A stretch of DNA of 62,438 nt, the filler included, from an uncultured bacterium (GTDB lineage Bacteria; Hinthialibacterota; Hinthialibacteria; Hinthialibacterales; Hinthialibacteraceae), in assembly GCA_964449065.1 (NCBI GenBank). It is 17 parts of 17 records of this genome, joined end to end, with 100 filler letters (N's around TTAATTAATTAA, not from the genome) between each part and the next. Parts side by side here need not be neighbours in the genome. Positions count along the whole stretch, not along the records: positions 48,083 to 51,603 come from CAYVAZ010000449.1; positions 51,704 to 55,223 come from CAYVAZ010000450.1; 15 more parts are not named here. The stretch is one strand, 5' to 3'. The notes under the pieces are model-generated. The model was not told where the DNA came from. It did no database searches and was given only the letters and a program-made list of their open reading frames with translations. Positions 1 to 62,438 of this stretch are shown in pieces. The translations under genes were made by a program, and so were the position numbers. Position 1 is the first letter of the stretch; each line of letters starts with the position of its first letter.

Positions 1-461
1 GCTTTATCGTCGGCGCCGAGCAACGTAGTGCCTGAGGCTGTAATAATGGTATGCCCAACGCAATCGGATAACTCGGCTGAATCATCTGGTGAAAGCGTTA
101 GATCAGGATTATCTGGAAATGAGATCGTCCCCCCATCATAGGTTTGATGCCGTACGGGCTTCACCCCCGCTCCCGGTTCTGACGGCGAGGTGTCGAGATG
201 GGCGCAAAAAGTGACCGGCGGGGCTGTCACGCCATCTGAAGACGGAAGCGTGGCATAGACATAACAGGCATCATCCAAGGTGACCTGCTTAAGACGCAGC
301 GCCTCAAGCTCAGATTTCATCATCCGAGCCAGAGTCCATTGCTGATCTGAGGAAGGGTGTGTACCGGATTTCTCGTCAGCGGTCGTAGCTATTTGCACAT
401 ATCGTAAAAACCGTTCGACGGTATCTTGCTGCAGAAATGTCGCAACTGTCTCAGTGATCAT
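1..461 (-). CDS. pepT: Peptidase T (tripeptide aminopeptidase), 5' part, runs off window
   Basis: Manual translation: MITETVATFLQQDTVERFLRYVQI...FCAHLDTS...TTLLGADDK, with the PepT AHxDT and LGADDK motifs; absent from the ORF track because truncated. Confidence 0.9.
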   Translation of the reverse strand, partial: MITETVATFLQQDTVERFLRYVQIATTADEKSGTHPSSDQQWTLARMMKSELEALRLKQVTLDDACYVYATLPSSDGVTAPPVTFCAHLDTSPSEPGAGVKPVRHQTYDGGTISFPDNPDLTLSPDDSAELSDCVGHTIITASGTTLLGADDK

Positions 462-494
462 TGGGCCCCCTTGATGATAGGTTGATATTCACAT

Positions 495-860
495 TTATGC
501 GCCTTGCAAGGCATGAAAGCTGTTTAACGCCTGTTCCAAAGTATCATGGATCTCAAAGACACGATCTAATCGCAACAGACTAAAAATTTCACGGGGCTGC
601 CCGACCAAACAGGTGATCTTCATTTCCCCTTTGTTGGAACGAACCCGCTTGAACAGGGCAATAATGGCCCCGATACCTGAACTGTCGATTTGTTCCAGGT
701 CGTGAAGGTCGAACACCACCTTATATTGTCCTGTGGAGAGCAGCGCATCTAAATCAGCACGCATCATCGAGACTGTCCCAATATCCAGGCTTCCGGCCAG
801 ATTAAAGATCACAACATCATCGCGTTCATCTTTTGTATACTCAAACCGGCTGTTCCTCAT
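495..860 (-). CDS. STAS-domain anti-sigma factor antagonist
   Basis: GSLD...VVFDLHDLEQIDSSGIG (SpoIIAA/RsbV phosphorylation motif). Confidence 0.9.
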   Translation of the reverse strand: MRNSRFEYTKDERDDVVIFNLAGSLDIGTVSMMRADLDALLSTGQYKVVFDLHDLEQIDSSGIGAIIALFKRVRSNKGEMKITCLVGQPREIFSLLRLDRVFEIHDTLEQALNSFHALQGA

Positions 861-962
861 GCTGTCATGTTCTCGCAGGCTATGATATGAATCATAAGTG
901 AGACAGGTGACTCATTATCCATATCCGTTCCTGCATCCCTATCTGAAGCTGTAAAGCACATA

Positions 963-1355
963 TTATGCAAAACTTTGCAGTGCGACATCAAGCTCTTCGT
1001 AAATATCAAACACCTGATCCAGGCGGAGAAGGCGAAAAATTTCTCTGGGCTGACCGCTTAACCGGGCGATTTTCATATCACCTTTATTAGAGCGTACGCG
1101 TTTAAACACCACGATCAATGTCGTCACTCCGGCACTATCGAGTTGTTTCAATCCCCCCAAATCAAACAGCACTTTGCTCTGTCCGGTTGATAACAACGGT
1201 TCAATGCTTACCCGTATTTTCGAAGCCACACCGACATTGAAATTCCCTGTGAGGGTAATCACACGAACCCCCTCTCGATCTTCCTGAGTCCAATCAAAAT
1301 CACGATTTATCATAATGCCAATCCTAAAAATAGCTGTTCGATATGTGCATCTCAC
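963..1355 (-). CDS. STAS-domain anti-sigma factor antagonist (paralogue; true start probably near 1313)
   Basis: VLFDLGGLKQLDSAGV; shares FKRVRSNKG.MKI...GQPREIF.LLRLD with the adjacent gene. Confidence 0.88.
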   Translation of the reverse strand: MRCTYRTAIFRIGIMINRDFDWTQEDREGVRVITLTGNFNVGVASKIRVSIEPLLSTGQSKVLFDLGGLKQLDSAGVTTLIVVFKRVRSNKGDMKIARLSGQPREIFRLLRLDQVFDIYEELDVALQSFA

Positions 1356-1591
1356 AGATGATGATCATCATATTGGTCAGACGTTTTTCATCCTATAAGC
1401 ATCTCACCAAAATTCGTTTACTCGGCACGTTCCATTAGAGAATATTCTTGTGAGCATGAGAAATTCACAAGGGGTCTGACATGTGTTGAGAAACTCTCAT
1501 AATTTTTGAAGGTTCTCACATACACTGCAATCAATGTCAAGTGGAAAAAATATTCTTTCCTTAAGAATCGCGGGATCATTGTTATATTTAG

Positions 1592-3498
1592 CCTGAATTA
1601 TTCATAAATTATAGACGATGCAAAAAACAGGAAATACAAATTCTTATTTTGCCGATAGCATGGCATGAGCCAATAAAAATTATGTCATTTCTCTGGGGGG
1701 GGGCAAAAGAGAACGTAGATTCAGATGCATTGAAAGAAAAATTATATTCTGAGGAGGGAAAAAACGAACAATTATTGGTCGGCAGGCACACATCGCCCAT
1801 TCGCGTGATCGGTTGTAAATCCGCGTGTATTGAACATGTCGTGACGCTTACTGCCTTATGAAGAGCGAAGCTGTGTCAATATGCCGAAGCTTCGTATAAG
1901 AAGATTTTGCACCGGACAATTGGTTGGAAGTTCGACCGTGATACGCGTCTTCCACTCCCTAACACGGGCGCCGATTTTGAGCACGCGAAGACGTATGGTC
2001 TGCATGCTTGCTCGACTAAATGGAGTATACTGAAGGATATTTGTCTTGAGGCTATGCAGGAGCACGTAGGCGGCAGAATGGAGAAAGACTCGGAATTGAT
2101 TGGCTGCGAATGTATGGCAGGAGGTCCGATCAGATTTGAGATAGAGCTTGTGTTCTTTGATATAGAGCTCATCTTCTCCACGCTGACAATAACCGTCCTG
2201 ATACAACACGGATGCTCTCAGCCCCTGAATATTGGTGACGATAAACCGCAGGTTGAGTCCTTTGCCGGTGATTTCAATTTTAGCCACCACTCGTCGCGCC
2301 CTGCTCCATGTATCGGCTTGATAGGAAAATGTATAGAAGCGTTTGATGTCATCTTTATAGAGGCGATAGGATTTTTGAGCCCATTCGACGATCGCTTGAA
2401 CAGCGGCCTTGAGGCGCGCATTGCCACTTAAACCTGTGAGATACATGACATGGTGCTGTGTCTCGATCCACGCCATGGTCTCCGGGTAAGCAAAGTGGCT
2501 ATCGCCCCGAACCAGTATCATGGTGTTCGGCCAGGCCGCCCGAAGATGGCGAATAATCCGTTTCATGATGGAGAGCATCTGTTTCCCGTCCGAGCGTTTG
2601 CCCGGTTTCAAGATGGTGGTCACCAATTTGCCGCTCTGTCCTTCGTAGACATGCAGCGGCATGAAACAATGTTCTTTGTAATACGTGTTAAACAATGCCA
2701 GTTGTTGGTTTCCATGGGCAGGGTCATCGGTATCATCAACATCAAGAATGATACACTCGGGTTCTTTGTCGTATGAGGCGATAAAGATATCGCCAAAGAC
2801 CCGTGCCAGACGATACAGGATGCTTCGGGAGATCGAATTCTCGAACCGACTCATGGTCGGCTGACTGCATAACGCTTCACCTATCTCAGGATGACGTCCG
2901 GCAATCATTTTGAACACGGGATCATGGCGCAAGAAGTCACAATCGTCGCCATCTTCGTACCCGCATGCGATTTGCGCGACACGCTGAATCAACATATCGG
3001 TGATGCTATGGGTAATATAGCGTGCGTCCCTGGAATCGGGGATCACTTCGGCGATTTGACGAATCAGTCCGATTTGGTCGTCAACTTCCCTAAGGAGCAA
3101 TGCGCCAGCGTCTGAGGAGAGGAATCCTCCATTAAAGTTGATGAGGACACGCTTTTCTCCGATATCTGAGGCCGTAATTTTTGAAGCGACCTGTTGGGGG
3201 GAAACAGTATGGGGAGATTGTTCGAGATCGTTTGCGTACATGTTGGAAATATTCATCATTTTTCTCCTTGTGTTTCGTGAGTGAATAATCATTGCATTTG
3301 ACGTCCAAATAACGATGCATGAGAAAAAAAGCAAGATATTTTTAATATCTTTTACATATAAAATAAGAAATAAAGACGATAATATGTTATCATAATTCTC
3401 TTATTGAGAGAAAACATGTGTATGGAAGTTTGTTATGGATAAGTAATTGTTTATAAATAAGATACCGCATTTATGATAGGACGCATGAATAATTCAGG
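1592..3498 (-). mobile_element. IS1380-family insertion sequence (about 1.9 kb)
   Basis: Perfect 14-bp terminal inverted repeats CCTGAATTATTCAT (1592-1605) / ATGAATAATTCAGG (3485-3498) around the transposase. Confidence 0.9.
1856..3334 (-). CDS. IS1380-family DDE transposase (true start probably near 3259)
   Basis: FNGGFLSSDAGALLL, GYEDGDD, SQPTMSRFEN, LDVDDTDDPAHGNQQ, VRGDS, YCQRGEDELYIKE, SCHTFAANQFR. Confidence 0.95.
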   Translation of the reverse strand: MLFFSCIVIWTSNAMIIHSRNTRRKMMNISNMYANDLEQSPHTVSPQQVASKITASDIGEKRVLINFNGGFLSSDAGALLLREVDDQIGLIRQIAEVIPDSRDARYITHSITDMLIQRVAQIACGYEDGDDCDFLRHDPVFKMIAGRHPEIGEALCSQPTMSRFENSISRSILYRLARVFGDIFIASYDKEPECIILDVDDTDDPAHGNQQLALFNTYYKEHCFMPLHVYEGQSGKLVTTILKPGKRSDGKQMLSIMKRIIRHLRAAWPNTMILVRGDSHFAYPETMAWIETQHHVMYLTGLSGNARLKAAVQAIVEWAQKSYRLYKDDIKRFYTFSYQADTWSRARRVVAKIEITGKGLNLRFIVTNIQGLRASVLYQDGYCQRGEDELYIKEHKLYLKSDRTSCHTFAANQFRVFLHSAAYVLLHSLKTNILQYTPFSRASMQTIRLRVLKIGARVREWKTRITVELPTNCPVQNLLIRSFGILTQLRSS

Positions 3499-3662
3499 CT
3501 AAGGATTCATTTCCATTCTGACCCTTAAACTCATTGCTAAAAAACGCACCAAAAGTATATCGCCATCCTTTCTAAGGATTCATTTCCATTCTGACATAGA
3601 CATCTAATTGATACGCTTTGATGTGTGCGTATCGCCATCCTTTCTAAGGATTCATTTCCATT
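3499..3662 (-). CRISPR. CRISPR array fragment, 37-bp repeat (minus strand GTCAGAATGGAAATGAATCCTTAGAAAGGATGGCGAT); first repeat cut by IS1380, last cut by contig end
   Basis: Repeats at 3499-3522 (partial), 3559-3595 and 3631-3662 (partial); unique spacers of 36 and 35 bp. Confidence 0.85.
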
Positions 3663-3762
3663 NNNNNNNNNNNNNNNNNNNNNNNNNNNNNNNNNNNNNN
3701 NNNNNNTTAATTAATTAANNNNNNNNNNNNNNNNNNNNNNNNNNNNNNNNNNNNNNNNNNNN

Positions 3763-3940
3763 GGAGGAATAAACCTCTAATTACGCTACTGCGTCATCGG
3801 GAGCAATCGCTCTCATCACCCTCATCTCTTATCTTCTCCCAAAGGGAGAAGACGATAGACACTGCGTTCGACTTAGAATAGTTGGCTCACAACAAAAACC
3901 ATTTTTCATGCACTAGACAATCATTGATTGCGTAACATGA
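3763..3940. repeat. MITE family A, right half (ends TGCGTAACATGAG)
   Basis: Matches 43823-44360 (reverse) and 47811-47982. Confidence 0.8.
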
Positions 3941-3998
3941 GTGTATAATTTTGTTATATAGGGCGACTCAAAGCAATTCATAGTCCCCCTATTTCATC

Positions 3999-5183
3999 TT
4001 ACCGTGAAGATTTTGGGCTTTTCCAAACAGCCGGGCTCTTTCCAAGCAAACCATACATCATTCCCACCATCCCCGCAGTAAACATAATCAGCAGGTGGGT
4101 AAACAGGGTAAACGGCTTTAAATACACAGGAATCTTTTCATTATCCACAACTACCACGCCGATGACAGCCATAAGTATGGATACGATTCCAAAAATGAAA
4201 AAAGGATAGGTGATAGATACAGGCTCTGCCCAACATGCTGATATCAGTGCCAACATCCCAATCGGCAGTGTTAACCAGCGTAGAAACTTATGCGACAAAA
4301 ACTGCCAAAACCGCATCGGTGATTTTGCAATGACCGGAAACAGTTCGATAAATCCGTTCATCCCCCGCGCCACTATCCTCGATGTCCGGTTCCACTCTTC
4401 CTGCACGGTCTGATGTGGTTTTTCATAGCAAATACACTGCGGTTCGGACAGCACATACAAACCCTGCGCGGCAATCCGCATCGGTATCTCCAAATCATTC
4501 GCAATGTGAGGATTTAATCGGTTGATCAAACCGTTTCTTACGGAAAACAGTGCTCCGCTTACAACCAATACCGATCCCAACAAACTCTCAAACCGCTTGA
4601 TGGCGTTCTCATACTTCCAATACAGCCCGGTTCCCTGCCCCACACCGGTATGGGTGGGATCATCGGTATAAATCAACTCAGCAGCAACCACCCCCACTTT
4701 TGGGTCGGCATAGTGCTTCGCGGTATGCTTTAAAACATCCTCATGAAAGATGATGTTGGCATCGGTATACACCAAAATCTCACCCTTCGCCATGGGAATG
4801 ATATGATTCAAGGCGTAGTTTTTCCCACCCTGCTCATTCAGCACAACCAGTTCCACATCATCCTGGTCTTGCAGATACTCATTCGTCCCATCGGTTGATG
4901 CATCCGATGCAATGAGTATTTGGATTTTATCCCGCGGATAGTTCTGTCGGCGAATACTTTCCAATTTAGCGGGTAACGAAAGGCGCTCGTTATGTGCGGC
5001 GATCAGAATTGAAATCCGCGGTTGGTATGATTCATCGATTTGATGCCGGACATATCGAAAACGGGATAAAATCCAAAGCAGGATGGGATAACCCGCATAG
5101 ATATACAGCAGCAATCCAAACGATTTCCAAAAAACGTAGGATAATTGATAATTGATAGTTGATAGTTGAAAACTATCCATCAT
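3999..5183 (-). CDS. Family 2 glycosyltransferase (membrane; IcaA/PgaC-like)
   Basis: ISILIAAHNE, SDASTDGT, GKNYALN, VYTDAN, YWKYE, TM helices. Confidence 0.9.
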   Translation of the reverse strand: MMDSFQLSTINYQLSYVFWKSFGLLLYIYAGYPILLWILSRFRYVRHQIDESYQPRISILIAAHNERLSLPAKLESIRRQNYPRDKIQILIASDASTDGTNEYLQDQDDVELVVLNEQGGKNYALNHIIPMAKGEILVYTDANIIFHEDVLKHTAKHYADPKVGVVAAELIYTDDPTHTGVGQGTGLYWKYENAIKRFESLLGSVLVVSGALFSVRNGLINRLNPHIANDLEIPMRIAAQGLYVLSEPQCICYEKPHQTVQEEWNRTSRIVARGMNGFIELFPVIAKSPMRFWQFLSHKFLRWLTLPIGMLALISACWAEPVSITYPFFIFGIVSILMAVIGVVVVDNEKIPVYLKPFTLFTHLLIMFTAGMVGMMYGLLGKSPAVWKSPKSSR

Positions 5184-5668
5184 TGATTTCGCATTTTATT
5201 TTTGGTTGTTTTAATGATGCTGACCAGCAACTTGATAAGTTCAACGGCATTTGGTTTGATCGATTCAAATCCATTAGCATCAATAACTTCTGATTGATGA
5301 AGAAGTTCCAGCCAATAATCCGTCTCGTTGGAGTCCTTCAAAGCAATCGAAATTTTGTGAACAAAATCAGCTTTATACCTATGCAATGTGAGATTGGCTG
5401 CATATTGAATACTCAACATCTTCCTTTCGCTGGGCTTACGCCGCGCTTATAAGTCATGATTTTTTGAAGTGGTATTACTTTCTGCTTGTTCCGCTTCACG
5501 AATCAAAGCGCCAATGGCAGTACCAGAACGCAACAATTGCTTACTCAGAACATATTCTTTCTTTTCTTCTTGTAAATAACGGTAAAGTCTTACAACTCGT
5601 AATGCAAAAGCAAAATATTTTTCTTTAACAATATTCTGCTTCTGCGAATAATTACCACAATTATCCAT
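5180..5668 (-). pseudogene. Four-helix-bundle protein (23S rRNA IVS protein family), interrupted by a 99-bp insertion
   Basis: LSKQLLRSGTAIGALIREAEQAES | KADFVHKISIALKDSNETDYWLELL; both halves in one frame, separated by an insert containing a stop. Confidence 0.9.
5376..5474. mobile_element. 99-bp miniature element, TACC...GGTA ends, TTA target duplication
   Basis: TTA at 5373-5375 and 5475-5477; removing it restores GCA GAA AGT AAA GCT GAT (AESKAD). Confidence 0.8.
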
Positions 5669-5674
5669 TATCCA

Positions 5675-7204
5675 TTATCCAACTAATTTCGTTAACCGGT
5701 GGCAGGATTCCTGCACGTTTGGATACAACTCATGATAGACTTGATAGTAATCGTTATACTGTTTCACGCTTTCTTGATTTGGTTCTATTCGTGCAGTGAC
5801 TTTAATGACAGAATCACACGCTTCCGGCAGTGAATTATACACACCTGTTCCAACACCCGCCATCAACGCGGCACCGAACGCAGGCCCTTGATCCGTGTTG
5901 ATGATGGCAATTTCACTGCCATAGATATCCGCCTGCATTTGCTGCCAGAATGGACTCTTCGCGCCGCCACCGGTCGCGCGCACCTCATCGATATTCACAC
6001 CAAGCGAACGTACAATTTCCAACGCATCACGCATCGCAAAGGTAATCCCTTCCAAACACGCGCGGATGAGATGCTGCCGGTTGTGACGGATGGTCAGTCC
6101 CAAAAAGCCGCCTCTTGCGTGGGGGTCTTTATGCGGGGTGCGTTCCCCGGTTAGATACGGCATGAACAGTAAACCTTCACTGCCAATAGGAGCCTGATCC
6201 GCCAATGCGGTTAAGATATCGTATGGGTCTTTGTTTGACTGTTTCGCTTGCGCTACTTCGGTTTGCCCAATCACATCGCGGTACCAACTCAGCGACATCC
6301 CCGCGGATAAAATCACTCCCATGATATACCACATATTCGGCACCGAATGGCAGAAGGTATGCACCCGTCCCTCATCATCCACCTGATGGTTTTGCGATGG
6401 AGCCAGCACCACCCCGCTGGTGCCAAGCGATGAGAGTACTCTCCCTTCGACCACAACTCCTGTTCCGGTAGCACCGCAGGCATTATCCGCGCCACCGCCG
6501 ACCACAGGAGTGCCTTCCTTTAAGCCGGTTTGGAATGCTATATCTGAGGTAATCTGACCGCAAACATCGGTAGATTCATTCATACTGGGCATCCAAGACT
6601 CCGGGATATCCAACGCGTTGAGAATCTCTTTTGACCAGTTACGCTTTTGCACGTTAAACAAAAGCGTTCCTGCACCGTCCGAAACCTCCATCGCCAACTC
6701 ACCGGTTAAGCGGTAGCGGACATAATCTTTCGGCAGCACTAATTTGGCTGTTTTTTTGAAGTTATCCGGTTCCTGATTCTTCAGCCACACCGCTTTAGGA
6801 GCGGTAAATCCGGTCAATGCAGGATTTGAAGCCAGTTGCATGAGCCTATCAGCGCCGATGGCTTTTGTGATTTCATCGCAGGCGTCGGCGGTGCGGCTGT
6901 CGTTCCACAGCAAGGCGGGACGAACCACTTCATTCTTCTCATCCAAAAAAACAGAACCGTGCATCTGCCCCGATAAACCGATTCCTTTAATTTCACCGGC
7001 AGATACACCGCTTTTATCGATTACCGCTTTCAAGGTGTTGATAGCCGCCTTACACCAATCTTCCGGGTCTTGCTCCGTCCAGCCCGGTTGCGGCGTATGC
7101 AGTGGATACTCTTCAGACGCGCTCGCTTTCGCATCCCCATTTTCATCAAACAAAACCGTCTTCGTACCGGATGTTCCTACATCAATCCCTATTAAATATG
7201 CCAT
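5675..7204 (-). CDS. xylB: Xylulokinase
   Basis: IGIDVGTSGTK, GLSGQMHG, ALLWND, GGGADN, PYLTGERTP, GGGAKS. Confidence 0.93.
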   Translation of the reverse strand: MAYLIGIDVGTSGTKTVLFDENGDAKASASEEYPLHTPQPGWTEQDPEDWCKAAINTLKAVIDKSGVSAGEIKGIGLSGQMHGSVFLDEKNEVVRPALLWNDSRTADACDEITKAIGADRLMQLASNPALTGFTAPKAVWLKNQEPDNFKKTAKLVLPKDYVRYRLTGELAMEVSDGAGTLLFNVQKRNWSKEILNALDIPESWMPSMNESTDVCGQITSDIAFQTGLKEGTPVVGGGADNACGATGTGVVVEGRVLSSLGTSGVVLAPSQNHQVDDEGRVHTFCHSVPNMWYIMGVILSAGMSLSWYRDVIGQTEVAQAKQSNKDPYDILTALADQAPIGSEGLLFMPYLTGERTPHKDPHARGGFLGLTIRHNRQHLIRACLEGITFAMRDALEIVRSLGVNIDEVRATGGGAKSPFWQQMQADIYGSEIAIINTDQGPAFGAALMAGVGTGVYNSLPEACDSVIKVTARIEPNQESVKQYNDYYQVYHELYPNVQESCHRLTKLVG

Positions 7205-7320
7205 CTTTTAATCCTTTTAATCAAAATGATTCGTATTATTGTTTGTTGTATTGTAAACCAAACTTAAATGTGGAAAATGAGATCAACACAATTTAGGATT
7301 TTTCGTCATTTCTTATAGAA

Positions 7321-7412
7321 CTCATGTTACGCATTCGTTACGACATGCTCGTTATCTGAATCATTCGCTGAATCTATCGCCCTCGCCCACCGGGAGAGGG
7401 ACGGGGTGAGGG
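7321..7412. repeat. MITE family A, left end
   Basis: CTCATGTTACGCA...ATCGCCCTCGCCCACCGGGAGAGGG. Confidence 0.75.
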
Positions 7413-7555
7413 NNNNNNNNNNNNNNNNNNNNNNNNNNNNNNNNNNNNNNNNNNNNTTAATTAATTAANNNNNNNNNNNNNNNNNNNNNNNNNNNNNNNN
7501 NNNNNNNNNNNNGGGGGATTTAGAATCAACACATCCCACCACTCACAAAGCGAAA

Positions 7556-7700
7556 CCCTGGGAGGGCAAGGCCCCCGCCGAGCCAGCAGCACCCGCCGTT
7601 GTTACCCCCCTTATTAAGGGGGCTAGGGGGGATTCAGAATCACAAGCCCTGGGAGGGCGAGGCTCCCGCCGAGCCAGAAGCACGCTATCCTTCCCCGATA
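7556..7700. repeat. REP-like cluster (GGGAGGGCGAGGCTCCCGCCGAGCC x2 and CCCCCTTATTAAGGGGG palindrome)
   Basis: Same units recur near 10915, 44033, 44881 and 51793. Confidence 0.7.
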
Positions 7701-7810
7701 ATCCAAAATAAAACCAGTATAAAACTCTAAGACCTGGAAATACCCCCGTCGTTATTCACGTGAATTCGCGTGAATTCGCGGTTGAAAAAACAGTCCTGCC
7801 ATTCCCCACC

Positions 7811-7841
7811 AAAAATGCCCCGGGCTCTCACCCGGGGCTTT
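7811..7841 (-). terminator. Probable intrinsic terminator of 7869-8975
   Basis: GCCCCGGG-CTCTCA-CCCGGGGC hairpin with T-run on the minus strand. Confidence 0.7.
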
Positions 7842-7868
7842 CTCCATCCATTCGCTAAGCATCAATGT

Positions 7869-8975
7869 TTAATACAGGGACCATTGTTCAACAGGAGTGT
7901 CTTCTACCACTGCGCCCACACGAAAGTTATCCAAAAACACCAACTGGCCGGCTTGCGCGCCATCATTGTTGGTGATGATAAACAAGTTCATCCAGGTGTT
8001 TTCGCCTTCAAATGCCGGGCGGTGTTGTTCCATATCGACATTCCAGATGATGCGCTTCCATTCGGATGTGGCATCGGAAAAGCCTTGTTCCGGCAATTGA
8101 TTCCAAACCGCGTCCACATCATCGGCACCCACTTGAATGACAACGACATACTGCACCCAAGTGCCCGTGAACCCTTCACTCACGCGGGCATCCAGCTGAA
8201 TGTCCACCACATCTTGCCAGCGGTCAAAATCGCCCAATGGATCAACCGCTTGCACATTATTCGTCCACCCGTTGCCCAATGCCAGTTCCATGTAGGCGCT
8301 GCCTTCGGATGGGGTGACATCGCTCGCCAAAAGTCCGGCCCCTTCATTATCCTGCCAGCCCATCACTTGGCCGGTTGCGGGGTCTTCTTCATTAAAACCG
8401 TACAGCGTTATGGTCTCAACTTCTGGTACGTTTGCAGGACGATTAGCAAAGATGTTGTCGATATATACCGTACCGGTTGCTGTGCCGTCTCCCGGCGCGA
8501 TAAAACCGCCAAAGAAGGATACATCGCTCAAGGTTTCGGATGTAAAGCGGTCAATCGGCCAAACCAGTTCAACCCACTCGCCGGTCACGCCGCCGGTTCC
8601 TTGCTCACCAAGTCCGACGCCTCCGGCCAAATCAACGCGAACATCGGTTTCACCGGTCCAATCCTCGCTAAAATAAACCCACATGTGAATTTCACGCATG
8701 CCGGTCAAATCCACCGAAGGAAAATCCAACTGAGACCAATTCCATTCCGCTGTGGCGGCATATTCCACCACCAAAGCGTTATCCCCGTCTTGAGCCACAA
8801 CATCATTGGGCGGAATGGGGGAAAAATCCACAAATGACAGCGGGATACTGGCACCCGAATAAGACAAATTAAGCGCCTCATCCGTCTCAAAACTGGTGAT
8901 ATCCACCCGCTCTTGTGCGGATACACTAACCGCAACCAAAATGCTAAAACCAAATGCGACAAATCGTTTCATCAT
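7869..8975 (-). CDS. Secreted acidic protein with probable tandem carbohydrate-binding-like beta-sandwich domains; C-terminus TPVEQWSLY
   Basis: Signal peptide; two modules ending VYIDNI / VFLDNF. Confidence 0.7.
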   Translation of the reverse strand: MMKRFVAFGFSILVAVSVSAQERVDITSFETDEALNLSYSGASIPLSFVDFSPIPPNDVVAQDGDNALVVEYAATAEWNWSQLDFPSVDLTGMREIHMWVYFSEDWTGETDVRVDLAGGVGLGEQGTGGVTGEWVELVWPIDRFTSETLSDVSFFGGFIAPGDGTATGTVYIDNIFANRPANVPEVETITLYGFNEEDPATGQVMGWQDNEGAGLLASDVTPSEGSAYMELALGNGWTNNVQAVDPLGDFDRWQDVVDIQLDARVSEGFTGTWVQYVVVIQVGADDVDAVWNQLPEQGFSDATSEWKRIIWNVDMEQHRPAFEGENTWMNLFIITNNDGAQAGQLVFLDNFRVGAVVEDTPVEQWSLY

Positions 8976-9278
8976 AAAAAATCCTCCACCAAAAAAGTTT
9001 TTCTGCCTCGGCAGATTGGGTTAACATAAACGAAATTTTATCCTAACCTATTACTTATAATTGTATGTATTTGATGCAAAAGCGACAACGAATTTGGATA
9101 AAAATAACAAAATATCCTGTTGAAATATCGAATTTTATATCGAAAGAGTAAGAGAAAACCGAATTTTTGTTTGTTTATACCTAAAAATCTTACACTTAGA
9201 GATTAATTCACTTGTCAAAAGCGTTACGGTGCACTATCCATTTAAACCTGATTTACGATATTTTTTTCATAAATTGAT

Positions 9279-9305
9279 TAAGTAGATCGCCTATCACGTC
9301 GATAC
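9279..9305 (+). promoter_or_regulatory. Putative sigma-28 promoter TAAG-N15-GTCGATAC
   Basis: Close to consensus TAAA-N15-GCCGATAA, 32 bp upstream of the ATG at 9338. Confidence 0.5.
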
Positions 9306-9337
9306 CTCTACCAACCTCACTGAAAGGTTACGGCGCG

Positions 9338-10732
9338 ATGGTACAATCTATTAATCTTTTTCAGGATGGGAAAGGTCTATTTGGAGGCTTTAACGGCTTC
9401 TTGGACCGCTCTTTTGGTAATGAGAACCAAAACAACCGTCCTCTTTCCGGTTTATTGAACCGCAATACCCTTGGATTTCAATCCAATCCACTGCAATTGC
9501 CCAACAGCAATCCCCTATTGCAGCAAATTCAACAGAAAAACGCAAACGAAAAAGCAGACGAAAAAAAGAAAGACGAAGTCACCCTATCTAATTTCGTAAA
9601 AGATGCGGCGGAAGAAGCAGTAGACAACGCCCGCCAAACTCCTGGGACCACTAGCCAGGTCTTTGTGAGTGAAGATGGACGTTTCGAAGTATCAATCGAT
9701 CTCCAAGTCCGCCGCGACGGCTCCTTCGACCTTGATTTAGCCGTCGGGTTTGCCCAGTCACAAGGAGCGGCCATTTCGAGCCAAACCAACGGCGGCGGAC
9801 AGCAAACCATCGAAGAACAATCAACGGTTGAAGAAGCGGAAGCAGCCGCAACCGGCGAATCACCTCAAGAGGGGGCGGTAACGGAACCAAACGCGTTCCC
9901 TCCGGCCCAATTCAGCGGATTCTCCGGCATCGCGGAACGGTTTACATCGTTTGAACAATCCCTTTCTACCCGTGATTTAGAAGTCAACATTTTCTTTGAA
10001 GAAGCCAAATCGGTCGAATTTCAAGCCCGGCAGCAGTTCGGCGATGAAACCGGCGATCGGTTCCAAGCCGTGGCGGGACAAATATCCAATGAATTCCAAT
10101 TAAATATCAACATCAGCGGCAGCGATATCAACAACTTTAACGAGGCCGCCAACGATCTGCTTCAGTTTGATGACGACGGCACACTCGGCGCCTTCTTAGG
10201 AGCCGCATCCAATGTGCTCAGTTCCGATTCCAGCAACATCGGTTCCTTCATTGACGCGACACGTTCTCTGGTGGGTGCCTCACGCGATTTGGTTTCCAAT
10301 AAACTCAACAACTTCTTCACCGATCTCAACAGCCAGTTCGGCGGCTCATTAGAAGAAATCGGCTTCGAACCCAATTTTATCCAATCGCTGGGTGAAAACG
10401 TGCAAAACGATTTGGATTCTTTCTTCAGCGTCACCAACGATTTATTGGCCAACTTAAGCGGCAGCAATCAAATTGAAGACCCAGAAAACATCGAAGACAC
10501 CGAACTGAACATCTTGGAAGAAAACTTAGAACAACTTCAAGAAGCACGTGAAGAACAAATTGAAGCGGGAATCAGTCGTCCACCGATTTTTGATCCGGAA
10601 AAGGATGAATTGGTGAATGATCCAAGAAAGACCTTTGAAGAACTTTTGGCGGAATTGAATGAGCCGGAAATTCCCGCAGAACAAATCCAACAACAGCAGC
10701 CCGTAGACGGCAATTTTGAATCAATAGCCTAA
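9338..10732 (+). CDS. Hypothetical acidic Q/N/E-rich protein
   Basis: 464-aa ORF with RBS and downstream terminator; no family recognised. Confidence 0.75.
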   Translation: MVQSINLFQDGKGLFGGFNGFLDRSFGNENQNNRPLSGLLNRNTLGFQSNPLQLPNSNPLLQQIQQKNANEKADEKKKDEVTLSNFVKDAAEEAVDNARQTPGTTSQVFVSEDGRFEVSIDLQVRRDGSFDLDLAVGFAQSQGAAISSQTNGGGQQTIEEQSTVEEAEAAATGESPQEGAVTEPNAFPPAQFSGFSGIAERFTSFEQSLSTRDLEVNIFFEEAKSVEFQARQQFGDETGDRFQAVAGQISNEFQLNINISGSDINNFNEAANDLLQFDDDGTLGAFLGAASNVLSSDSSNIGSFIDATRSLVGASRDLVSNKLNNFFTDLNSQFGGSLEEIGFEPNFIQSLGENVQNDLDSFFSVTNDLLANLSGSNQIEDPENIEDTELNILEENLEQLQEAREEQIEAGISRPPIFDPEKDELVNDPRKTFEELLAELNEPEIPAEQIQQQQPVDGNFESIA

Positions 10733-10770
10733 CAAACCCATTACTCTCTAGCCGGGGAGTTTATTTGTAT

Positions 10771-10808
10771 GAAATCCTCTGAGGTTCAATCCTTAGAGGG
10801 TTTTCTTT
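10771..10808 (+). terminator. Probable intrinsic terminator
   Basis: AATCCTCTGAGG-TTCAAT-CCTTAGAGGGTT followed by T-run. Confidence 0.65.
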
Positions 10809-11258
10809 ATACTTCACGTCATTCATGACTCGACAAGTAAAAAGTTGTATATTTCCGACAGGATAGTTATATATTTCCAATAAGATAATTGCAAAAAATG
10901 GTTCGTTTTTGGCAGGACGATACCCCCGCCGAGCCAGCAGCACCCGCCGTTGTTGCCCCCCTTATTAAGGGGGCTAGGGGGCAATGCCATTGATTTAAGC
11001 ATTCAAACTTGTAAGGCAATATCTTCTCCCCCCAAGTTTGGGGGAGACACAGAGGGGGTTGTGAAGAACGCAACCACTCATTTTATTACACAAATCGCCC
11101 GGAATTTTATTAACTCACGTTACGCACTACATTATGATATGCCCATTTTTCTAATCGTNNNNNNNNNNNNNNNNNNNNNNNNNNNNNNNNNNNNNNNNNN
11201 NNTTAATTAATTAANNNNNNNNNNNNNNNNNNNNNNNNNNNNNNNNNNNNNNNNNNNN

Positions 11259-12249
11259 TCATTCCAAGTAATGCCAGACCTACCCATTTGCTTGTTTTCG
11301 TAAACGTCTTCATGTTTACAATCCTCCTAATGCGGTTTTGGAACGCGTGCGCCGGGTTGGCGAACGCGGTCTGCCAGTGGAATTGGTTGTGCAGTATCTG
11401 CTTTTCCGCCGCGTCCACCAGCAGTTTGGAATACTCGATGGGGGCAATCGCCAGTTCGTTGACCACCCGTTCGTCACAGCAGAGTTCCCGTTCACAGCGG
11501 ATTAAATAATTCACCCGCCAGACGATGGGGTGCCACCAAAACACAGCGAATACCGCCGCTTGCAGCCAATTGATAATATGATCCTTGCGTTGAATGTGGA
11601 TTAACTCGTGCGTCAACACCAGACGTTGATGCTCTGGAGGCTCTTGCAACAGCGACTTCGGTACGGAGATATACGGGACAAACAAACCACCCGCGCAGGC
11701 CCCCGCGCCCGCGTGGGATACATACAGCCGCGGCATCCGCATCCCCAGCCGAACACATAAACGGCCGCAGAGCGCGCCGAGGTCTTCATCGTGCAGACGA
11801 ATGCGGGAGGTGTGATACTTCCACAAACGGACTGCGCAGTACCCCGTTACGAAAACCGTTCCCGCCAGTTGCAGCAGAAATAACAGTTCCCCCCATGAAT
11901 ACCACTCGACCGGATGATTTTGTACCGGAGATGCCACAGGATTGTTCGGCGGGAGAAATGCTGACCTCCCATTTTCAGGCTCTTGATACACAACCGCTTC
12001 ATTCAGCGGGGCAGGAATGATAACCGGTTCCGGGGTTGGTGACAATATGGGAACCGGAAGCCACACCAGCGGGGGCAAAATGCATTTGATTAATACGCAA
12101 AGTAACAGCCAATAGCGCAATTTCGGCGAGAAGGACTTGCCATATCGAATTACTATTTCCGCAAACAAATACACGACGATTGCGCCGGGCAAACTCAGAA
12201 GAATCCACTGCTGCCACACTTCCGCCATGTGTTCAATCCATGCTGTCAT
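11259..12249 (-). CDS. BlaR1/MecR1-like M56 metallopeptidase (3' truncated)
   Basis: HELIHIQRKD zinc motif, FWWHP, ERELCCDE. Confidence 0.9.
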
Positions 12250-12655
12250 CGGATTCCTCCTTTTTCTTCTGCTCAAGCGCTTCCAGCATCTTTCGGATTT
12301 CGACAATGTCATCCACACTCAGGTCGCTGGTTTCAATCAACTGCGAAAACACGGGGATGGGGTCGCTTCCGGCGAATTGCGCGAGATACTTTTTAAACAT
12401 GTGCTTTTGCGCGCGGTCCGGCTTCAGCACCGCTTGGTACACAAAAGCCTTGCCCACCTGTTTGCCGGTTTTTTGGATGTACTTCTTGGCTTCCAAACGC
12501 TGAAGCAGGGTGACAACGGTGGCGTGCGCGCGTTCTTCTTTGCGCTTCTTGCCGATGTGCTCTCTCACCCCGCGCGCGGTGGAAGGGCCCAGCTGCCACA
12601 ACGCCTGCAACACTTCCAGTTCAGAATCCGGCAAACGGAGCGTCTCTTTCGCCAT
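12233..12655 (-). CDS. BlaI/MecI/CopY family repressor
   Basis: ELEVLQALWQLGPST, TVVTLLQRLEAK; overlaps the M56 gene. Confidence 0.92.
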   Translation of the reverse strand: MAKETLRLPDSELEVLQALWQLGPSTARGVREHIGKKRKEERAHATVVTLLQRLEAKKYIQKTGKQVGKAFVYQAVLKPDRAQKHMFKKYLAQFAGSDPIPVFSQLIETSDLSVDDIVEIRKMLEALEQKKKEESDDSMD

Positions 12656-12695
12656 GATGCTCTCCTTTCCCAACTGCTGTGAACGGTTAATCCAT

Positions 12696-12751
12696 ACATT
12701 ATCGACATCCGTCGATTTTGTCAAGTGAAAAATTACATTTGTCGATAATGT
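12696..12751. promoter_or_regulatory. Putative BlaI-type operators overlapping the promoter
   Basis: ATCGAC-ATCC-GTCGAT palindrome (12701-12716) and TTACA-TT-TGTCGA flanking a minus-strand TTGACA. Confidence 0.55.
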
Positions 12752-12873
12752 ATTTTTACGATGATCGAACCGCACGAAATCTTTTGCCGTACACTTTTGC
12801 CGTACACTGTATAAAGAAACGATCATCTATGGTATGATTTTACCGCACAATTCAATCACTTTGGAGAAAAACC

Positions 12874-14238
12874 ATGAACCAAATCTCGCGCAGAACGTTT
12901 CTCGATCAAAGCGCCAAAACCACAATTGGCTTATCCGCCGCGATGGTTAGCGCCAATTCCAAGCGGGTGATGGGCGCGAACGACCGTATCGTTCTCGCCG
13001 GTATCGGTATCGGGGGACGCAACACCAGCTTATTGCGCGGCTTCATCAAATGGGATGAGATCGACATCAAAACACTCTGCGACGCCAACCTGAACCGCGG
13101 CCGTTTGCAAGAAATGTCAGAGTTCATCACCAACGCGCGCGGTAAAAAGCCGGTCATCACCCAAGAGATGAACGAGGTGTTTGACGACAAAGACATTCAA
13201 GCGGTTGTCATCGCAACGCCCGACCATTGGCATGGTCCGGCAACGGTCTTCGCTTGCCAAGCCGGAAAAGACGTATACGTTGAAAAGCCGATCTCGCACA
13301 ACATTTGGGAAGGCCGAAAGATGGTGGAAGCGGCAAAGAAGTACAACCGCGTCGTGCAGTGCGGTACCCAAAACCGCAGCGCCGAATACAACTACCACGC
13401 CTTGGATTACATCAAAAGCGGCAAACTGGGAGACATTCACCTCTGCAAAGTATTCAACATGAAGCCGGGCGGACCCTACCACATAGGGGAACCCGCTGAG
13501 GTGCCGGACGGATTTGATTATGACAAATGGCTCGGCCCCGCGGCGACGCGCCCCTACAACCCCAGCGTGGTGGACGGATGGCACATGTTTTGGGATTTCA
13601 CCGCGGGTGATTTAGCCGATGACGGAGCCCATCAACTGGATTTAGCGCGGATGCTTATCCAACGCGATACCCCCTCAGCCGTTCACAGCAGCGGAGGGAA
13701 AATCGCGTTCAACGATGACCGCGAAGTACCCGATACACTGGTAACAACATACGAATTTGGCACGGGTTTGATCCTGACCTTCGAACTCACTCAATGGACC
13801 CCTTATATGAAGAAAACCCCGGCGGATGTTCGTTCGGGAGATCAATTTCCATTGTGGTTTCAAAGCGCGACCCGCATTGAGTTGTATGGCACCAAAGGTA
13901 TGATGATCATCGGAAGGCATGGCGGCGGGTGGCAGGTGTTTTCCAACGACGGCGAGGTCGTTGAGCAGGAATACGGCCGCTTTCCGGATTTTGAAGTGGA
14001 TGACCCACACAAGCAAAACTTCATCGACTGTATCAAATCCCGCGGCAAACCCAATGCGGATATTGAGACCGGACACTACAGCGCGTGTTTGATTCACTAT
14101 GCCAGTGTATCGAACCGGGTCGGCAACCGGCAGTTGAAGTTTGATGGCCGTACCGAAACCTTCATCGGCGATGAGGAAGCCAACATGCTGGTCAAACGCT
14201 TTTACCGCCCGCCGTATGTTATTCCAGAACAAGTGTAG
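12874..14238 (+). CDS. Tat-exported Gfo/Idh/MocA oxidoreductase
   Basis: SRRTFL Tat motif, GIGGR, IATPDHWH, DVYVEKP. Confidence 0.92.
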   Translation: MNQISRRTFLDQSAKTTIGLSAAMVSANSKRVMGANDRIVLAGIGIGGRNTSLLRGFIKWDEIDIKTLCDANLNRGRLQEMSEFITNARGKKPVITQEMNEVFDDKDIQAVVIATPDHWHGPATVFACQAGKDVYVEKPISHNIWEGRKMVEAAKKYNRVVQCGTQNRSAEYNYHALDYIKSGKLGDIHLCKVFNMKPGGPYHIGEPAEVPDGFDYDKWLGPAATRPYNPSVVDGWHMFWDFTAGDLADDGAHQLDLARMLIQRDTPSAVHSSGGKIAFNDDREVPDTLVTTYEFGTGLILTFELTQWTPYMKKTPADVRSGDQFPLWFQSATRIELYGTKGMMIIGRHGGGWQVFSNDGEVVEQEYGRFPDFEVDDPHKQNFIDCIKSRGKPNADIETGHYSACLIHYASVSNRVGNRQLKFDGRTETFIGDEEANMLVKRFYRPPYVIPEQV

Positions 14239-14247
14239 GAGAAAAAC

Positions 14248-14565
14248 ATGATTGTCAAAAACCAAGACGGGAAACTGGAACATTTAGAAGGAGTAGAACG
14301 CCGCGTATTGTCGCACGGCGGCAAAATGATGGCGGTTGAGTTCCGGTTTAAGAAGGGGGCAGTCGGCGCGCCGCACAGCCACCCGCACGAACAGATCGGC
14401 TATATTGTATCCGGCAGCTTTGAACTGGAACTGAACGGCCATAAAGAAATTCTTAAAGCGGGCGATACCTACTACGTCCCGCCAAACACAGAACACGGTG
14501 TCGTCGCGCTGGAAGACAGCGTTGTCTTTGATGCGTTTACCCCCCATCGCGAAGATTTACTGTAG
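14248..14565 (+). CDS. Cupin protein (KdgF-like)
   Basis: HSHPHEQIGYIVSGSFE, YVPPNTEHG, DAFTPHRED. Confidence 0.88.
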   Translation: MIVKNQDGKLEHLEGVERRVLSHGGKMMAVEFRFKKGAVGAPHSHPHEQIGYIVSGSFELELNGHKEILKAGDTYYVPPNTEHGVVALEDSVVFDAFTPHREDLL

Positions 14566-15000
14566 GCACACAATCTGTTTGGACTGCTCCATAGGGGGTA
14601 TCTGATACCAAACGAAAAAAATGTCCGTTTTCGGTACGAATGGTGGGCTGCCGGACAAAAGCCGTTCGATTGGATTCAGGTCTACACCCAACCACATTCG
14701 CCGCCACCCCTCCTCTGTTTCTCCCTCAACTTGGGGGAGAAAAGGCTTTGTGTTTTCAGACGAATTGCCTAAAATCAATGGCATTTCGTGCAGGGGGAAG
14801 CGGCAGGGGGCTGCCCACTGCACGTTGAGGAAATTTCTTACATTAACTCACGTTACGCATTACATTATGATATGCCCGTTTTTCTAATCGTTCGCTGAAT
14901 NNNNNNNNNNNNNNNNNNNNNNNNNNNNNNNNNNNNNNNNNNNNTTAATTAATTAANNNNNNNNNNNNNNNNNNNNNNNNNNNNNNNNNNNNNNNNNNNN

Positions 15001-15060
15001 GAATTGGATAATGGTTTCCATATCTTCTCTAACGGCATTCCGAATTTCCATCATGCTCAT
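15001..15060 (-). CDS. Probable GNAT acetyltransferase, N-terminal fragment
   Basis: MSMMEIRNAVREDMETIIQF, truncated by contig end. Confidence 0.45.
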
Positions 15061-15165
15061 CTCCAATTTTGCGCGCCGCAATAGTGAATGAGCCGGAATT
15101 GTACTACTATCTAAAAGAAAGACATACCGTAAAAAAACCAAATACTAAATCATGGAGGACTATTT

Positions 15166-16458
15166 ATGATGGAACTGGAAAGACGGAGTTTATTGAAGGG
15201 TGGAGCGACAATTGCCGCCGGAACATTGATTGGAACATCCAAATCCTGGGCGGGTGCGAACGACCGGATCAATGTGGCAGTGATCGGGCTGAACGGCAGA
15301 GGAAAATCTCACATCAAAGCGCACCAAGAAGCGCCCAATGTGGAAGTGACGACATTGTGCGATGTGGATAAACAGGTGTTGGCCAAGCGGGCATCAGAAT
15401 TTGAAGAACGCTACGAGCAAAAGGTGAAAACGGTGGTGGATATGCGCGACGCGTTCGCCGATAAAGAACTTGACGCGGTTTCGATCGCCACGCCGAACCA
15501 CTGGCACGCGTTGGCCACGATCTGGTCCTGTCAAGCGGGGAAGGATGTGTATGTCGAAAAACCGGGCGCGCACAATATCTTTGAAGGCCGCAAGATGATT
15601 GAGGCGGCTTATAAGTACCGCCGTATCGTACAGCACGGCGTTCAACTGCGAAGTTCAGAAGCTTTACAAGAAGCCGTGCAGCTGCTGCGCGATGGGATCA
15701 TCGGTGATGTGTATCTTGCACGCGGATTGTGCTTTCGTACACGCGGTTCAATCGGCAACAAAAAGCCCAAATTTGTGCCGGAGCATTTGGATTACAACCT
15801 GTGGCTGGGGCCGGCTCAATACCGTCCGTATTCAGAAAATATAGTGCACTATAACTGGCACTGGCATTGGGATTTTGGCAACGGCGATGTGGGCAACCAA
15901 GGTGTGCACGAAACCGATATGTGCATTTGGGGATTGGGTGTAGAAACGCATCCCGATCAAGTCACCGCGATGGGCGGAAAGTTCTTATGGGATGATGATA
16001 AAGAGACGCCGGAATTGTTATCGACTCTCTACAAATACACCGGCCAAAACAAGATGATCCAGTTTGAAACACGTCCGTGGAACACGAACGCGGAAGCCGG
16101 GGCAACGGTTGGAAACATCTTCTACGGCAAAGACGGCTATATGGTGATCAAAGGATATGAAACGTTTGAGACCTATTTGGGACGAAGAAGCGAACCGGGT
16201 CCAAAAGGCAAAGCGGGCGGCAACCACTTCGCGAATTTCCATAAAGCGGTACGAAGCCGCAAGATGGAAGATCAAAACGGCCCGGTGGAAACCATTCATT
16301 ACTCTTCCACCATTGCGCATTTGGGGAACATCGCGTTTCGGGTGGGTGACCGCTTAGAGTTTGACCCGCATAACGAGCGGTTTGTGGATAACGATCACGC
16401 GAATTACTATCTCGCCCGCCGCTACCGCGGGGAGTTTGTGGTACCGGATATTGTGTAG
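15166..16458 (+). CDS. Tat-exported Gfo/Idh/MocA oxidoreductase
   Basis: RRSLLK, GLNGRG, IATPNHWH, DVYVEKP. Confidence 0.92.
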   Translation: MMELERRSLLKGGATIAAGTLIGTSKSWAGANDRINVAVIGLNGRGKSHIKAHQEAPNVEVTTLCDVDKQVLAKRASEFEERYEQKVKTVVDMRDAFADKELDAVSIATPNHWHALATIWSCQAGKDVYVEKPGAHNIFEGRKMIEAAYKYRRIVQHGVQLRSSEALQEAVQLLRDGIIGDVYLARGLCFRTRGSIGNKKPKFVPEHLDYNLWLGPAQYRPYSENIVHYNWHWHWDFGNGDVGNQGVHETDMCIWGLGVETHPDQVTAMGGKFLWDDDKETPELLSTLYKYTGQNKMIQFETRPWNTNAEAGATVGNIFYGKDGYMVIKGYETFETYLGRRSEPGPKGKAGGNHFANFHKAVRSRKMEDQNGPVETIHYSSTIAHLGNIAFRVGDRLEFDPHNERFVDNDHANYYLARRYRGEFVVPDIV

Positions 16459-16482
16459 TTCATAAAAAACAATACGTGTGCT

Positions 16483-17256
16483 TTATTGGATAGGGATATC
16501 ATCCAACATCGCGCCGGAATCGGCCACCAGCACATATCCGGTGTTGTCTTGTGCCCACACGAGGACTTCACACGGGTGTCTGACCGTTGCCGGCCCCTTG
16601 GGTTGAACCAGGGTTCGCTTCATCGTGGCAGGCAGCAAAAAATCGGAGGGTTGAAATTGAAAGAGTGTATATTCTCCCGCTGAATTCATCCAGCGGGAAT
16701 ACAAAACGGGATGCGTTCCCAGTACACATTTTCTTCCACCTACCAACGCGTATTGGTTTCCTAAGTCCGGCAAGGAAATATCAAATGGCAATACGGTTCG
16801 CATTTCCTGTTCAAGAAAGGATTTATCATGAGTCTTTACGTCCAGCCGAACTTCATCGACATGGTCGTTCATGGCCAATAAAGCGAGGGTTTGCAGGTTT
16901 TGTTCCGTGATCGAATGATGCCAAGCATACCATCCGCTCAATCCCAAGACAGCAAGGATGAGCACTGCCGCGCATGAGAATATAACTTGTTTCAAAACGC
17001 GCGGGGTTTGTTGTGATTCATCCGGTATGGAAAGAAGATACTGCTTCATCAGCGGTGAGGACGGGACATCCAGCACCGCGAGACGCAGCCGCTCTTCTTC
17101 ATGGAGATAGGTTAGCCATTCCTGTTTGACCGAATCATCCGCCTGTGCGATTTCGGCTTCAAACGCACTTCGGCGATCATTATCAATCGGCAGGAGTATC
17201 ATCTCTTGCATACGGCGCACCCACTGTTCGTCTATAGGATTGTTGATGTTCATCAT
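16483..17256 (-). CDS. Transmembrane anti-sigma factor
   Basis: Single TM helix, LVGGRKC extracytoplasmic motif, overlaps the ECF sigma gene. Confidence 0.75.
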   Translation of the reverse strand: MMNINNPIDEQWVRRMQEMILLPIDNDRRSAFEAEIAQADDSVKQEWLTYLHEEERLRLAVLDVPSSPLMKQYLLSIPDESQQTPRVLKQVIFSCAAVLILAVLGLSGWYAWHHSITEQNLQTLALLAMNDHVDEVRLDVKTHDKSFLEQEMRTVLPFDISLPDLGNQYALVGGRKCVLGTHPVLYSRWMNSAGEYTLFQFQPSDFLLPATMKRTLVQPKGPATVRHPCEVLVWAQDNTGYVLVADSGAMLDDIPIQ

Positions 17257-17837
17257 GACTCCGGCATCTGAATTTGTTTTGAATCCGGCTCGGAATTTTG
17301 GGAATTCAGATGCGTATAGTTTGGGTAATCCGGTGTTAAAAATTGCCGTAAAAATAACCGGGCTCTGTGAATACGGGAAAGGACCGTTCCTAACGGCAGT
17401 TCCAATAGGTTTGCTGTTTCCTGACAGGTAAACCCCGCAAGATAAACCAGCAAAAACGGTTCTTTATAAATTTCATCCAGCGAATCCAGCGCTTTTTGCA
17501 TGGTTTGATGCTGAATAAAATATTCCGCCGGATCGACGGCTGGACTTTCCAGTACCTGTTCCAAAGAAGAAAAGGGAATACCTTGTTGCGGTGTGGTCTT
17601 TTCTTTTCTCAGCCAACGGGCATAACAGTGTTTTAAAATCTGATACAACCACGCCCTGCCGCGGGAAGGATCCCGCAATGAATGAATCGATTTCCATGCT
17701 TCATAATAGGTTTCCTGAATCAAATCTTCGGCGGTTTCTTGCTGGCCGCACATCCGGACGGCAAAGCGGTAAAGGCGTTCCGCGTTGGAATGCACCAATT
17801 GCTCGTAGAGTTCTTTATGCTTTTGAAAATGGCTCAT
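17253..17837 (-). CDS. ECF RNA polymerase sigma factor
   Basis: AEDLIQETY, AWLYQI, PLGTVLSRIHRAR. Confidence 0.92.
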   Translation of the reverse strand: MSHFQKHKELYEQLVHSNAERLYRFAVRMCGQQETAEDLIQETYYEAWKSIHSLRDPSRGRAWLYQILKHCYARWLRKEKTTPQQGIPFSSLEQVLESPAVDPAEYFIQHQTMQKALDSLDEIYKEPFLLVYLAGFTCQETANLLELPLGTVLSRIHRARLFLRQFLTPDYPNYTHLNSQNSEPDSKQIQMPES

Positions 17838-17995
17838 GGATTAAAAGTCATCGTTCATATTTGTATGGGGTTAACATCGAGTCTCCCTGCGGATGTGAGA
17901 AAATAGGAGGAAGGTGCTTTGAATGATCCCTCCCTCCAACCGTTTTCACCTCAGGTAAAACATCTCATTTTGGGGGACATAAACGATCATGTTAT

Positions 17996-18448
17996 TTATG
18001 ATGCCTGTTTTACCGCTTCTTGTAATGCCGCTCCCATTTCTTTTAGATTTTTTTCGTGTGAGAGTTTTTCAACGACTTCTTTCGTGTTGGCGTCAATGAG
18101 CAGAATAAACCCGGTGGAGCCGCCATGTTTTGCCCATACCTGATTCAATCCCATCGCGTTCGCAAGATATTGGGATTGTTTCCGGTCAAACTCGCGGGTT
18201 TGATCGAAGGTGACATACAACGCCGGCTGCAAGTCAAATTTGGCTTGCAGTTCTTCAAACACCGGCCCCATCGCTTTGCAATAGCCGCACCAATCCGCGT
18301 GAAACTTCACGGCGATGATTTTGGGTCCGGCGGCGCTTGCATTGTTTTCCGACGATTGCAGCGGTATGGTTTGCAGCATAACGATAGCGGCAACAAAAAC
18401 CGGTACTACCCACAGCGCTTTTTTGAGATGAAACATTTCTTTTTTCAT
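17996..18448 (-). CDS. Exported thioredoxin-like protein
   Basis: KFHADWCGYCK; N-terminal hydrophobic segment. Confidence 0.85.
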   Translation of the reverse strand: MKKEMFHLKKALWVVPVFVAAIVMLQTIPLQSSENNASAAGPKIIAVKFHADWCGYCKAMGPVFEELQAKFDLQPALYVTFDQTREFDRKQSQYLANAMGLNQVWAKHGGSTGFILLIDANTKEVVEKLSHEKNLKEMGAALQEAVKQAS

Positions 18449-18791
18449 GATACCTACCTCCAAATTTTATTGTAAATCGTTTATACAGCGTTTGCTGTCC
18501 GTGCTAAAAATAGATGAATCACGCAATAGAAGTAATGAAACCGATTCAAACCGCATTAATTAACTCATGTTACGCACTACTTATTATGATATACCCGTTT
18601 TTCTAATTGATCGCTGAATCTATCGCCCTCGCCCACNNNNNNNNNNNNNNNNNNNNNNNNNNNNNNNNNNNNNNNNNNNNTTAATTAATTAANNNNNNNN
18701 NNNNNNNNNNNNNNNNNNNNNNNNNNNNNNNNNNNNGGGGGAGGCTAGGTGGGGGTTAAACGCTCAGTGCTTCAAACCCTCCCCTAACCCC

Positions 18792-18942
18792 CAATGTCAT
18801 TGACTTAAGGAATTAGAGCAATTCAAGGTTGGATAAACAGGAAATGGGTATTGCACTTGCCGTAGGGGCACATTGCAATGTGCCCCTACACAACGTCTAC
18901 GCAAACCTGAAATGATCTAAGAGTGCTAAGTCAATGGCATTG
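18792..18942. mobile_element. IS4-like MITE (TIR CAATGTCATTGACTTA / TAAGTCAATGGCATTG) with a nested second MITE
   Basis: 10-bp TSD CCCTAACCCC at 18782-18791 and 18943-18952. Confidence 0.8.
18814..18919. mobile_element. MITE family C (TAGAGCAATTCA...TGAAATGATCTA) containing a GTAG-type REP hairpin
   Basis: Reverse copy near 24692-24797, related copy 32582-32676; internal GTAGGGGCACATTGCAATGTGCCCCTAC palindrome. Confidence 0.75.
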
Positions 18943-19048
18943 CCCTAACCCCTCCCACCTTTGGGATGGGGAATTTCTCTTCAAGCGGCTGACCTATTAC
19001 AAAGCTTGTTGTGGCGAAAATGAAGGTAGAATGGGAATGGAAGTGGAT

Positions 19049-19534
19049 TCACAGATTTTGGAGAAAATCCAACGACTTTTCATCCACGGGATCAAGAGTA
19101 TTCAGCATCGCCGATTGCGCCGCATTGAATAACTGCCGGTCGCTGGTTATGAAGTGGAAATCATCTCCATAGATTGAATGCAAATATAGTGCAGTCGATA
19201 ATTGAATGGCATCAGAAGCTTTTAAAGGATTTTTTGACATGATGTCAATCGCATTGGTTTCAATTTGTGAGTTTACATCAAGAAAAATAAACCGGGATTT
19301 ACTCTCCATTTGGAAGGTATAATACAAATTGTAGGCTTCTTCTAACGAAATCACACCATCTCTTTGTAACCGCATTCCTACAGAACCCATTTCAACAATC
19401 GTTAACCGGGCAGCAAACAACAAAGATTCAAATCCGCCCTGATACTCAAATATTTTATTTACTGCGTCAGATCCTTTTTCAATTTTATAACGTTTTACTA
19501 AAGCGGAGGCATCAAAATAAAAGATTGAAGGCAT
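19049..19534 (-). CDS. VapC-type PIN-domain toxin
   Basis: YFDASALVKRY, LKASDAIQLSTA, FITSDRQL. Confidence 0.9.
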   Translation of the reverse strand: MPSIFYFDASALVKRYKIEKGSDAVNKIFEYQGGFESLLFAARLTIVEMGSVGMRLQRDGVISLEEAYNLYYTFQMESKSRFIFLDVNSQIETNAIDIMSKNPLKASDAIQLSTALYLHSIYGDDFHFITSDRQLFNAAQSAMLNTLDPVDEKSLDFLQNL

Positions 19535-19750
19535 TTAATACCGGGCCTCCCGGCGCATTTCAATTAACACATCAGATAGACTCACATCTCCTAAACGCTC
19601 ATTCAACATTTGCCGGCATTCTTCAACGCTCAAGGGTTCTTTGTCTTGCAGTCCAACTTGTTTTCTAAACACATCAATATCATATTGAGTCAGTTGATAA
19701 CAGTTATCCGGCAATTTCATTATTTTATCTTGCACTATTTTCGAACTCAT
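19535..19750 (-). CDS. Putative antitoxin
   Basis: Small ORF abutting the PIN gene, C-terminal SLSDVLIEMRREAR. Confidence 0.7.
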   Translation of the reverse strand: MSSKIVQDKIMKLPDNCYQLTQYDIDVFRKQVGLQDKEPLSVEECRQMLNERLGDVSLSDVLIEMRREARY

Positions 19751-19817
19751 TGAACAACTCCAAACTTTTAAACTATACATTATTATACCGCATTTCAGTA
19801 TATGGAATATAGTAAAA

Positions 19818-20204
19818 CTACGGTCCATATTCCGAAGGCATTTTTCCCACTGCAAGCACACTGCATGCCTGCACGGGGTTCAAGCCCATCTCTTTCGCCT
19901 TCTCAACCGCTTCTTCACTTTCCGAGCCGGGATTGAAAAACAGCATTTCCGGCGATTTGGCTTTGATGTCTTCCAACACATTCATCACTTTATCGGGGGG
20001 GAGATACACGCTGATGGTTTCGACTTCACCGGGAATATCCTTAACAGAGGGGTAACACTTCAGTCCTTCGATTTCTTCTTCGTTGGGATTCACGGGATAG
20101 ACCGTGAAGTCTTGATCTTTGTACGCGCGCACGGCAATGTTGCCGTACTTCTTCCGGTTGTTGGACGCGCCGATGATAGCGATGGTTTTGTTTGGATCGG
20201 GCAT
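19818..20204 (-). CDS. CoA-binding protein (YccU-like)
   Basis: IAIIGASNNRKKYG, VYPVNP, FFNPG. Confidence 0.9.
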   Translation of the reverse strand: MPDPNKTIAIIGASNNRKKYGNIAVRAYKDQDFTVYPVNPNEEEIEGLKCYPSVKDIPGEVETISVYLPPDKVMNVLEDIKAKSPEMLFFNPGSESEEAVEKAKEMGLNPVQACSVLAVGKMPSEYGP

Positions 20205-20226
20205 GGTTATTCCTTGTTTGAAGTGG

Positions 20227-20967
20227 TTACCGGCGGATGCCAAAGTTTTTTACTTGCCATTCCGGCAGTACGCAAATTTCCAGTGTATCGAGTTGTTCAG
20301 GCAGTGAGCAGACATATTCCGCCAGTTCCGCGTAGGTTTCCGGCTCGGCATACCAATGGTCTTCCGGATGCGGGCGTCCACCCATGGTGTCAAAAAAGTT
20401 GGTTTCGGTCATTCCGGGGCAGATGAGATGAACATGGATGTTGTGCTCGTTCACTTCTTTCGCCAGGCAGTGTGAAAATCCGTTTAATGCCCATTTCGAC
20501 GCGAAGTATAACGAATGATCCCGCCGAAAGTATTTCGACGCGATGGATGATGTCATCACAATCCGCCCGCGCTTGGCAGCAATCATATTAGGCAAAGCGC
20601 GCTTGGTGCATAAGAAAACGCCGCGGCAGTTTACGGCCATGGTATGATCCCAGGCTTCTTCTTTGATATCCATCAAACTGCCGATGCCGGAGGTCCCGGC
20701 GTTGTTGCACAAAATGGTGGGGTTGCCGAATTGCGATTCGGTTTGATTAAACCAGCCGTCAACATCCTTTTCCCGTGAGACATCCGCATTAACGGCTAAC
20801 ACTTCGATTCCCTGCTCTGTTAATTTGGTTTCAGCCGTGTTCAACGCCTCTTGATTGCGGCCGCAGATGCTGATTTTGGCGCCGTGTTTCCCCATGCGTT
20901 CGGCCATAGCATAGCCGATGCCCTTGCTGCCGCCGCTGATCATGATGATTTCATCTTGCCAATTCAT
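20227..20967 (-). CDS. Short-chain dehydrogenase/reductase
   Basis: SGGSKGIG, NNAG, YFASK. Confidence 0.92.
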   Translation of the reverse strand: MNWQDEIIMISGGSKGIGYAMAERMGKHGAKISICGRNQEALNTAETKLTEQGIEVLAVNADVSREKDVDGWFNQTESQFGNPTILCNNAGTSGIGSLMDIKEEAWDHTMAVNCRGVFLCTKRALPNMIAAKRGRIVMTSSIASKYFRRDHSLYFASKWALNGFSHCLAKEVNEHNIHVHLICPGMTETNFFDTMGGRPHPEDHWYAEPETYAELAEYVCSLPEQLDTLEICVLPEWQVKNFGIRR

Positions 20968-20976
20968 AATTGCTCC

Positions 20977-21702
20977 TTAATACCCTTTGCGTTGGAAGGT
21001 TGTCATGTAGGTCAGTTCCGGCACATGCGCGTGCTGGGGCAGTGTGCACAAATACTCCGCCGCATGGGCCAGTTCTTCCGGCTGCAGCCAATCGATATCG
21101 ATATCGGGTTTGCCGATTTCATCGAAGATCGAGGTATCCGTAAATCCCGGACGAAGGGTATGCACTTTGATATTTTCATCCAACAGTTCCGGGCTGATAG
21201 AGCCGGAGAAGCCATCCAGTCCCCATTTGGTTGCTGTGTAGAGCGATATTCCCGCGGGCGATTCCAACCCGATTGTTGACGAAACGAAAATAATAATCCC
21301 CCCGCCGTTGTCAATCATGTGGGGCACAACCGCTTGGGTCATCAAAAATGGGCCTTTTAGGTTGATCTCAAATTGACGGTCCCACTCTTCCACGCTGGTA
21401 TCCAATATGTTGCCTGGGACATACGTTCCCGCATTGTTGATGAGAATATCGATTTTTCCGAATCGTTCTTTCACTTGTTTCACACAGTTTTCGATATCCT
21501 GCTTTTTAGAAGCATCGCATTGGACGGCCATGCTGGTGGGAGAAATCGCCAGCAGTTCTTTTTCCGCTTTCGCCAACGGTTCCGGGCTGCGGGCACAGAT
21601 GGCAACGTTGGCTTCTTTCTTGGCGAAATGGAAGGCAATGGCTTTGCCAATCCCCCGGCTGCCGCCGGTAATAAGTACCGATTTATTTTCTAAGGATTGC
21701 AT
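20977..21702 (-). CDS. Short-chain dehydrogenase/reductase
   Basis: TGGSRGIG, NNAG, YTATK. Confidence 0.92.
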   Translation of the reverse strand: MQSLENKSVLITGGSRGIGKAIAFHFAKKEANVAICARSPEPLAKAEKELLAISPTSMAVQCDASKKQDIENCVKQVKERFGKIDILINNAGTYVPGNILDTSVEEWDRQFEINLKGPFLMTQAVVPHMIDNGGGIIIFVSSTIGLESPAGISLYTATKWGLDGFSGSISPELLDENIKVHTLRPGFTDTSIFDEIGKPDIDIDWLQPEELAHAAEYLCTLPQHAHVPELTYMTTFQRKGY

Positions 21703-21710
21703 AGATGCCT

Positions 21711-22103
21711 CTACTTATTCTTGATCGTAGTAACAGCCCATTCGACTACCTTCTTTGCTGCGGCAACCGAACGTTTGTATTCTTCTTCTTCAATGTTACG
21801 CGATTCAACCGGATAACGGCCAATCGTCACATATTTTGATAGCTCAACCACATCATCAATATCAGCGAATATTTTGATGTTCTTTTGTTCCAGTAGATCT
21901 ATCAAATAGCCCAAATTATGAGTATAAGGAAATGAAATTCCGAAAAAAAGCAATGCCGCTTTAATTGCTTTTTCTGCCGCTTGCTGTGAATGGAAGCACA
22001 ATGTCTCGTACATTACACCGGGGATTCTATCTGAAGACGCCAGTTGTAAATCACTTTGAGCATACAGCAACCAATGTTCCGGGCTTCCATATTTAGGCGG
22101 CAT
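21711..22103 (-). CDS. HEPN-domain protein
   Basis: CFHSQQAAEKAIKA, THNL, RYP. Confidence 0.9.
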   Translation of the reverse strand: MPPKYGSPEHWLLYAQSDLQLASSDRIPGVMYETLCFHSQQAAEKAIKAALLFFGISFPYTHNLGYLIDLLEQKNIKIFADIDDVVELSKYVTIGRYPVESRNIEEEEYKRSVAAAKKVVEWAVTTIKNK

Positions 22104-22364
22104 ATAATTCTATACCCTCTTTTAACGCATTTTTATAGATTAATCCTGGATTGTTTTCATGCTCTTTTAAAGAACTTTCTGTCGTAACCACAAATTCCAA
22201 TGGAATACCGCTATACATCGTATACACATACAATTCCCCCATCAATTTGCTGCAATCCGCGCCGTCCGGCATCACCACCAGCAAATCATAATCGGAATGC
22301 TGATGGCGTTCTTGCCGCGCGGATGAGCCAAACAAAATAATCCGCTTGGGGTGAACGGCCTCCA
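22093..22364 (-). CDS. Minimal nucleotidyltransferase (MNT), 5' truncated
   Basis: LFGSSAR...SDYDLLVV. Confidence 0.85.
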
Positions 22365-22464
22365 NNNNNNNNNNNNNNNNNNNNNNNNNNNNNNNNNNNN
22401 NNNNNNNNTTAATTAATTAANNNNNNNNNNNNNNNNNNNNNNNNNNNNNNNNNNNNNNNNNNNN

Positions 22465-22991
22465 ATTGAAGCATCCATGCGGCATGGCACATCAAATTCA
22501 CCCTCTGCTATTTCCACTGATGAAAATCAGTGGCCCCATTGAAGCAATTCATTGTCAGTCAATCCGGTGTAATTGCCAGTCGATTTCCACTGATGAAAAT
22601 CAGTGGCCCCATTGAAGCAGTATCCTGCAAGATACGGAATAAGTCCCTAGCGGTTTATTTCCACTGATGAAAATCAGTGGCCCCATTGAAGCTGAACGGG
22701 ACGATTGATTCCAGGGAAGCCCAGCAACTTATTTCCACTGATGAAAATCAGTGGCCCCATTGAAGCGAAGCCGCTTTGATCCGGTGTGAGGATTTGAAAG
22801 AAGATTTCCACTGATGAAAATCAGTGGCCCCATTGAAGCAAAACGTATATTTGATAAACTAAATACTTCCATTGCAAAATTTCCACTGATGAAAATCAGT
22901 GGCCCCATTGAAGCGTGTCGATCCAGCGCACCCATTACCTCGCGCTTGTATTCTGATTTCCACTGATGAAAATCAGTGGCCCCATTGAAGC
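22465..22991 (+). CRISPR. CRISPR array, 36-bp repeat ATTTCCACTGATGAAAATCAGTGGCCCCATTGAAGC (type I-G/I-U-like); 7 full plus 1 partial repeat
   Basis: Identical repeats starting at 22510, 22583, 22657, 22731, 22804, 22879, 22956; spacers 37-41 bp; CCACTGAT-GAAA-ATCAGTGG hairpin; no cas genes in window. Confidence 0.97.
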
Positions 22992-23079
22992 TCATTTAAA
23001 AGAGTAAATTAGAGTTATTATTTTAAGGGAGTAAAATTTCAGACGTTGTCTCTACTTATTCTACGAGCATTTCTTTAGC

Positions 23080-23469
23080 CTAAAGGATTGTTTGCTCGGC
23101 GGTGTTTATGGCTGTATCGACATCGGTTTCTTCGATGTCCATCCATGATCCGGGATATCTTGTTTCGACTGCGTATGGTGTGAGTTGCCCCGCATCCTGC
23201 ACTGAACCAGGCAAATGAATGCCGTTGTCTTCTGCGATTTCCAATAATTCTTCGATGTCATGGGTTAATGGAAAATCAATGCCTTTTTTGAGAAGGACAG
23301 CTTTGATGGCTTTCTCCGCGGCTTGTTGTGTATGAAAACACACTTGTTCAACACAAATGGATTCATCGCTTGCCGCCAACCGGGCTAACCGGAGATCGCT
23401 TTCCGCGTGACTCATCCATTCTTCAGGGGAACCGGGAACTTGTTTCGGATGCTTAGGATTCATACACAA
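23080..23469 (-). CDS. HEPN-domain protein
   Basis: CFHTQQAAEKAIKA, THDI, YAVETRYP. Confidence 0.9.
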   Translation of the reverse strand: MCMNPKHPKQVPGSPEEWMSHAESDLRLARLAASDESICVEQVCFHTQQAAEKAIKAVLLKKGIDFPLTHDIEELLEIAEDNGIHLPGSVQDAGQLTPYAVETRYPGSWMDIEETDVDTAINTAEQTIL

Positions 23470-23800
23470 CTTTCCCTTTGTTCTGCGCTTCCCGGTAAAT
23501 CAATCCCGGCTGATCTTTGAGGCGTTCCCATTGCTGTTGGGGAACCACTAGAATATCCATGGGCATGGAAATCCCCCGCAGTTCCTTGCGGATGCGAACG
23601 CTTTCCTTGCGGGGATTGTTAATGTTGTCATGTGTGATGATGAGGAAATCGATATCACTATTGAGATTTGTATTATTTTCCACATACGAACCAAATAGAA
23701 TTAGTTTTAAAGGATTACACACTTCAATGATTTTTTGGATCGCTGCTTCAACCTTGTCGGGAGTGACTTGCCAAGGTTTGATTTCTTGTGTGGTGATCAT
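23453..23800 (-). CDS. Minimal nucleotidyltransferase (MNT)
   Basis: LILFGSY...SDIDFLII. Confidence 0.9.
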   Translation of the reverse strand: MITTQEIKPWQVTPDKVEAAIQKIIEVCNPLKLILFGSYVENNTNLNSDIDFLIITHDNINNPRKESVRIRKELRGISMPMDILVVPQQQWERLKDQPGLIYREAQNKGKVVYES

Positions 23801-24332
23801 GGTTTTGTTTCCTGTTATTCAAGCATCATTTTTCTTTCGCGAACGTGTATCATCGGTGTTGGAAAGGAAGTATTACCCCAATTGGTTCCTTTCCAAGGAT
23901 TATTCTAACCGATTTAAATGAACTTCCGAAGTTATTTTTTCATGCTGTTGAATTTACACATGTGTTACACAGAATCTTCATTTTAAATTTGCAGAATACA
24001 CCCCTCTGCGGATTCTGGTGATGTCGGCCGCCTGTTCCAGTGGAAAGCGGCCGGGGATTCCGGTGAAGCCAGCCAACCGGGTGGCACCGTCTTATCTGCT
24101 TATTTTTGTAACCGAATTAATTTCTTGATGGTATTGTGGTTTCCTTTGGCAAAGATGGGTTGCATGATCATCCCTCAACTGATATCAATTTATATATGCG
24201 CGTTTACGAGGGATAGAATTACCGAAAAAGGTAGGAAAAACAAGATTTTTCCTGCCTTATTCGAAAAAAGAGGTTTGATGAGTGATGGAAATATGCTGAT
24301 GTATAAAGGATAAATTGAAATATATGTCTAAA

Positions 24333-24443
24333 CTAGTACAGTGTCAACGATTTATTGACGGGTATCGATCCCCCCTAGCCCCCCTTAACAAGGGGGGAAC
24401 AACGGATTGCCAGCCGTCATTTTTTGCTTGAAAGACTACTTGT
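24333..24443. mobile_element. MITE family B (CTAG-TACAGTGTCAA...TTGACAGACTA-CTAG consensus)
   Basis: Copies at 32473-32584, 34074-34184 and 44940-45049 (reverse); internal CCCCCTT..AAGGGGG palindrome. Confidence 0.75.
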
Positions 24444-24816
24444 ATGCGCACTTATATAGCAGTCTTATCCGTCCTGTCCAACACGTGCGCTCAAAACCAT
24501 CTTTCGCAAAATAAAACGAATTACGTTCTGAAAAAAATTCTCTTTGTCTCCACTTTCACAATAAAGATTAAGTGGAGAACAATATCCAACAACTCACTCC
24601 TCATTAAGAGGTTTTCACCGGCCCCATTTTGGATCGAAAGGCACACACAGAAAAAAAGCCCGAACGAATTCCGGTCTTTTTCATGACAAATTAGAGCATT
24701 TCAGATTTGCGTAGACGTTTTGTAGGGGCACATTGCAATGTGCCCCTACAGCAAGTGCAATATCAATTCTCTGTCTATCCAACCTTGAATTGCTCTAATG
24801 ACAAACTTTCGATCCG

Positions 24817-25848
24817 CTAAAAAAGTTCCCAACTGGAAACGCTGGAATCGTCGCTGGCAAAATCCATCGAGAAGAAGATTGTACCATCAAATTGGGGGTT
24901 AGCGTTTTTACTGCCGTCCGACCAGCCGATCCATGCGCCCTCGTTATTCGCGGTTAGATTAACAATATCGCTAGGAATGGAGTCATCCACAATACCATCG
25001 CGGTCCATCATAGTTATGTCGAAGCCCATACCCGCACCGTTATTCATATCCGGTCCAAGATCAACTACATCGGTACTTGGATCCGGTTCAATGCCTTCCG
25101 CTAAAAAGTTTAACGGTGTAATCGCGGCTTCAAATGTTTTTGTATACGCTCCAAACGGTTCGTTTGGATCTTCTAACTCAAGGATAAATTCTGCTTCCGA
25201 AAAAGGAGGGGTGCCATCCGGTCCCAAAATAAATAGAGATTCATCCCAAAAGTTGCTAATGAAAAACATTGTCCCGCCGTCAACAATATTTCCGTTTTCA
25301 TCGGTTTCTTGACCGGCTGAACTTCCCGTCACGCCTCTATCCGGATCCGTCGCCCCAATCACATATTGCACATTCCCGGGATCGCCGTCATCTAAACCAA
25401 ACCCTAACGCGCCTGAATCCGAATTGTCATGCTCTATATAGATTTCATATCGGTCATAGAACCAAGGTGCCCCTGCCGGTTCAAAAGTTTCTGGGTTCAA
25501 CCATTTACTTAATTGAGTAACATTGACATCGTCAATCGACCAGCCGGAAATATACAATTTATTTTCACTATCATTCCAGCCCAACTGAAACCAGTTATCT
25601 TGTGTTCCAGTCGCGAACGACTCTTGTTGATACCCAAATCCTGCCAAATACACGTTAACGGACCGGGTTTCCAGTCCACCGGGCCAATCGCTTAAATCGC
25701 CGTCAACTGTAATGGGATCAATCTGCATGACCGTTGCTGTTTTGGGACTGGTTTGTCCTTCAGGATCTTCAGTAACCGGACTAATTTGTGCTATTACAAC
25801 TTGTGAAAATATCAACACCACTACCGCCAATAAATAACGCTTTCCCAT
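24817..25848 (-). CDS. Secreted protein with CBM9-like sugar-binding domain; C-terminus SSVSSWELF
   Basis: Signal peptide, ITVDGDLSDW, MGFDITMMDRD. Confidence 0.72.
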   Translation of the reverse strand: MGKRYLLAVVVLIFSQVVIAQISPVTEDPEGQTSPKTATVMQIDPITVDGDLSDWPGGLETRSVNVYLAGFGYQQESFATGTQDNWFQLGWNDSENKLYISGWSIDDVNVTQLSKWLNPETFEPAGAPWFYDRYEIYIEHDNSDSGALGFGLDDGDPGNVQYVIGATDPDRGVTGSSAGQETDENGNIVDGGTMFFISNFWDESLFILGPDGTPPFSEAEFILELEDPNEPFGAYTKTFEAAITPLNFLAEGIEPDPSTDVVDLGPDMNNGAGMGFDITMMDRDGIVDDSIPSDIVNLTANNEGAWIGWSDGSKNANPQFDGTIFFSMDFASDDSSVSSWELF

Positions 25849-26313
25849 GGCTACTCTCCTCTTTTCGCTTGTTTTTAAACAACATTCAATTCAGACTATT
25901 CAATTATGCAATTCTTATTCCAACAATTCAAGCGATATTTTAATATTTTTTTAACATTTCTTTTCATGACTCACGTTACGCACTACATTATGATATGCCC
26001 GTTTTTCTAATCGTTCGCTAAATCTATCGCCCTCGCCCACCGGGAGAGGGCCGGGGTGAGGGTTCGGGAGGAATANNNNNNNNNNNNNNNNNNNNNNNNN
26101 NNNNNNNNNNNNNNNNNNNTTAATTAATTAANNNNNNNNNNNNNNNNNNNNNNNNNNNNNNNNNNNNNNNNNNNNGTCCCTCTCCCGGTGGGCGAGGGCG
26201 ATAGATTCAGCGAACGATTAGAAAAACGGGTATATCATAATGTAGTGCGTAACATGAGATGATAAGAGTTTGAACATAGAATTGAGTTGAATCAAAAACA
26301 GGAGGTCGGGTTC

Positions 26314-27318
26314 GTGGTTGAAGCAGCTACATCCAACACAGATATTCAAGCGCTGACAGAAAAAATCAAAACCGAAAGCGCGTTCATTCCCCCCTTATTT
26401 CAAGAAGTGGAAAAAATCATCGTCGGCCAAAAGTATATGGTTGAGCGCCTGTTGATCGGCCTCTTAACCGGCGGTCATGTTCTCTTGGAAGGGGTTCCCG
26501 GACTGGCCAAAACGCTCACGGTCTCGTCGCTTTCCAAAACCATCAAAGCGTCCTTTCAACGTATACAGTTCACCCCCGATCTGCTCCCGGCCGATATCAT
26601 CGGAACCATGATCTACAACCAAAAAACCGGCGAGTTCATCCCCAAAAAAGGGCCGGTCTTTGCCAACATCATTCTGGCGGATGAAATCAACCGCGCCCCG
26701 GCAAAGGTGCAATCCGCCCTGCTTGAGGCCATGCAGGAAAAGCAGGTCACCATCGGGGATACCACCTATCCGCTGACCATGCCCTTTTTGGTGCTGGCAA
26801 CCCAAAACCCGATCGAACAAGAAGGAACCTATCCACTGCCGGAAGCCCAGGTTGACCGCTTTATGCTCAAACTCAAAGTCGGCTATCCATCCAAAATGGA
26901 AGAACGTGTCATCCTTGACCGTATGACCGGCGAACTGCCGCCCGAACCCTCTCCCTTGGTAGAGACGGATAAGATATTGCAAGCACAAAAAGTGGTACGT
27001 AACGTCTACGTTGATGAAAAAGTCCGCGATTACATTGTTGATATCGTATTCGCCACCCGCGAACCGGATGTTTACGGCTTGGATATCGCGCCATTGATTG
27101 AATTCGGCGCGTCTCCGCGTGCCACCATCTTCTTAACCGTCGCGGCCAAAGCGCACGCGTTCTTGCGGGGCCGGGGATACGTGACGCCGGAAGACGTAAA
27201 ATCCATCGGGATGGATGTACTGCGCCACCGCGTGATTCTCAGCTACGAAGCCGAAGCCGAAGAAAAAACACCCGAACAAGTCGTACAGCAAATCTTCGAT
27301 CACATCGAAGTACCGTAA
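26314..27318 (+). CDS. MoxR-family AAA+ ATPase
   Basis: LEGVPGLAKT, RIQFTPDLLPADI, DEINRAPAKVQSALLEAM, ATQNPIEQEGTYPLPEAQ. Confidence 0.95.
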   Translation: MVEAATSNTDIQALTEKIKTESAFIPPLFQEVEKIIVGQKYMVERLLIGLLTGGHVLLEGVPGLAKTLTVSSLSKTIKASFQRIQFTPDLLPADIIGTMIYNQKTGEFIPKKGPVFANIILADEINRAPAKVQSALLEAMQEKQVTIGDTTYPLTMPFLVLATQNPIEQEGTYPLPEAQVDRFMLKLKVGYPSKMEERVILDRMTGELPPEPSPLVETDKILQAQKVVRNVYVDEKVRDYIVDIVFATREPDVYGLDIAPLIEFGASPRATIFLTVAAKAHAFLRGRGYVTPEDVKSIGMDVLRHRVILSYEAEAEEKTPEQVVQQIFDHIEVP

Positions 27319-27352
27319 AACGAAACGAACTGAACGATACATTGAACCAAAT

Positions 27353-28246
27353 ATGAATGATCAGCCGTTAGTGTCCATCGTCGTCCGTACTTACAACCGG
27401 CCGGAACGCCTGCGCGAGTGTCTGCAAAGCCTGCGCGAGCAGCAATACCGCCCCCTCGAAATTGTGGTGGTAAACGATTCCGGTGAGGATGTGTTCACTA
27501 TTGTACAAGATGAACTCGACGATGTGATGTACAAATACATCTCCCACCGCGTCAATCTTGGCCGTACCGCCGGGCTCAATACGGGTGTGGAAGCGGCGAG
27601 TGGCGAATACATCAACTTTGTGGATGACGATGACGGCGTCTATCCCCATCACATCCAAACCCTTGTCAACGCCGCCATGCCAAACCGGCTGCCGGTCGTC
27701 TATTCCGATGTGCTCAATGTCACCTTTCAGCGCGATCCAAACACCAACGAGTGGAAGCGCGTGCAGGAACAACTCGTCTACTCGTTTGATTTTGAACGCG
27801 ATAATTTTCTATTGGCGAATTACATCCCGGTAACGTGTCTGCTCATTCGCCGCGACTGCTTCGATGCGGTCGGCCCCTTCGATGAATCGCTGCTGGTCTA
27901 TGAAGATTGGGAATACCTCATCCGCCTCTCACGCAAGTTTGAGTTCAAACACACCGCCGTTGTAACGGGCGAATACCGCCGGCGCGATGATAACTCCAAC
28001 CTCTGCGAGCAGGATGCATACATCGCCAACGAAAAAGTCGTAAAGCGCCGTTATCAGACCGACCGCGACGCCGTGTTTGATGGCATTTTTAAAAGCACCT
28101 TTCAACTCAAGCGTGAAATCCGCAACCGCATTCAGCAGTTGCAGCAACTCATGCAGCAATCAAACAACATACAGGCGCAATTGGCACAGGCATCCAATAA
28201 AATCCAAGGTTTGGAACAGCAAGTACAGCGTTTGCAAACAGGGTAA
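27353..28246 (+). CDS. Family 2 glycosyltransferase with C-terminal coiled coil
   Basis: VSIVVRTYNR, FVDDDD, YEDWE. Confidence 0.9.
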   Translation: MNDQPLVSIVVRTYNRPERLRECLQSLREQQYRPLEIVVVNDSGEDVFTIVQDELDDVMYKYISHRVNLGRTAGLNTGVEAASGEYINFVDDDDGVYPHHIQTLVNAAMPNRLPVVYSDVLNVTFQRDPNTNEWKRVQEQLVYSFDFERDNFLLANYIPVTCLLIRRDCFDAVGPFDESLLVYEDWEYLIRLSRKFEFKHTAVVTGEYRRRDDNSNLCEQDAYIANEKVVKRRYQTDRDAVFDGIFKSTFQLKREIRNRIQQLQQLMQQSNNIQAQLAQASNKIQGLEQQVQRLQTG

Positions 28247-28251
28247 GGAAC

Positions 28252-29127
28252 ATGATTCCAAGAGAATTGATTAAAAAAATTCATAAATTAGAAATCCGCA
28301 CCAACCGCATGGTCAACGATGTCTTGGCGGGCGAATACCATTCCGTTTTCAAAGGCCAAGGCGTCGAGTTTGAAGAGGTGCGCGAATACCAGGCAGGCGA
28401 CGATATCCGCACCATCGATTGGAACGTCACCGCCCGCATGGGCGAACCGTTCATCAAACGCTACCGCGAAGAACGCGAACTCACCGTCATGCTGCTGGTC
28501 GATGCTTCCGCTTCCAGCATGTTTGGTACCGCCGAAAAAATGAAAGGCGAACTCGCGGTTGAACTTTCCGCCCTCCTGGCGTTTTCCGCCATTAAAAATA
28601 ACGACCGGGTAGGCCTGCTCATCTTCACGGATGAAATCGAAAAATTCATCCCCCCCAAAAAAGGCAAAAAACACGTATTACGGCTTATCCGTGAACTGCT
28701 GGTTTTCGAACCCAAAGGCGGCCATACCAACATCAGCCAAGCGCTCGATCACGTCAATAAAATTCTGCACCGCAAAAGTGTGGTGTTTTTGATATCCGAT
28801 TTCATGAATCCTGATTTCAGCGATTCACTGCGCATCACCAACAACAAGCATGATTTAATATCGGTTAGCATCACCGACCCGCGTGAGGTCGAAATGCCGC
28901 CCATTGGCTTTTTAGAACTCGAAGACGCCGAAACCGGAGAAACCATCATCATCGACACCTATCATTCCAATATACGCAGGGGTTTCTCTGAAACCGCAAG
29001 CGAGGATTTTCAGAAATTAGAAGCGGAATTCAAACGCATGAAGGTGGATCATGTCCCGATCCGCACCGATCAGGATTATATCGACCCGTTAATTAAATTC
29101 TTTCACAAACGGGCCAGCCGATATTAA
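28252..29127 (+). CDS. DUF58 (VWA) protein, MoxR-associated
   Basis: EFEEVREYQAGDDIRTIDWNVTAR, DASAS, ISDF. Confidence 0.93.
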   Translation: MIPRELIKKIHKLEIRTNRMVNDVLAGEYHSVFKGQGVEFEEVREYQAGDDIRTIDWNVTARMGEPFIKRYREERELTVMLLVDASASSMFGTAEKMKGELAVELSALLAFSAIKNNDRVGLLIFTDEIEKFIPPKKGKKHVLRLIRELLVFEPKGGHTNISQALDHVNKILHRKSVVFLISDFMNPDFSDSLRITNNKHDLISVSITDPREVEMPPIGFLELEDAETGETIIIDTYHSNIRRGFSETASEDFQKLEAEFKRMKVDHVPIRTDQDYIDPLIKFFHKRASRY

Positions 29128-29260
29128 GCTTGTTTTAGGTGCAGGCATCCTGCCTGCAATCATGGAAATAACTTGTCGTTGTAGAATAGGTTTAAAGCGA
29201 ATCGAGCGAAATAAAATTTTTGAATGAGTACGGTTATCCCAATACGAATACGAAAGAACC

Positions 29261-29780
29261 ATGCTGAATCCTCTACATATATTGCTTGTATTATCAATTG
29301 CTCAAACCCAGGTCACCGGCCCGGCGGTCGCGCCGCCGCCCATTCCGCCGGATAAGGTCCCGCAGGTTGAAACCTCTGTCGATAAGAACGAGATGCTGAT
29401 CGGCGATCCATTCACGCTGACCATCAAAATCGTGCACGACCAATCCGTCGAAATTCTCTCCAAAGGCCGCGATTTCAATCTGGGGCAGTTTGAAATTTTG
29501 GATATCCAACCCGGTCTCAGCAGTACCGAACCCAACGGCCGGGTAACGACGGTTGATCAATACATTCTCTCCACCTACTTCACCGGTGAGTTTGAAATCC
29601 CGTCCATCACTATCCGCTATCAAACCGAAGACGGCCGCATCGGCAGCCTGCAAACCACCCCCATCAAAGTGACGGTCAACAGCCTCACACCGGAAGAATC
29701 CGAAAACCTGGAAATCAAAGACATCAAAGGCCCCGTTTTATTGGAGGGCAAAAGCTACTTGTGGATGGTATGGACCGTTT
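29261..29780 (+). CDS. BatD-like protein (3' truncated)
   Basis: SVDKNEMLIGDPFTLTI, IKDIKGP; position after DUF58. Confidence 0.7.
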
Positions 29781-30232
29781 NNNNNNNNNNNNNNNNNNNN
29801 NNNNNNNNNNNNNNNNNNNNNNNNTTAATTAATTAANNNNNNNNNNNNNNNNNNNNNNNNNNNNNNNNNNNNNNNNNNNNCAAGCGAAGTTTGCCTTTGC
29901 GTTTGTAGTATAAAGCGTTCAAGTAGGGAGTTGATTCTGATTTATAAAATTGAAATGGAACGTATTTGAGATTTACAGCAAGGGTAGACGAACAGCCTTA
30001 CCCTTGCCACCCGCCATTTCCAATTTGGATTGTTAACTAATAATCAAAGTGACTCAATAGATTGCTTCGATTGAATGCCAAGGAAGAGACCCCGCAATGA
30101 CAGTTGTTTCAATGATATTTCGATGATTCGTTGTGAACTTTTCTATATGAAAATGGTATAAATTTATTTATACAATATGAAACTATACCAATTATGTCTG
30201 ATTGGTCATTATTTTAGAGGGTAATCTTCAAT

Positions 30233-30661
30233 TCAAACCTTAAATCCATGATGGTAAATGATTTTTCTTTGAACCGGATGAAATAAGATGATATTTTTGA
30301 GAATGCGGTGAATTGTTGATTCTTCATGGTTCATGATTTCCACACACCATATCCCCACCCAAACACTGTTGTTGATAGACGTTTCCCTTTCATGTTCATT
30401 TTGTTTTGAACGAATGACATCCCGGTAGGCTGCTATGATGTCACTGTATCTACAATCTTTACCGAGAATAGAAACCGTTTGTTCGCTTATTTTTACATGA
30501 TTGATTTGCAGGAATACCGGAGAAAAGTATTGCTGCAAAAAATGGGGATCATAATGATAGGTATTTATCAACTCAGATTGTACGGTCTTGAGGTCATGGG
30601 TAAATTCTTCGTGGGCTTTGACAAAAACATCATAGTGACGATAGGAATGGATAAAGTCCAC
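30233..30661 (-). CDS. Hypothetical protein
   Basis: AT-rich 142-aa ORF. Confidence 0.5.
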   Translation of the reverse strand: MDFIHSYRHYDVFVKAHEEFTHDLKTVQSELINTYHYDPHFLQQYFSPVFLQINHVKISEQTVSILGKDCRYSDIIAAYRDVIRSKQNEHERETSINNSVWVGIWCVEIMNHEESTIHRILKNIILFHPVQRKIIYHHGFKV

Positions 30662-30679
30662 CGTACATACAAATCCTTA

Positions 30680-30850
30680 TCAGCTGGTTTTACCGGATTG
30701 AGTTACATGCAGTTTTGATGTTTCGGCTACAAACTCTTCTAGCTCATTTATGGTTTTCTGATGCTTGTTTTCCGCTTCAGCTTTTACTGTGCTGAGTATC
30801 TCTTCAGGAATATTTTGCTCGAATTTGATGGCTGTTTTATCTTTTGGCAT
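30680..30850 (-). CDS. Small hypothetical protein (MPKDKTAIKFEQNIP...)
   Basis: Manual translation, 56 aa, directly upstream of 30233-30661. Confidence 0.45.
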   Translation of the reverse strand: MPKDKTAIKFEQNIPEEILSTVKAEAENKHQKTINELEEFVAETSKLHVTQSGKTS

Positions 30851-30916
30851 ATCATTTATCCAGCTTTATTTTGTACCTAAAACTGTAGTTAAATTGTATG
30901 AATTGTCAATGGATTT

Positions 30917-31360
30917 TTAAGCTACTGCTTGCTTTAATTCATTTCGTTCGTATCTGTTTGCTTCTTCCCAGTCGAGGAGATGGAGTCCCTTGACGCGGCT
31001 GAATTCCTTGGTGTTGTGGGTGACCAGGGTGGCATTGTTGGCGAGGGCGATGGCGGCGATCATCATATCGTTGGGGCCGATGGGTTTGCCCATTTTGAAG
31101 AGTTCGTAGCGGATTTTGCCGTAATGATTGGCCGCATCGTCATCAAATTGCAGGGTTTGGTATTGCCCGAACATGTCTTCGAGCAGTTGCAGGTTGTATT
31201 GCATCTTTTTGCTGTTGTGGGCCCCGAAGAGCAGTTCGGCTTTGACGATGGAACATAAGCGGATGGCATGTTGAGGAATTTGGAGAAAGCGGTCTTTCAC
31301 AACCGGGTTGGTTCCGTTTAAGAGCTGAATCCAAACGTTTGTATCCAACAAGTACATCAT
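30917..31360 (-). CDS. vapC: VapC PIN-domain toxin
   Basis: YLLDTNV, PIGPNDMMIAAIA, LVTHNTKEFSRV. Confidence 0.93.
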   Translation of the reverse strand: MMYLLDTNVWIQLLNGTNPVVKDRFLQIPQHAIRLCSIVKAELLFGAHNSKKMQYNLQLLEDMFGQYQTLQFDDDAANHYGKIRYELFKMGKPIGPNDMMIAAIALANNATLVTHNTKEFSRVKGLHLLDWEEANRYERNELKQAVA

Positions 31361-31572
31361 GAGAACGGGTTCCGCATTTCAGGGTTGCCCTGTTCAGGAC
31401 GAACAAGCGGTTCTCCATGCCACCGGCCGATCCAACGGGAATGGAAGGTTGGAATCCAGCGTTCTTCATCCTCTACCGGGCGCAGCACGGGTTCACCGTT
31501 CCGGTCTTTAAGGACATCCGGAAGGGAAATCGATGCAGGCAATAGTTGGCGGACTTTGCGGTTCGTATCCAA
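31357..31572 (-). CDS. VapB-like antitoxin, degenerate N-terminus
   Basis: VLRPV...GRWHGEPLVRPEQG; overlaps the vapC start. Confidence 0.55.
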   Translation of the reverse strand: MDTNRKVRQLLPASISLPDVLKDRNGEPVLRPVEDEERWIPTFHSRWIGRWHGEPLVRPEQGNPEMRNPFS

Positions 31573-31663
31573 CGGTCTCTCCAGTAGAAGATAGGTAACT
31601 ATAGCAGTAATTTATGATTTCGGGAAAGGGTTTTTTTTGGGGGGGGGTTTGAATTAATAGTTA

Positions 31664-31933
31664 TTATGGCAACTCCATTTTTGTATTGCGGATACTGTGA
31701 ATTACTACTGTATCTACTTCAATAGTGTAAATCACATAATGCCCTTTGTAGACATAGCGACGTGATTCTTCATCCATTGATTTTCCAAGATGAGGATTGT
31801 CTATGAGTAAATCAAACATATGTTCAAGTCCGCCTAAATATTTTTCTGCTTGAGTTTGTCCAAAGTTTTCAACGGAATAGCGGTAAATATCCCGTAGATC
31901 GTTTTTCGCACGTGAAGTGAGTCTAACGTTCAT
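31664..31933 (-). CDS. ParE/RelE family toxin
   Basis: LTSRAKNDLRDIYRYSVENFGQTQAEKY, NPHLG, HYVIY. Confidence 0.9.
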   Translation of the reverse strand: MNVRLTSRAKNDLRDIYRYSVENFGQTQAEKYLGGLEHMFDLLIDNPHLGKSMDEESRRYVYKGHYVIYTIEVDTVVIHSIRNTKMELP

Positions 31934-32144
31934 TTTCCATTTCGGTGCGGAATTCAGCAATCATTTCAGCCATCGTTTGTTTGGGAGCCAGTCCGCTTGC
32001 CCGTGATTCTTCCTGTTCACGTTGAAGTACAGCACGCTGTTCGTCAGGGGTTAGGCTGTTCCACAGTTTTACGTCTTCTTCGGTGGGCTGTGCCGTAGAA
32101 GTAAAGCGGATACGGGAGATGTCTATGGTTTTTGTATTCGTCAT
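31923..32144 (-). CDS. Putative antitoxin of the ParE toxin
   Basis: Small ORF overlapping the toxin start. Confidence 0.65.
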   Translation of the reverse strand: MTNTKTIDISRIRFTSTAQPTEEDVKLWNSLTPDEQRAVLQREQEESRASGLAPKQTMAEMIAEFRTEMENER

Positions 32145-32146
32145 GA

Positions 32147-32407
32147 TTAATTGGAGGTATCCAAATCATTGTAAATATCCATCTCAGGATCATCCCATCC
32201 TGCACGCAATCCTGCCTGAATCAAAAGATATTGCTTTTCATCAGTTGTTAAGGGATCATCTTGATACATTAATCCCTCAATTTGTTTAAATATTTCCGCA
32301 GGAATCACAACGTATTCTTTTTCCGTTTCCGGGTCAGCAACACGGACGGGTTGACCTTGCGATAGTCTTACTGCTTGTTGAAGTTCTTTCGACAATGTGA
32401 TCATCAT
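32147..32407 (-). CDS. Small antitoxin-like protein
   Basis: PVRVADPETEKEYVVIPAE...GWDDPEMDIYND. Confidence 0.6.
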   Translation of the reverse strand: MMITLSKELQQAVRLSQGQPVRVADPETEKEYVVIPAEIFKQIEGLMYQDDPLTTDEKQYLLIQAGLRAGWDDPEMDIYNDLDTSN

Positions 32408-32848
32408 AATAATAAACTGTACTTCCGGCTTGGCGGGAGCATCGTCCTCCTGAACGAAAATACATTTGATAACTAGTACAGTGTCAACGATTAAATGACG
32501 GGTATCGATCCCCCCTACCCCCCTTATCAAGGGGGGGGCAACAACGGATAACCATCCGTCATTTTTTGATTGACAGACTACTAGAGCAATTCAGGTTTGC
32601 GTAGAGGTACAACGTGTACATCCATATACCGGCTGGAAGCCGATGCTACCCGGCTATTCAACTCTGAAACGCTCTAATCTAACTCAACTAATATTATTAC
32701 ACAAATGAATGAAATCGGCAACTCAATAGAACTGATTAAGTTTCCCTATGTTCCATCCCCTGCCAGTGGCGGGTCCACCATTCCTTGGTGTCTCCGTAGA
32801 GCTGCATGAAGATGAGAAACAACGTATTGTCCAGTTTTGGTGAAACCG

Positions 32849-33109
32849 TTATGCCGCGGATTCTTGATGCAAATCCCATCCAGGAAAGACCAAGACAGCC
32901 GGGTGACATTGTAATGCACGGGCAAGAATTTTGGCTCTTTCTACTCCCAAATTGACCCGATCGTTTTCAATAGCAGACAAGGTAGATTGCGGAATGCCGG
33001 TGAGTGTGGCCAGCTCGTTTTGGCTGAGCCCTTGTAGTTCACGAATGATGCGAACAGATTCACCGACAGAAACATCGATTCTCTTTTTCGCCTTTCTATA
33101 CTCTTTCAT
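32849..33109 (-). CDS. XRE-family HTH protein (HigA-like antitoxin)
   Basis: LSQNELATLTGIPQSTLSAIEN. Confidence 0.9.
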   Translation of the reverse strand: MKEYRKAKKRIDVSVGESVRIIRELQGLSQNELATLTGIPQSTLSAIENDRVNLGVERAKILARALQCHPAVLVFPGWDLHQESAA

Positions 33110-33110
33110 G

Positions 33111-33200
33111 TTATTTTCTCCGGTAGTCATGAGGTGTCAGATGAACGACTTGAACAAAGACCTTTTCATGATTAATCCTGTCAATCCGGCTGCTCCATGC
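33111..33200 (-). pseudogene. C-terminal remnant of a RelE/HigB-like toxin
   Basis: RINHEKVFVQVVHLTPHDYRRK directly upstream of the HigA-like gene; N-terminus missing. Confidence 0.55.
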
Positions 33201-33216
33201 CTTGCCAGTGGCGGGT

Positions 33217-33431
33217 TTACCATTCTTTGGTGTCGCTACAGAATTGCATGATATCATCAACAGAACCTTGTTGAATTTTCCCCCGTTTATATTCCTCTCT
33301 TGCTTGCTTGATATTCTGGGCAATCTGCTTTCTTCGATTCTCAATCAATCGTTTCTGCACAATATCAATCAAATCTTGCTGCTGATCTTCGGAAAAAGAT
33401 TCGATCATTTCCAGGGCTTCTTGAAAAGAGA
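33217..33431 (-). CDS. Antitoxin-like protein (5' truncated)
   Basis: LIENRRKQIAQNIKQAREEYKRG...GSVDDIM. Confidence 0.6.
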
Positions 33432-33622
33432 NNNNNNNNNNNNNNNNNNNNNNNNNNNNNNNNNNNNNNNNNNNNTTAATTAATTAANNNNNNNNNNNNN
33501 NNNNNNNNNNNNNNNNNNNNNNNNNNNNNNNAACAAAAACCATTTTTCAAGCAATCGTCAATCATGGATTGCGTAACATCAGTTATAATGAGGCTCATAC
33601 AGTAATGTTTGGAGAGGCAAAA

Positions 33623-33805
33623 ATGGAAAAAACTATATTCAGCGATATCACACCGGAAGACTGGAAATCTCTATCCGCCGCATTGGAAGAAGCCAATAAT
33701 GAAATGGCGGCGGCCATAGAACGAATGAAGAAAGATCAAGAAGAGATTGACCGGTTGAAAATTCAAACCCGTGCTACATTGGACAGATTAAAGGCGATGC
33801 AATAA
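33623..33805 (+). CDS. Small coiled-coil hypothetical protein
   Basis: RBS GGAGAG; MEKTIFSDITPEDW... Confidence 0.6.
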   Translation: MEKTIFSDITPEDWKSLSAALEEANNEMAAAIERMKKDQEEIDRLKIQTRATLDRLKAMQ

Positions 33806-34024
33806 ATGTTAAATCAACTTTTTAATTTTTCGAAACATCTCCTATTCCTAGTACACGAAACGCAACAAAACAAATCGGATATCAAAGAATTACGAAATGA
33901 ATTAGATGAGTTGTCAGATTTTGTTGAAGATATTGCAGTTGATATTCAAAGAATGCGCGAGAATGAAACGCATGAACGGGAAAAATTGGTTCTCCGGTTG
34001 GAAAATGAATTGTTGAAATTTTAG
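33806..34024 (+). CDS. Small coiled-coil hypothetical protein (possible premature TAG)
   Basis: Abuts previous ORF; ends EKLVLRLENELLKF*. Confidence 0.55.
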   Translation: MLNQLFNFSKHLLFLVHETQQNKSDIKELRNELDELSDFVEDIAVDIQRMRENETHEREKLVLRLENELLKF

Positions 34025-34294
34025 AACCGCCTTCAAATTAAAGACGATGATTCTTCCAGGGAATAAAATAGTCCTAGTACAGTGTCAACGATTTATTGAC
34101 GGGTATCGATGCTCCCTAGCCCCTTAATAAGGGGGGGGCAACAACGTATAACGAACTGTCTTTTTTGATTGACAGATTACTACAGAAGACCTGTTTCAAT
34201 TTAAAACACTCTTTTTATCATTTTGTGATATACTTATTTTTTTGCTTGGGGGTATTGTATGTTAAAATAAGCCTGTATTGTGAGAGGGTAATCC

Positions 34295-35743
34295 ATGGAT
34301 TTGCATACCAAAAAAGCCAAAATTCTTTGCACCATCGGTCCATCGTCCAACAGCATAGAGATTTTGAAAAGCATGTATAACGCCGGGATGGATGCCGCCC
34401 GCATCAATACCAGCCACGGCACCTTTGACGATTACCGGCAAATTATTGCCAACTTGCGTGCGGTAGGTAACATGCCGATTGTGATGGACACGCAGGGGCC
34501 CAAAATTCGCCTGCGCATGAAACAAGAAAAGACCATTATGGCGTGTGAACAACTTGAAGTTGGCTTTGACCCCGGCAACGACTGCTACCTGGATGCTCCG
34601 GTGATGGAGCAGTTGGGCGTGGGGGATCACGCGCTCTTGGATGACGGCGCCTTTGAGGCGATCATAGAAAGCCGCGATCACCGCACCATAACTTTCCGCT
34701 TTATGAACGGCGGCCACCTCACCAGCGGCCGGGCGGTTAACTTTCCCCGCAAAGAATTGCCGCTGGCTACCCTCACGGAAAAGGACAAGCAAAGTTTGGA
34801 TTTCGCCAAAGAGATGGATATCGATTACATCGGCCTCTCGTTCTCGCGCGGCAAAATTGACCTGCAAACATGCCGGTATTATTTGGGGGACTGTGCCGTT
34901 AAGATCATCGCCAAGATCGAAAACCAACAGGGGGTAGACAACTTTGACGAGATATTGGAAAATGCCGACGGCATCATGATCGCCCGCGGCGATATGGGCG
35001 TGGAACTGCCGCCCGAAGAAATCCCCATTATTCAAAAGCAGCTGATTCACAAATGCAACGAGGTCGGCAAGCCGGTAATCACCGCCACCCAAATGCTGCA
35101 ATCGATGGTCAACAACCCCCGGCCCACCCGTGCCGAAACCTCCGACGTCGCCAACGCGATATTGGACGGTTCCGATATCGTCATGCTTTCCGGCGAAACC
35201 GCCAACGGCAAATACCCGGTCGAAGCCGTGCGCATGATGTCCCGTGTGGCGTTGCACGCCGAAAAAGAAATCGAACGTCCGCATGAAATTCACGTCGGCA
35301 GAGGGGTCGAACGCGCGATTTGCGATTCGGTCAAAATGCTTAGCGATTCCGCCGGGGTGGAGAAAATTGTTACCGTTACCCGTCACGGCAATACCGCCAA
35401 ATTGATATCCCGCCTGCGCTTGCAGCCCAATATTTACGCGCTGACTTCAGACGAACGCAGCTTTCGCGAACTGCATCTCTATTTCGGCATCATCCCGGTG
35501 ATGTACAACACCAGCGAAGAACTCATCAGCGCGGCGGATGCAGGCGTTTTCTTGCATGAACAGGGACTAATCGAAGACCACGAACTGATCCTCATCACAT
35601 CCGCGGAACATCAGCCCTCCGACCTGCGCACCAACGCGATACAGATCGTGCATGTGGGAGACCTCATCAAATGCTACGCCCATGACGGCCAACAGTGCCT
35701 GACCAAAGAGGCCGTGGAGTCGCAATCGAAGTCAAAGGAATGA
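34295..35743 (+). CDS. pyk: Pyruvate kinase
   Basis: KILCTIGP, ARINTSHG, DTQGPKIR, IAKIE, ARGDMG, TQMLQSM, PTRAE, MLSGET. Confidence 0.96.
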   Translation: MDLHTKKAKILCTIGPSSNSIEILKSMYNAGMDAARINTSHGTFDDYRQIIANLRAVGNMPIVMDTQGPKIRLRMKQEKTIMACEQLEVGFDPGNDCYLDAPVMEQLGVGDHALLDDGAFEAIIESRDHRTITFRFMNGGHLTSGRAVNFPRKELPLATLTEKDKQSLDFAKEMDIDYIGLSFSRGKIDLQTCRYYLGDCAVKIIAKIENQQGVDNFDEILENADGIMIARGDMGVELPPEEIPIIQKQLIHKCNEVGKPVITATQMLQSMVNNPRPTRAETSDVANAILDGSDIVMLSGETANGKYPVEAVRMMSRVALHAEKEIERPHEIHVGRGVERAICDSVKMLSDSAGVEKIVTVTRHGNTAKLISRLRLQPNIYALTSDERSFRELHLYFGIIPVMYNTSEELISAADAGVFLHEQGLIEDHELILITSAEHQPSDLRTNAIQIVHVGDLIKCYAHDGQQCLTKEAVESQSKSKE

Positions 35744-35916
35744 TGAGTGATGAGTGATGAGTAAGGACCATCCTGCATCATAAAGAAAACCCATGAGGGC
35801 AGGGTGTGCCCGCCGCATAAGAACTATGATAGTACTGTCAATGACAAAGCGGGATAACATCTTCAAACAACAAATCAACTCCATCCGGCAGCCCACCGGA
35901 TATCTGAGACAACTTC

Positions 35917-36945
35917 ATGAAAAAGAACCCCAAATACCTCATCCTCGAAGCCGCCATTGTCCTCTTCGCCATATCCCTCTTGCTGTGGTATGCCGTCCCC
36001 CGCTTTCTTGAATCGCAAAACATCAACACGGTGGAAAACTTCCCCGACCCGCAAGTGCGCCGCGCCGTGGAAAAGTTTATGGGGGTGGAAGAGAATGGTT
36101 ATTTTACTCAACGGCAAGCACGAATAAAAATTGACAGTTTAGCGCTAACCCCCTATGCGAATTCAATTTTAATTCGTCCTCGTTTAGAGTTTAAACATTA
36201 CAAGAATGGCAAATCAACCATAATCACTGGAATCTCAAACCTTTCTGGAATTCAGTTTTTCTCATCGATTACTGGTTTATCGTTTGTTGCTACCGAAAAG
36301 ATTACAGAATTAAATCTATTACATCACACACACTTAAAAAGTATTAATATTTGGGGTGCAAATATTAACAATGCATCTTTTGCGATTTGTAATGAATTAA
36401 AACGTCTGACATTATTTCATTGTAATTTAAAACATTTGAGCATAACCACAAATACGATACTAACATATCTTAATGTAAGTCATAACCATTTAAGCGGTCT
36501 TTTTATTGAAAATAATCCTAAACTTCAAGTTATAGTCTGTGATAACAACCAAATTGATAAATTAGATTTATCGAATCATCAAAATTTGGAAATGGTAATC
36601 ATTCGAAACAACAATATTCGAGAAATTGATTTATCTTCTTCACCAAAGATTTATCAAATTGATGTGTCGAATAATCCCCTGATGAAACTGGATCTAAGAA
36701 AACATTACAAACTTACAACATTGATAATCGATGAAGAGCAATTATACAATGCTGCGTTTCTTCTGCATCCGTCTGTGCGTCGTTCATCAGAGTTTATTAT
36801 TTCTGTCGAACCAAAACACCCAAATCAACAAATTCAAAACCAGCAAGATATCCAAGCGCAAATCCAACGGATTTTACAAAGCGAAAAACCAGCATCGGCT
36901 TCAACAAATTCAGATACTTCAACCAAACGCCCGCTGGACTTCTGA
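35917..36945 (+). CDS. Membrane-anchored leucine-rich-repeat protein
   Basis: N-terminal TM, FPDPQVR cap, LxxLxxxxNxL repeats. Confidence 0.85.
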   Translation: MKKNPKYLILEAAIVLFAISLLLWYAVPRFLESQNINTVENFPDPQVRRAVEKFMGVEENGYFTQRQARIKIDSLALTPYANSILIRPRLEFKHYKNGKSTIITGISNLSGIQFFSSITGLSFVATEKITELNLLHHTHLKSINIWGANINNASFAICNELKRLTLFHCNLKHLSITTNTILTYLNVSHNHLSGLFIENNPKLQVIVCDNNQIDKLDLSNHQNLEMVIIRNNNIREIDLSSSPKIYQIDVSNNPLMKLDLRKHYKLTTLIIDEEQLYNAAFLLHPSVRRSSEFIISVEPKHPNQQIQNQQDIQAQIQRILQSEKPASASTNSDTSTKRPLDF

Positions 36946-36992
36946 CAGGAGATCGAATAGTAATAAGTGATTATTGATGGGGAGGAAGCACG

Positions 36993-37081
36993 ATGAAACG
37001 CGGTTTCACTTTAATCGAACTGTTGGTCGTGGTTGCCATTATCGGCATTTTGGCGGCGATTGCGGTGCCGAACTTTTTAAA
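36993..37081 (+). CDS. Prepilin-type N-terminal cleavage/methylation protein (truncated)
   Basis: MKRGFTLIELLVVVAIIGILAAIAVPNFL. Confidence 0.9.
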
Positions 37082-37335
37082 NNNNNNNNNNNNNNNNNNN
37101 NNNNNNNNNNNNNNNNNNNNNNNNNTTAATTAATTAANNNNNNNNNNNNNNNNNNNNNNNNNNNNNNNNNNNNNNNNNNNNTACCTTCAATGTCAGAACT
37201 ATTATTTTCAATACCAGAAATAAAAGAATCTACACTCGAAATCACCCATGAGAGCGAAACTCATGCTGAATACAAGTGTAAAAACATCTTTTGCTACTTC
37301 TGTGAGTTCATAGAAATAAACAACAAAAAGACTCA

Positions 37336-37818
37336 GAGGGTGTATGCAAATTAAATATTTTGGTATAAGTTTTTGCATGATTCAACCTTAGGAGGACGAC
37401 ATGCGTAAAGCTTATCCAGATGACTTAACAGACAAAGAATGGGAACAAATTGAACCTCTTACTAGTAGTGGTTCAAGCTATCGTAATGCAGGAAGAAAAC
37501 CAACACACTCTCGGCGAGAAATGCTCAATGCCATTTTTTACTTACTAAGAACTGGCTGCCAATGGCGCCATCTACCACATGACTTCCCCCCATGGACAGC
37601 TGTGCAAGGACAATATTCTAGATGGAAAAGAAAAGGAGTCTTTCAAAACATCCATGATCATTTACGAAAGAAATTGCGGGTTTTGGTTGGTAAGAATGAA
37701 AATGCAAGTGCAGGAATAGCTGACAGTCAATCTGTAAAGACAACAGAAAAAGGGGGCTCAAAGGCTATGACGGAGGAAAAAAGATCAAGGGACGGAAAAG
37801 ACATATAGTCGTTGATAC
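37336..37818 (+). mobile_element. IS5-family element, truncated by IS21
   Basis: GAGGGTGTATG left end; ORF 37401-37808 (YPDDLTDKEW, GCQWRHLPHDFPPW, IADSQSVK); A5G5 slippery site 37747-37756 continuing GYDGGKKIKGRKRHIVVDT. Confidence 0.85.
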
Positions 37819-37947
37819 TGTATTCGGCAACGTAAAATTGAGAGCCTGCGCAAGCTAAAATCGAGAGTCCATCTCAAATCAAAAAAAGACCTCAACTGTT
37901 AAGATGATGTTATATCAAAAGCATCTCGAAACAGCGAGGTCAAGGAA

Positions 37948-39483
37948 ATGATTAGAATGGACGAAATCAATAAAATAAGAAAGGCTTTTTTTGTAAAAGG
38001 AGAAAGCTGCAACAGTATTGCCAAGAAATTAAACCGTTCTTGGGATACTGTGAATCGCATTGTCAAAATGCCTCGCGAGGAATTGGAAAATCGGGGCAAG
38101 CGACCGAACAGAAAGGCTCCCGTGAAAACTCCTACAGTAGTAAGAGCTATTCGGGAACTTTTAGAAGAAGAAATTGAAAAAAGAGTTAAGAAGAAACAAA
38201 AATATACAGCTGCAACAATTTATAAGAAACTGACTGAGCAAGGAATCTATCATGGCTCTGTGAGAAGCATGCAAGACATAGTAAAGTCTTTGAGAGAAGA
38301 ATTAAAACAAACCACGCAAAAATCTTTTTTGCCATTGGTATTTTCCCTCGGTTCTGCTTTACAGATAGACCATGGTGAAGTAGATGTTATTATCAACGAA
38401 GACAGGTATCGGGCATATTTGTTTGTGGCGAGCGTACCTGGACAGGCTATTCGCTATACTCAAGTCTTTGCATGTAAGTCTCTCGAGGCGTGGGGAGAAT
38501 TTCACGAAAGGGCATTTTGCTTCTTTGGTGGTGTTTTCCCTCAAGTCATTTATGACAACGATACTGTACTTGTAAAAAAGGTATTGGGCGACGAAAGGCG
38601 GCAAACAAGTTTTTCCGTTGGTATGGAAGAGCATTACGGATTTCATAGTCACTTTTGCAACTTGGCAGCAGGTAACGAAAAAGGTGCTGTAGAAAACGGA
38701 GTCGGTTTCTGTAGACGCAATTTCTTACCCGGCCTCCCTCGCTTTGCAAGCTGGGATGACCTTAATACTTTTTTGCATTCACTATCTAAAAAAGATATTG
38801 AGGAAAATATTCATTACAAAACTCAAGAAAAGATACTCGATATATTTACAAAATTGACACCTCTTTTAAGTCCTTTATCCAAAAGTAAAAAATGGAGAAA
38901 GTGGCTCAATTGTCGTGTTGATTGTTGTCAACTAATTACAGCAGATCATCACCAATATTCCGTTCCAGAATCATTTGTAGGAACCTATTTAAGGGTAGCT
39001 TTGTCAGTAGATCAAGTTGAGATTTTTGACAAACATGAGCTTATCACATCTCATGTGAGGCAATATGGCAAAGCAGACTCTCTACAGTTGGAACACTACT
39101 TAAATCAGCTTTTACGCAAGCCAAATGCATTTTGGCATTGCAAAGCTGTATATCAGCATAAGTTTGAGTCAATCCTAATGCAGATTTGGCAACGCCTTCG
39201 AGAAAAACACGACAATAAAGAAGCGAATAGACAATTTGTTGCCATTTTGATGCTGAAACGAAAGTTTTCTGAAAAACAAATTAGAGAAGCAATAGAATTA
39301 GCATTAGAATATGGCGCTATTGAATATGCAGCAGTAAAAAATATTATCTATCAGCTGGAGATGCCATGTAATTATTTTAAACAAGATAATATTAAGAAAT
39401 TATTGCCGACATCACTCAGTGTATCAACATGGCAATTTGATCTCTCTTTATACGCAGAGCTTAGTCAGGAGGTGTTTTTATGA
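37948..39483 (+). CDS. istA: IS21 transposase
   Basis: QIDHG, YDND, EKGAVENGVG, YSVP. Confidence 0.93.
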   Translation: MIRMDEINKIRKAFFVKGESCNSIAKKLNRSWDTVNRIVKMPREELENRGKRPNRKAPVKTPTVVRAIRELLEEEIEKRVKKKQKYTAATIYKKLTEQGIYHGSVRSMQDIVKSLREELKQTTQKSFLPLVFSLGSALQIDHGEVDVIINEDRYRAYLFVASVPGQAIRYTQVFACKSLEAWGEFHERAFCFFGGVFPQVIYDNDTVLVKKVLGDERRQTSFSVGMEEHYGFHSHFCNLAAGNEKGAVENGVGFCRRNFLPGLPRFASWDDLNTFLHSLSKKDIEENIHYKTQEKILDIFTKLTPLLSPLSKSKKWRKWLNCRVDCCQLITADHHQYSVPESFVGTYLRVALSVDQVEIFDKHELITSHVRQYGKADSLQLEHYLNQLLRKPNAFWHCKAVYQHKFESILMQIWQRLREKHDNKEANRQFVAILMLKRKFSEKQIREAIELALEYGAIEYAAVKNIIYQLEMPCNYFKQDNIKKLLPTSLSVSTWQFDLSLYAELSQEVFL

Positions 39484-40247
39484 TCAATGATCTTTTAACC
39501 ACATTAAAAATGAATGGTGCGCTTGAAGCATTGCCGAGTCTAGAAAATGTTAAGGACAAGACACAATTTCTTGTTGGCCTCTTACAAGCTGAAATAGAAT
39601 ACAGGGCTATTCGTGCGGCCAAACGACGGTTGTCTCGGGCAAAATTCCCAGTAGAAAAAGAGTGGTGTGATATTGACCCCTCATTGAATCCGGAAATTGA
39701 TTTTTCAAAAATTATGTCATTGGGGAAGGGAGATTTCATTGCTCAAAACAAGAACCTATGCTTAATGGGTCAACAAGGCACTGGCAAAACGCATAGTTTG
39801 ATAGCGCTAGGAAGGCAGCTTTGTCGTAGAGGAGTTACAGTAAGATTTCATACTGCCTGCGAACTAGTCAACCATCTAGAGGAAGCTAAGGCCAATCATA
39901 GCTTGAGTAAGCTAATGCAGACACTTGTTAAACCTCAATTGTTGATAATAGATGAGCTAGGCTTTGTTCCTTTTTCTGAAAATGGCGCCCGACTTCTTTT
40001 TGATGTCTTTGCTAGTCGTTACGAAAGAGGTCCTATTGCTGTGAGTACTAACTTGTCATTTGACAAGTGGGTTCAGATCTTTGGGACAGCAGAGTTGACA
40101 GCGGCTTTAGTAGACCGATTTACTCATAGATGTCTTATTTTAAGTTATAAGGGGCAGTCAGTTCGTCTAGTTGAAGCAAAGAAAAGCCTAGCTAAAACTA
40201 GAAAAAAACGACTTGAAAGAAAGCAGGAAGATGAGGCATATGTATAA
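39480..40247 (+). CDS. istB: IS21 helper ATPase
   Basis: GQQGTGKT, LIIDELG, STNLSF, AALVDRFTH. Confidence 0.95.
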   Translation: MINDLLTTLKMNGALEALPSLENVKDKTQFLVGLLQAEIEYRAIRAAKRRLSRAKFPVEKEWCDIDPSLNPEIDFSKIMSLGKGDFIAQNKNLCLMGQQGTGKTHSLIALGRQLCRRGVTVRFHTACELVNHLEEAKANHSLSKLMQTLVKPQLLIIDELGFVPFSENGARLLFDVFASRYERGPIAVSTNLSFDKWVQIFGTAELTAALVDRFTHRCLILSYKGQSVRLVEAKKSLAKTRKKRLERKQEDEAYV

Positions 40248-40498
40248 TTGCAAACAAAATAGTAACCGCAGAGCCTTCTATAGAGGAGGCTCTCGGTGAA
40301 ATAGATGGAGAGTTTTTCAAGCATCGTTGTAAAGTATGTTATCTAAGTCTTTTTCTTAAAAAGATTTATGTAAGATTATAAAACCATTAACAGTGAATTG
40401 TAGAAATTAAATGCTGGCTGGGAGCATTAACAGGATTTGAGTCCCAAAACTCTCGATTTTACGCTGCGTTTGTTCTCGATTTTATCTTGCGCAATACA

Positions 40499-40726
40499 AT
40501 GTGCACATTCAGGAGTGAAAAATATTTTAGATGTAGCTTCAACATTCGGGAAACCTATAGCCCTTATCGGTGGAATGCACGATTTTATGGATTTTGAAGT
40601 GTTAGAAAATTTAAATGTTATATGTCCTACCCATTGCACAAAACATAAAGCAGATATTGAAAAATTCTGTCAGAAGCTTCAAAATCTCCCTTCTCTATTT
40701 AATTCAGCTTTGAATTCAATTCAATT
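40499..40726 (+). pseudogene. C-terminal fragment of an MBL-fold metallo-hydrolase cut by IS21
   Basis: CAHSG...LIGGMH...PTHCT begins at the IS21 right end. Confidence 0.7.
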
Positions 40727-40829
40727 NNNNNNNNNNNNNNNNNNNNNNNNNNNNNNNNNNNNNNNNNNNNTTAATTAATTAANNNNNNNNNNNNNNNNNN
40801 NNNNNNNNNNNNNNNNNNNNNNNNNNTAA

Positions 40830-41098
40830 CTGACGTTACGCAAAATTCTATACGGTAGGTATTGTTGCGAGCTTCAAACCCGTTTCGATAGTCACTAAAT
40901 AAGAAGAAATACAACAAAATATGGAGGCAGTAATGCCCGTATAAAAACGTTGAGAAATTTGAAATGCAGTACAATAACCCCCTTACATAAGGGGGTGGAG
41001 CCGTAGGCTCCGGGGGATTTTGCGTTGTTGAAAGCGTGCTTCGATCCCCCCCCTTAATAAGGGGGGATAACAACAGTCTCTTCGTTGCGTAACATGAG
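40830..41098. mobile_element. Complete family-A-type MITE (CTGACGTTACGCA...TGCGTAACATGAG) with different internal content
   Basis: Both TIRs present; two CCCCCTT..AAGGGGG palindromes inside. Confidence 0.75.
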
Positions 41099-41551
41099 TT
41101 ATTCAGAAGAATTAGGCGAGTCTATAATAAGAGTTACCGGCCCGTCATTCACCAGTTCAACATCCATCATGGCGCCGAATTGGCCGGTTTCGGTTGGAAT
41201 GCCTTTCGCGCGCAGATACTCGATGCCTTTGTTGTATAATTCTTCCGCAAGATCAGGGGGGGCGGAACGGTCAAAATTGGGGCGGCGGCCTTTACGGCAA
41301 TCGCCATAAAGAGTGAATTGGGATACCAACAAGATGCTGCCTTGAATATCTTCAAGCGACAAATCGAATTTCCCGTCTTCGTTTGAGAATATCCGCAACA
41401 CGCTTAGTTTATCCAAAAGCCAGTGAAGATCCTTTTCGGTATCGTTTTTCTCCACGGCAAGCAAGACGAGCAATCCTTGCCCGATCTTGCCGGTGACGGT
41501 TTGATCCACATGGACTGACGCCCGGCTGACACGCTGAACCACTGCCCGCAT
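41099..41551 (-). CDS. dtd: D-aminoacyl-tRNA deacylase
   Basis: [19 protein letters not shown]. Confidence 0.97.
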
Positions 41552-42183
41552 TATATCAACACACCTTCCAAAATCATTTGACGCTTGTGTTCCAAATGAG
41601 AAATCATTTCGGGATACTCACGCAGGATGCGTTCGGCTTTGAGGCGTTCGACAGCGAGGGCATATTTTCCTTGTTTGCCGCGGACTTGGCCTTCATCCCG
41701 TTTGACGCTGTTATAGACCGCTTTGGCTTTTTGGATTTCTTCATCTACCTCTTTCAGCATTTCGTTGTTAATGTTGCTGCGGGGATGAATTTGCCGCAGG
41801 TTGTCTTTGATGGGTGGAGACATGTTGATGATTCCAGTGTCATCATTGTTTTCCAACCGGGAAAGCAGAGCAGGGGTGGAATCCAAATTGAGCTCGCGAT
41901 GGCTGGGGGGAAGCGAAAGCGGTTTTTTGGTTGCGAGAGAATCGAGGATCATGAGGAGTTGCGGGATTTTTGATTCGGGCAACTTGACGCGTTGTGGTTT
42001 TTCATCCGGCGGGCCTCCCAGCCCCAGCATCTTTAAAAAGCCGGCTTGGTCCATCTGATAGGAATTGCGCAGTTGATCGGCCATGGCCTTCAACTTAGGA
42101 TTGCTCAGGGTATTTTTCTCCGTGGTGCGCAGCAAAGCGGCCAGCCGGTATTCTTTTTGTTTGCGTTCCAACGAGTTTGTCAT
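41551..42183 (-). CDS. Hypothetical protein
   Basis: 210-aa ORF coupled to dtd. Confidence 0.7.
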
Positions 42184-42383
42184 GATTCCACGTTTCGTTT
42201 TGGGTTTCTATCTGTTTGATTTCAATTATTTTCGGCGGCCAAACCTATGATCTGAAATATCAATTTCTTACATTCACGATTTTAGCCATGCTTCACTCTA
42301 TCCCGAAATAAAATTTCCTACTATGATTATCCATTATAGTGCAAAATCTCATTTGGGTTACATCTATTCTATAAGGTTGAAAG

Positions 42384-43400
42384 ATGCTGCTAAACAAAAC
42401 CATATATCCATTTTTCGTGATTGTCTTGTCAACGCTTTTGATGATGCAATGCAGCGGGCCGGATAAGCGGGAACAATTTAAACAGGAAGTGGAAGAATCG
42501 CTGGAACATTACTACAAAGGGATCGAGTTCCGGGTGAAGAGAAACTTTGAAGCCGCTGAGGAAGAATTGATGCAGTCATTGGCTATATCGCCGCGCCCCC
42601 GGACTTATATGGCTTTATCGGAACTTGCTTACACACAAAATAATTTGCAGGAAGCAAAAAGGAACATCGATAAAGCGCTTCAACTTTCCCCGACCCTGGA
42701 ACCGGCTTTACGCTTTCAAGAAAGAGTGATAAGCGAAATGCAGGCCGTTGAGTCTGTGACGAAAGAACAAGTAACGAGCGGGTTACCGGAAAGAAACGTG
42801 GTAATAACACCAACTGCCGCGCCCGAAGAAGACCTAACCCGAGTCGTTCCCGAAAACAAAATTGAACCCCAACCAATAGAAGAACCAGCTGCTGAAAAAA
42901 TATCTGCTCAAGAGCGAAATGTAGTCGTACCGGAATCTTTGGGATCAAACTTGCAGAAGGCCAGGGAGGCGGCAAACCGTGGCGACTGGGTTCAGACCGC
43001 CCTATTGGCTAAAGAGGTGGTGCAAGAGGATTCAAGTTCTGTAGAGGCCTTTTATTTATTGGGTTACGCATTTTTCCAGCAGAAGAATTATGAAGAAGCA
43101 GAACAAGCTTTTCGTCAAACTGTCCGTCTGGATGAAAATCACGCGAAAGCACTGAATGATTTAGGAATAACGCTTGAGTATCTAGGTAGAAGTGCTGAAT
43201 CCATCGAGTTTTATCAGCGGTCAGTTGAGATTGGTTCTAACCCGGATGCCTTCTTTAACCTTGCGCTTTTGGAAGAGAAACGGGGTGAATACAAAAATGC
43301 TATCTCTTTGTATGAAAGTTATTTACAGCAGGATGATACAAGTTCGTTTGCTGATTTTGCCCGCAACCGGATTAAAAAACTGCGTCGTCTTGCGTATTGA
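42384..43400 (+). CDS. TPR-repeat lipoprotein
   Basis: Signal peptide with Cys (MMQC), multiple TPR motifs. Confidence 0.85.
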   Translation: MLLNKTIYPFFVIVLSTLLMMQCSGPDKREQFKQEVEESLEHYYKGIEFRVKRNFEAAEEELMQSLAISPRPRTYMALSELAYTQNNLQEAKRNIDKALQLSPTLEPALRFQERVISEMQAVESVTKEQVTSGLPERNVVITPTAAPEEDLTRVVPENKIEPQPIEEPAAEKISAQERNVVVPESLGSNLQKAREAANRGDWVQTALLAKEVVQEDSSSVEAFYLLGYAFFQQKNYEEAEQAFRQTVRLDENHAKALNDLGITLEYLGRSAESIEFYQRSVEIGSNPDAFFNLALLEEKRGEYKNAISLYESYLQQDDTSSFADFARNRIKKLRRLAY

Positions 43401-43436
43401 AACAGAGATTAAGGATTAGAGATTTTTTTTGATTTG

Positions 43437-43808
43437 ATGAATGAACGGATTGTTTTCTTATATAATTATCTTGAAAGAATAGAGTTACAGTTTGAAAGCT
43501 TACATGGAAACTATCTTCGCATGAGTAAAATGATATCAACTCTTAAACCTTCGGTTTGGAATCATCTTTCTTTTCTTTTAAAGAATAAATTGGGGATGAC
43601 CAAAGACCAAGCAAAAGACCTTTTTTATCAGTCCAAATCCAAAGGCAAGCAAGAGGGGGGAGAAGACCCCGAACATCCCGAATCGGTTGAAGAAAAGATG
43701 AATGTGATTATGGGGTATATGAAAGACACCTCTGAAAAACTGGAAACCATCGAAAGAGATATTGCCCACCTTAAGCAACAGGTTGAGATTATACTTAAAA
43801 AATTGTGA
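43437..43808 (+). CDS. Hypothetical coiled-coil protein (start uncertain)
   Basis: ORF ending LETIERDIAHLKQQVEIILKKL. Confidence 0.5.
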   Translation: MNERIVFLYNYLERIELQFESLHGNYLRMSKMISTLKPSVWNHLSFLLKNKLGMTKDQAKDLFYQSKSKGKQEGGEDPEHPESVEEKMNVIMGYMKDTSEKLETIERDIAHLKQQVEIILKKL

Positions 43809-43926
43809 TTTTTAGTAAATAACTGATGTTACGTAATCAATGATTGACGATTGCTTGAAAAATGGTTTTTGTTGTGAGCGAACTATTCTAAGTCAAACGC
43901 AATGTCTATCGTCTTCTCCCTTTGGG

Positions 43927-44215
43927 CTAGTCTCAGTACGCAACCGGGGAGCATCGGCTTCCAGTCGGTGCGCCAATCCGTCCAACTCAATGTAATTATA
44001 CTTAAGAGAAGTTGTCTAAACAATGTTTTTTAGGAGGGCGAGGCTCCCGCCGAGCCGGAAGCACGCTTTTCTTCCCCGATAATCCAAAATAACATCGGTA
44101 TAAAACCCGATGAACAGAAAATTCCCATGTTGTTATTCGCGTGAATTTACGTGTCCTCGCGGTTAAAAAAACATGAAACATTACAGATTTAAAATTTTTT
44201 GTGTACGGAGAGCAG
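43927..44215. mobile_element. 289-bp MITE nested in a family A copy (43823-44360)
   Basis: 9-bp TSD CCCTTTGGG (43918-43926, 44216-44224); imperfect TIR CTAGTCTCAGTACGCAA / TTGTGTACGGAGAGCAG. Confidence 0.8.
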
Positions 44216-44693
44216 CCCTTTGGGAGAAGATAAGAGATGAGGGCGATGAGAGCGATTGCTCCCTATGACGCAGTAGCGTAATTAGAGGTTTATTCCTCCC
44301 GAACCCTCACCCCGGCCCTCTCCCGGTGGGCGAGGGCGATAGATTCAGCGTACATATAGANNNNNNNNNNNNNNNNNNNNNNNNNNNNNNNNNNNNNNNN
44401 NNNNTTAATTAATTAANNNNNNNNNNNNNNNNNNNNNNNNNNNNNNNNNNNNNNNNNNNNCCTCCCAAAGGTGGGAGGGGTTAGGGGAGGGTTTGAAGCA
44501 CTGAGCGTTTAACCCCCACCTAGCCTCCCCCATTGCATTGGGGGAGGAATGAGAAAATCTATTCGATTTTTTAGAAATGCACTTCATATCGCTGACCTGT
44601 TACCGAAACTGGAATTAATTGTAATAAAGAAACACCAAAACAGCAGGGAAAGAATGAAGATTGAACAATCCCCTTATCTATTAAGATTGCTTA

Positions 44694-44864
44694 TACCAAA
44701 AGAAATATGGAATATCCGCTTTCGGTATGACTGGTGGGCTACCGGACAAAAGCCTTTCGGTTGGATTCAATCTTGCACCCGCTTCGACATGAAGCGTAAT
44801 CAAGGTTGTAAGAGTGTTGAGCCCACCCTACCAATATAACGGACATTTTTTATTTCAAATGGTA
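44694..44864. mobile_element. MITE with TACC...GGTA ends
   Basis: Related partial copy starts at 14606 (GGTGGGCT.CCGGACAAAAGCC.TTCG.TTGGATTCA). Confidence 0.55.
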
Positions 44865-45060
44865 TAAGGTGAAAACCCTGTGGCTCGGCGGGAGCCTCGC
44901 CCTCCCAATTCAACTCGACATTTGGTCTCTGTCAGACTACTAGTAGTCTGTCAATCAAAAAATGACGGCTAGTTATCCGTTGTTGCCCCCCTTGATAAGG
45001 GGGGTAGGGGGGATCGACACCCGTCATTTAATCGTTGACACTGTACTAGAGCGGTTTAAA

Positions 45061-45885
45061 CTAATTCTCTACCGGCTGGATCGTCTTGCGGCTCAAGACA
45101 AACGCGGAGAGAAAAATACATACAATAATGATTCCAACCAGCACCAAGACCGCTTCGGTCACGGATGCAGGGGAGTGAACCGCAAAGGTGTTCAGCATAA
45201 TATTGCTGTCACCCTGCCCGGGCATGATGGATTGCAGATAATACCGTGCCGTCAATTTATGGGCATATCCCGGCAGATAGGATGCGAACAAATCCCAAAT
45301 CAAAAACGCGATTCCAAACATGATGGGGCGCTTAAAATAAATCCCAATCAGCATCATAACCGCGCCATACACAATCAATCCCAGACTGTAAATCCGCCAA
45401 TCCCGAAACAATACATCCAAATCGTAGGGAATCATCCCCGAATCCGGCAAACTGGCGGCCAATAAAAATGAAACCGTGATGGAAACCGTCATCATCAATA
45501 CTGTAAAGCAACTATACGCAAAGAGTTTTCCCGCCGATATCACCCAGCGCGGTACCGGACGAATCTGCAGCAGCAGCATGGTTCCCGTCTGCCACTCTTC
45601 CGACAGCAGCGGCGATCCCAACATGAGCGCGATCAATGGAATAATAATTACACTGAATAAATATGCGGTTGTTTGGGTATAAGCGATATAGGGATCACTG
45701 ATCGGCGCACCTGGTGCGGGTTCGGATATCACTGTAAACAGCCGCCAAATAAACATCACCAAAACCGGCAGGCCGAATATAATAAACGGCGCGACGACCG
45801 TTTTCGAAAACACAAACCGGCGCAGGTTCACCGTGAACAGCGCCGTGAACGGATACCCTATGCGCATTTGTAAGCTTGCACTCAT
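45061..45885 (-). CDS. ABC-2 type transporter permease
   Basis: Multi-TM; LSEEWQTGT..LL..RPV.R....AGK. Confidence 0.88.
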   Translation of the reverse strand: MSASLQMRIGYPFTALFTVNLRRFVFSKTVVAPFIIFGLPVLVMFIWRLFTVISEPAPGAPISDPYIAYTQTTAYLFSVIIIPLIALMLGSPLLSEEWQTGTMLLLQIRPVPRWVISAGKLFAYSCFTVLMMTVSITVSFLLAASLPDSGMIPYDLDVLFRDWRIYSLGLIVYGAVMMLIGIYFKRPIMFGIAFLIWDLFASYLPGYAHKLTARYYLQSIMPGQGDSNIMLNTFAVHSPASVTEAVLVLVGIIIVCIFLSAFVLSRKTIQPVEN

Positions 45886-46808
45886 AATGGTTTCACCAAA
45901 TACTCAAAGATCGATTGCAAATTCTCATCCAACGTCGAGATCTGATGGATTGCAACCCCGTCTTCCATCACATGCGTTTGCACCTGTTGAAAAAACTCAT
46001 CCGGAGACGTCGTCATCACCAGCAATTCATTGGGTTGATCGCCGAATTGGATGGTCTGCACCGCCGGGCACTCGATCAACAGGCTGGATAGCCGCTGCCG
46101 GTCAGGCGTAAGCAACTGCACGTGGCGGGGCTGTTCGTCAATCAATTCGCGAATTTCATACACGTCGCCTTCCGCCAACAAGAGCCCGTTGTTCAAGACC
46201 AAAATCCGCTTGGTCATCGATTCGATTTCATGCAGAATATGGCTGGAAACCAATACAATTCGCCCTTCTTCGCCCCATTGTTGAATCAAGTTCACCGTCA
46301 CCTCGCGGCTTTCCGGGTCCATCCCGGATAGCGGTTCATCCAAAAAGATCACCCGTGGGTCATGCGAGACCGCCTGCGCCATTTTAATACGCTGCCGCAT
46401 CCCTTTGCTGAAGCCACCGATCTTTTGATCCGCCGCGTGCAATAGTCCGACAAGTTCCAGCATTCGTTTTGCTATTTTTTTCGCCTGGGTTTTCGAATTC
46501 CCATTCAGCCGGGCGATGTAAATTAAAAACTGATAGCCTGTCATATATTCATAAAACTTTTCTTCGTCCGGGCAATAGCCGGTTCGCCTAAATATTTCCG
46601 GGTTGTTCCAAACCGGTTGTCCATCGATTAACGCTTTGCCGGTATCCGCTTTTAGCAGCCCATTCAAGATTTTAAACAGGGTAGATTTCCCCGCGCCGTT
46701 TGGCCCCAATAGCCCTGTCACGCCGGGTTCGATTGTGGCGTTCAGATTGCTGACGCCAATGACCTCGCCGTACCATTTTGACAAATTATGCAGTTCAATT
46801 GTTACCAT
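45882..46808 (-). CDS. ABC transporter ATP-binding protein
   Basis: GPNGAGKST, FSKGMRQR, LDEP, SSH. Confidence 0.95.
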   Translation of the reverse strand: MVTIELHNLSKWYGEVIGVSNLNATIEPGVTGLLGPNGAGKSTLFKILNGLLKADTGKALIDGQPVWNNPEIFRRTGYCPDEEKFYEYMTGYQFLIYIARLNGNSKTQAKKIAKRMLELVGLLHAADQKIGGFSKGMRQRIKMAQAVSHDPRVIFLDEPLSGMDPESREVTVNLIQQWGEEGRIVLVSSHILHEIESMTKRILVLNNGLLLAEGDVYEIRELIDEQPRHVQLLTPDRQRLSSLLIECPAVQTIQFGDQPNELLVMTTSPDEFFQQVQTHVMEDGVAIHQISTLDENLQSIFEYLVKPL

Positions 46809-46852
46809 GATTTCCAATGAATCCAGTTTAATTCGCGTTGATTCGCGGTTGC

Positions 46853-47776
46853 TTATTTTACGATTTCGACCGGTTTGATTCGCACATACAAATACCAGCA
46901 GCAGAAGAGACACATCGCCAAGAGCACCCCTAGCGAAGCACCCCAATGGAGATGCTCATACGCGGCATCCTGTTGAAAGATCACTTGACCCAAATGCAGC
47001 CAAATATTCGTCGGAGAGATCAACGCCCACCACTCGTAATAACTAATAAAATACAAAAAGGTTCCTTCCGTGGTGAAAAAGGAGTAATCCCGTACGATGT
47101 GCTCGATAAACACGCCCAAATACGGCAGGATAAAATAGACAATCAGCTGCGTTACATTGACGGTAGCCGAAGATGGTGTAATGGCAGAAATGGCTAAATT
47201 AAAGATAACCAACGAAACGGATATCAGACCGCCAAACAAGATGATTCGTATCAACAAGTCAATATCGAACAAAATCGTAATATCATCCGCGAAACTCGCG
47301 TACAAAAACACCAAAAGCAGCGGCATGACAATCACCGGAACCGCCAAAAACACAAACAAACTCATTCCTTTGCCGACCAAATAATCAAAGCGGGTCAGCG
47401 ATTTTGATAGATACAAACCAATCGCTTTATATTTTAAATCGTTCGAGATCAACTTTGGGCAAATTCCCAATGTCATAAACAAACAAATATACATCTGCGT
47501 GGCGATGAAGTTGTAATAATATTCAAAATCAATCTTTAACCGTTCCAGCAGTTCCGTCAAATCCATATCGATCAAAGCCGCCAATTCTTCAGTGGTCGCG
47601 AAATAAATCCACACAACAAACAACAAAAAAACCGCAATCACCGGAAAGCGGAAAAACTTAACCGTCCTGCTTCGCCAAAACAGAGAAATCCCTTTGGCAG
47701 CAATGGTCATCCACGCGATGGAATGAGGAAGATACTTTCCGTCATAATGGCAATAGGTCTGGCGGTATATCGGCAC
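46853..47776 (-). CDS. ABC transporter permease
   Basis: Multi-TM; LYLSKSLTRFDYLVGK. Confidence 0.85.
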   Translation of the reverse strand: MPIYRQTYCHYDGKYLPHSIAWMTIAAKGISLFWRSRTVKFFRFPVIAVFLLFVVWIYFATTEELAALIDMDLTELLERLKIDFEYYYNFIATQMYICLFMTLGICPKLISNDLKYKAIGLYLSKSLTRFDYLVGKGMSLFVFLAVPVIVMPLLLVFLYASFADDITILFDIDLLIRIILFGGLISVSLVIFNLAISAITPSSATVNVTQLIVYFILPYLGVFIEHIVRDYSFFTTEGTFLYFISYYEWWALISPTNIWLHLGQVIFQQDAAYEHLHWGASLGVLLAMCLFCCWYLYVRIKPVEIVK

Positions 47777-48082
47777 GGATATTCTCCTTGCTTTATTATG
47801 CTGTTATTAACTCACGTTACGCACTACATTATGATATGCCCGTTTTTCTCATCGTTCGCTGAATCTATCGCCCTCGCCCACCGGGAGAGGGACGGGGTGA
47901 GGGTTCGGGAGGAATATACCTCTCATCACGCTACTGCGTCATAGGGAGCAATCGCTCTCATCGCCCTCATCTCTTATCTTCTNNNNNNNNNNNNNNNNNN
48001 NNNNNNNNNNNNNNNNNNNNNNNNNNTTAATTAATTAANNNNNNNNNNNNNNNNNNNNNNNNNNNNNNNNNNNNNNNNNNNN

Positions 48083-48209
48083 GGGAGAGTGACGGTCAAT
48101 GAGGCGAGGGTTCTGGCGCGAGGCCTGCGTCAGCAGGGCTCGTGACAGGTCCCGAAGACCGAACCAAACACCGCTGCTATCCCCGTCGCTCAGCAGCCGC
48201 TTGTTCGGT
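48083..48209 (-). repeat. Integron attC site 1 (truncated by contig end)
   Basis: Minus strand ACCGAAC-AAGCG-GCTGCTGAGCG...; near-identical to attC2/4/5. Confidence 0.85.
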
Positions 48210-48213
48210 CTTG

Positions 48214-48507
48214 TCAGGTGTTCTTCTCCCATGAACCCGGATCACGGCTCTGATGGAAAACCGAAACTATCAGGATCTCCTTCTGATCGGTGATCGTGTA
48301 GATCAATGAGTAGGGAAACCTGCGGAGGTTGCAGTGACGGAAATTATCCGAAATCTGCCCCCATGCCTCCGGAAATCTGAGAAGCCGCTCGATTGCGGCG
48401 TCAACTTCATCAATGAAATCGGCACCCAACCCGGACACCCGCTCTTCGTAAAACTCCGCAGCCCCAGCAAGTTCTTCGAGTGCAGGAGTGAGGAAACGGT
48501 AAGTCAT
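48214..48507 (-). CDS. ParE/RelE toxin (gene cassette)
   Basis: PALEELAGAAEFYE, LRRFPYSLIY, VFHQSRDP. Confidence 0.92.
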   Translation of the reverse strand: MTYRFLTPALEELAGAAEFYEERVSGLGADFIDEVDAAIERLLRFPEAWGQISDNFRHCNLRRFPYSLIYTITDQKEILIVSVFHQSRDPGSWEKNT

Positions 48508-48728
48508 CTGGCAAAACGCGACCTTAGCTGGGCCATGGCCTCCGGTCCATCAACAGCCGTGACCCTCCCTTCCCGGAACGCTTGCATCCGAGCCTCCGAC
48601 TCCCGAATCCAAACCTCGCGAATCACGGCCGGCGTCGTTGAGAGGCTTTCGAGCAAACGATCTGCAAGCACAGCACGCTCGCTGTCAGTCAGTTGCAGAG
48701 CCTCCTTCGCGATGATTGCTGGATCCAT
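48504..48728 (-). CDS. Addiction-module antitoxin (TIGR02574-like)
   Basis: ALQLTDSERAVLADRLLESL...WIRESEAR. Confidence 0.88.
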   Translation of the reverse strand: MDPAIIAKEALQLTDSERAVLADRLLESLSTTPAVIREVWIRESEARMQAFREGRVTAVDGPEAMAQLRSRFAR

Positions 48729-48789
48729 TGTGGCAATTGTAGACGATCGAGTTGGAGAGTGCAAACGTCATCCGCGGACCTCTCTTTTG

Positions 48790-48939
48790 ACCGAACGTCC
48801 AGGCTCTGGGGCGGGGAGAGTGACGATCAATGAGGCAAGGGTTCTGGCGCGAGGCCTGCCCCGCAGGGCTCGTGACAGGTCCCGAAGACCGAACCAAACA
48901 CCGCCGCTATCCCCGTCGCCCAGCAGCCGCTTGTTCGTT
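48790..48939 (-). repeat. Integron attC site 2 (150 bp)
   Basis: Minus strand AACGAAC...CAGAGC-CTGGAC-GTTCGGT. Confidence 0.9.
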
Positions 48940-49386
48940 TTTAGTTTTCCGATTCCGCTCGTTTCACCATCCGCCACAGAGATTTCCGGTATTTCCGGCC
49001 TTCCTCAACAAGCAATTGGTCGAACCCTGCTTCGCAAATTCTCTCTGCCCCGGCAGGCCAAGGAGTGTCCCCGGGGATCAACCGCCTACCCACTTCACAG
49101 GCGGAGAGACGAATTCCTCCACTTCGCAGTCTGTGAGCGTTCTCGGCGATCAGCCGCCCTCTCCCATCGCACGCCGAGAGAAGGAATCCTTTGCTTGACA
49201 GTCTCTGCGCGTTCCCGGCGCTCAGCCGCCCGCTCCCGTCGCAGGCCAAATGAAATATACCAGAACTTGACTCCCTCTGCGCTTGACCCATGGGCATCTG
49301 GCCTCGAACTCCGATGGGAATGGAGGCATCCCCCCGTTTCCGCCACCATGTCAGTCTACGAGCGCTCGGTCTGTCTTTCTTTGGAA

Positions 49387-49531
49387 AACGAACGACCCAG
49401 GTGTGGCACGCCGGGGAAAGCGTTCGACCGGCAAGGAGACTGGCGCGAGACGTGCTCAGCACGGGGAGTGACAGGCTCCGCAGTCCGGCCAACCTCCGCT
49501 ATACGGCGTTGCCACCACCGATTTGTTAGGC
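49387..49531 (-). repeat. Integron attC site 3 (145 bp, divergent member)
   Basis: Minus strand GCCTAAC-AAATC-GGTGGTGGCA...TGCCACACC-TGGGTC-GTTCGTT; contains the stop codon of 49526-50041. Confidence 0.88.
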
Positions 49532-50041
49532 AGTTACCTTCTCGAATTGAGCCTCGGGCATCGCGAGCAACTCTCGAACCTCCTCCTTAATCCTGTCAAA
49601 CGCGGACCAAATTAGTGCGATTGGCACAAGATAGATGTACCATCCACCAGAATTCACAAGAAGAGCGGTGCGGGCCACGTAGTTCAAATCCTTCATGCAC
49701 TCCTGCACATCGGGGTCAATTACAGCACATAGAGCTTCCCGCCTGCGTTGAATCTGCTTCTGTAGAACCGGATTCTTCTCTATCTTTGCGTCAATGGAAA
49801 CGAGGCGGATCAAGTCGGTCTTGTGGAGCATTCTGAGTCCATTGTTGATCGAGTCTTGGAGGTAGGCAAACACCTCGTCAGAGCATACATCTGAATCTTC
49901 GTGCTTTAGGTTTCGAAGTCGGTCGCGGATCTTGAACAAGTCGAAGCGAAGCTTCAGCCGGAGCGATGGAGCCAGAATGCCTTCGTAAATGAAGTGGTAA
50001 AAAACAATAATTATAAGAAAGTAGAGGAGATATTCAGTCAT
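49526..50041 (-). CDS. Uncharacterised membrane protein (cassette gene 2)
   Basis: 171 aa, N- and C-terminal hydrophobic segments; stop lies in attC3 GCCTAAC. Confidence 0.85.
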   Translation of the reverse strand: MTEYLLYFLIIIVFYHFIYEGILAPSLRLKLRFDLFKIRDRLRNLKHEDSDVCSDEVFAYLQDSINNGLRMLHKTDLIRLVSIDAKIEKNPVLQKQIQRRREALCAVIDPDVQECMKDLNYVARTALLVNSGGWYIYLVPIALIWSAFDRIKEEVRELLAMPEAQFEKVTA

Positions 50042-50409
50042 TTCGTAGATCCTTTGATTTTCGAACCCATTGATTCCTTTTGGAGTTGGGACTTTTCACG
50101 CCCCATACGATCAAATTCGCCGCTGATTACGGACCGTTGCCATTTTGCGTGAATGAACCACCCGATAGACGAAATAAATCCCAGAAGATAACCCAGAATC
50201 CATCCTTTCTCAATTCCATCGAGTAACCGGAAAGCCAATGTGCCCACCTCGGTTGAAGGCATACGGACCACGATCAGAATGACTATGGCAAACAATCCCA
50301 TCGGCAGGAGCTGACCTTTGGCGATAGCTGCCACAGTAATGTCACGAATTGCGTCCCACATGTTTGTCGGATGACCTTTGGGCTTCGGCTTGCTCTTGTT
50401 ATTCGCCAT
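50038..50409 (-). CDS. Uncharacterised 2-TM protein (cassette gene 1)
   Basis: 123 aa; ATG 15 bp after the GTTAGGC core; ATGA overlap with next gene. Confidence 0.85.
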   Translation of the reverse strand: MANNKSKPKPKGHPTNMWDAIRDITVAAIAKGQLLPMGLFAIVILIVVRMPSTEVGTLAFRLLDGIEKGWILGYLLGFISSIGWFIHAKWQRSVISGEFDRMGREKSQLQKESMGSKIKGSTK

Positions 50410-50424
50410 AAAAGTTTTTCATGT

Positions 50425-50574
50425 GCCTAACGTCCAGGCTCTGGCGCGGGGAGAGTGACGGTCAATGAGGCGAGGGTTCTGGCGCGAGGCCTGCGTCAGC
50501 AGGACCCGTGACAGGTCCCGAAGACCGAACCAACACGGCCGCTATCCCCGTCGCTCAGCAGCCGCTTGTTCGGC
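50425..50574 (-). repeat. Integron attC site 4 (150 bp)
   Basis: Minus strand GCCGAAC-AAGCG-GCTGCTGAGCGACGGGGA...TCCCCGCGCCAGAGC-CTGGAC-GTTAGGC. Confidence 0.92.
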
Positions 50575-50592
50575 TTAGCTTCTAGAGTTTAG

Positions 50593-50844
50593 CTACGCTG
50601 CACTCTCTTCCTTGATTCGCTCGGCCAACCACATCTTCATGACTGACTGTCGAGTGACCCCCACCCTCTTTGCCTCACGGTCCAGCGACTCGATCATCCA
50701 TGCCGGGAGGTCTAAATTGACTCTCCTTTGTTCCAGATTCGGTCTGCGAGCCTTCTCCCAATCTAGAAACTCGGAGATGTCTTCCCCCTCATCAAACCTC
50801 CGATCAAGCTCTTCAGCCGTTATGGTATCTGCATCTTTCTTCAT
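50593..50844 (-). CDS. BrnA/CopG-type antitoxin (cassette)
   Basis: AEELDRRFDEGEDI, RVNLDLPAWMIESLDREAKRVGVTRQS. Confidence 0.9.
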   Translation of the reverse strand: MKKDADTITAEELDRRFDEGEDISEFLDWEKARRPNLEQRRVNLDLPAWMIESLDREAKRVGVTRQSVMKMWLAERIKEESAA

Positions 50845-51076
50845 CTCGCGCTCTTCTTGTTGAAATAATCCGCACTCTTCCTTCTCGAAGAGTGAAGATG
50901 CATGTCCAGATCTTCCCGCTCCATTCGCCGATCAGGGCAAATCGCTCCTCATCTTCTGAACGGGCACTGACTTCCAGAGCATACTCGTCCTTCCAAAGCT
51001 CCTGGCTTTGGATGAAATCGATCCCGTGCTTCTCACGATTGGCCTGTGACTTCTCGGGATCGAACTCGAACTCCAT
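50813..51076 (-). CDS. BrnT toxin (cassette)
   Basis: FEFDPEKSQANREKHGIDF, RIISTRRA. Confidence 0.92.
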   Translation of the reverse strand: MEFEFDPEKSQANREKHGIDFIQSQELWKDEYALEVSARSEDEERFALIGEWSGKIWTCIFTLREGRVRIISTRRARDEERCRYHNG

Positions 51077-51124
51077 TTCGGTATAAAAATGGAGGGATTT
51101 TCACGCAAAGCAATCTCTTTCTGA

Positions 51125-51275
51125 GCCGAACGTCCAGGCTCTGGCGCGGGGAGGGTGACTCTCAATGAGGCGAGGGTTCTGGCGCGAGACCTGCCTCAGC
51201 AGGGCTCGTGACAGGTCCCGAAGACCGAATCAAACACGGCCGCTATCCCCGTCGCCCAGCAGCCGCTTGTTCGCT
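51125..51275 (-). repeat. Integron attC site 5 (151 bp)
   Basis: Minus strand AGCGAAC...CTGGAC-GTTCGGC. Confidence 0.9.
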
Positions 51276-51916
51276 GTTATTTTGGGTAGGCCTTCCCGAT
51301 CCGGATCGACGGTCCCGAAGGAATGAATCATCATCTCCCCAACTTTCGAAAGTTTTGCATTTCCGTCACTTTGGAAGCTCTAATCTTCAATCCTCTTCGT
51401 GGGGAATGCGGTATCCGCCGAAAACCGGTCCGATCGCCAACGCCGCATTGCAGTCCAAGCAGAAAATATCATTGATCTGATTTTCCTGTTTCTTTCTCAA
51501 TCGATTCAACGTCCGGAAGAACGATCAATTGGGAGACAGCGATTTTCCGTCTGTTTGGAACCCAGTGCGACTTGGGAGCGACAACGCTGCGCAAATGGAT
51601 CTGNNNNNNNNNNNNNNNNNNNNNNNNNNNNNNNNNNNNNNNNNNNNTTAATTAATTAANNNNNNNNNNNNNNNNNNNNNNNNNNNNNNNNNNNNNNNNN
51701 NNNAGTTAGAAAGCGTCCTTCAATCCCCCCTACCTCCCCTTAATCATGGAGAGCAACAAAGGCGAGGTTCCCGCCGCTCGCAAAGCGTGCCTTGGGAGGG
51801 CGAGACTCCCGCCGAGCCGGATGCATGCTTGAATTTCACTTGCAAATAGGATTGTTAAATTAGCGCGGCGATCTGTTTTTGGCAAACGGTTTCTCTCGCA
51901 ATGACAAAAGCTTCGT

Positions 51917-53161
51917 TCAACATTCCATACTCAGGATGGTTTCGGCATAGACTTGCGCGGTTTTGATGAGGGAATCCACGTTGCAATATTCCCCGCTGCT
52001 GTGGATACCGTCTCCTTCCACGCCGTAGCCTACCCCTGGGCATACTCCACTGTTGGTAAAAAAATGTAAATCCGTAAACGCGCCGAAAAGTTCGTATTTG
52101 GGCTTTTTGTTATAGACCGATTGCACCGCGTTGCCCACCGCTTGGCAGATGGGTTCGTTGATACCGGTTACCGCCGCGTCGTATTCATTTAAAACGTTGA
52201 CTTTCGCCGTTAATCCTTTCACGCCTTTCACACCGTTTTTGACGATCCGTTCGATTTCGGTTCTCACCGTTTTCACGTTTTCTTCCGGCAGCAGGCGGCG
52301 GTCGATGGTGAACATAAAGCGGTCCGGGATGGTGTTGACTTTAGAGCCGCCGCCGCTGACGCCGCCCAGCGTCATGGTGGGGTTGAGGTATTCTTTGTTG
52401 GAGATGGTGTGCCGGGTTTTGATTTCAGGAAACTTTTGTTTGAGGTTTTCAATCTCGTTTGCTATTTTCAGGCCGTACTCAAAGGCGTTCACCCCGGATG
52501 AAGGAGTGGAGCCGTGCCCGGCTTTGCCTTCGATGATGACTTCCATCCATAGAACGCCGCGGTGGCCGTAGGTGACCACATTGCCCATGCCGCCTTCGCA
52601 GACGATGACCGCGTCGGGATTGACGATGCCTTGATGCACCAGATAGCCCGCGCCGCATTCGCCGCCGGTTTCTTCATCGGCGGTGAAGGAGAGTTCCACG
52701 TTCCATGCCGGTTTGATACCGCTTTCCATGAGGGCTTTTACGGCAAAGAGGGAAGCGGCTAGGCAGCCTTTCATATCGCAGGTGCCGCGGCCGTAGAGTT
52801 TGCCGTCACGCTCAACCGGTTTGAATGGGTTGGTTTGCCAATCGGGTGAGACGGGGACAACATCGTAGTGGCTGTTAAGATGTATGGTTTGTCCGGCGCC
52901 GACATTCCAAAAACAGATCAGGTTATAGCGCGGGTATTTCCAGGTATCTTGCGGCAAATGATATTTTTGATGCGGAAGCGGAACCCGGATTTTATAGGCT
53001 TTCAGCCCGGCATTCTTGGCGCTCTTTAAGAGAAAATCCATGCACTCGCTATACTGCTCACCGGGTGGATTCACCGTTTTGAACGCGCATAAATCCTTGG
53101 TGAATTTGATGAGATTCTTTCGGTTTTTGTGCAAATAATTCTGTACGGCTTGGTTTGTCAT
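51917..53161 (-). CDS. M20 metallopeptidase (ArgE/DapE family)
   Basis: NSHYDVVP, GRGTCDMKG, DEETGG, GIHS. Confidence 0.9.
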   Translation of the reverse strand: MTNQAVQNYLHKNRKNLIKFTKDLCAFKTVNPPGEQYSECMDFLLKSAKNAGLKAYKIRVPLPHQKYHLPQDTWKYPRYNLICFWNVGAGQTIHLNSHYDVVPVSPDWQTNPFKPVERDGKLYGRGTCDMKGCLAASLFAVKALMESGIKPAWNVELSFTADEETGGECGAGYLVHQGIVNPDAVIVCEGGMGNVVTYGHRGVLWMEVIIEGKAGHGSTPSSGVNAFEYGLKIANEIENLKQKFPEIKTRHTISNKEYLNPTMTLGGVSGGGSKVNTIPDRFMFTIDRRLLPEENVKTVRTEIERIVKNGVKGVKGLTAKVNVLNEYDAAVTGINEPICQAVGNAVQSVYNKKPKYELFGAFTDLHFFTNSGVCPGVGYGVEGDGIHSSGEYCNVDSLIKTAQVYAETILSMEC

Positions 53162-53165
53162 TTGC

Positions 53166-55223
53166 CTATCCTGTATGGGTTTGACGTTTCCACGATACGT
53201 ACAACAAAAAAATGGTTCCTATAAGAGTTATACATCCTATACCGCATCCAAGATAAAAGAATGTTGGTACGTATTTCAATATGACGTCCGTATTTCCACT
53301 TGGTATTTGGACGGCCATGAAAGCGTGATTGGCTTTGTGGATTTTTTGCTTACTGCCGTTTATGTATGCGTTCCAAAACGGCGAGAAATTTTCGGCAATC
53401 ACCAGCCACGCATTTTCTGAGGATTGCGTTTGTATACTGATCTCATCCGAATACCTGCGTTCCATATTTAAAACATCCGCGGTTAGCGTTTTTCCATCCT
53501 GATTTGAAGGATCGTTGCTTCTTTCCGGAATGAGAACATCTCTTTTTGATTGTTGCAATGTTTTCACTTCTTCAATGTATTGTTCCCAATTTTCATGGGG
53601 AGAGATTTTGTTTGTGATATAGGCCGGATACGTCACTTCAGGATTGTTGTAAATGGGCGCGTAGGGATGATCCTTCACCAGCTGCAAGCCAAAATCCTCA
53701 CGCTGAACCACATTCATTTGTAAGGTGACCAAATGGATGTTCGGAACCGTGAGTTCAATGGAGATTTGTTCGGCGGGTTCGTCACTGCTTATATTATAAA
53801 TCGCGTGGAATTGTTTGATTTGGGTGTAGCCTTCCAGTGAGGGGATGGGGAACCAGCGGTAGACGTTGGCTTCTTTGTGGGCGGCATAGCGTCCCTGGCG
53901 TTTTGTTATGTAGTTGGAGATGTGTTCGCCTGCATGGATGGGGAATTCTTGCAGCGTTTTGGTGCCGTTGTGGATCCGAACGGTACCGACTTGCGTTTGA
54001 TTGGGTACCTGGAAGGCGTTGGTCAGCAGCCAGCGGAAACTGATCTTTTTAAGCACGCTGGGCTGCGGCAGTTTGCTGCCGATTACGCCGGGCTCGTTCA
54101 ATACCGCGTTGCCGGAATAAATCATCTGCTGGCCGGGGTCTCCAATGAGATATTGTACGCCGAAAAAATCGAGCATCGGTTTGCTGATTTTTTGCAGGCG
54201 GATGATGCGGGTGGGATCGGAATTGGGGGGCACGCCGCTCCACGCGCGGACAAGTTCGCCGTAGCGTTTGGGGTACATGGGATCGTAGCCTTGGATATCT
54301 TTGATGCCGTGGACTTCGGGCAGGCGGTACATGTTGAAATCGTAGAGAAGAGGGGATCGTACATCGCTGAGGATATCGACGGTTGGCGAATAGGCTGCGA
54401 TTCGCCCTTTCGTGTTTTGGATATCCTCCAGCCTCTCTTCAGTAAAAAGATCATTTGGGCTAGCGGTTTGCAGAAAGAGCCGCTGGCTGTATTGCAGAGA
54501 TTGAAATAGCACCAATATGCACAGGCAAAATACTAACGCATGTTCTTTTAAGATTTTGTAAACGTAAAGTGTTAAACATATTCCCGTCATGCCGGCCCAG
54601 AAGCTAAAGTTGAAGCCTGCCCACGAAATTTCAGACAAAGAGCCCGGCTGGAAGGTGGACGTGAGGGCGGAATACCATAAGGTGTTGAATGTCCAAGGAT
54701 TGGTGCTTTGCCAAAGGCCGGTTAATCCCACAAATAGTATCGTGGTTAAAACCAACAGTTTCTTTTGCAGACGCGTGATTGCCTTTTGCTTTAAGAAGGT
54801 GTGCAACCCCACCGCGGCCATAATAGGAAGGATAATGGCACAGATCATCAAGGAGCGGTTGGGCAGGTTGAGAAATGACCAGCCGGGAACGCAATAATAG
54901 AATACGGGGAAAATGAGTCCCTGCGAGCCCGCGGTGCACAGGATGGCAAATAGAAAGGCTATGGCGAATCCATACCTGACCGGATTGGATAAACGTTTCC
55001 AGGCAGCGGGGACAAACAGAAGGGCGGTAATGCCGATGTAGCAGGTGCCTTCCCACGGGTCGCTGCGTTGGATACCCGGTTGGGCTAATCCTCCAAAGAA
55101 AGATTTCCACATATCCACCCATGGCAATGAACCGACCAAGGCGTCATCCAGCGGGATTTGCACACGCTGTGTCTCGGCTGAATAGATGGCGGCCGGGAGC
55201 CACATTCCGGCGGTGATCCCCAA
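53166..55223 (-). CDS. YfhO-like membrane protein (GT-C-like), 5' truncated
   Basis: Multi-TM; IQGYDP; LVIAENFSPFWNAYING...ANHAFMAV. Confidence 0.8.
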   Translation of the reverse strand: MGITAGMWLPAAIYSAETQRVQIPLDDALVGSLPWVDMWKSFFGGLAQPGIQRSDPWEGTCYIGITALLFVPAAWKRLSNPVRYGFAIAFLFAILCTAGSQGLIFPVFYYCVPGWSFLNLPNRSLMICAIILPIMAAVGLHTFLKQKAITRLQKKLLVLTTILFVGLTGLWQSTNPWTFNTLWYSALTSTFQPGSLSEISWAGFNFSFWAGMTGICLTLYVYKILKEHALVFCLCILVLFQSLQYSQRLFLQTASPNDLFTEERLEDIQNTKGRIAAYSPTVDILSDVRSPLLYDFNMYRLPEVHGIKDIQGYDPMYPKRYGELVRAWSGVPPNSDPTRIIRLQKISKPMLDFFGVQYLIGDPGQQMIYSGNAVLNEPGVIGSKLPQPSVLKKISFRWLLTNAFQVPNQTQVGTVRIHNGTKTLQEFPIHAGEHISNYITKRQGRYAAHKEANVYRWFPIPSLEGYTQIKQFHAIYNISSDEPAEQISIELTVPNIHLVTLQMNVVQREDFGLQLVKDHPYAPIYNNPEVTYPAYITNKISPHENWEQYIEEVKTLQQSKRDVLIPERSNDPSNQDGKTLTADVLNMERRYSDEISIQTQSSENAWLVIAENFSPFWNAYINGSKQKIHKANHAFMAVQIPSGNTDVILKYVPTFFYLGCGIGCITLIGTIFLLYVSWKRQTHTG

Positions 55224-55323
55224 NNNNNNNNNNNNNNNNNNNNNNNNNNNNNNNNNNNNNNNNNNNNTTAATTAATTAANNNNNNNNNNNNNNNNNNNNN
55301 NNNNNNNNNNNNNNNNNNNNNNN

Positions 55324-56405
55324 GCGCCTCCAGCAAGCCGCTGCTCATGCTGCTCCACCTGCTGGCCGCACTGCCACCGCTCATGCTCGCCTTCGCGCTC
55401 TGGCAAGGACAGCTGACCTATCCGCTCATGCTCGCCTATGGCATCGCCATGGGAACGGTCGGGGCGTTCATGATGCCCGCGCGCGATTCCATCCTCAATG
55501 AAGTGGTCGAAAGGCGGGTGCGCGTCGGCTCCGGCGTCACGTTGCAGCAGGGCGTGGCCTTTGCCACCGTCGCACAGTTTGCCGCACAAATCATCGGCCT
55601 GATCCTGGCAGGCTACGCCGACAAGGCGACGCGCATGCCGGATTTCCTGGGGGGATTTTCCGTCGGACCGATCGAGAGCTGGCGACTGCTGGCCGCGCAG
55701 GGCGCTGTCGTGGCCGCCGGCGTGCTGGGAGCGCTGCTGCTCGCCCAGGGACGTCGGGTGAGGACCGGGCGGTCCGGCATCATGGCGGCCTTCGGCGACA
55801 TTGCCGACGGCTTCCGCGCCGTGCGCGCCGATCCCCATCTCTGGGCGATGACCGCGCTGATGTTCGGCGTCGGCGTCTTCGTGATCGGCTCATTCCTCGT
55901 CGTGTTGCCGATCATCAACCGGGACATTTACGGCCTCGGTTCAGACGGCATCCGCGACATGTTCGTGACCTTCTGGTTCGGTGCGTTCGTGTCATCGGTG
56001 GCGCTGTCGGTGTTTCGGAACGTGAAGCGCCCGGGCCGGCTGCTGCTGGCGGCACAGCTCATCGGCTCGCTCGCCATATTGCTCGTGCTCTATGACATCC
56101 CGCACTGGGCGTTTCTGTGCGTTGTGTTTGTCTGGGGACTGGCGGCGGGCGTGTCCATCGCGACCTCCCGCTCCATCGTTCAGAAGGCCGCGCCGAAGAA
56201 ACAGCTCGCCCGCGTGCTGTCCATCTACCAGCTCGGATTCATGGCAGGCGCGCCCTTCGGGGCGTTCATCATGGGCACGCTGACCGATCTGATCGGCCCG
56301 CACCTCGTCGCCGTGGTGCCCGCGGTCGGCATGACGATCCTGATCGTATGGATGATCCTCGGCACGCCGATCTGGAACATCAAGGTCGAGCGCGTGAAAG
56401 GTTGA
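55324..56405 (+). CDS. MFS transporter (5' truncated)
   Basis: Multi-TM, PARDSIL, ARVLSIYQL. Confidence 0.88.
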
Positions 56406-56425
56406 GTGTTACACGCCCACAGCCG

Positions 56426-57250
56426 TCAGAGGTCCCGCCAGCTCACCTTCATGCCGAGGCTCGCGAAGACATCGTCCCAGTAGCGTCGCAGCTCACCGCG
56501 CTGCACATCGTTCCAGCCCGGACGCGGTATGAGTCGGATCTCCAGTTGTACGTCCATCAGGTTGTTGCCGAACCGGTCGCGCACCGTTTTCGCCACATCC
56601 GCCGAGACCGGCATGTTGGCTGGCAGTGCGCCCCTCCCGGCGCCGTAAATGGTGAAGAGCGAGGAGTTCTGCAGCATGTCGGAGACGAGCACGAGCTTGC
56701 GCGCTGGTGCTTCGGTCGAGAAGGCCTCGGTCTGGCCGAGACGGGCGACCGCTTCAAGGATCGGGCTTGCGGGGGCCTCGCGCGGCTCGACCAGATCTGA
56801 GAGCACCTCATTCATCGGCCCCTCGAATTTCGCCCGGTAGCGCTCCTCAATGATTTTCGGGTTCTGGAACAGCGGATTGACCTGCTTGCCGCGTCCCGGA
56901 TTGCAGAGCGAAAGCTCGCCGCGCGGATTGAACTCACCCTTTTCGTCCAGCTCAAACAGGGTGAAGCGTTCACCGACCGCCAGCTCGTCACGCGTGCGCT
57001 CGATGGCCATGCGGATGAAGGTGACCTCTTCCTCGGTGTACTCGTCGGTCTTGTCGAGAATGACGGCCGTGTGCGCCGGCAGCTCATCGGAAATCTCGCA
57101 GAGTGTCAGTTCGTCATAGGGTTCGGGCTGCAGTGACCAGACCAGCCAGCCCGTGATCGCCACCGCCGCAATGACGAGGGCGAAATTGATGATCGCCTGA
57201 CGCTGCTGCTTCTGCTTGCGGCGACCCCTTGAGCGCTTCCGGCGTGCCAT
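56426..57250 (-). CDS. Membrane-anchored hypothetical protein with VWA-like motifs
   Basis: Single TM; VILDKTD, SPILEA, LVLVSDMLQNS. Confidence 0.7.
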   Translation of the reverse strand: MARRKRSRGRRKQKQQRQAIINFALVIAAVAITGWLVWSLQPEPYDELTLCEISDELPAHTAVILDKTDEYTEEEVTFIRMAIERTRDELAVGERFTLFELDEKGEFNPRGELSLCNPGRGKQVNPLFQNPKIIEERYRAKFEGPMNEVLSDLVEPREAPASPILEAVARLGQTEAFSTEAPARKLVLVSDMLQNSSLFTIYGAGRGALPANMPVSADVAKTVRDRFGNNLMDVQLEIRLIPRPGWNDVQRGELRRYWDDVFASLGMKVSWRDL

Positions 57251-57253
57251 GGA

Positions 57254-58522
57254 TCAGTTCTCTCCCGGGCGGCTGAAACGTTTTGCGCGGGTGATGGCGT
57301 CGACAATGTCCTGATCGAGCGCGAACTCATCGCTCAGGATTTCACGCGGCGTGGCCAGCAGGGCCTGCGCAAAGGCGACCTTCTGTTTCAGCGCCGCCTC
57401 GAGCGCGACTTCCTCGTCAAGGTCCATGGGCTTGTAGCCACTGCCCCTGAGCCCTGCATCCTCGATATGCTTGCCGGCGAACACTTCGCGTGCCTCGTCG
57501 ATCATGTCGGGCACGGCGTCGTAATAATCGTCGAGGGCGAATTGCAGGTCCTGGCGCGCTTTCTCGAACTGGCGGGCGGCATCAGACAGTCCCGGATAAG
57601 TCGCATCGGCCCCGCGACCCTCAAAGGCGGCGAGCGCAGAGATGGCGAGGCCGAGCGCGAACAGGATCATGGCGTCCAGAGAGTGCAGCGCGAAGGGCCT
57701 GCACATCGCATAGGTCGCCGCCGAGCCGATGTCGCGTCCGATCTCGGACTGGATGATGTTCGCGCAGACCTCCTCGCTGATCAGGAAGCGCGGGAATGAC
57801 GCGGGATGTTCCTGAAGCTTCGTCCATTCGACATCGCTCATGCCGAGGGCCTGCAGGTCGATAAGATTGCGATAATGCGCCGCCGAGAGGTTCACCAGCA
57901 ACACAATGATGAGGCCGAGAATGATGGCGAGAAAGCCGAAGAGCTTGTAATAGTTGCGCCGGTCCCACTGTCCGGGCTTCCATGTGCCAACCGGGGTCGC
58001 AGCGTGTCGAAGGCCCCAATAGCCGATGATGAAGAAGCTGACCGAGACATTGGCGAGTGACACCGCAGCGGCCTGGAAGAGACCGCCTGAAAGGCCGAAT
58101 TCCGATTGCTGGGCGAAGAAGTAGGCGTTTGCCGCGCTCTCGAACAGCACAAGCAGCGCAATGACGGAGAATTGCAGCAGACGGACTTCGGGGTGATCCG
58201 ACACCGAATGCACGCCCTTTTTCGGAACCCGGCCGAGCTTCAGCTTGGACACATGCTTGCGATCCACAACCGGCTCGTTATCGGTGCCCAGCTTGCCGGA
58301 TGCATCGATCTCCGCGAAACCCTTGCTGCGGGCATTTCGTGCCTCATCGTCCTCGGGATTGCGGTCGGAACCGCCGAGCTGCCGGAAGCGATAGAAGCTG
58401 AGCATCGACCGGGCCGCATAGTCGGCCTGTACGACCACTTCGTCATACTCCGCCGACGGCCGTCCGGCAAAATAGCCAACAAGATTCTGGCGCGCCTCGC
58501 GCGACGACTGATCTGCCATCAA
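57254..58522 (-). CDS. Hypothetical multi-TM protein
   Basis: About 4 TM segments; 3 bp from the downstream gene. Confidence 0.7.
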   Translation of the reverse strand: MMADQSSREARQNLVGYFAGRPSAEYDEVVVQADYAARSMLSFYRFRQLGGSDRNPEDDEARNARSKGFAEIDASGKLGTDNEPVVDRKHVSKLKLGRVPKKGVHSVSDHPEVRLLQFSVIALLVLFESAANAYFFAQQSEFGLSGGLFQAAAVSLANVSVSFFIIGYWGLRHAATPVGTWKPGQWDRRNYYKLFGFLAIILGLIIVLLVNLSAAHYRNLIDLQALGMSDVEWTKLQEHPASFPRFLISEEVCANIIQSEIGRDIGSAATYAMCRPFALHSLDAMILFALGLAISALAAFEGRGADATYPGLSDAARQFEKARQDLQFALDDYYDAVPDMIDEAREVFAGKHIEDAGLRGSGYKPMDLDEEVALEAALKQKVAFAQALLATPREILSDEFALDQDIVDAITRAKRFSRPGEN

Positions 58523-58700
58523 CCACCTCCGTGGATCGTTTCGTTAGCGGATCGGCGGCAAACTGGCCAGCGTCCAGATGCAGAACGTATTGTGTTCAGT
58601 ACAGTTGCAGCGCGCACGCGTCACCACACCAAGCTACGGCTCCAAGGGCCTGCCGCAGCGTCATCTTTTCGGCTGCGGCGGCGGAGGCTATCCTGCAAAA

Positions 58701-58839
58701 ATGACAGATCTGTCTTTCCCCTCGCCCACCACGCTTGCCATCCCTGCCTTCGTGGCACTGGTGGCGCTGGAGTGGTGGGCGGTGAAGACTCAAAGGGCAA
58801 GAGGCCGCTACACGACGGTCGATTCCATCACCTCGATGA
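58701..58839 (+). CDS. Sterol desaturase / fatty-acid hydroxylase family, N-terminal fragment
   Basis: LAIPAFVALVALEW...YTTVDSITSM. Confidence 0.6.
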
Positions 58840-58992
58840 NNNNNNNNNNNNNNNNNNNNNNNNNNNNNNNNNNNNNNNNNNNNTTAATTAATTAANNNNN
58901 NNNNNNNNNNNNNNNNNNNNNNNNNNNNNNNNNNNNNNNTTTTTTTCATGGTAACCAGCTTATATTTTAATCCATTCTCTTGGTTTGGCAAT

Positions 58993-59030
58993 AAAAATCC
59001 CCCTTAAGAGATCCTTCTCAAGGGGGATAG
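58993..59030 (-). terminator. Probable terminator of hcp
   Basis: ATCCCCCTT...AAGGGGGAT hairpin with T-run on the minus strand. Confidence 0.6.
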
Positions 59031-59050
59031 GATTCTGTACCGATTTCACA

Positions 59051-60694
59051 TTACCCCAAAATCGTGGCTAAATCTTCCTCGGCGGTTTTGATGGGTTGGA
59101 TGTTGAATTTTTCGACCAGCACATTTAAAACATTGGGGGTGACGAACGCAGGCAGGTTTGGCCCCAGGCGGATGTCTTTGACGCCCAAGTGCAGCAGGGC
59201 CAACAATACGCAGACCGCTTTTTGCTCGTACCACGAGATGATCAGCGAGAGCGGCAGGCCGTTTACATCCGTGCCGAAGGCGTCTGCCAAGGCTTGCGCC
59301 ACTTTGATGGCGGAGAACGAATCGTTGCACTGCCCCATATCCAAGCGGCGGGGGATGCCGCCAATGTCGCCCATTTCCACATCCAGCACCCGGAACTTGC
59401 CGCAGCCCATCGTGAGGATTACGCAGTTGTCCGGCATTTTTTCCGCCATTTCGGTGTAGTAGTTGCGCCCTACCTCAGCGCCGTCGCAGCCGCCGATGAG
59501 GAAAAAGTGTTTGATCTGTCCGCCTTTGACGGCATCGATGACTTGATCGGCTACTCCAAGCACGGCGTTGTGGCCGAAGCCGACCGTGCGGTATTGTTCG
59601 GGGCTGTCTTCGGTAAAGCCTTCGCATTCGAGCGCCTTTTCAATCGCGGGGGTGAAATCTTGATCGCCGATGTGGGTGACACCCGGCCAGGCAACCAATC
59701 CGCTGGTAAAGATGCGGTCTTTGTAGCTGGAGAGCGGCTCTTGGATACAGTTGGTGGTCATGACAATCGCGCCGGGGAACTTGTCGAACTCGGATTTCTG
59801 ACGCATCCACGCCCCACCGTAATGACCGGCGAAATGCGGGTATTTTTTCAGTTCCGGGTAGCCGTGCGTGGGCAGCATTTCGCCGTGGGTATAAACGTTG
59901 ACGCCTTTGCCTTCGGTTTGCTTGAGGATGGCTTCCATATCCTTGAGATCATGGCCGGAGACGACCAGGGCTTTGCCTTTGATGCCGCCCATACGCACTT
60001 TGGTGGGCGTGGGATGGCCATAGGCTTCGGTGTTGGCTTCATCCAACAGAGCAAGTACTTTGACGGAGGCTTCACCGCACTCGAGATTCATGGCGAGCAG
60101 TTCATCCACGGTCGGGTTGGATTTCGTGAGATAATCCAGCGCTTTGTGGAAAAAAGCGTAGACGCTGTCGTCATCCTTGCCGAGCACGTGGGCGTGATCC
60201 ATATACGCCGCGCAGCCTTTAACGCCGTAGGTGAGCAGTTCCTGCAAGCCGGTGAGGTCGGCGCCGATGGATTCGATGCGTTTGAGGATAGAGACGCTTT
60301 CGCCCTGGCGGATGAGTTCATCCAAGTCGTCAACGGGCATCCACGCGGCGGGGCCGGCGAGCGATTCGGGCTGCCGCCCAGCTTTTTGGCAGGCGTCTTC
60401 ATACACTTGCTTGGCGCGGTTGCGGACATCCACCCCTTTTAGAATGATCTCTTTGATGCGTTCGGGATCAAAGTTGACATTGGTGACGGTGGTGAACAGG
60501 GCTTCGACGATGTAGATATCAACTTCGCGGTCTTGCGCTCCTAATTGGATGGCGCGGTGAGCGTACATCGAAATGCCCTTGGTGACATAGACCAATAAAT
60601 CCTGTAGGGCGGCGGTTTCTTGGTTTTTTCCACAAATACCCAATAGGGTGCATCCGGTCCCGTGTGACGTTTGTTCGCATTGATAACAAAACAT
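59051..60694 (-). CDS. hcp: Hybrid cluster protein (hydroxylamine/NO reductase)
   Basis: MFCYQCEQT..GC...GICGK, SGHDL, YTHGEMLP, TTNC, GGCDG, GQCNDS, SWYEQKAV. Confidence 0.97.
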   Translation of the reverse strand: MFCYQCEQTSHGTGCTLLGICGKNQETAALQDLLVYVTKGISMYAHRAIQLGAQDREVDIYIVEALFTTVTNVNFDPERIKEIILKGVDVRNRAKQVYEDACQKAGRQPESLAGPAAWMPVDDLDELIRQGESVSILKRIESIGADLTGLQELLTYGVKGCAAYMDHAHVLGKDDDSVYAFFHKALDYLTKSNPTVDELLAMNLECGEASVKVLALLDEANTEAYGHPTPTKVRMGGIKGKALVVSGHDLKDMEAILKQTEGKGVNVYTHGEMLPTHGYPELKKYPHFAGHYGGAWMRQKSEFDKFPGAIVMTTNCIQEPLSSYKDRIFTSGLVAWPGVTHIGDQDFTPAIEKALECEGFTEDSPEQYRTVGFGHNAVLGVADQVIDAVKGGQIKHFFLIGGCDGAEVGRNYYTEMAEKMPDNCVILTMGCGKFRVLDVEMGDIGGIPRRLDMGQCNDSFSAIKVAQALADAFGTDVNGLPLSLIISWYEQKAVCVLLALLHLGVKDIRLGPNLPAFVTPNVLNVLVEKFNIQPIKTAEEDLATILG

Positions 60695-60739
60695 AATTCT
60701 TACCTCCAATAAATCGGTTTTTATTCGATGAGTTTTCAA

Positions 60740-60762
60740 AAGATGTAATCCAAATACATATT
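60740..60762. promoter_or_regulatory. Putative NsrR/Rrf2 operator upstream of hcp
   Basis: AAGATGTAATC-C-AAATACATATT versus 11-1-11 consensus AAGATGYATTT-N-AAATRCATCTT. Confidence 0.65.
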
Positions 60763-60928
60763 AACATAAAACTATAAATTTGTCTAGTTATAAACATAAC
60801 GATTTATGTTATTATTTGGATTTTCTGTGTCTTAACAGGGGAGGTTGTCTATGCTACCTTTACGGAGTGATTATCAAGAGAAAGGGCTTTCCCTTTCAAA
60901 ACCGAATAGAAAGAGCAAAGAGACCATT

Positions 60929-62438
60929 ATGATGAAGCGTTTTTTGATCGTATTTTTGGGGATTGTAGTGATAGCGGCTGTAAGCGGGAACGAACTGCGG
61001 GCACAGAATATTCCATTGAATGAGTTGCCGGAAGAAATTGAGCACAGACTAGAGCGTGCCGTAGAGGGCACAGGGTTTGAAGTGCGCAATGTGCAAAAAG
61101 GGCAGCAAGACGGTACAGTCTATTACCGGGGCACCGCGCGAAACAGCCGAAACGACCGGTTGAATATCATTCTGAACGAAGAGGGCGGATTGATCGATCG
61201 GTATCAAGAAGACGCGTTTCGCATAAAGGACGGACGGTTGTATTATGAGCGCAGCCCGTTTCGGATTCAAACAATTTTAACTTCGTATGCATGTGATCCG
61301 GATTTGGAAATGAAAGGCATCGTCAGCGCGGTGAGTGCGGTTTCGAAAGTGGGCTGCAACACGATTGCAGGGGATTTGCACGGCTGGAACGCGGACGGCA
61401 CCGCGATCAGTGATGAGTCCGTTGAGTTTATTAATTACGTCATCGGGCGCTTGGGTGGATCCGGCGGTATCAAACTGATCATCCGCGTTTTGGGAGAAGG
61501 CTCACCGAAATCGCCGGAAGGGCGCTTGAATGCGGTTACGACGGCGGCGGAAACGTTTAAGCATTATCCCAACTTGATCTATGTAATTGATGGAAAAGAT
61601 TCATTGACCTTGGCGCGGACCTTTAAGAGCATTGCGCCGAATTTGGTGGTGGCCTCACCGGCAGGCGGTGACATTGGTTTTGTTGCCAGCGAAAAAGAAA
61701 TCTTCATGAACAAGTATTTAAACAAGCCGGATATGTATTTCCAAACCATGCCGGACGCGGAAGACACCGGCGCGCATATTATTTTGGCGGATGAAGAGAA
61801 AAGTTACGCGTGGTTTGATCGCAAGAACGCGTATCCCATTGAGTTTGAACCCTGGGAACCGGACAATTCGGTGTTATCCGAAGAAGAGCGTGCCGCCGGG
61901 TTTATTTCTTTATTTAATAAAAGAAACTTAGACGGCTGGACGGTCATGGGACGCAACAAAAGCGGCTTTCAAGTGATAGACGGCGTGATTGAATATGTGG
62001 AACGGGGCGGCGGAGGGCTGCAAACCCGCGACCGCTATGATCATTTTATCTTGCGCTATGAATATAAAATAGGCGAAGGCGCGAACAATGGCGTTCACCT
62101 GCGGGCGCCGCGCAGCAACCGGGCATCAAAGATCGGGTTTGAAATTCAAATGTATGGTGATTATGGCAGAGAACCCAACAAAAACAGCACGGGAGCGGTG
62201 TATGATGTGGTGGCTCCAACATTAAATCCATCCAAACCGGCGGGCGAGTGGAACACGGTGGAGATCATCGCGGCAGGGCCGTTTTTGCGGGTGACGATGA
62301 ACGGCCAGTTGGTGCAGAACCTGAACTTTAATGAGATCGAAGAATTGAAATACCGCCTGCGCGACGGGTTTTTCCGCATTACGGATCACAATGATTATGT
62401 GGCATACCGGAATATCCGCATTAAGCGGCTGGATGGAT
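60929..62438 (+). CDS. Secreted protein with C-terminal DUF1080 (3-keto-disaccharide hydrolase) domain; stop lies beyond window (alternative start 60851)
   Basis: Manual translation: signal peptide; GFISLFNKRNLDGW, NNGVHLR, GFEIQM, GEWNTVEI, VAYRNIRIK. Confidence 0.85.
   Translation, partial: MMKRFLIVFLGIVVIAAVSGNELRAQNIPLNELPEEIEHRLERAVEGTGFEVRNVQKGQQDGTVYYRGTARNSRNDRLNIILNEEGGLIDRYQEDAFRIKDGRLYYERSPFRIQTILTSYACDPDLEMKGIVSAVSAVSKVGCNTIAGDLHGWNADGTAISDESVEFINYVIGRLGGSGGIKLIIRVLGEGSPKSPEGRLNAVTTAAETFKHYPNLIYVIDGKDSLTLARTFKSIAPNLVVASPAGGDIGFVASEKEIFMNKYLNKPDMYFQTMPDAEDTGAHIILADEEKSYAWFDRKNAYPIEFEPWEPDNSVLSEEERAAGFISLFNKRNLDGWTVMGRNKSGFQVIDGVIEYVERGGGGLQTRDRYDHFILRYEYKIGEGANNGVHLRAPRSNRASKIGFEIQMYGDYGREPNKNSTGAVYDVVAPTLNPSKPAGEWNTVEIIAAGPFLRVTMNGQLVQNLNFNEIEELKYRLRDGFFRITDHNDYVAYRNIRIKRLDG

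Follow-up and report, generated by a model that had tools for sequence, protein, structure and literature searches.

In published descriptions, attC sites of integrons range from 55/57 to 141 bp. Strict conservation in these sites is limited to the AAC/GTT triplet (PMC4889954, PMC5371416), and their first unpaired base is described as "almost exclusively a G" (PMC2727003). In the Vibrio cholerae repeats (VCR), a G16-to-C change caused only a 2.7-fold loss of recombination (PMC2727003). Furthermore, homogeneous attC sites accompany long arrays (PMC4889954). Among the defence systems, the 2TM-1TM-TIR system of Escherichia phage P2_AC1 was assayed with all three genes together, and it was suggested that TIR possibly makes a messenger activating the membrane proteins (PMC9122126).

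The window analysed here, 62,438 nucleotides in total, consists of 17 small contigs chained by N spacers. One whole contig of it (48083-51603, 3521 bp; C449 of the bin G000) carries a cassette array, which is itself an ordinary integron fragment of a known system. We hold with good confidence that C449 is a piece of an integron array with five cassettes, likely from a Verrucomicrobiales chromosome and misbinned, and that its cassettes would be mobilised by an IntI encoded elsewhere.

Layout, folding and continuity of the array

Five co-oriented attC sites, all on the minus strand, were found on C449, one of which is cut by the contig end:

48083-48209, minus strand: attC s1, R'' ACCGAAC, cut by the contig end ahead of L' and R'
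48790-48939, minus strand: attC s2, 150 bp, R'' AACGAAC, core GTTCGGT
49387-49531, minus strand: attC s3, 145 bp, R'' GCCTAAC, core GTTCGTT, a divergent member of the s1/s2/s4/s5 family
50425-50574, minus strand: attC s4, 150 bp, R'' GCCGAAC, core GTTAGGC
51125-51275, minus strand: attC s5, 151 bp, R'' AGCGAAC, L'' GCTGCTGG, L' CCAGAGC, core GTTCGGC

The first-pass annotation had seen five imperfect palindromes here, the four complete ones with attC architecture, and both observations were borne out. Sites s1, s2, s4 and s5 were 92-96% identical, s3 was 73% identical to s2 across 71 nt, and the R''-5-L''...L'-6-R' layout with the AAC/GTT triplet was present in 4/4 complete sites. The four complete sites have a top-strand G at L'' position 4, equal to C16 on the bottom strand (in s5 the unpaired bottom-strand bases are C16 and T24). 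It had also been claimed that each complete cassette begins with a core complementary to its own R''. This was exact for 4/4 cassettes within C449, and a fifth pair (core GTTCGCT, R'' AGCGAAC) came from contigs of two public runs that extend C449, reaching 14 nt beyond its end into another attC end. Because all cores are mutually distinct, random assignment would give this match once in 24, or once in 120 when the fifth pair is counted. The sites depart from the textbook attC consensus: GTTRRRY occurs in one of the four C449 cores and C16 in all four sites. The lengths of 145-151 bp are slightly above the published range; the earlier remark had placed the sites at its long end.

Scans for attC sites used our own box-and-fold scanner, which gave 0 and 2 matches on shuffled loci and retains a few false hits. 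A strict box scanner gave 3 matches on one strand of the 3.5-kb contig vs 42 scattered across the remaining 5.2 Mb. The Rfam search returned a single match at chance level (E 0.27), thus no known RNA family was indicated. An exact 30-nt pattern had 0 loci in genome contigs and an exact 25-nt pattern 0 loci in metagenome contigs. Two long frames run through the sites and were both treated as spurious: the Pfam scan, which covered the 183-aa minus-strand frame, gave no match for it, and the 418-aa plus-strand frame is antisense to the ParE pair.

Folding predictions made the bottom strands of the sites 6-8 kcal/mol more stable than the top strands, with modest z-scores (s5 -2.7, s4 -2.0, s3 -1.2). 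The R/L hairpin with unpaired spacer and unpaired bases was predicted for s2, s3 and s5 (probability of the recombinogenic fold 0.82, 0.25 and 0.29, respectively) and was weak for s4 in its present context (0.002). The expectation that the bottom strands fold as attC hairpins was upheld for the strand bias and for three sites, and only weakly for s4. Across the L stem of the 8 family members, 98% of cells pair, and both partners have changed in 7/15 pairs. The covariation score was reached by 0/500 shuffles for a structure drawn from s5, which favours that structure, and slid registers paired 27-50% only.

Public runs offered a view of the surroundings. Contigs of X1-X3 part from C449 and run into other sequence at several points: immediately past the core triplet (50429), inside a core (49389) and at R'' edges (48207/48209, 50572 and 51274). 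The run contigs add at least 3 upstream genes and several downstream cassettes at C449 sites; a linked intI, for which the first reading had proposed to look, was not found in the bin. The joint in the run contigs fits an upstream attC as much as an excised circle. In X1 and X2, depth at the attC sites was about 10 times that over the cassette bodies; this is not a copy number, as the tool itself warns, and the excess is therefore only a hint. Parts of C449 left uncovered in these two runs were given no evidential weight. In run X4, only parts of the 2TM and 1TM genes were covered, at 95-99% identity and in a small share.

Cassette cargo and the 2TM+1TM pair

The cassettes and their genes, in array order, are as follows:

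51276-51603, minus strand: body of the first cassette, stops in all three minus-strand frames, no gene recognised
51130-50431, minus strand: BrnT/BrnA toxin-antitoxin cassette, 700 bp
50813-51076, minus strand: BrnT toxin gene, 87 aa (Pfam PF04365, E 1.6e-24)
50593-50844, minus strand: BrnA/CopG antitoxin gene, 83 aa (NF047399, E 6.8e-38; also PF12441)
50430-49393, minus strand: 2TM+1TM cassette, 1038 bp, 2TM gene first
50038-50409, minus strand: 2TM membrane protein gene, 123 aa (PADLOC 2TM-TIR profile, E 1.6e-34, near full length)
49526-50041, minus strand: 1TM protein gene, 171 aa (PADLOC 1TM-TIR profile, E 1.5e-44)
49392-48796, minus strand: 597-bp cassette, body 48940-49392, no recognised gene
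48736-48765, minus strand: sigma-70-like promoter candidate preceding the ParE pair, consensus match only
48504-48731, minus strand: addiction-module antitoxin gene, 75 aa (PF09720, E 5.2e-11)
48214-48507, minus strand: ParE/RelE-family toxin gene, 97 aa (PF05016, E 5.4e-12)

The core of the first cassette (GTTCGCT) lies 14 nt past the end of C449 and was read from the run contigs. No gene was recognised in 2/5 cassettes, and the DNA of the 597-bp cassette was matched neither in plasmids nor in any of 401 Verrucomicrobiales genomes. The stop codon of the ParE toxin is 4 nt ahead of the R'' of s1. Sigma-70-like matches numbered 2, vs 1.6 expected by chance. By analogy with established integron biology, the two toxin-antitoxin cassettes may stabilise the array.

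Judged by their sequences, the 2TM and 1TM proteins are homologues of the P2_AC1 2TM-1TM-TIR defence proteins (Rousset et al. 2022, PMC9122126). The order of 2TM then 1TM is the same, both are near full length by the PADLOC profiles, and the 1TM protein is 27% identical to the P2_AC1 gene. However, the C449 pair lacks TIR and is packaged alone as an integron cassette. The 1TM stop codon falls inside the s3 R'' box, the cassette closes at s3 directly after 1TM, and no TIR gene match occurred anywhere on C449; with no linked TIR gene, the cassette was not classed as a member of the 2TM-1TM-TIR system. A pair without TIR was also usual among the metagenome homologues examined. Near 43 metagenome 1TM loci no attC was found, save two matches inside the 2TM gene, so that as a rule the pair does not travel as a cassette. 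Neither protein was assigned to a named family by ESM Atlas or NCBIfam, beyond an unsupported automatic DUF2937 label. From homology, the cassette is likely to be a compact membrane-acting anti-phage module. That TIR is missing beside the pair, both on C449 and at the metagenome loci examined, calls the proposed TIR-messenger model into question.

An attC style in Verrucomicrobiales

A paired scan compared sites beside Verrucomicrobiales integrases with those of Pseudomonadota. G at L'' position 4 (C16) was found in 59/65 vs 8/31 sites and GTTC cores in 44/65 vs 1/31, and median attC length was 127 bp vs 63 bp. The 65 sites are not independent, 33 of them being from two loci; counted by locus, the scan gave 15/19 Verrucomicrobiales vs 2/10 Pseudomonadota. 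GTTRRRY was present in just 3/65 sites beside Verrucomicrobiales intI, and given this rarity, departure from the consensus does not exclude C449 from attC membership. The GTTCG cores and top-strand G, which the first-pass annotation had listed as unusual, are thus really there, but they are the norm beside Verrucomicrobiales integrases. They need no new mechanism, since AAC/GTT alone is strict and the cost of G16-to-C in VCR recombination is small.

A comparison of 53 IntI loci, some of which share a genome and one of which belongs to a relative of the bin, showed no integrase pocket adapted to C16. At the position equivalent to W219 of VchIntIA, W is present in 53/53 loci. At the W157-equivalent position, 38 of the 53 have R and 8 have H, and IntI1 likewise has R there (PMC2095811).

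When 185,579 species genomes were scanned with a pattern, 9 loci came up, only one of them a full-length homologue, 90-92% identical, in a genome named "uncultured Akkermansia sp." of Verrucomicrobiales. Three further Verrucomicrobiales genomes have family members at 73-74% identity, the full-length ones being 146-150 bp; members in L029, L037 and L038 sit amid ordinary 126-bp attC sites. The 145-151 bp subfamily is present in 4/401 Verrucomicrobiales genomes, and all five related genomic sites are in that order. IntI scored above cut-off in 171/401 genomes of the order and in 4/4 of those having the C449 site family. One locus, L026, has intI, a first cassette beginning GTTCGGC and an attC of the Verrucomicrobiales style (GCCGAAC...GTTCGAT), whose L'' position 4 is G on the top strand; it is an intact intI-attI-cassette unit.

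Our literature search, supplements aside, found no description of a C16/GTTC attC style in Verrucomicrobiales, which is apparently undescribed so far. It resembles the work of Ghaly et al. 2021 (PMC8352920) on taxon-specific attC models in the idea of an attC style proper to each lineage; Planctomycetes and Acidobacteria are among the 11 models there, and "Verrucomicrob" is absent from the main text. Here an integron-rich order is mostly on C and GTTC, with sites to 151 bp, against the G and GTTRRRY described in papers. Its sites are natural substrates with which lineage-wise co-evolution of integrases and attC can be examined, and the style is a rule by which orphan cassette contigs can be assigned to Verrucomicrobiales and misbinned ones flagged. 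More speculatively, we entertain a joint proposal that at present must be considered doubtful: an order-wide attC style (C16, GTTC, 125-150 bp) preferred by the order's own integrases would define a large, partly insulated cassette pool under-called by standard models, with 2TM+1TM as a stand-alone anti-phage module for which the P2_AC1 TIR is optional.

Origin and nature of the array

We consider C449 probably misbinned, its likely source being Verrucomicrobiales rather than the bin's organism. No IntI profile match above cut-off was found in the 87%-complete bin, and C449 is broken at both ends; no intI or attI linked to C449 was found. In composition distance from the bin, C449 ranks 14 of 80 small contigs, which is only suggestive, and the bin holds other small contigs that are off in composition (GC up to 0.68 vs a mean of 0.47). 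The same kind of array could instead be resident in the bin's organism, either through horizontal acquisition or with an intI that the assembly lacks, and this we regard as rather unlikely. One family-level relative, G019, does have a full IntI (1/35 relatives of the bin above cut-off). Furthermore, a second cassette fragment in the bin, C514, with short attC-like sites, means that this organism might have an unassembled integron, and attC clustering has been described as following environment, not phylogeny (PMC8352920). However, the attC sites of G019 have GTTAG cores and lengths of 60-72 bp. The four near-identical sites of C449 point to a host making that attC type, and the five related genomic sites all fall within one other order. 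The off-composition small contigs in the bin also speak against residence. The site family was also absent from 34 class-level relatives in this small phylum, but with only 4/401 Verrucomicrobiales genomes having the family such an absence is not discriminating; the same holds for the BrnT cassette (4/251 Verrucomicrobiales vs 0/34 bin relatives).

A reading of C449 as a CALIN in decay, an orphan attC cluster that has lost its integrase and whose cassettes are no longer shuffled in the host, seems to us quite improbable. The bin without IntI, the two cassettes without a recognised gene and the poor predicted fold of s4 would agree with decay. Against it, every core/R'' pair has kept its exact match, the two toxin-antitoxin pairs are intact, as is the 2TM+1TM pair, run contigs hold more cassettes at C449 sites, and all four genomes with the site family have IntI above cut-off. 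MITE- or REP-like palindromes inserted between genes, suggested by imperfect palindromes of 92-96% identity, have a negligible probability and are refuted by the core/R'' pattern, in which a core matches the R'' of the following site but not that of its own site. Moreover, the check for scattered copies that the first reading had called for gave 0 elsewhere in 5.2 Mb of the bin, and the ends show no target-site duplications. All copies are co-oriented at gene 3' ends, and their geometry is identical to attC sites adjoining intI.

On first inspection C449 had already been read as an integron cassette array whose contig carries no intI, and this is retained on the core/R'' complements, the covariation, the run contigs and the lack of IntI in the bin. 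The array is likely sedentary and larger than C449, since further cassettes appear in the run contigs and long arrays tend to have attC sites as homogeneous as these. From established integron biology, an integrase encoded elsewhere would recognise the bottom-strand hairpin via the unpaired bases C16 (replacing the usual G16) and T24 and cut the folded strand between G and TT; cassettes would be excised as circles and then inserted at attI.

Among described systems, C449 resembles a CALIN as defined for IntegronFinder (PMC4889954): it has several attC sites spaced <4 kb from each other, all of them on one strand and away from any intI, but the missing intI may reflect only a 3.5-kb contig broken inside repeats. 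It is similar to sedentary chromosomal arrays, such as that of the Vibrio cholerae repeats, in the R''-5-L''...L'-6-R' layout, the AAC/GTT triplet, the unpaired bases at 16 and 24 and the long branched terminal structure (PMC2727003, PMC5371416), and in carrying toxin-antitoxin and defence cassettes (10.1101/2024.07.02.601686). It is different from them in that the first unpaired base is C, the cores are GTTCG instead of GTTRRRY and the sites are 145-151 bp; the comparison is one of features.

The cassette array and its attC sites

The window consists of 17 contigs, each of about 3.5 kb, with N spacers between them. The array takes up one whole contig of the bin, G000:C449 (GC 0.544, versus 0.474 for the bin), and because this contig is a separate unit, its neighbours in the window are uninformative about it. 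Elsewhere in the window, the contig at 55324-58839 (GC 0.63 vs 0.47 for the bin) is one of several small contigs of deviating composition and is a sign of contamination. Two adjoining contigs carry a 129-nt repeat, 96% complementary, at their ends (44225-44353 and 47854-47982), and a shorter repeat occurs at positions 44030, 44882 and 51792; such repeats are probably dispersed in the genome of the bin's organism. An IstB-like ATPase of an IS21-family element was recognised, by translation only, at 39480-40247.

C449 carries a true cassette array of an integron, which is a known kind of system. Its attC sites are:

48083-48209, minus strand, s1, cut by the contig end
48790-48939, minus strand, s2, complete
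49387-49531, minus strand, s3, complete
50425-50574, minus strand, s4, complete
51125-51275, minus strand, s5, complete

The first-pass annotation had described five related sites, and our analysis recovered all of them, four being near-identical as it had claimed (92-96% identity in our comparison) and s3 more distant. The layout R''-5-L''...L'-6-R' was found in the four complete sites (145-151 bp, n=4), which also carry the top-strand G at L'' position 4, i.e. C16 on the recombining bottom strand; the usual T24 was also present in s2, s4 and s5. Cassette boundaries agreed with the annotation, the core being complementary to the R'' box of its own cassette in 4/4 cassettes. Within one site, core and R'' were complementary in no case, as expected for cassettes inserted between other cassettes. 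Furthermore, contigs of two public sequencing runs extend 14 nt past the end of C449 into another attC end, whose core complements R'' of s5.

Folding was favourable overall, but it was not extreme and s4 was weak. The z-scores were -2.7 (s5), -2.0 (s4) and -1.2 (s3), and the predicted probability of the recombinogenic fold was 0.82 for s2, 0.29 for s5, 0.25 for s3 and only 0.002 for s4. Across the four C449 sites and four homologues, 7 of the 15 L-stem pairs were changed on both sides, and 0/500 shuffles reached the covariation score, with a structure drawn from s5, which favours the result.

A search of the 5.2-Mb bin found no copy of the 150-bp unit beyond C449. Parts of C449 were found in four public runs. 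In three microbial-mat runs, contigs diverged directly after the core triplet at 50429, three contigs diverged inside the core at 49389, and divergence was also seen at R'' edges (48207/48209, 50572 and 51274), in each case into sequence absent from C449. Therefore, other cassettes use the same attC family. Copy number and circles are unreadable from these runs, which were seen as assembled contigs.

Site features in Verrucomicrobiales and Pseudomonadota

The GTTCG cores, top-strand G and length had been called unusual. They are real and depart from the published picture, but they are the norm in Verrucomicrobiales and occur at a lower rate elsewhere. DNA adjoining IntI genes was scanned in both groups with one scanner. 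The Verrucomicrobiales set (48 loci) gave 71 raw matches, of which 65 unique sites remained in 19 loci once mirror and opposite-strand matches were removed, and the Pseudomonadota set (38 loci) gave 32 raw matches and 31 sites in 10 loci.

Attributes of attC sites beside IntI genes in the two groups (33 of the 65 Verrucomicrobiales sites come from two arrays, and kin are not independent)
Feature; Verrucomicrobiales; Pseudomonadota
Top-strand G at L'' position 4; 59/65; 8/31 (C 21/31)
The same, by locus majority; 15/19; 2/10
C at core position 4; 44/65; 1/31
GTTCG core; 28/65; not listed
GTTRRRY core; 3/65; 13/31
Median length; 127 bp; 63 bp

The C449 style matches this lineage. An earlier scan of the Verrucomicrobiales group gave G in 61/67 sites and core/R'' complementarity in 36/40 adjacent pairs. 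In the accessible text of earlier studies, the first unpaired base is "almost exclusively a G" and G16C costs 2.7-fold (PMC2727003), several integrases excised more with C, blaVIM-2 being the sole natural case named (PMC3053210), and attC sizes range from 55/57 to 141 bp (PMC7370490, PMC5371416). Verrucomicrobia integrons are mentioned there without detail (PMC4889954, PMC8618304), and Verrucomicrobia are not named among the taxon models in the accessible part of PMC8352920. In the literature as far as accessible, we found no description of this attC style, of which supplements may contain examples. No special pocket for C16 emerged at the integrase residues that were checked.

Origin of the contig

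C449 is probably a misbinned Verrucomicrobiales contig. This reading is favoured because that order holds the site family, IntI genes and an intact unit, whereas the bin has no IntI over the cut-off, as the search for a linked intI revealed. The intact unit (locus L026) comprises intI, a first cassette starting GTTCGGC and an attC, GCCGAAC...GTTCGAT, whose L'' position 4 is G. IntI exceeded the cut-off in 171/401 Verrucomicrobiales genomes. Many of these genes sit in open reading frames 430-490 aa long; at L026 (561-2009), ~115 residues precede the part aligning to VchIntIA. Within the bin's class, a full IntI was found in 1/35 genomes, with short, GTTAG-type sites, and the C449 family was absent from the 34 other genomes except for one 22-nt match.

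When 185,579 species genomes were scanned for the site pattern, 9 loci were recovered. Just one of them is a full-length homologue, at 90-92% identity; its genome bears the title 'uncultured Akkermansia sp.' (Verrucomicrobiales), and the site comes after an apparent HicA/HicB pair in reverse orientation (from translations). The other eight have the central hairpin alone in common; in Acidobacteriota, Terriglobia and Eisenbacteria records, this hairpin lies within shorter attC sites (~100 bp). The GTCACG-stem-loop-CGCGCC hairpin was observed at loci L013, L016, L017, L018 and L019 (records of these three groups and an uncultured bacterium), within shorter attC or attC-like sites, ~100 bp where scanned. 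None of the 65 ordinary sites of Verrucomicrobiales contained it. Possibly, the 150-bp subfamily is a hybrid that combines arms from Verrucomicrobiales with a foreign core.

Alternatively, C449 may belong to the bin's own organism, and the following points keep the Verrucomicrobiales origin short of certainty. Neither the long-subfamily counts (4/401 Verrucomicrobiales genomes, two candidates scored per genome, vs 0/34 class relatives) nor those of BrnT cassettes (4/251 vs 0/34) discriminate, the composition of C449 is confounded (rank 14 of 80), and the bin holds a second cassette fragment, on contig C514. That fragment (locus L141, 1236-2050) has a 62-bp attC-like site with the L boxes of the long sites and a core, GTTCTCC, to which the next R'', GGAGAAC, corresponds. 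From translations, it encodes an antitoxin and PIN-like toxin pair, followed by the beginning of an apparent reverse transcriptase of a group II intron, in reverse orientation.

Cassette cargo and proposed mechanism

As established for integrons in general, the folded bottom strand would be bound by an IntI encoded elsewhere and cut between G and TT; a cassette would leave as a circle via attC x attC recombination and enter at attI. The toxin-antitoxin cargo, a BrnT-BrnA pair and a ParE-antitoxin pair, may curb array loss. Two cassettes have no recognised gene; inside one, two 15-nt direct repeats lie 72 nt apart (49144-49230).

In PADLOC, one two-gene cassette matched 2TM-TIR with E 1.6e-34 and 1TM-TIR with E 1.5e-44, each profile nearly end to end; its 1TM is 27% identical to a phage P2_AC1 gene and is directly followed by the cassette boundary. 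Among 45 metagenome 1TM-homologue loci, less one duplicate and one fragment, a 2TM homologue lay upstream in 38/43; upstream DNA was missing in two of the other five. The AC1 TIR protein matched at 0/45 loci, many being short, and a Pfam TIR family in 0/41 neighbouring frames (41 of 51 listed) from 23 longer loci, while the AC1 control matched. Many loci being short, a distant or unlinked TIR may exist. An unlinked TIR-domain gene lies outside any cassette on bin contig C424 (locus L140, 2342-3325), with 28% identity (E 7e-6) to the P2_AC1 TIR protein in the latter's N-terminal part; a CinA-like gene and IS remnants follow.

Published work has already addressed streamlined defence systems carried in integron cassettes; '2TM' and 'TIR' are absent from the main text as accessible (10.1101/2024.07.02.601686). 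Judging from homology, the 2TM+1TM cassette may confer phage defence by membrane action, and this one cassette offers a clean experimental question. According to the accessible text on P2_AC1, E. coli was protected by 2TM, 1TM and TIR in combination, and a possible role of TIR in making a messenger for these membrane proteins was suggested (PMC9122126); the P2_AC1 system has all three genes, whereas the C449 cassette carries 2TM and 1TM without TIR.
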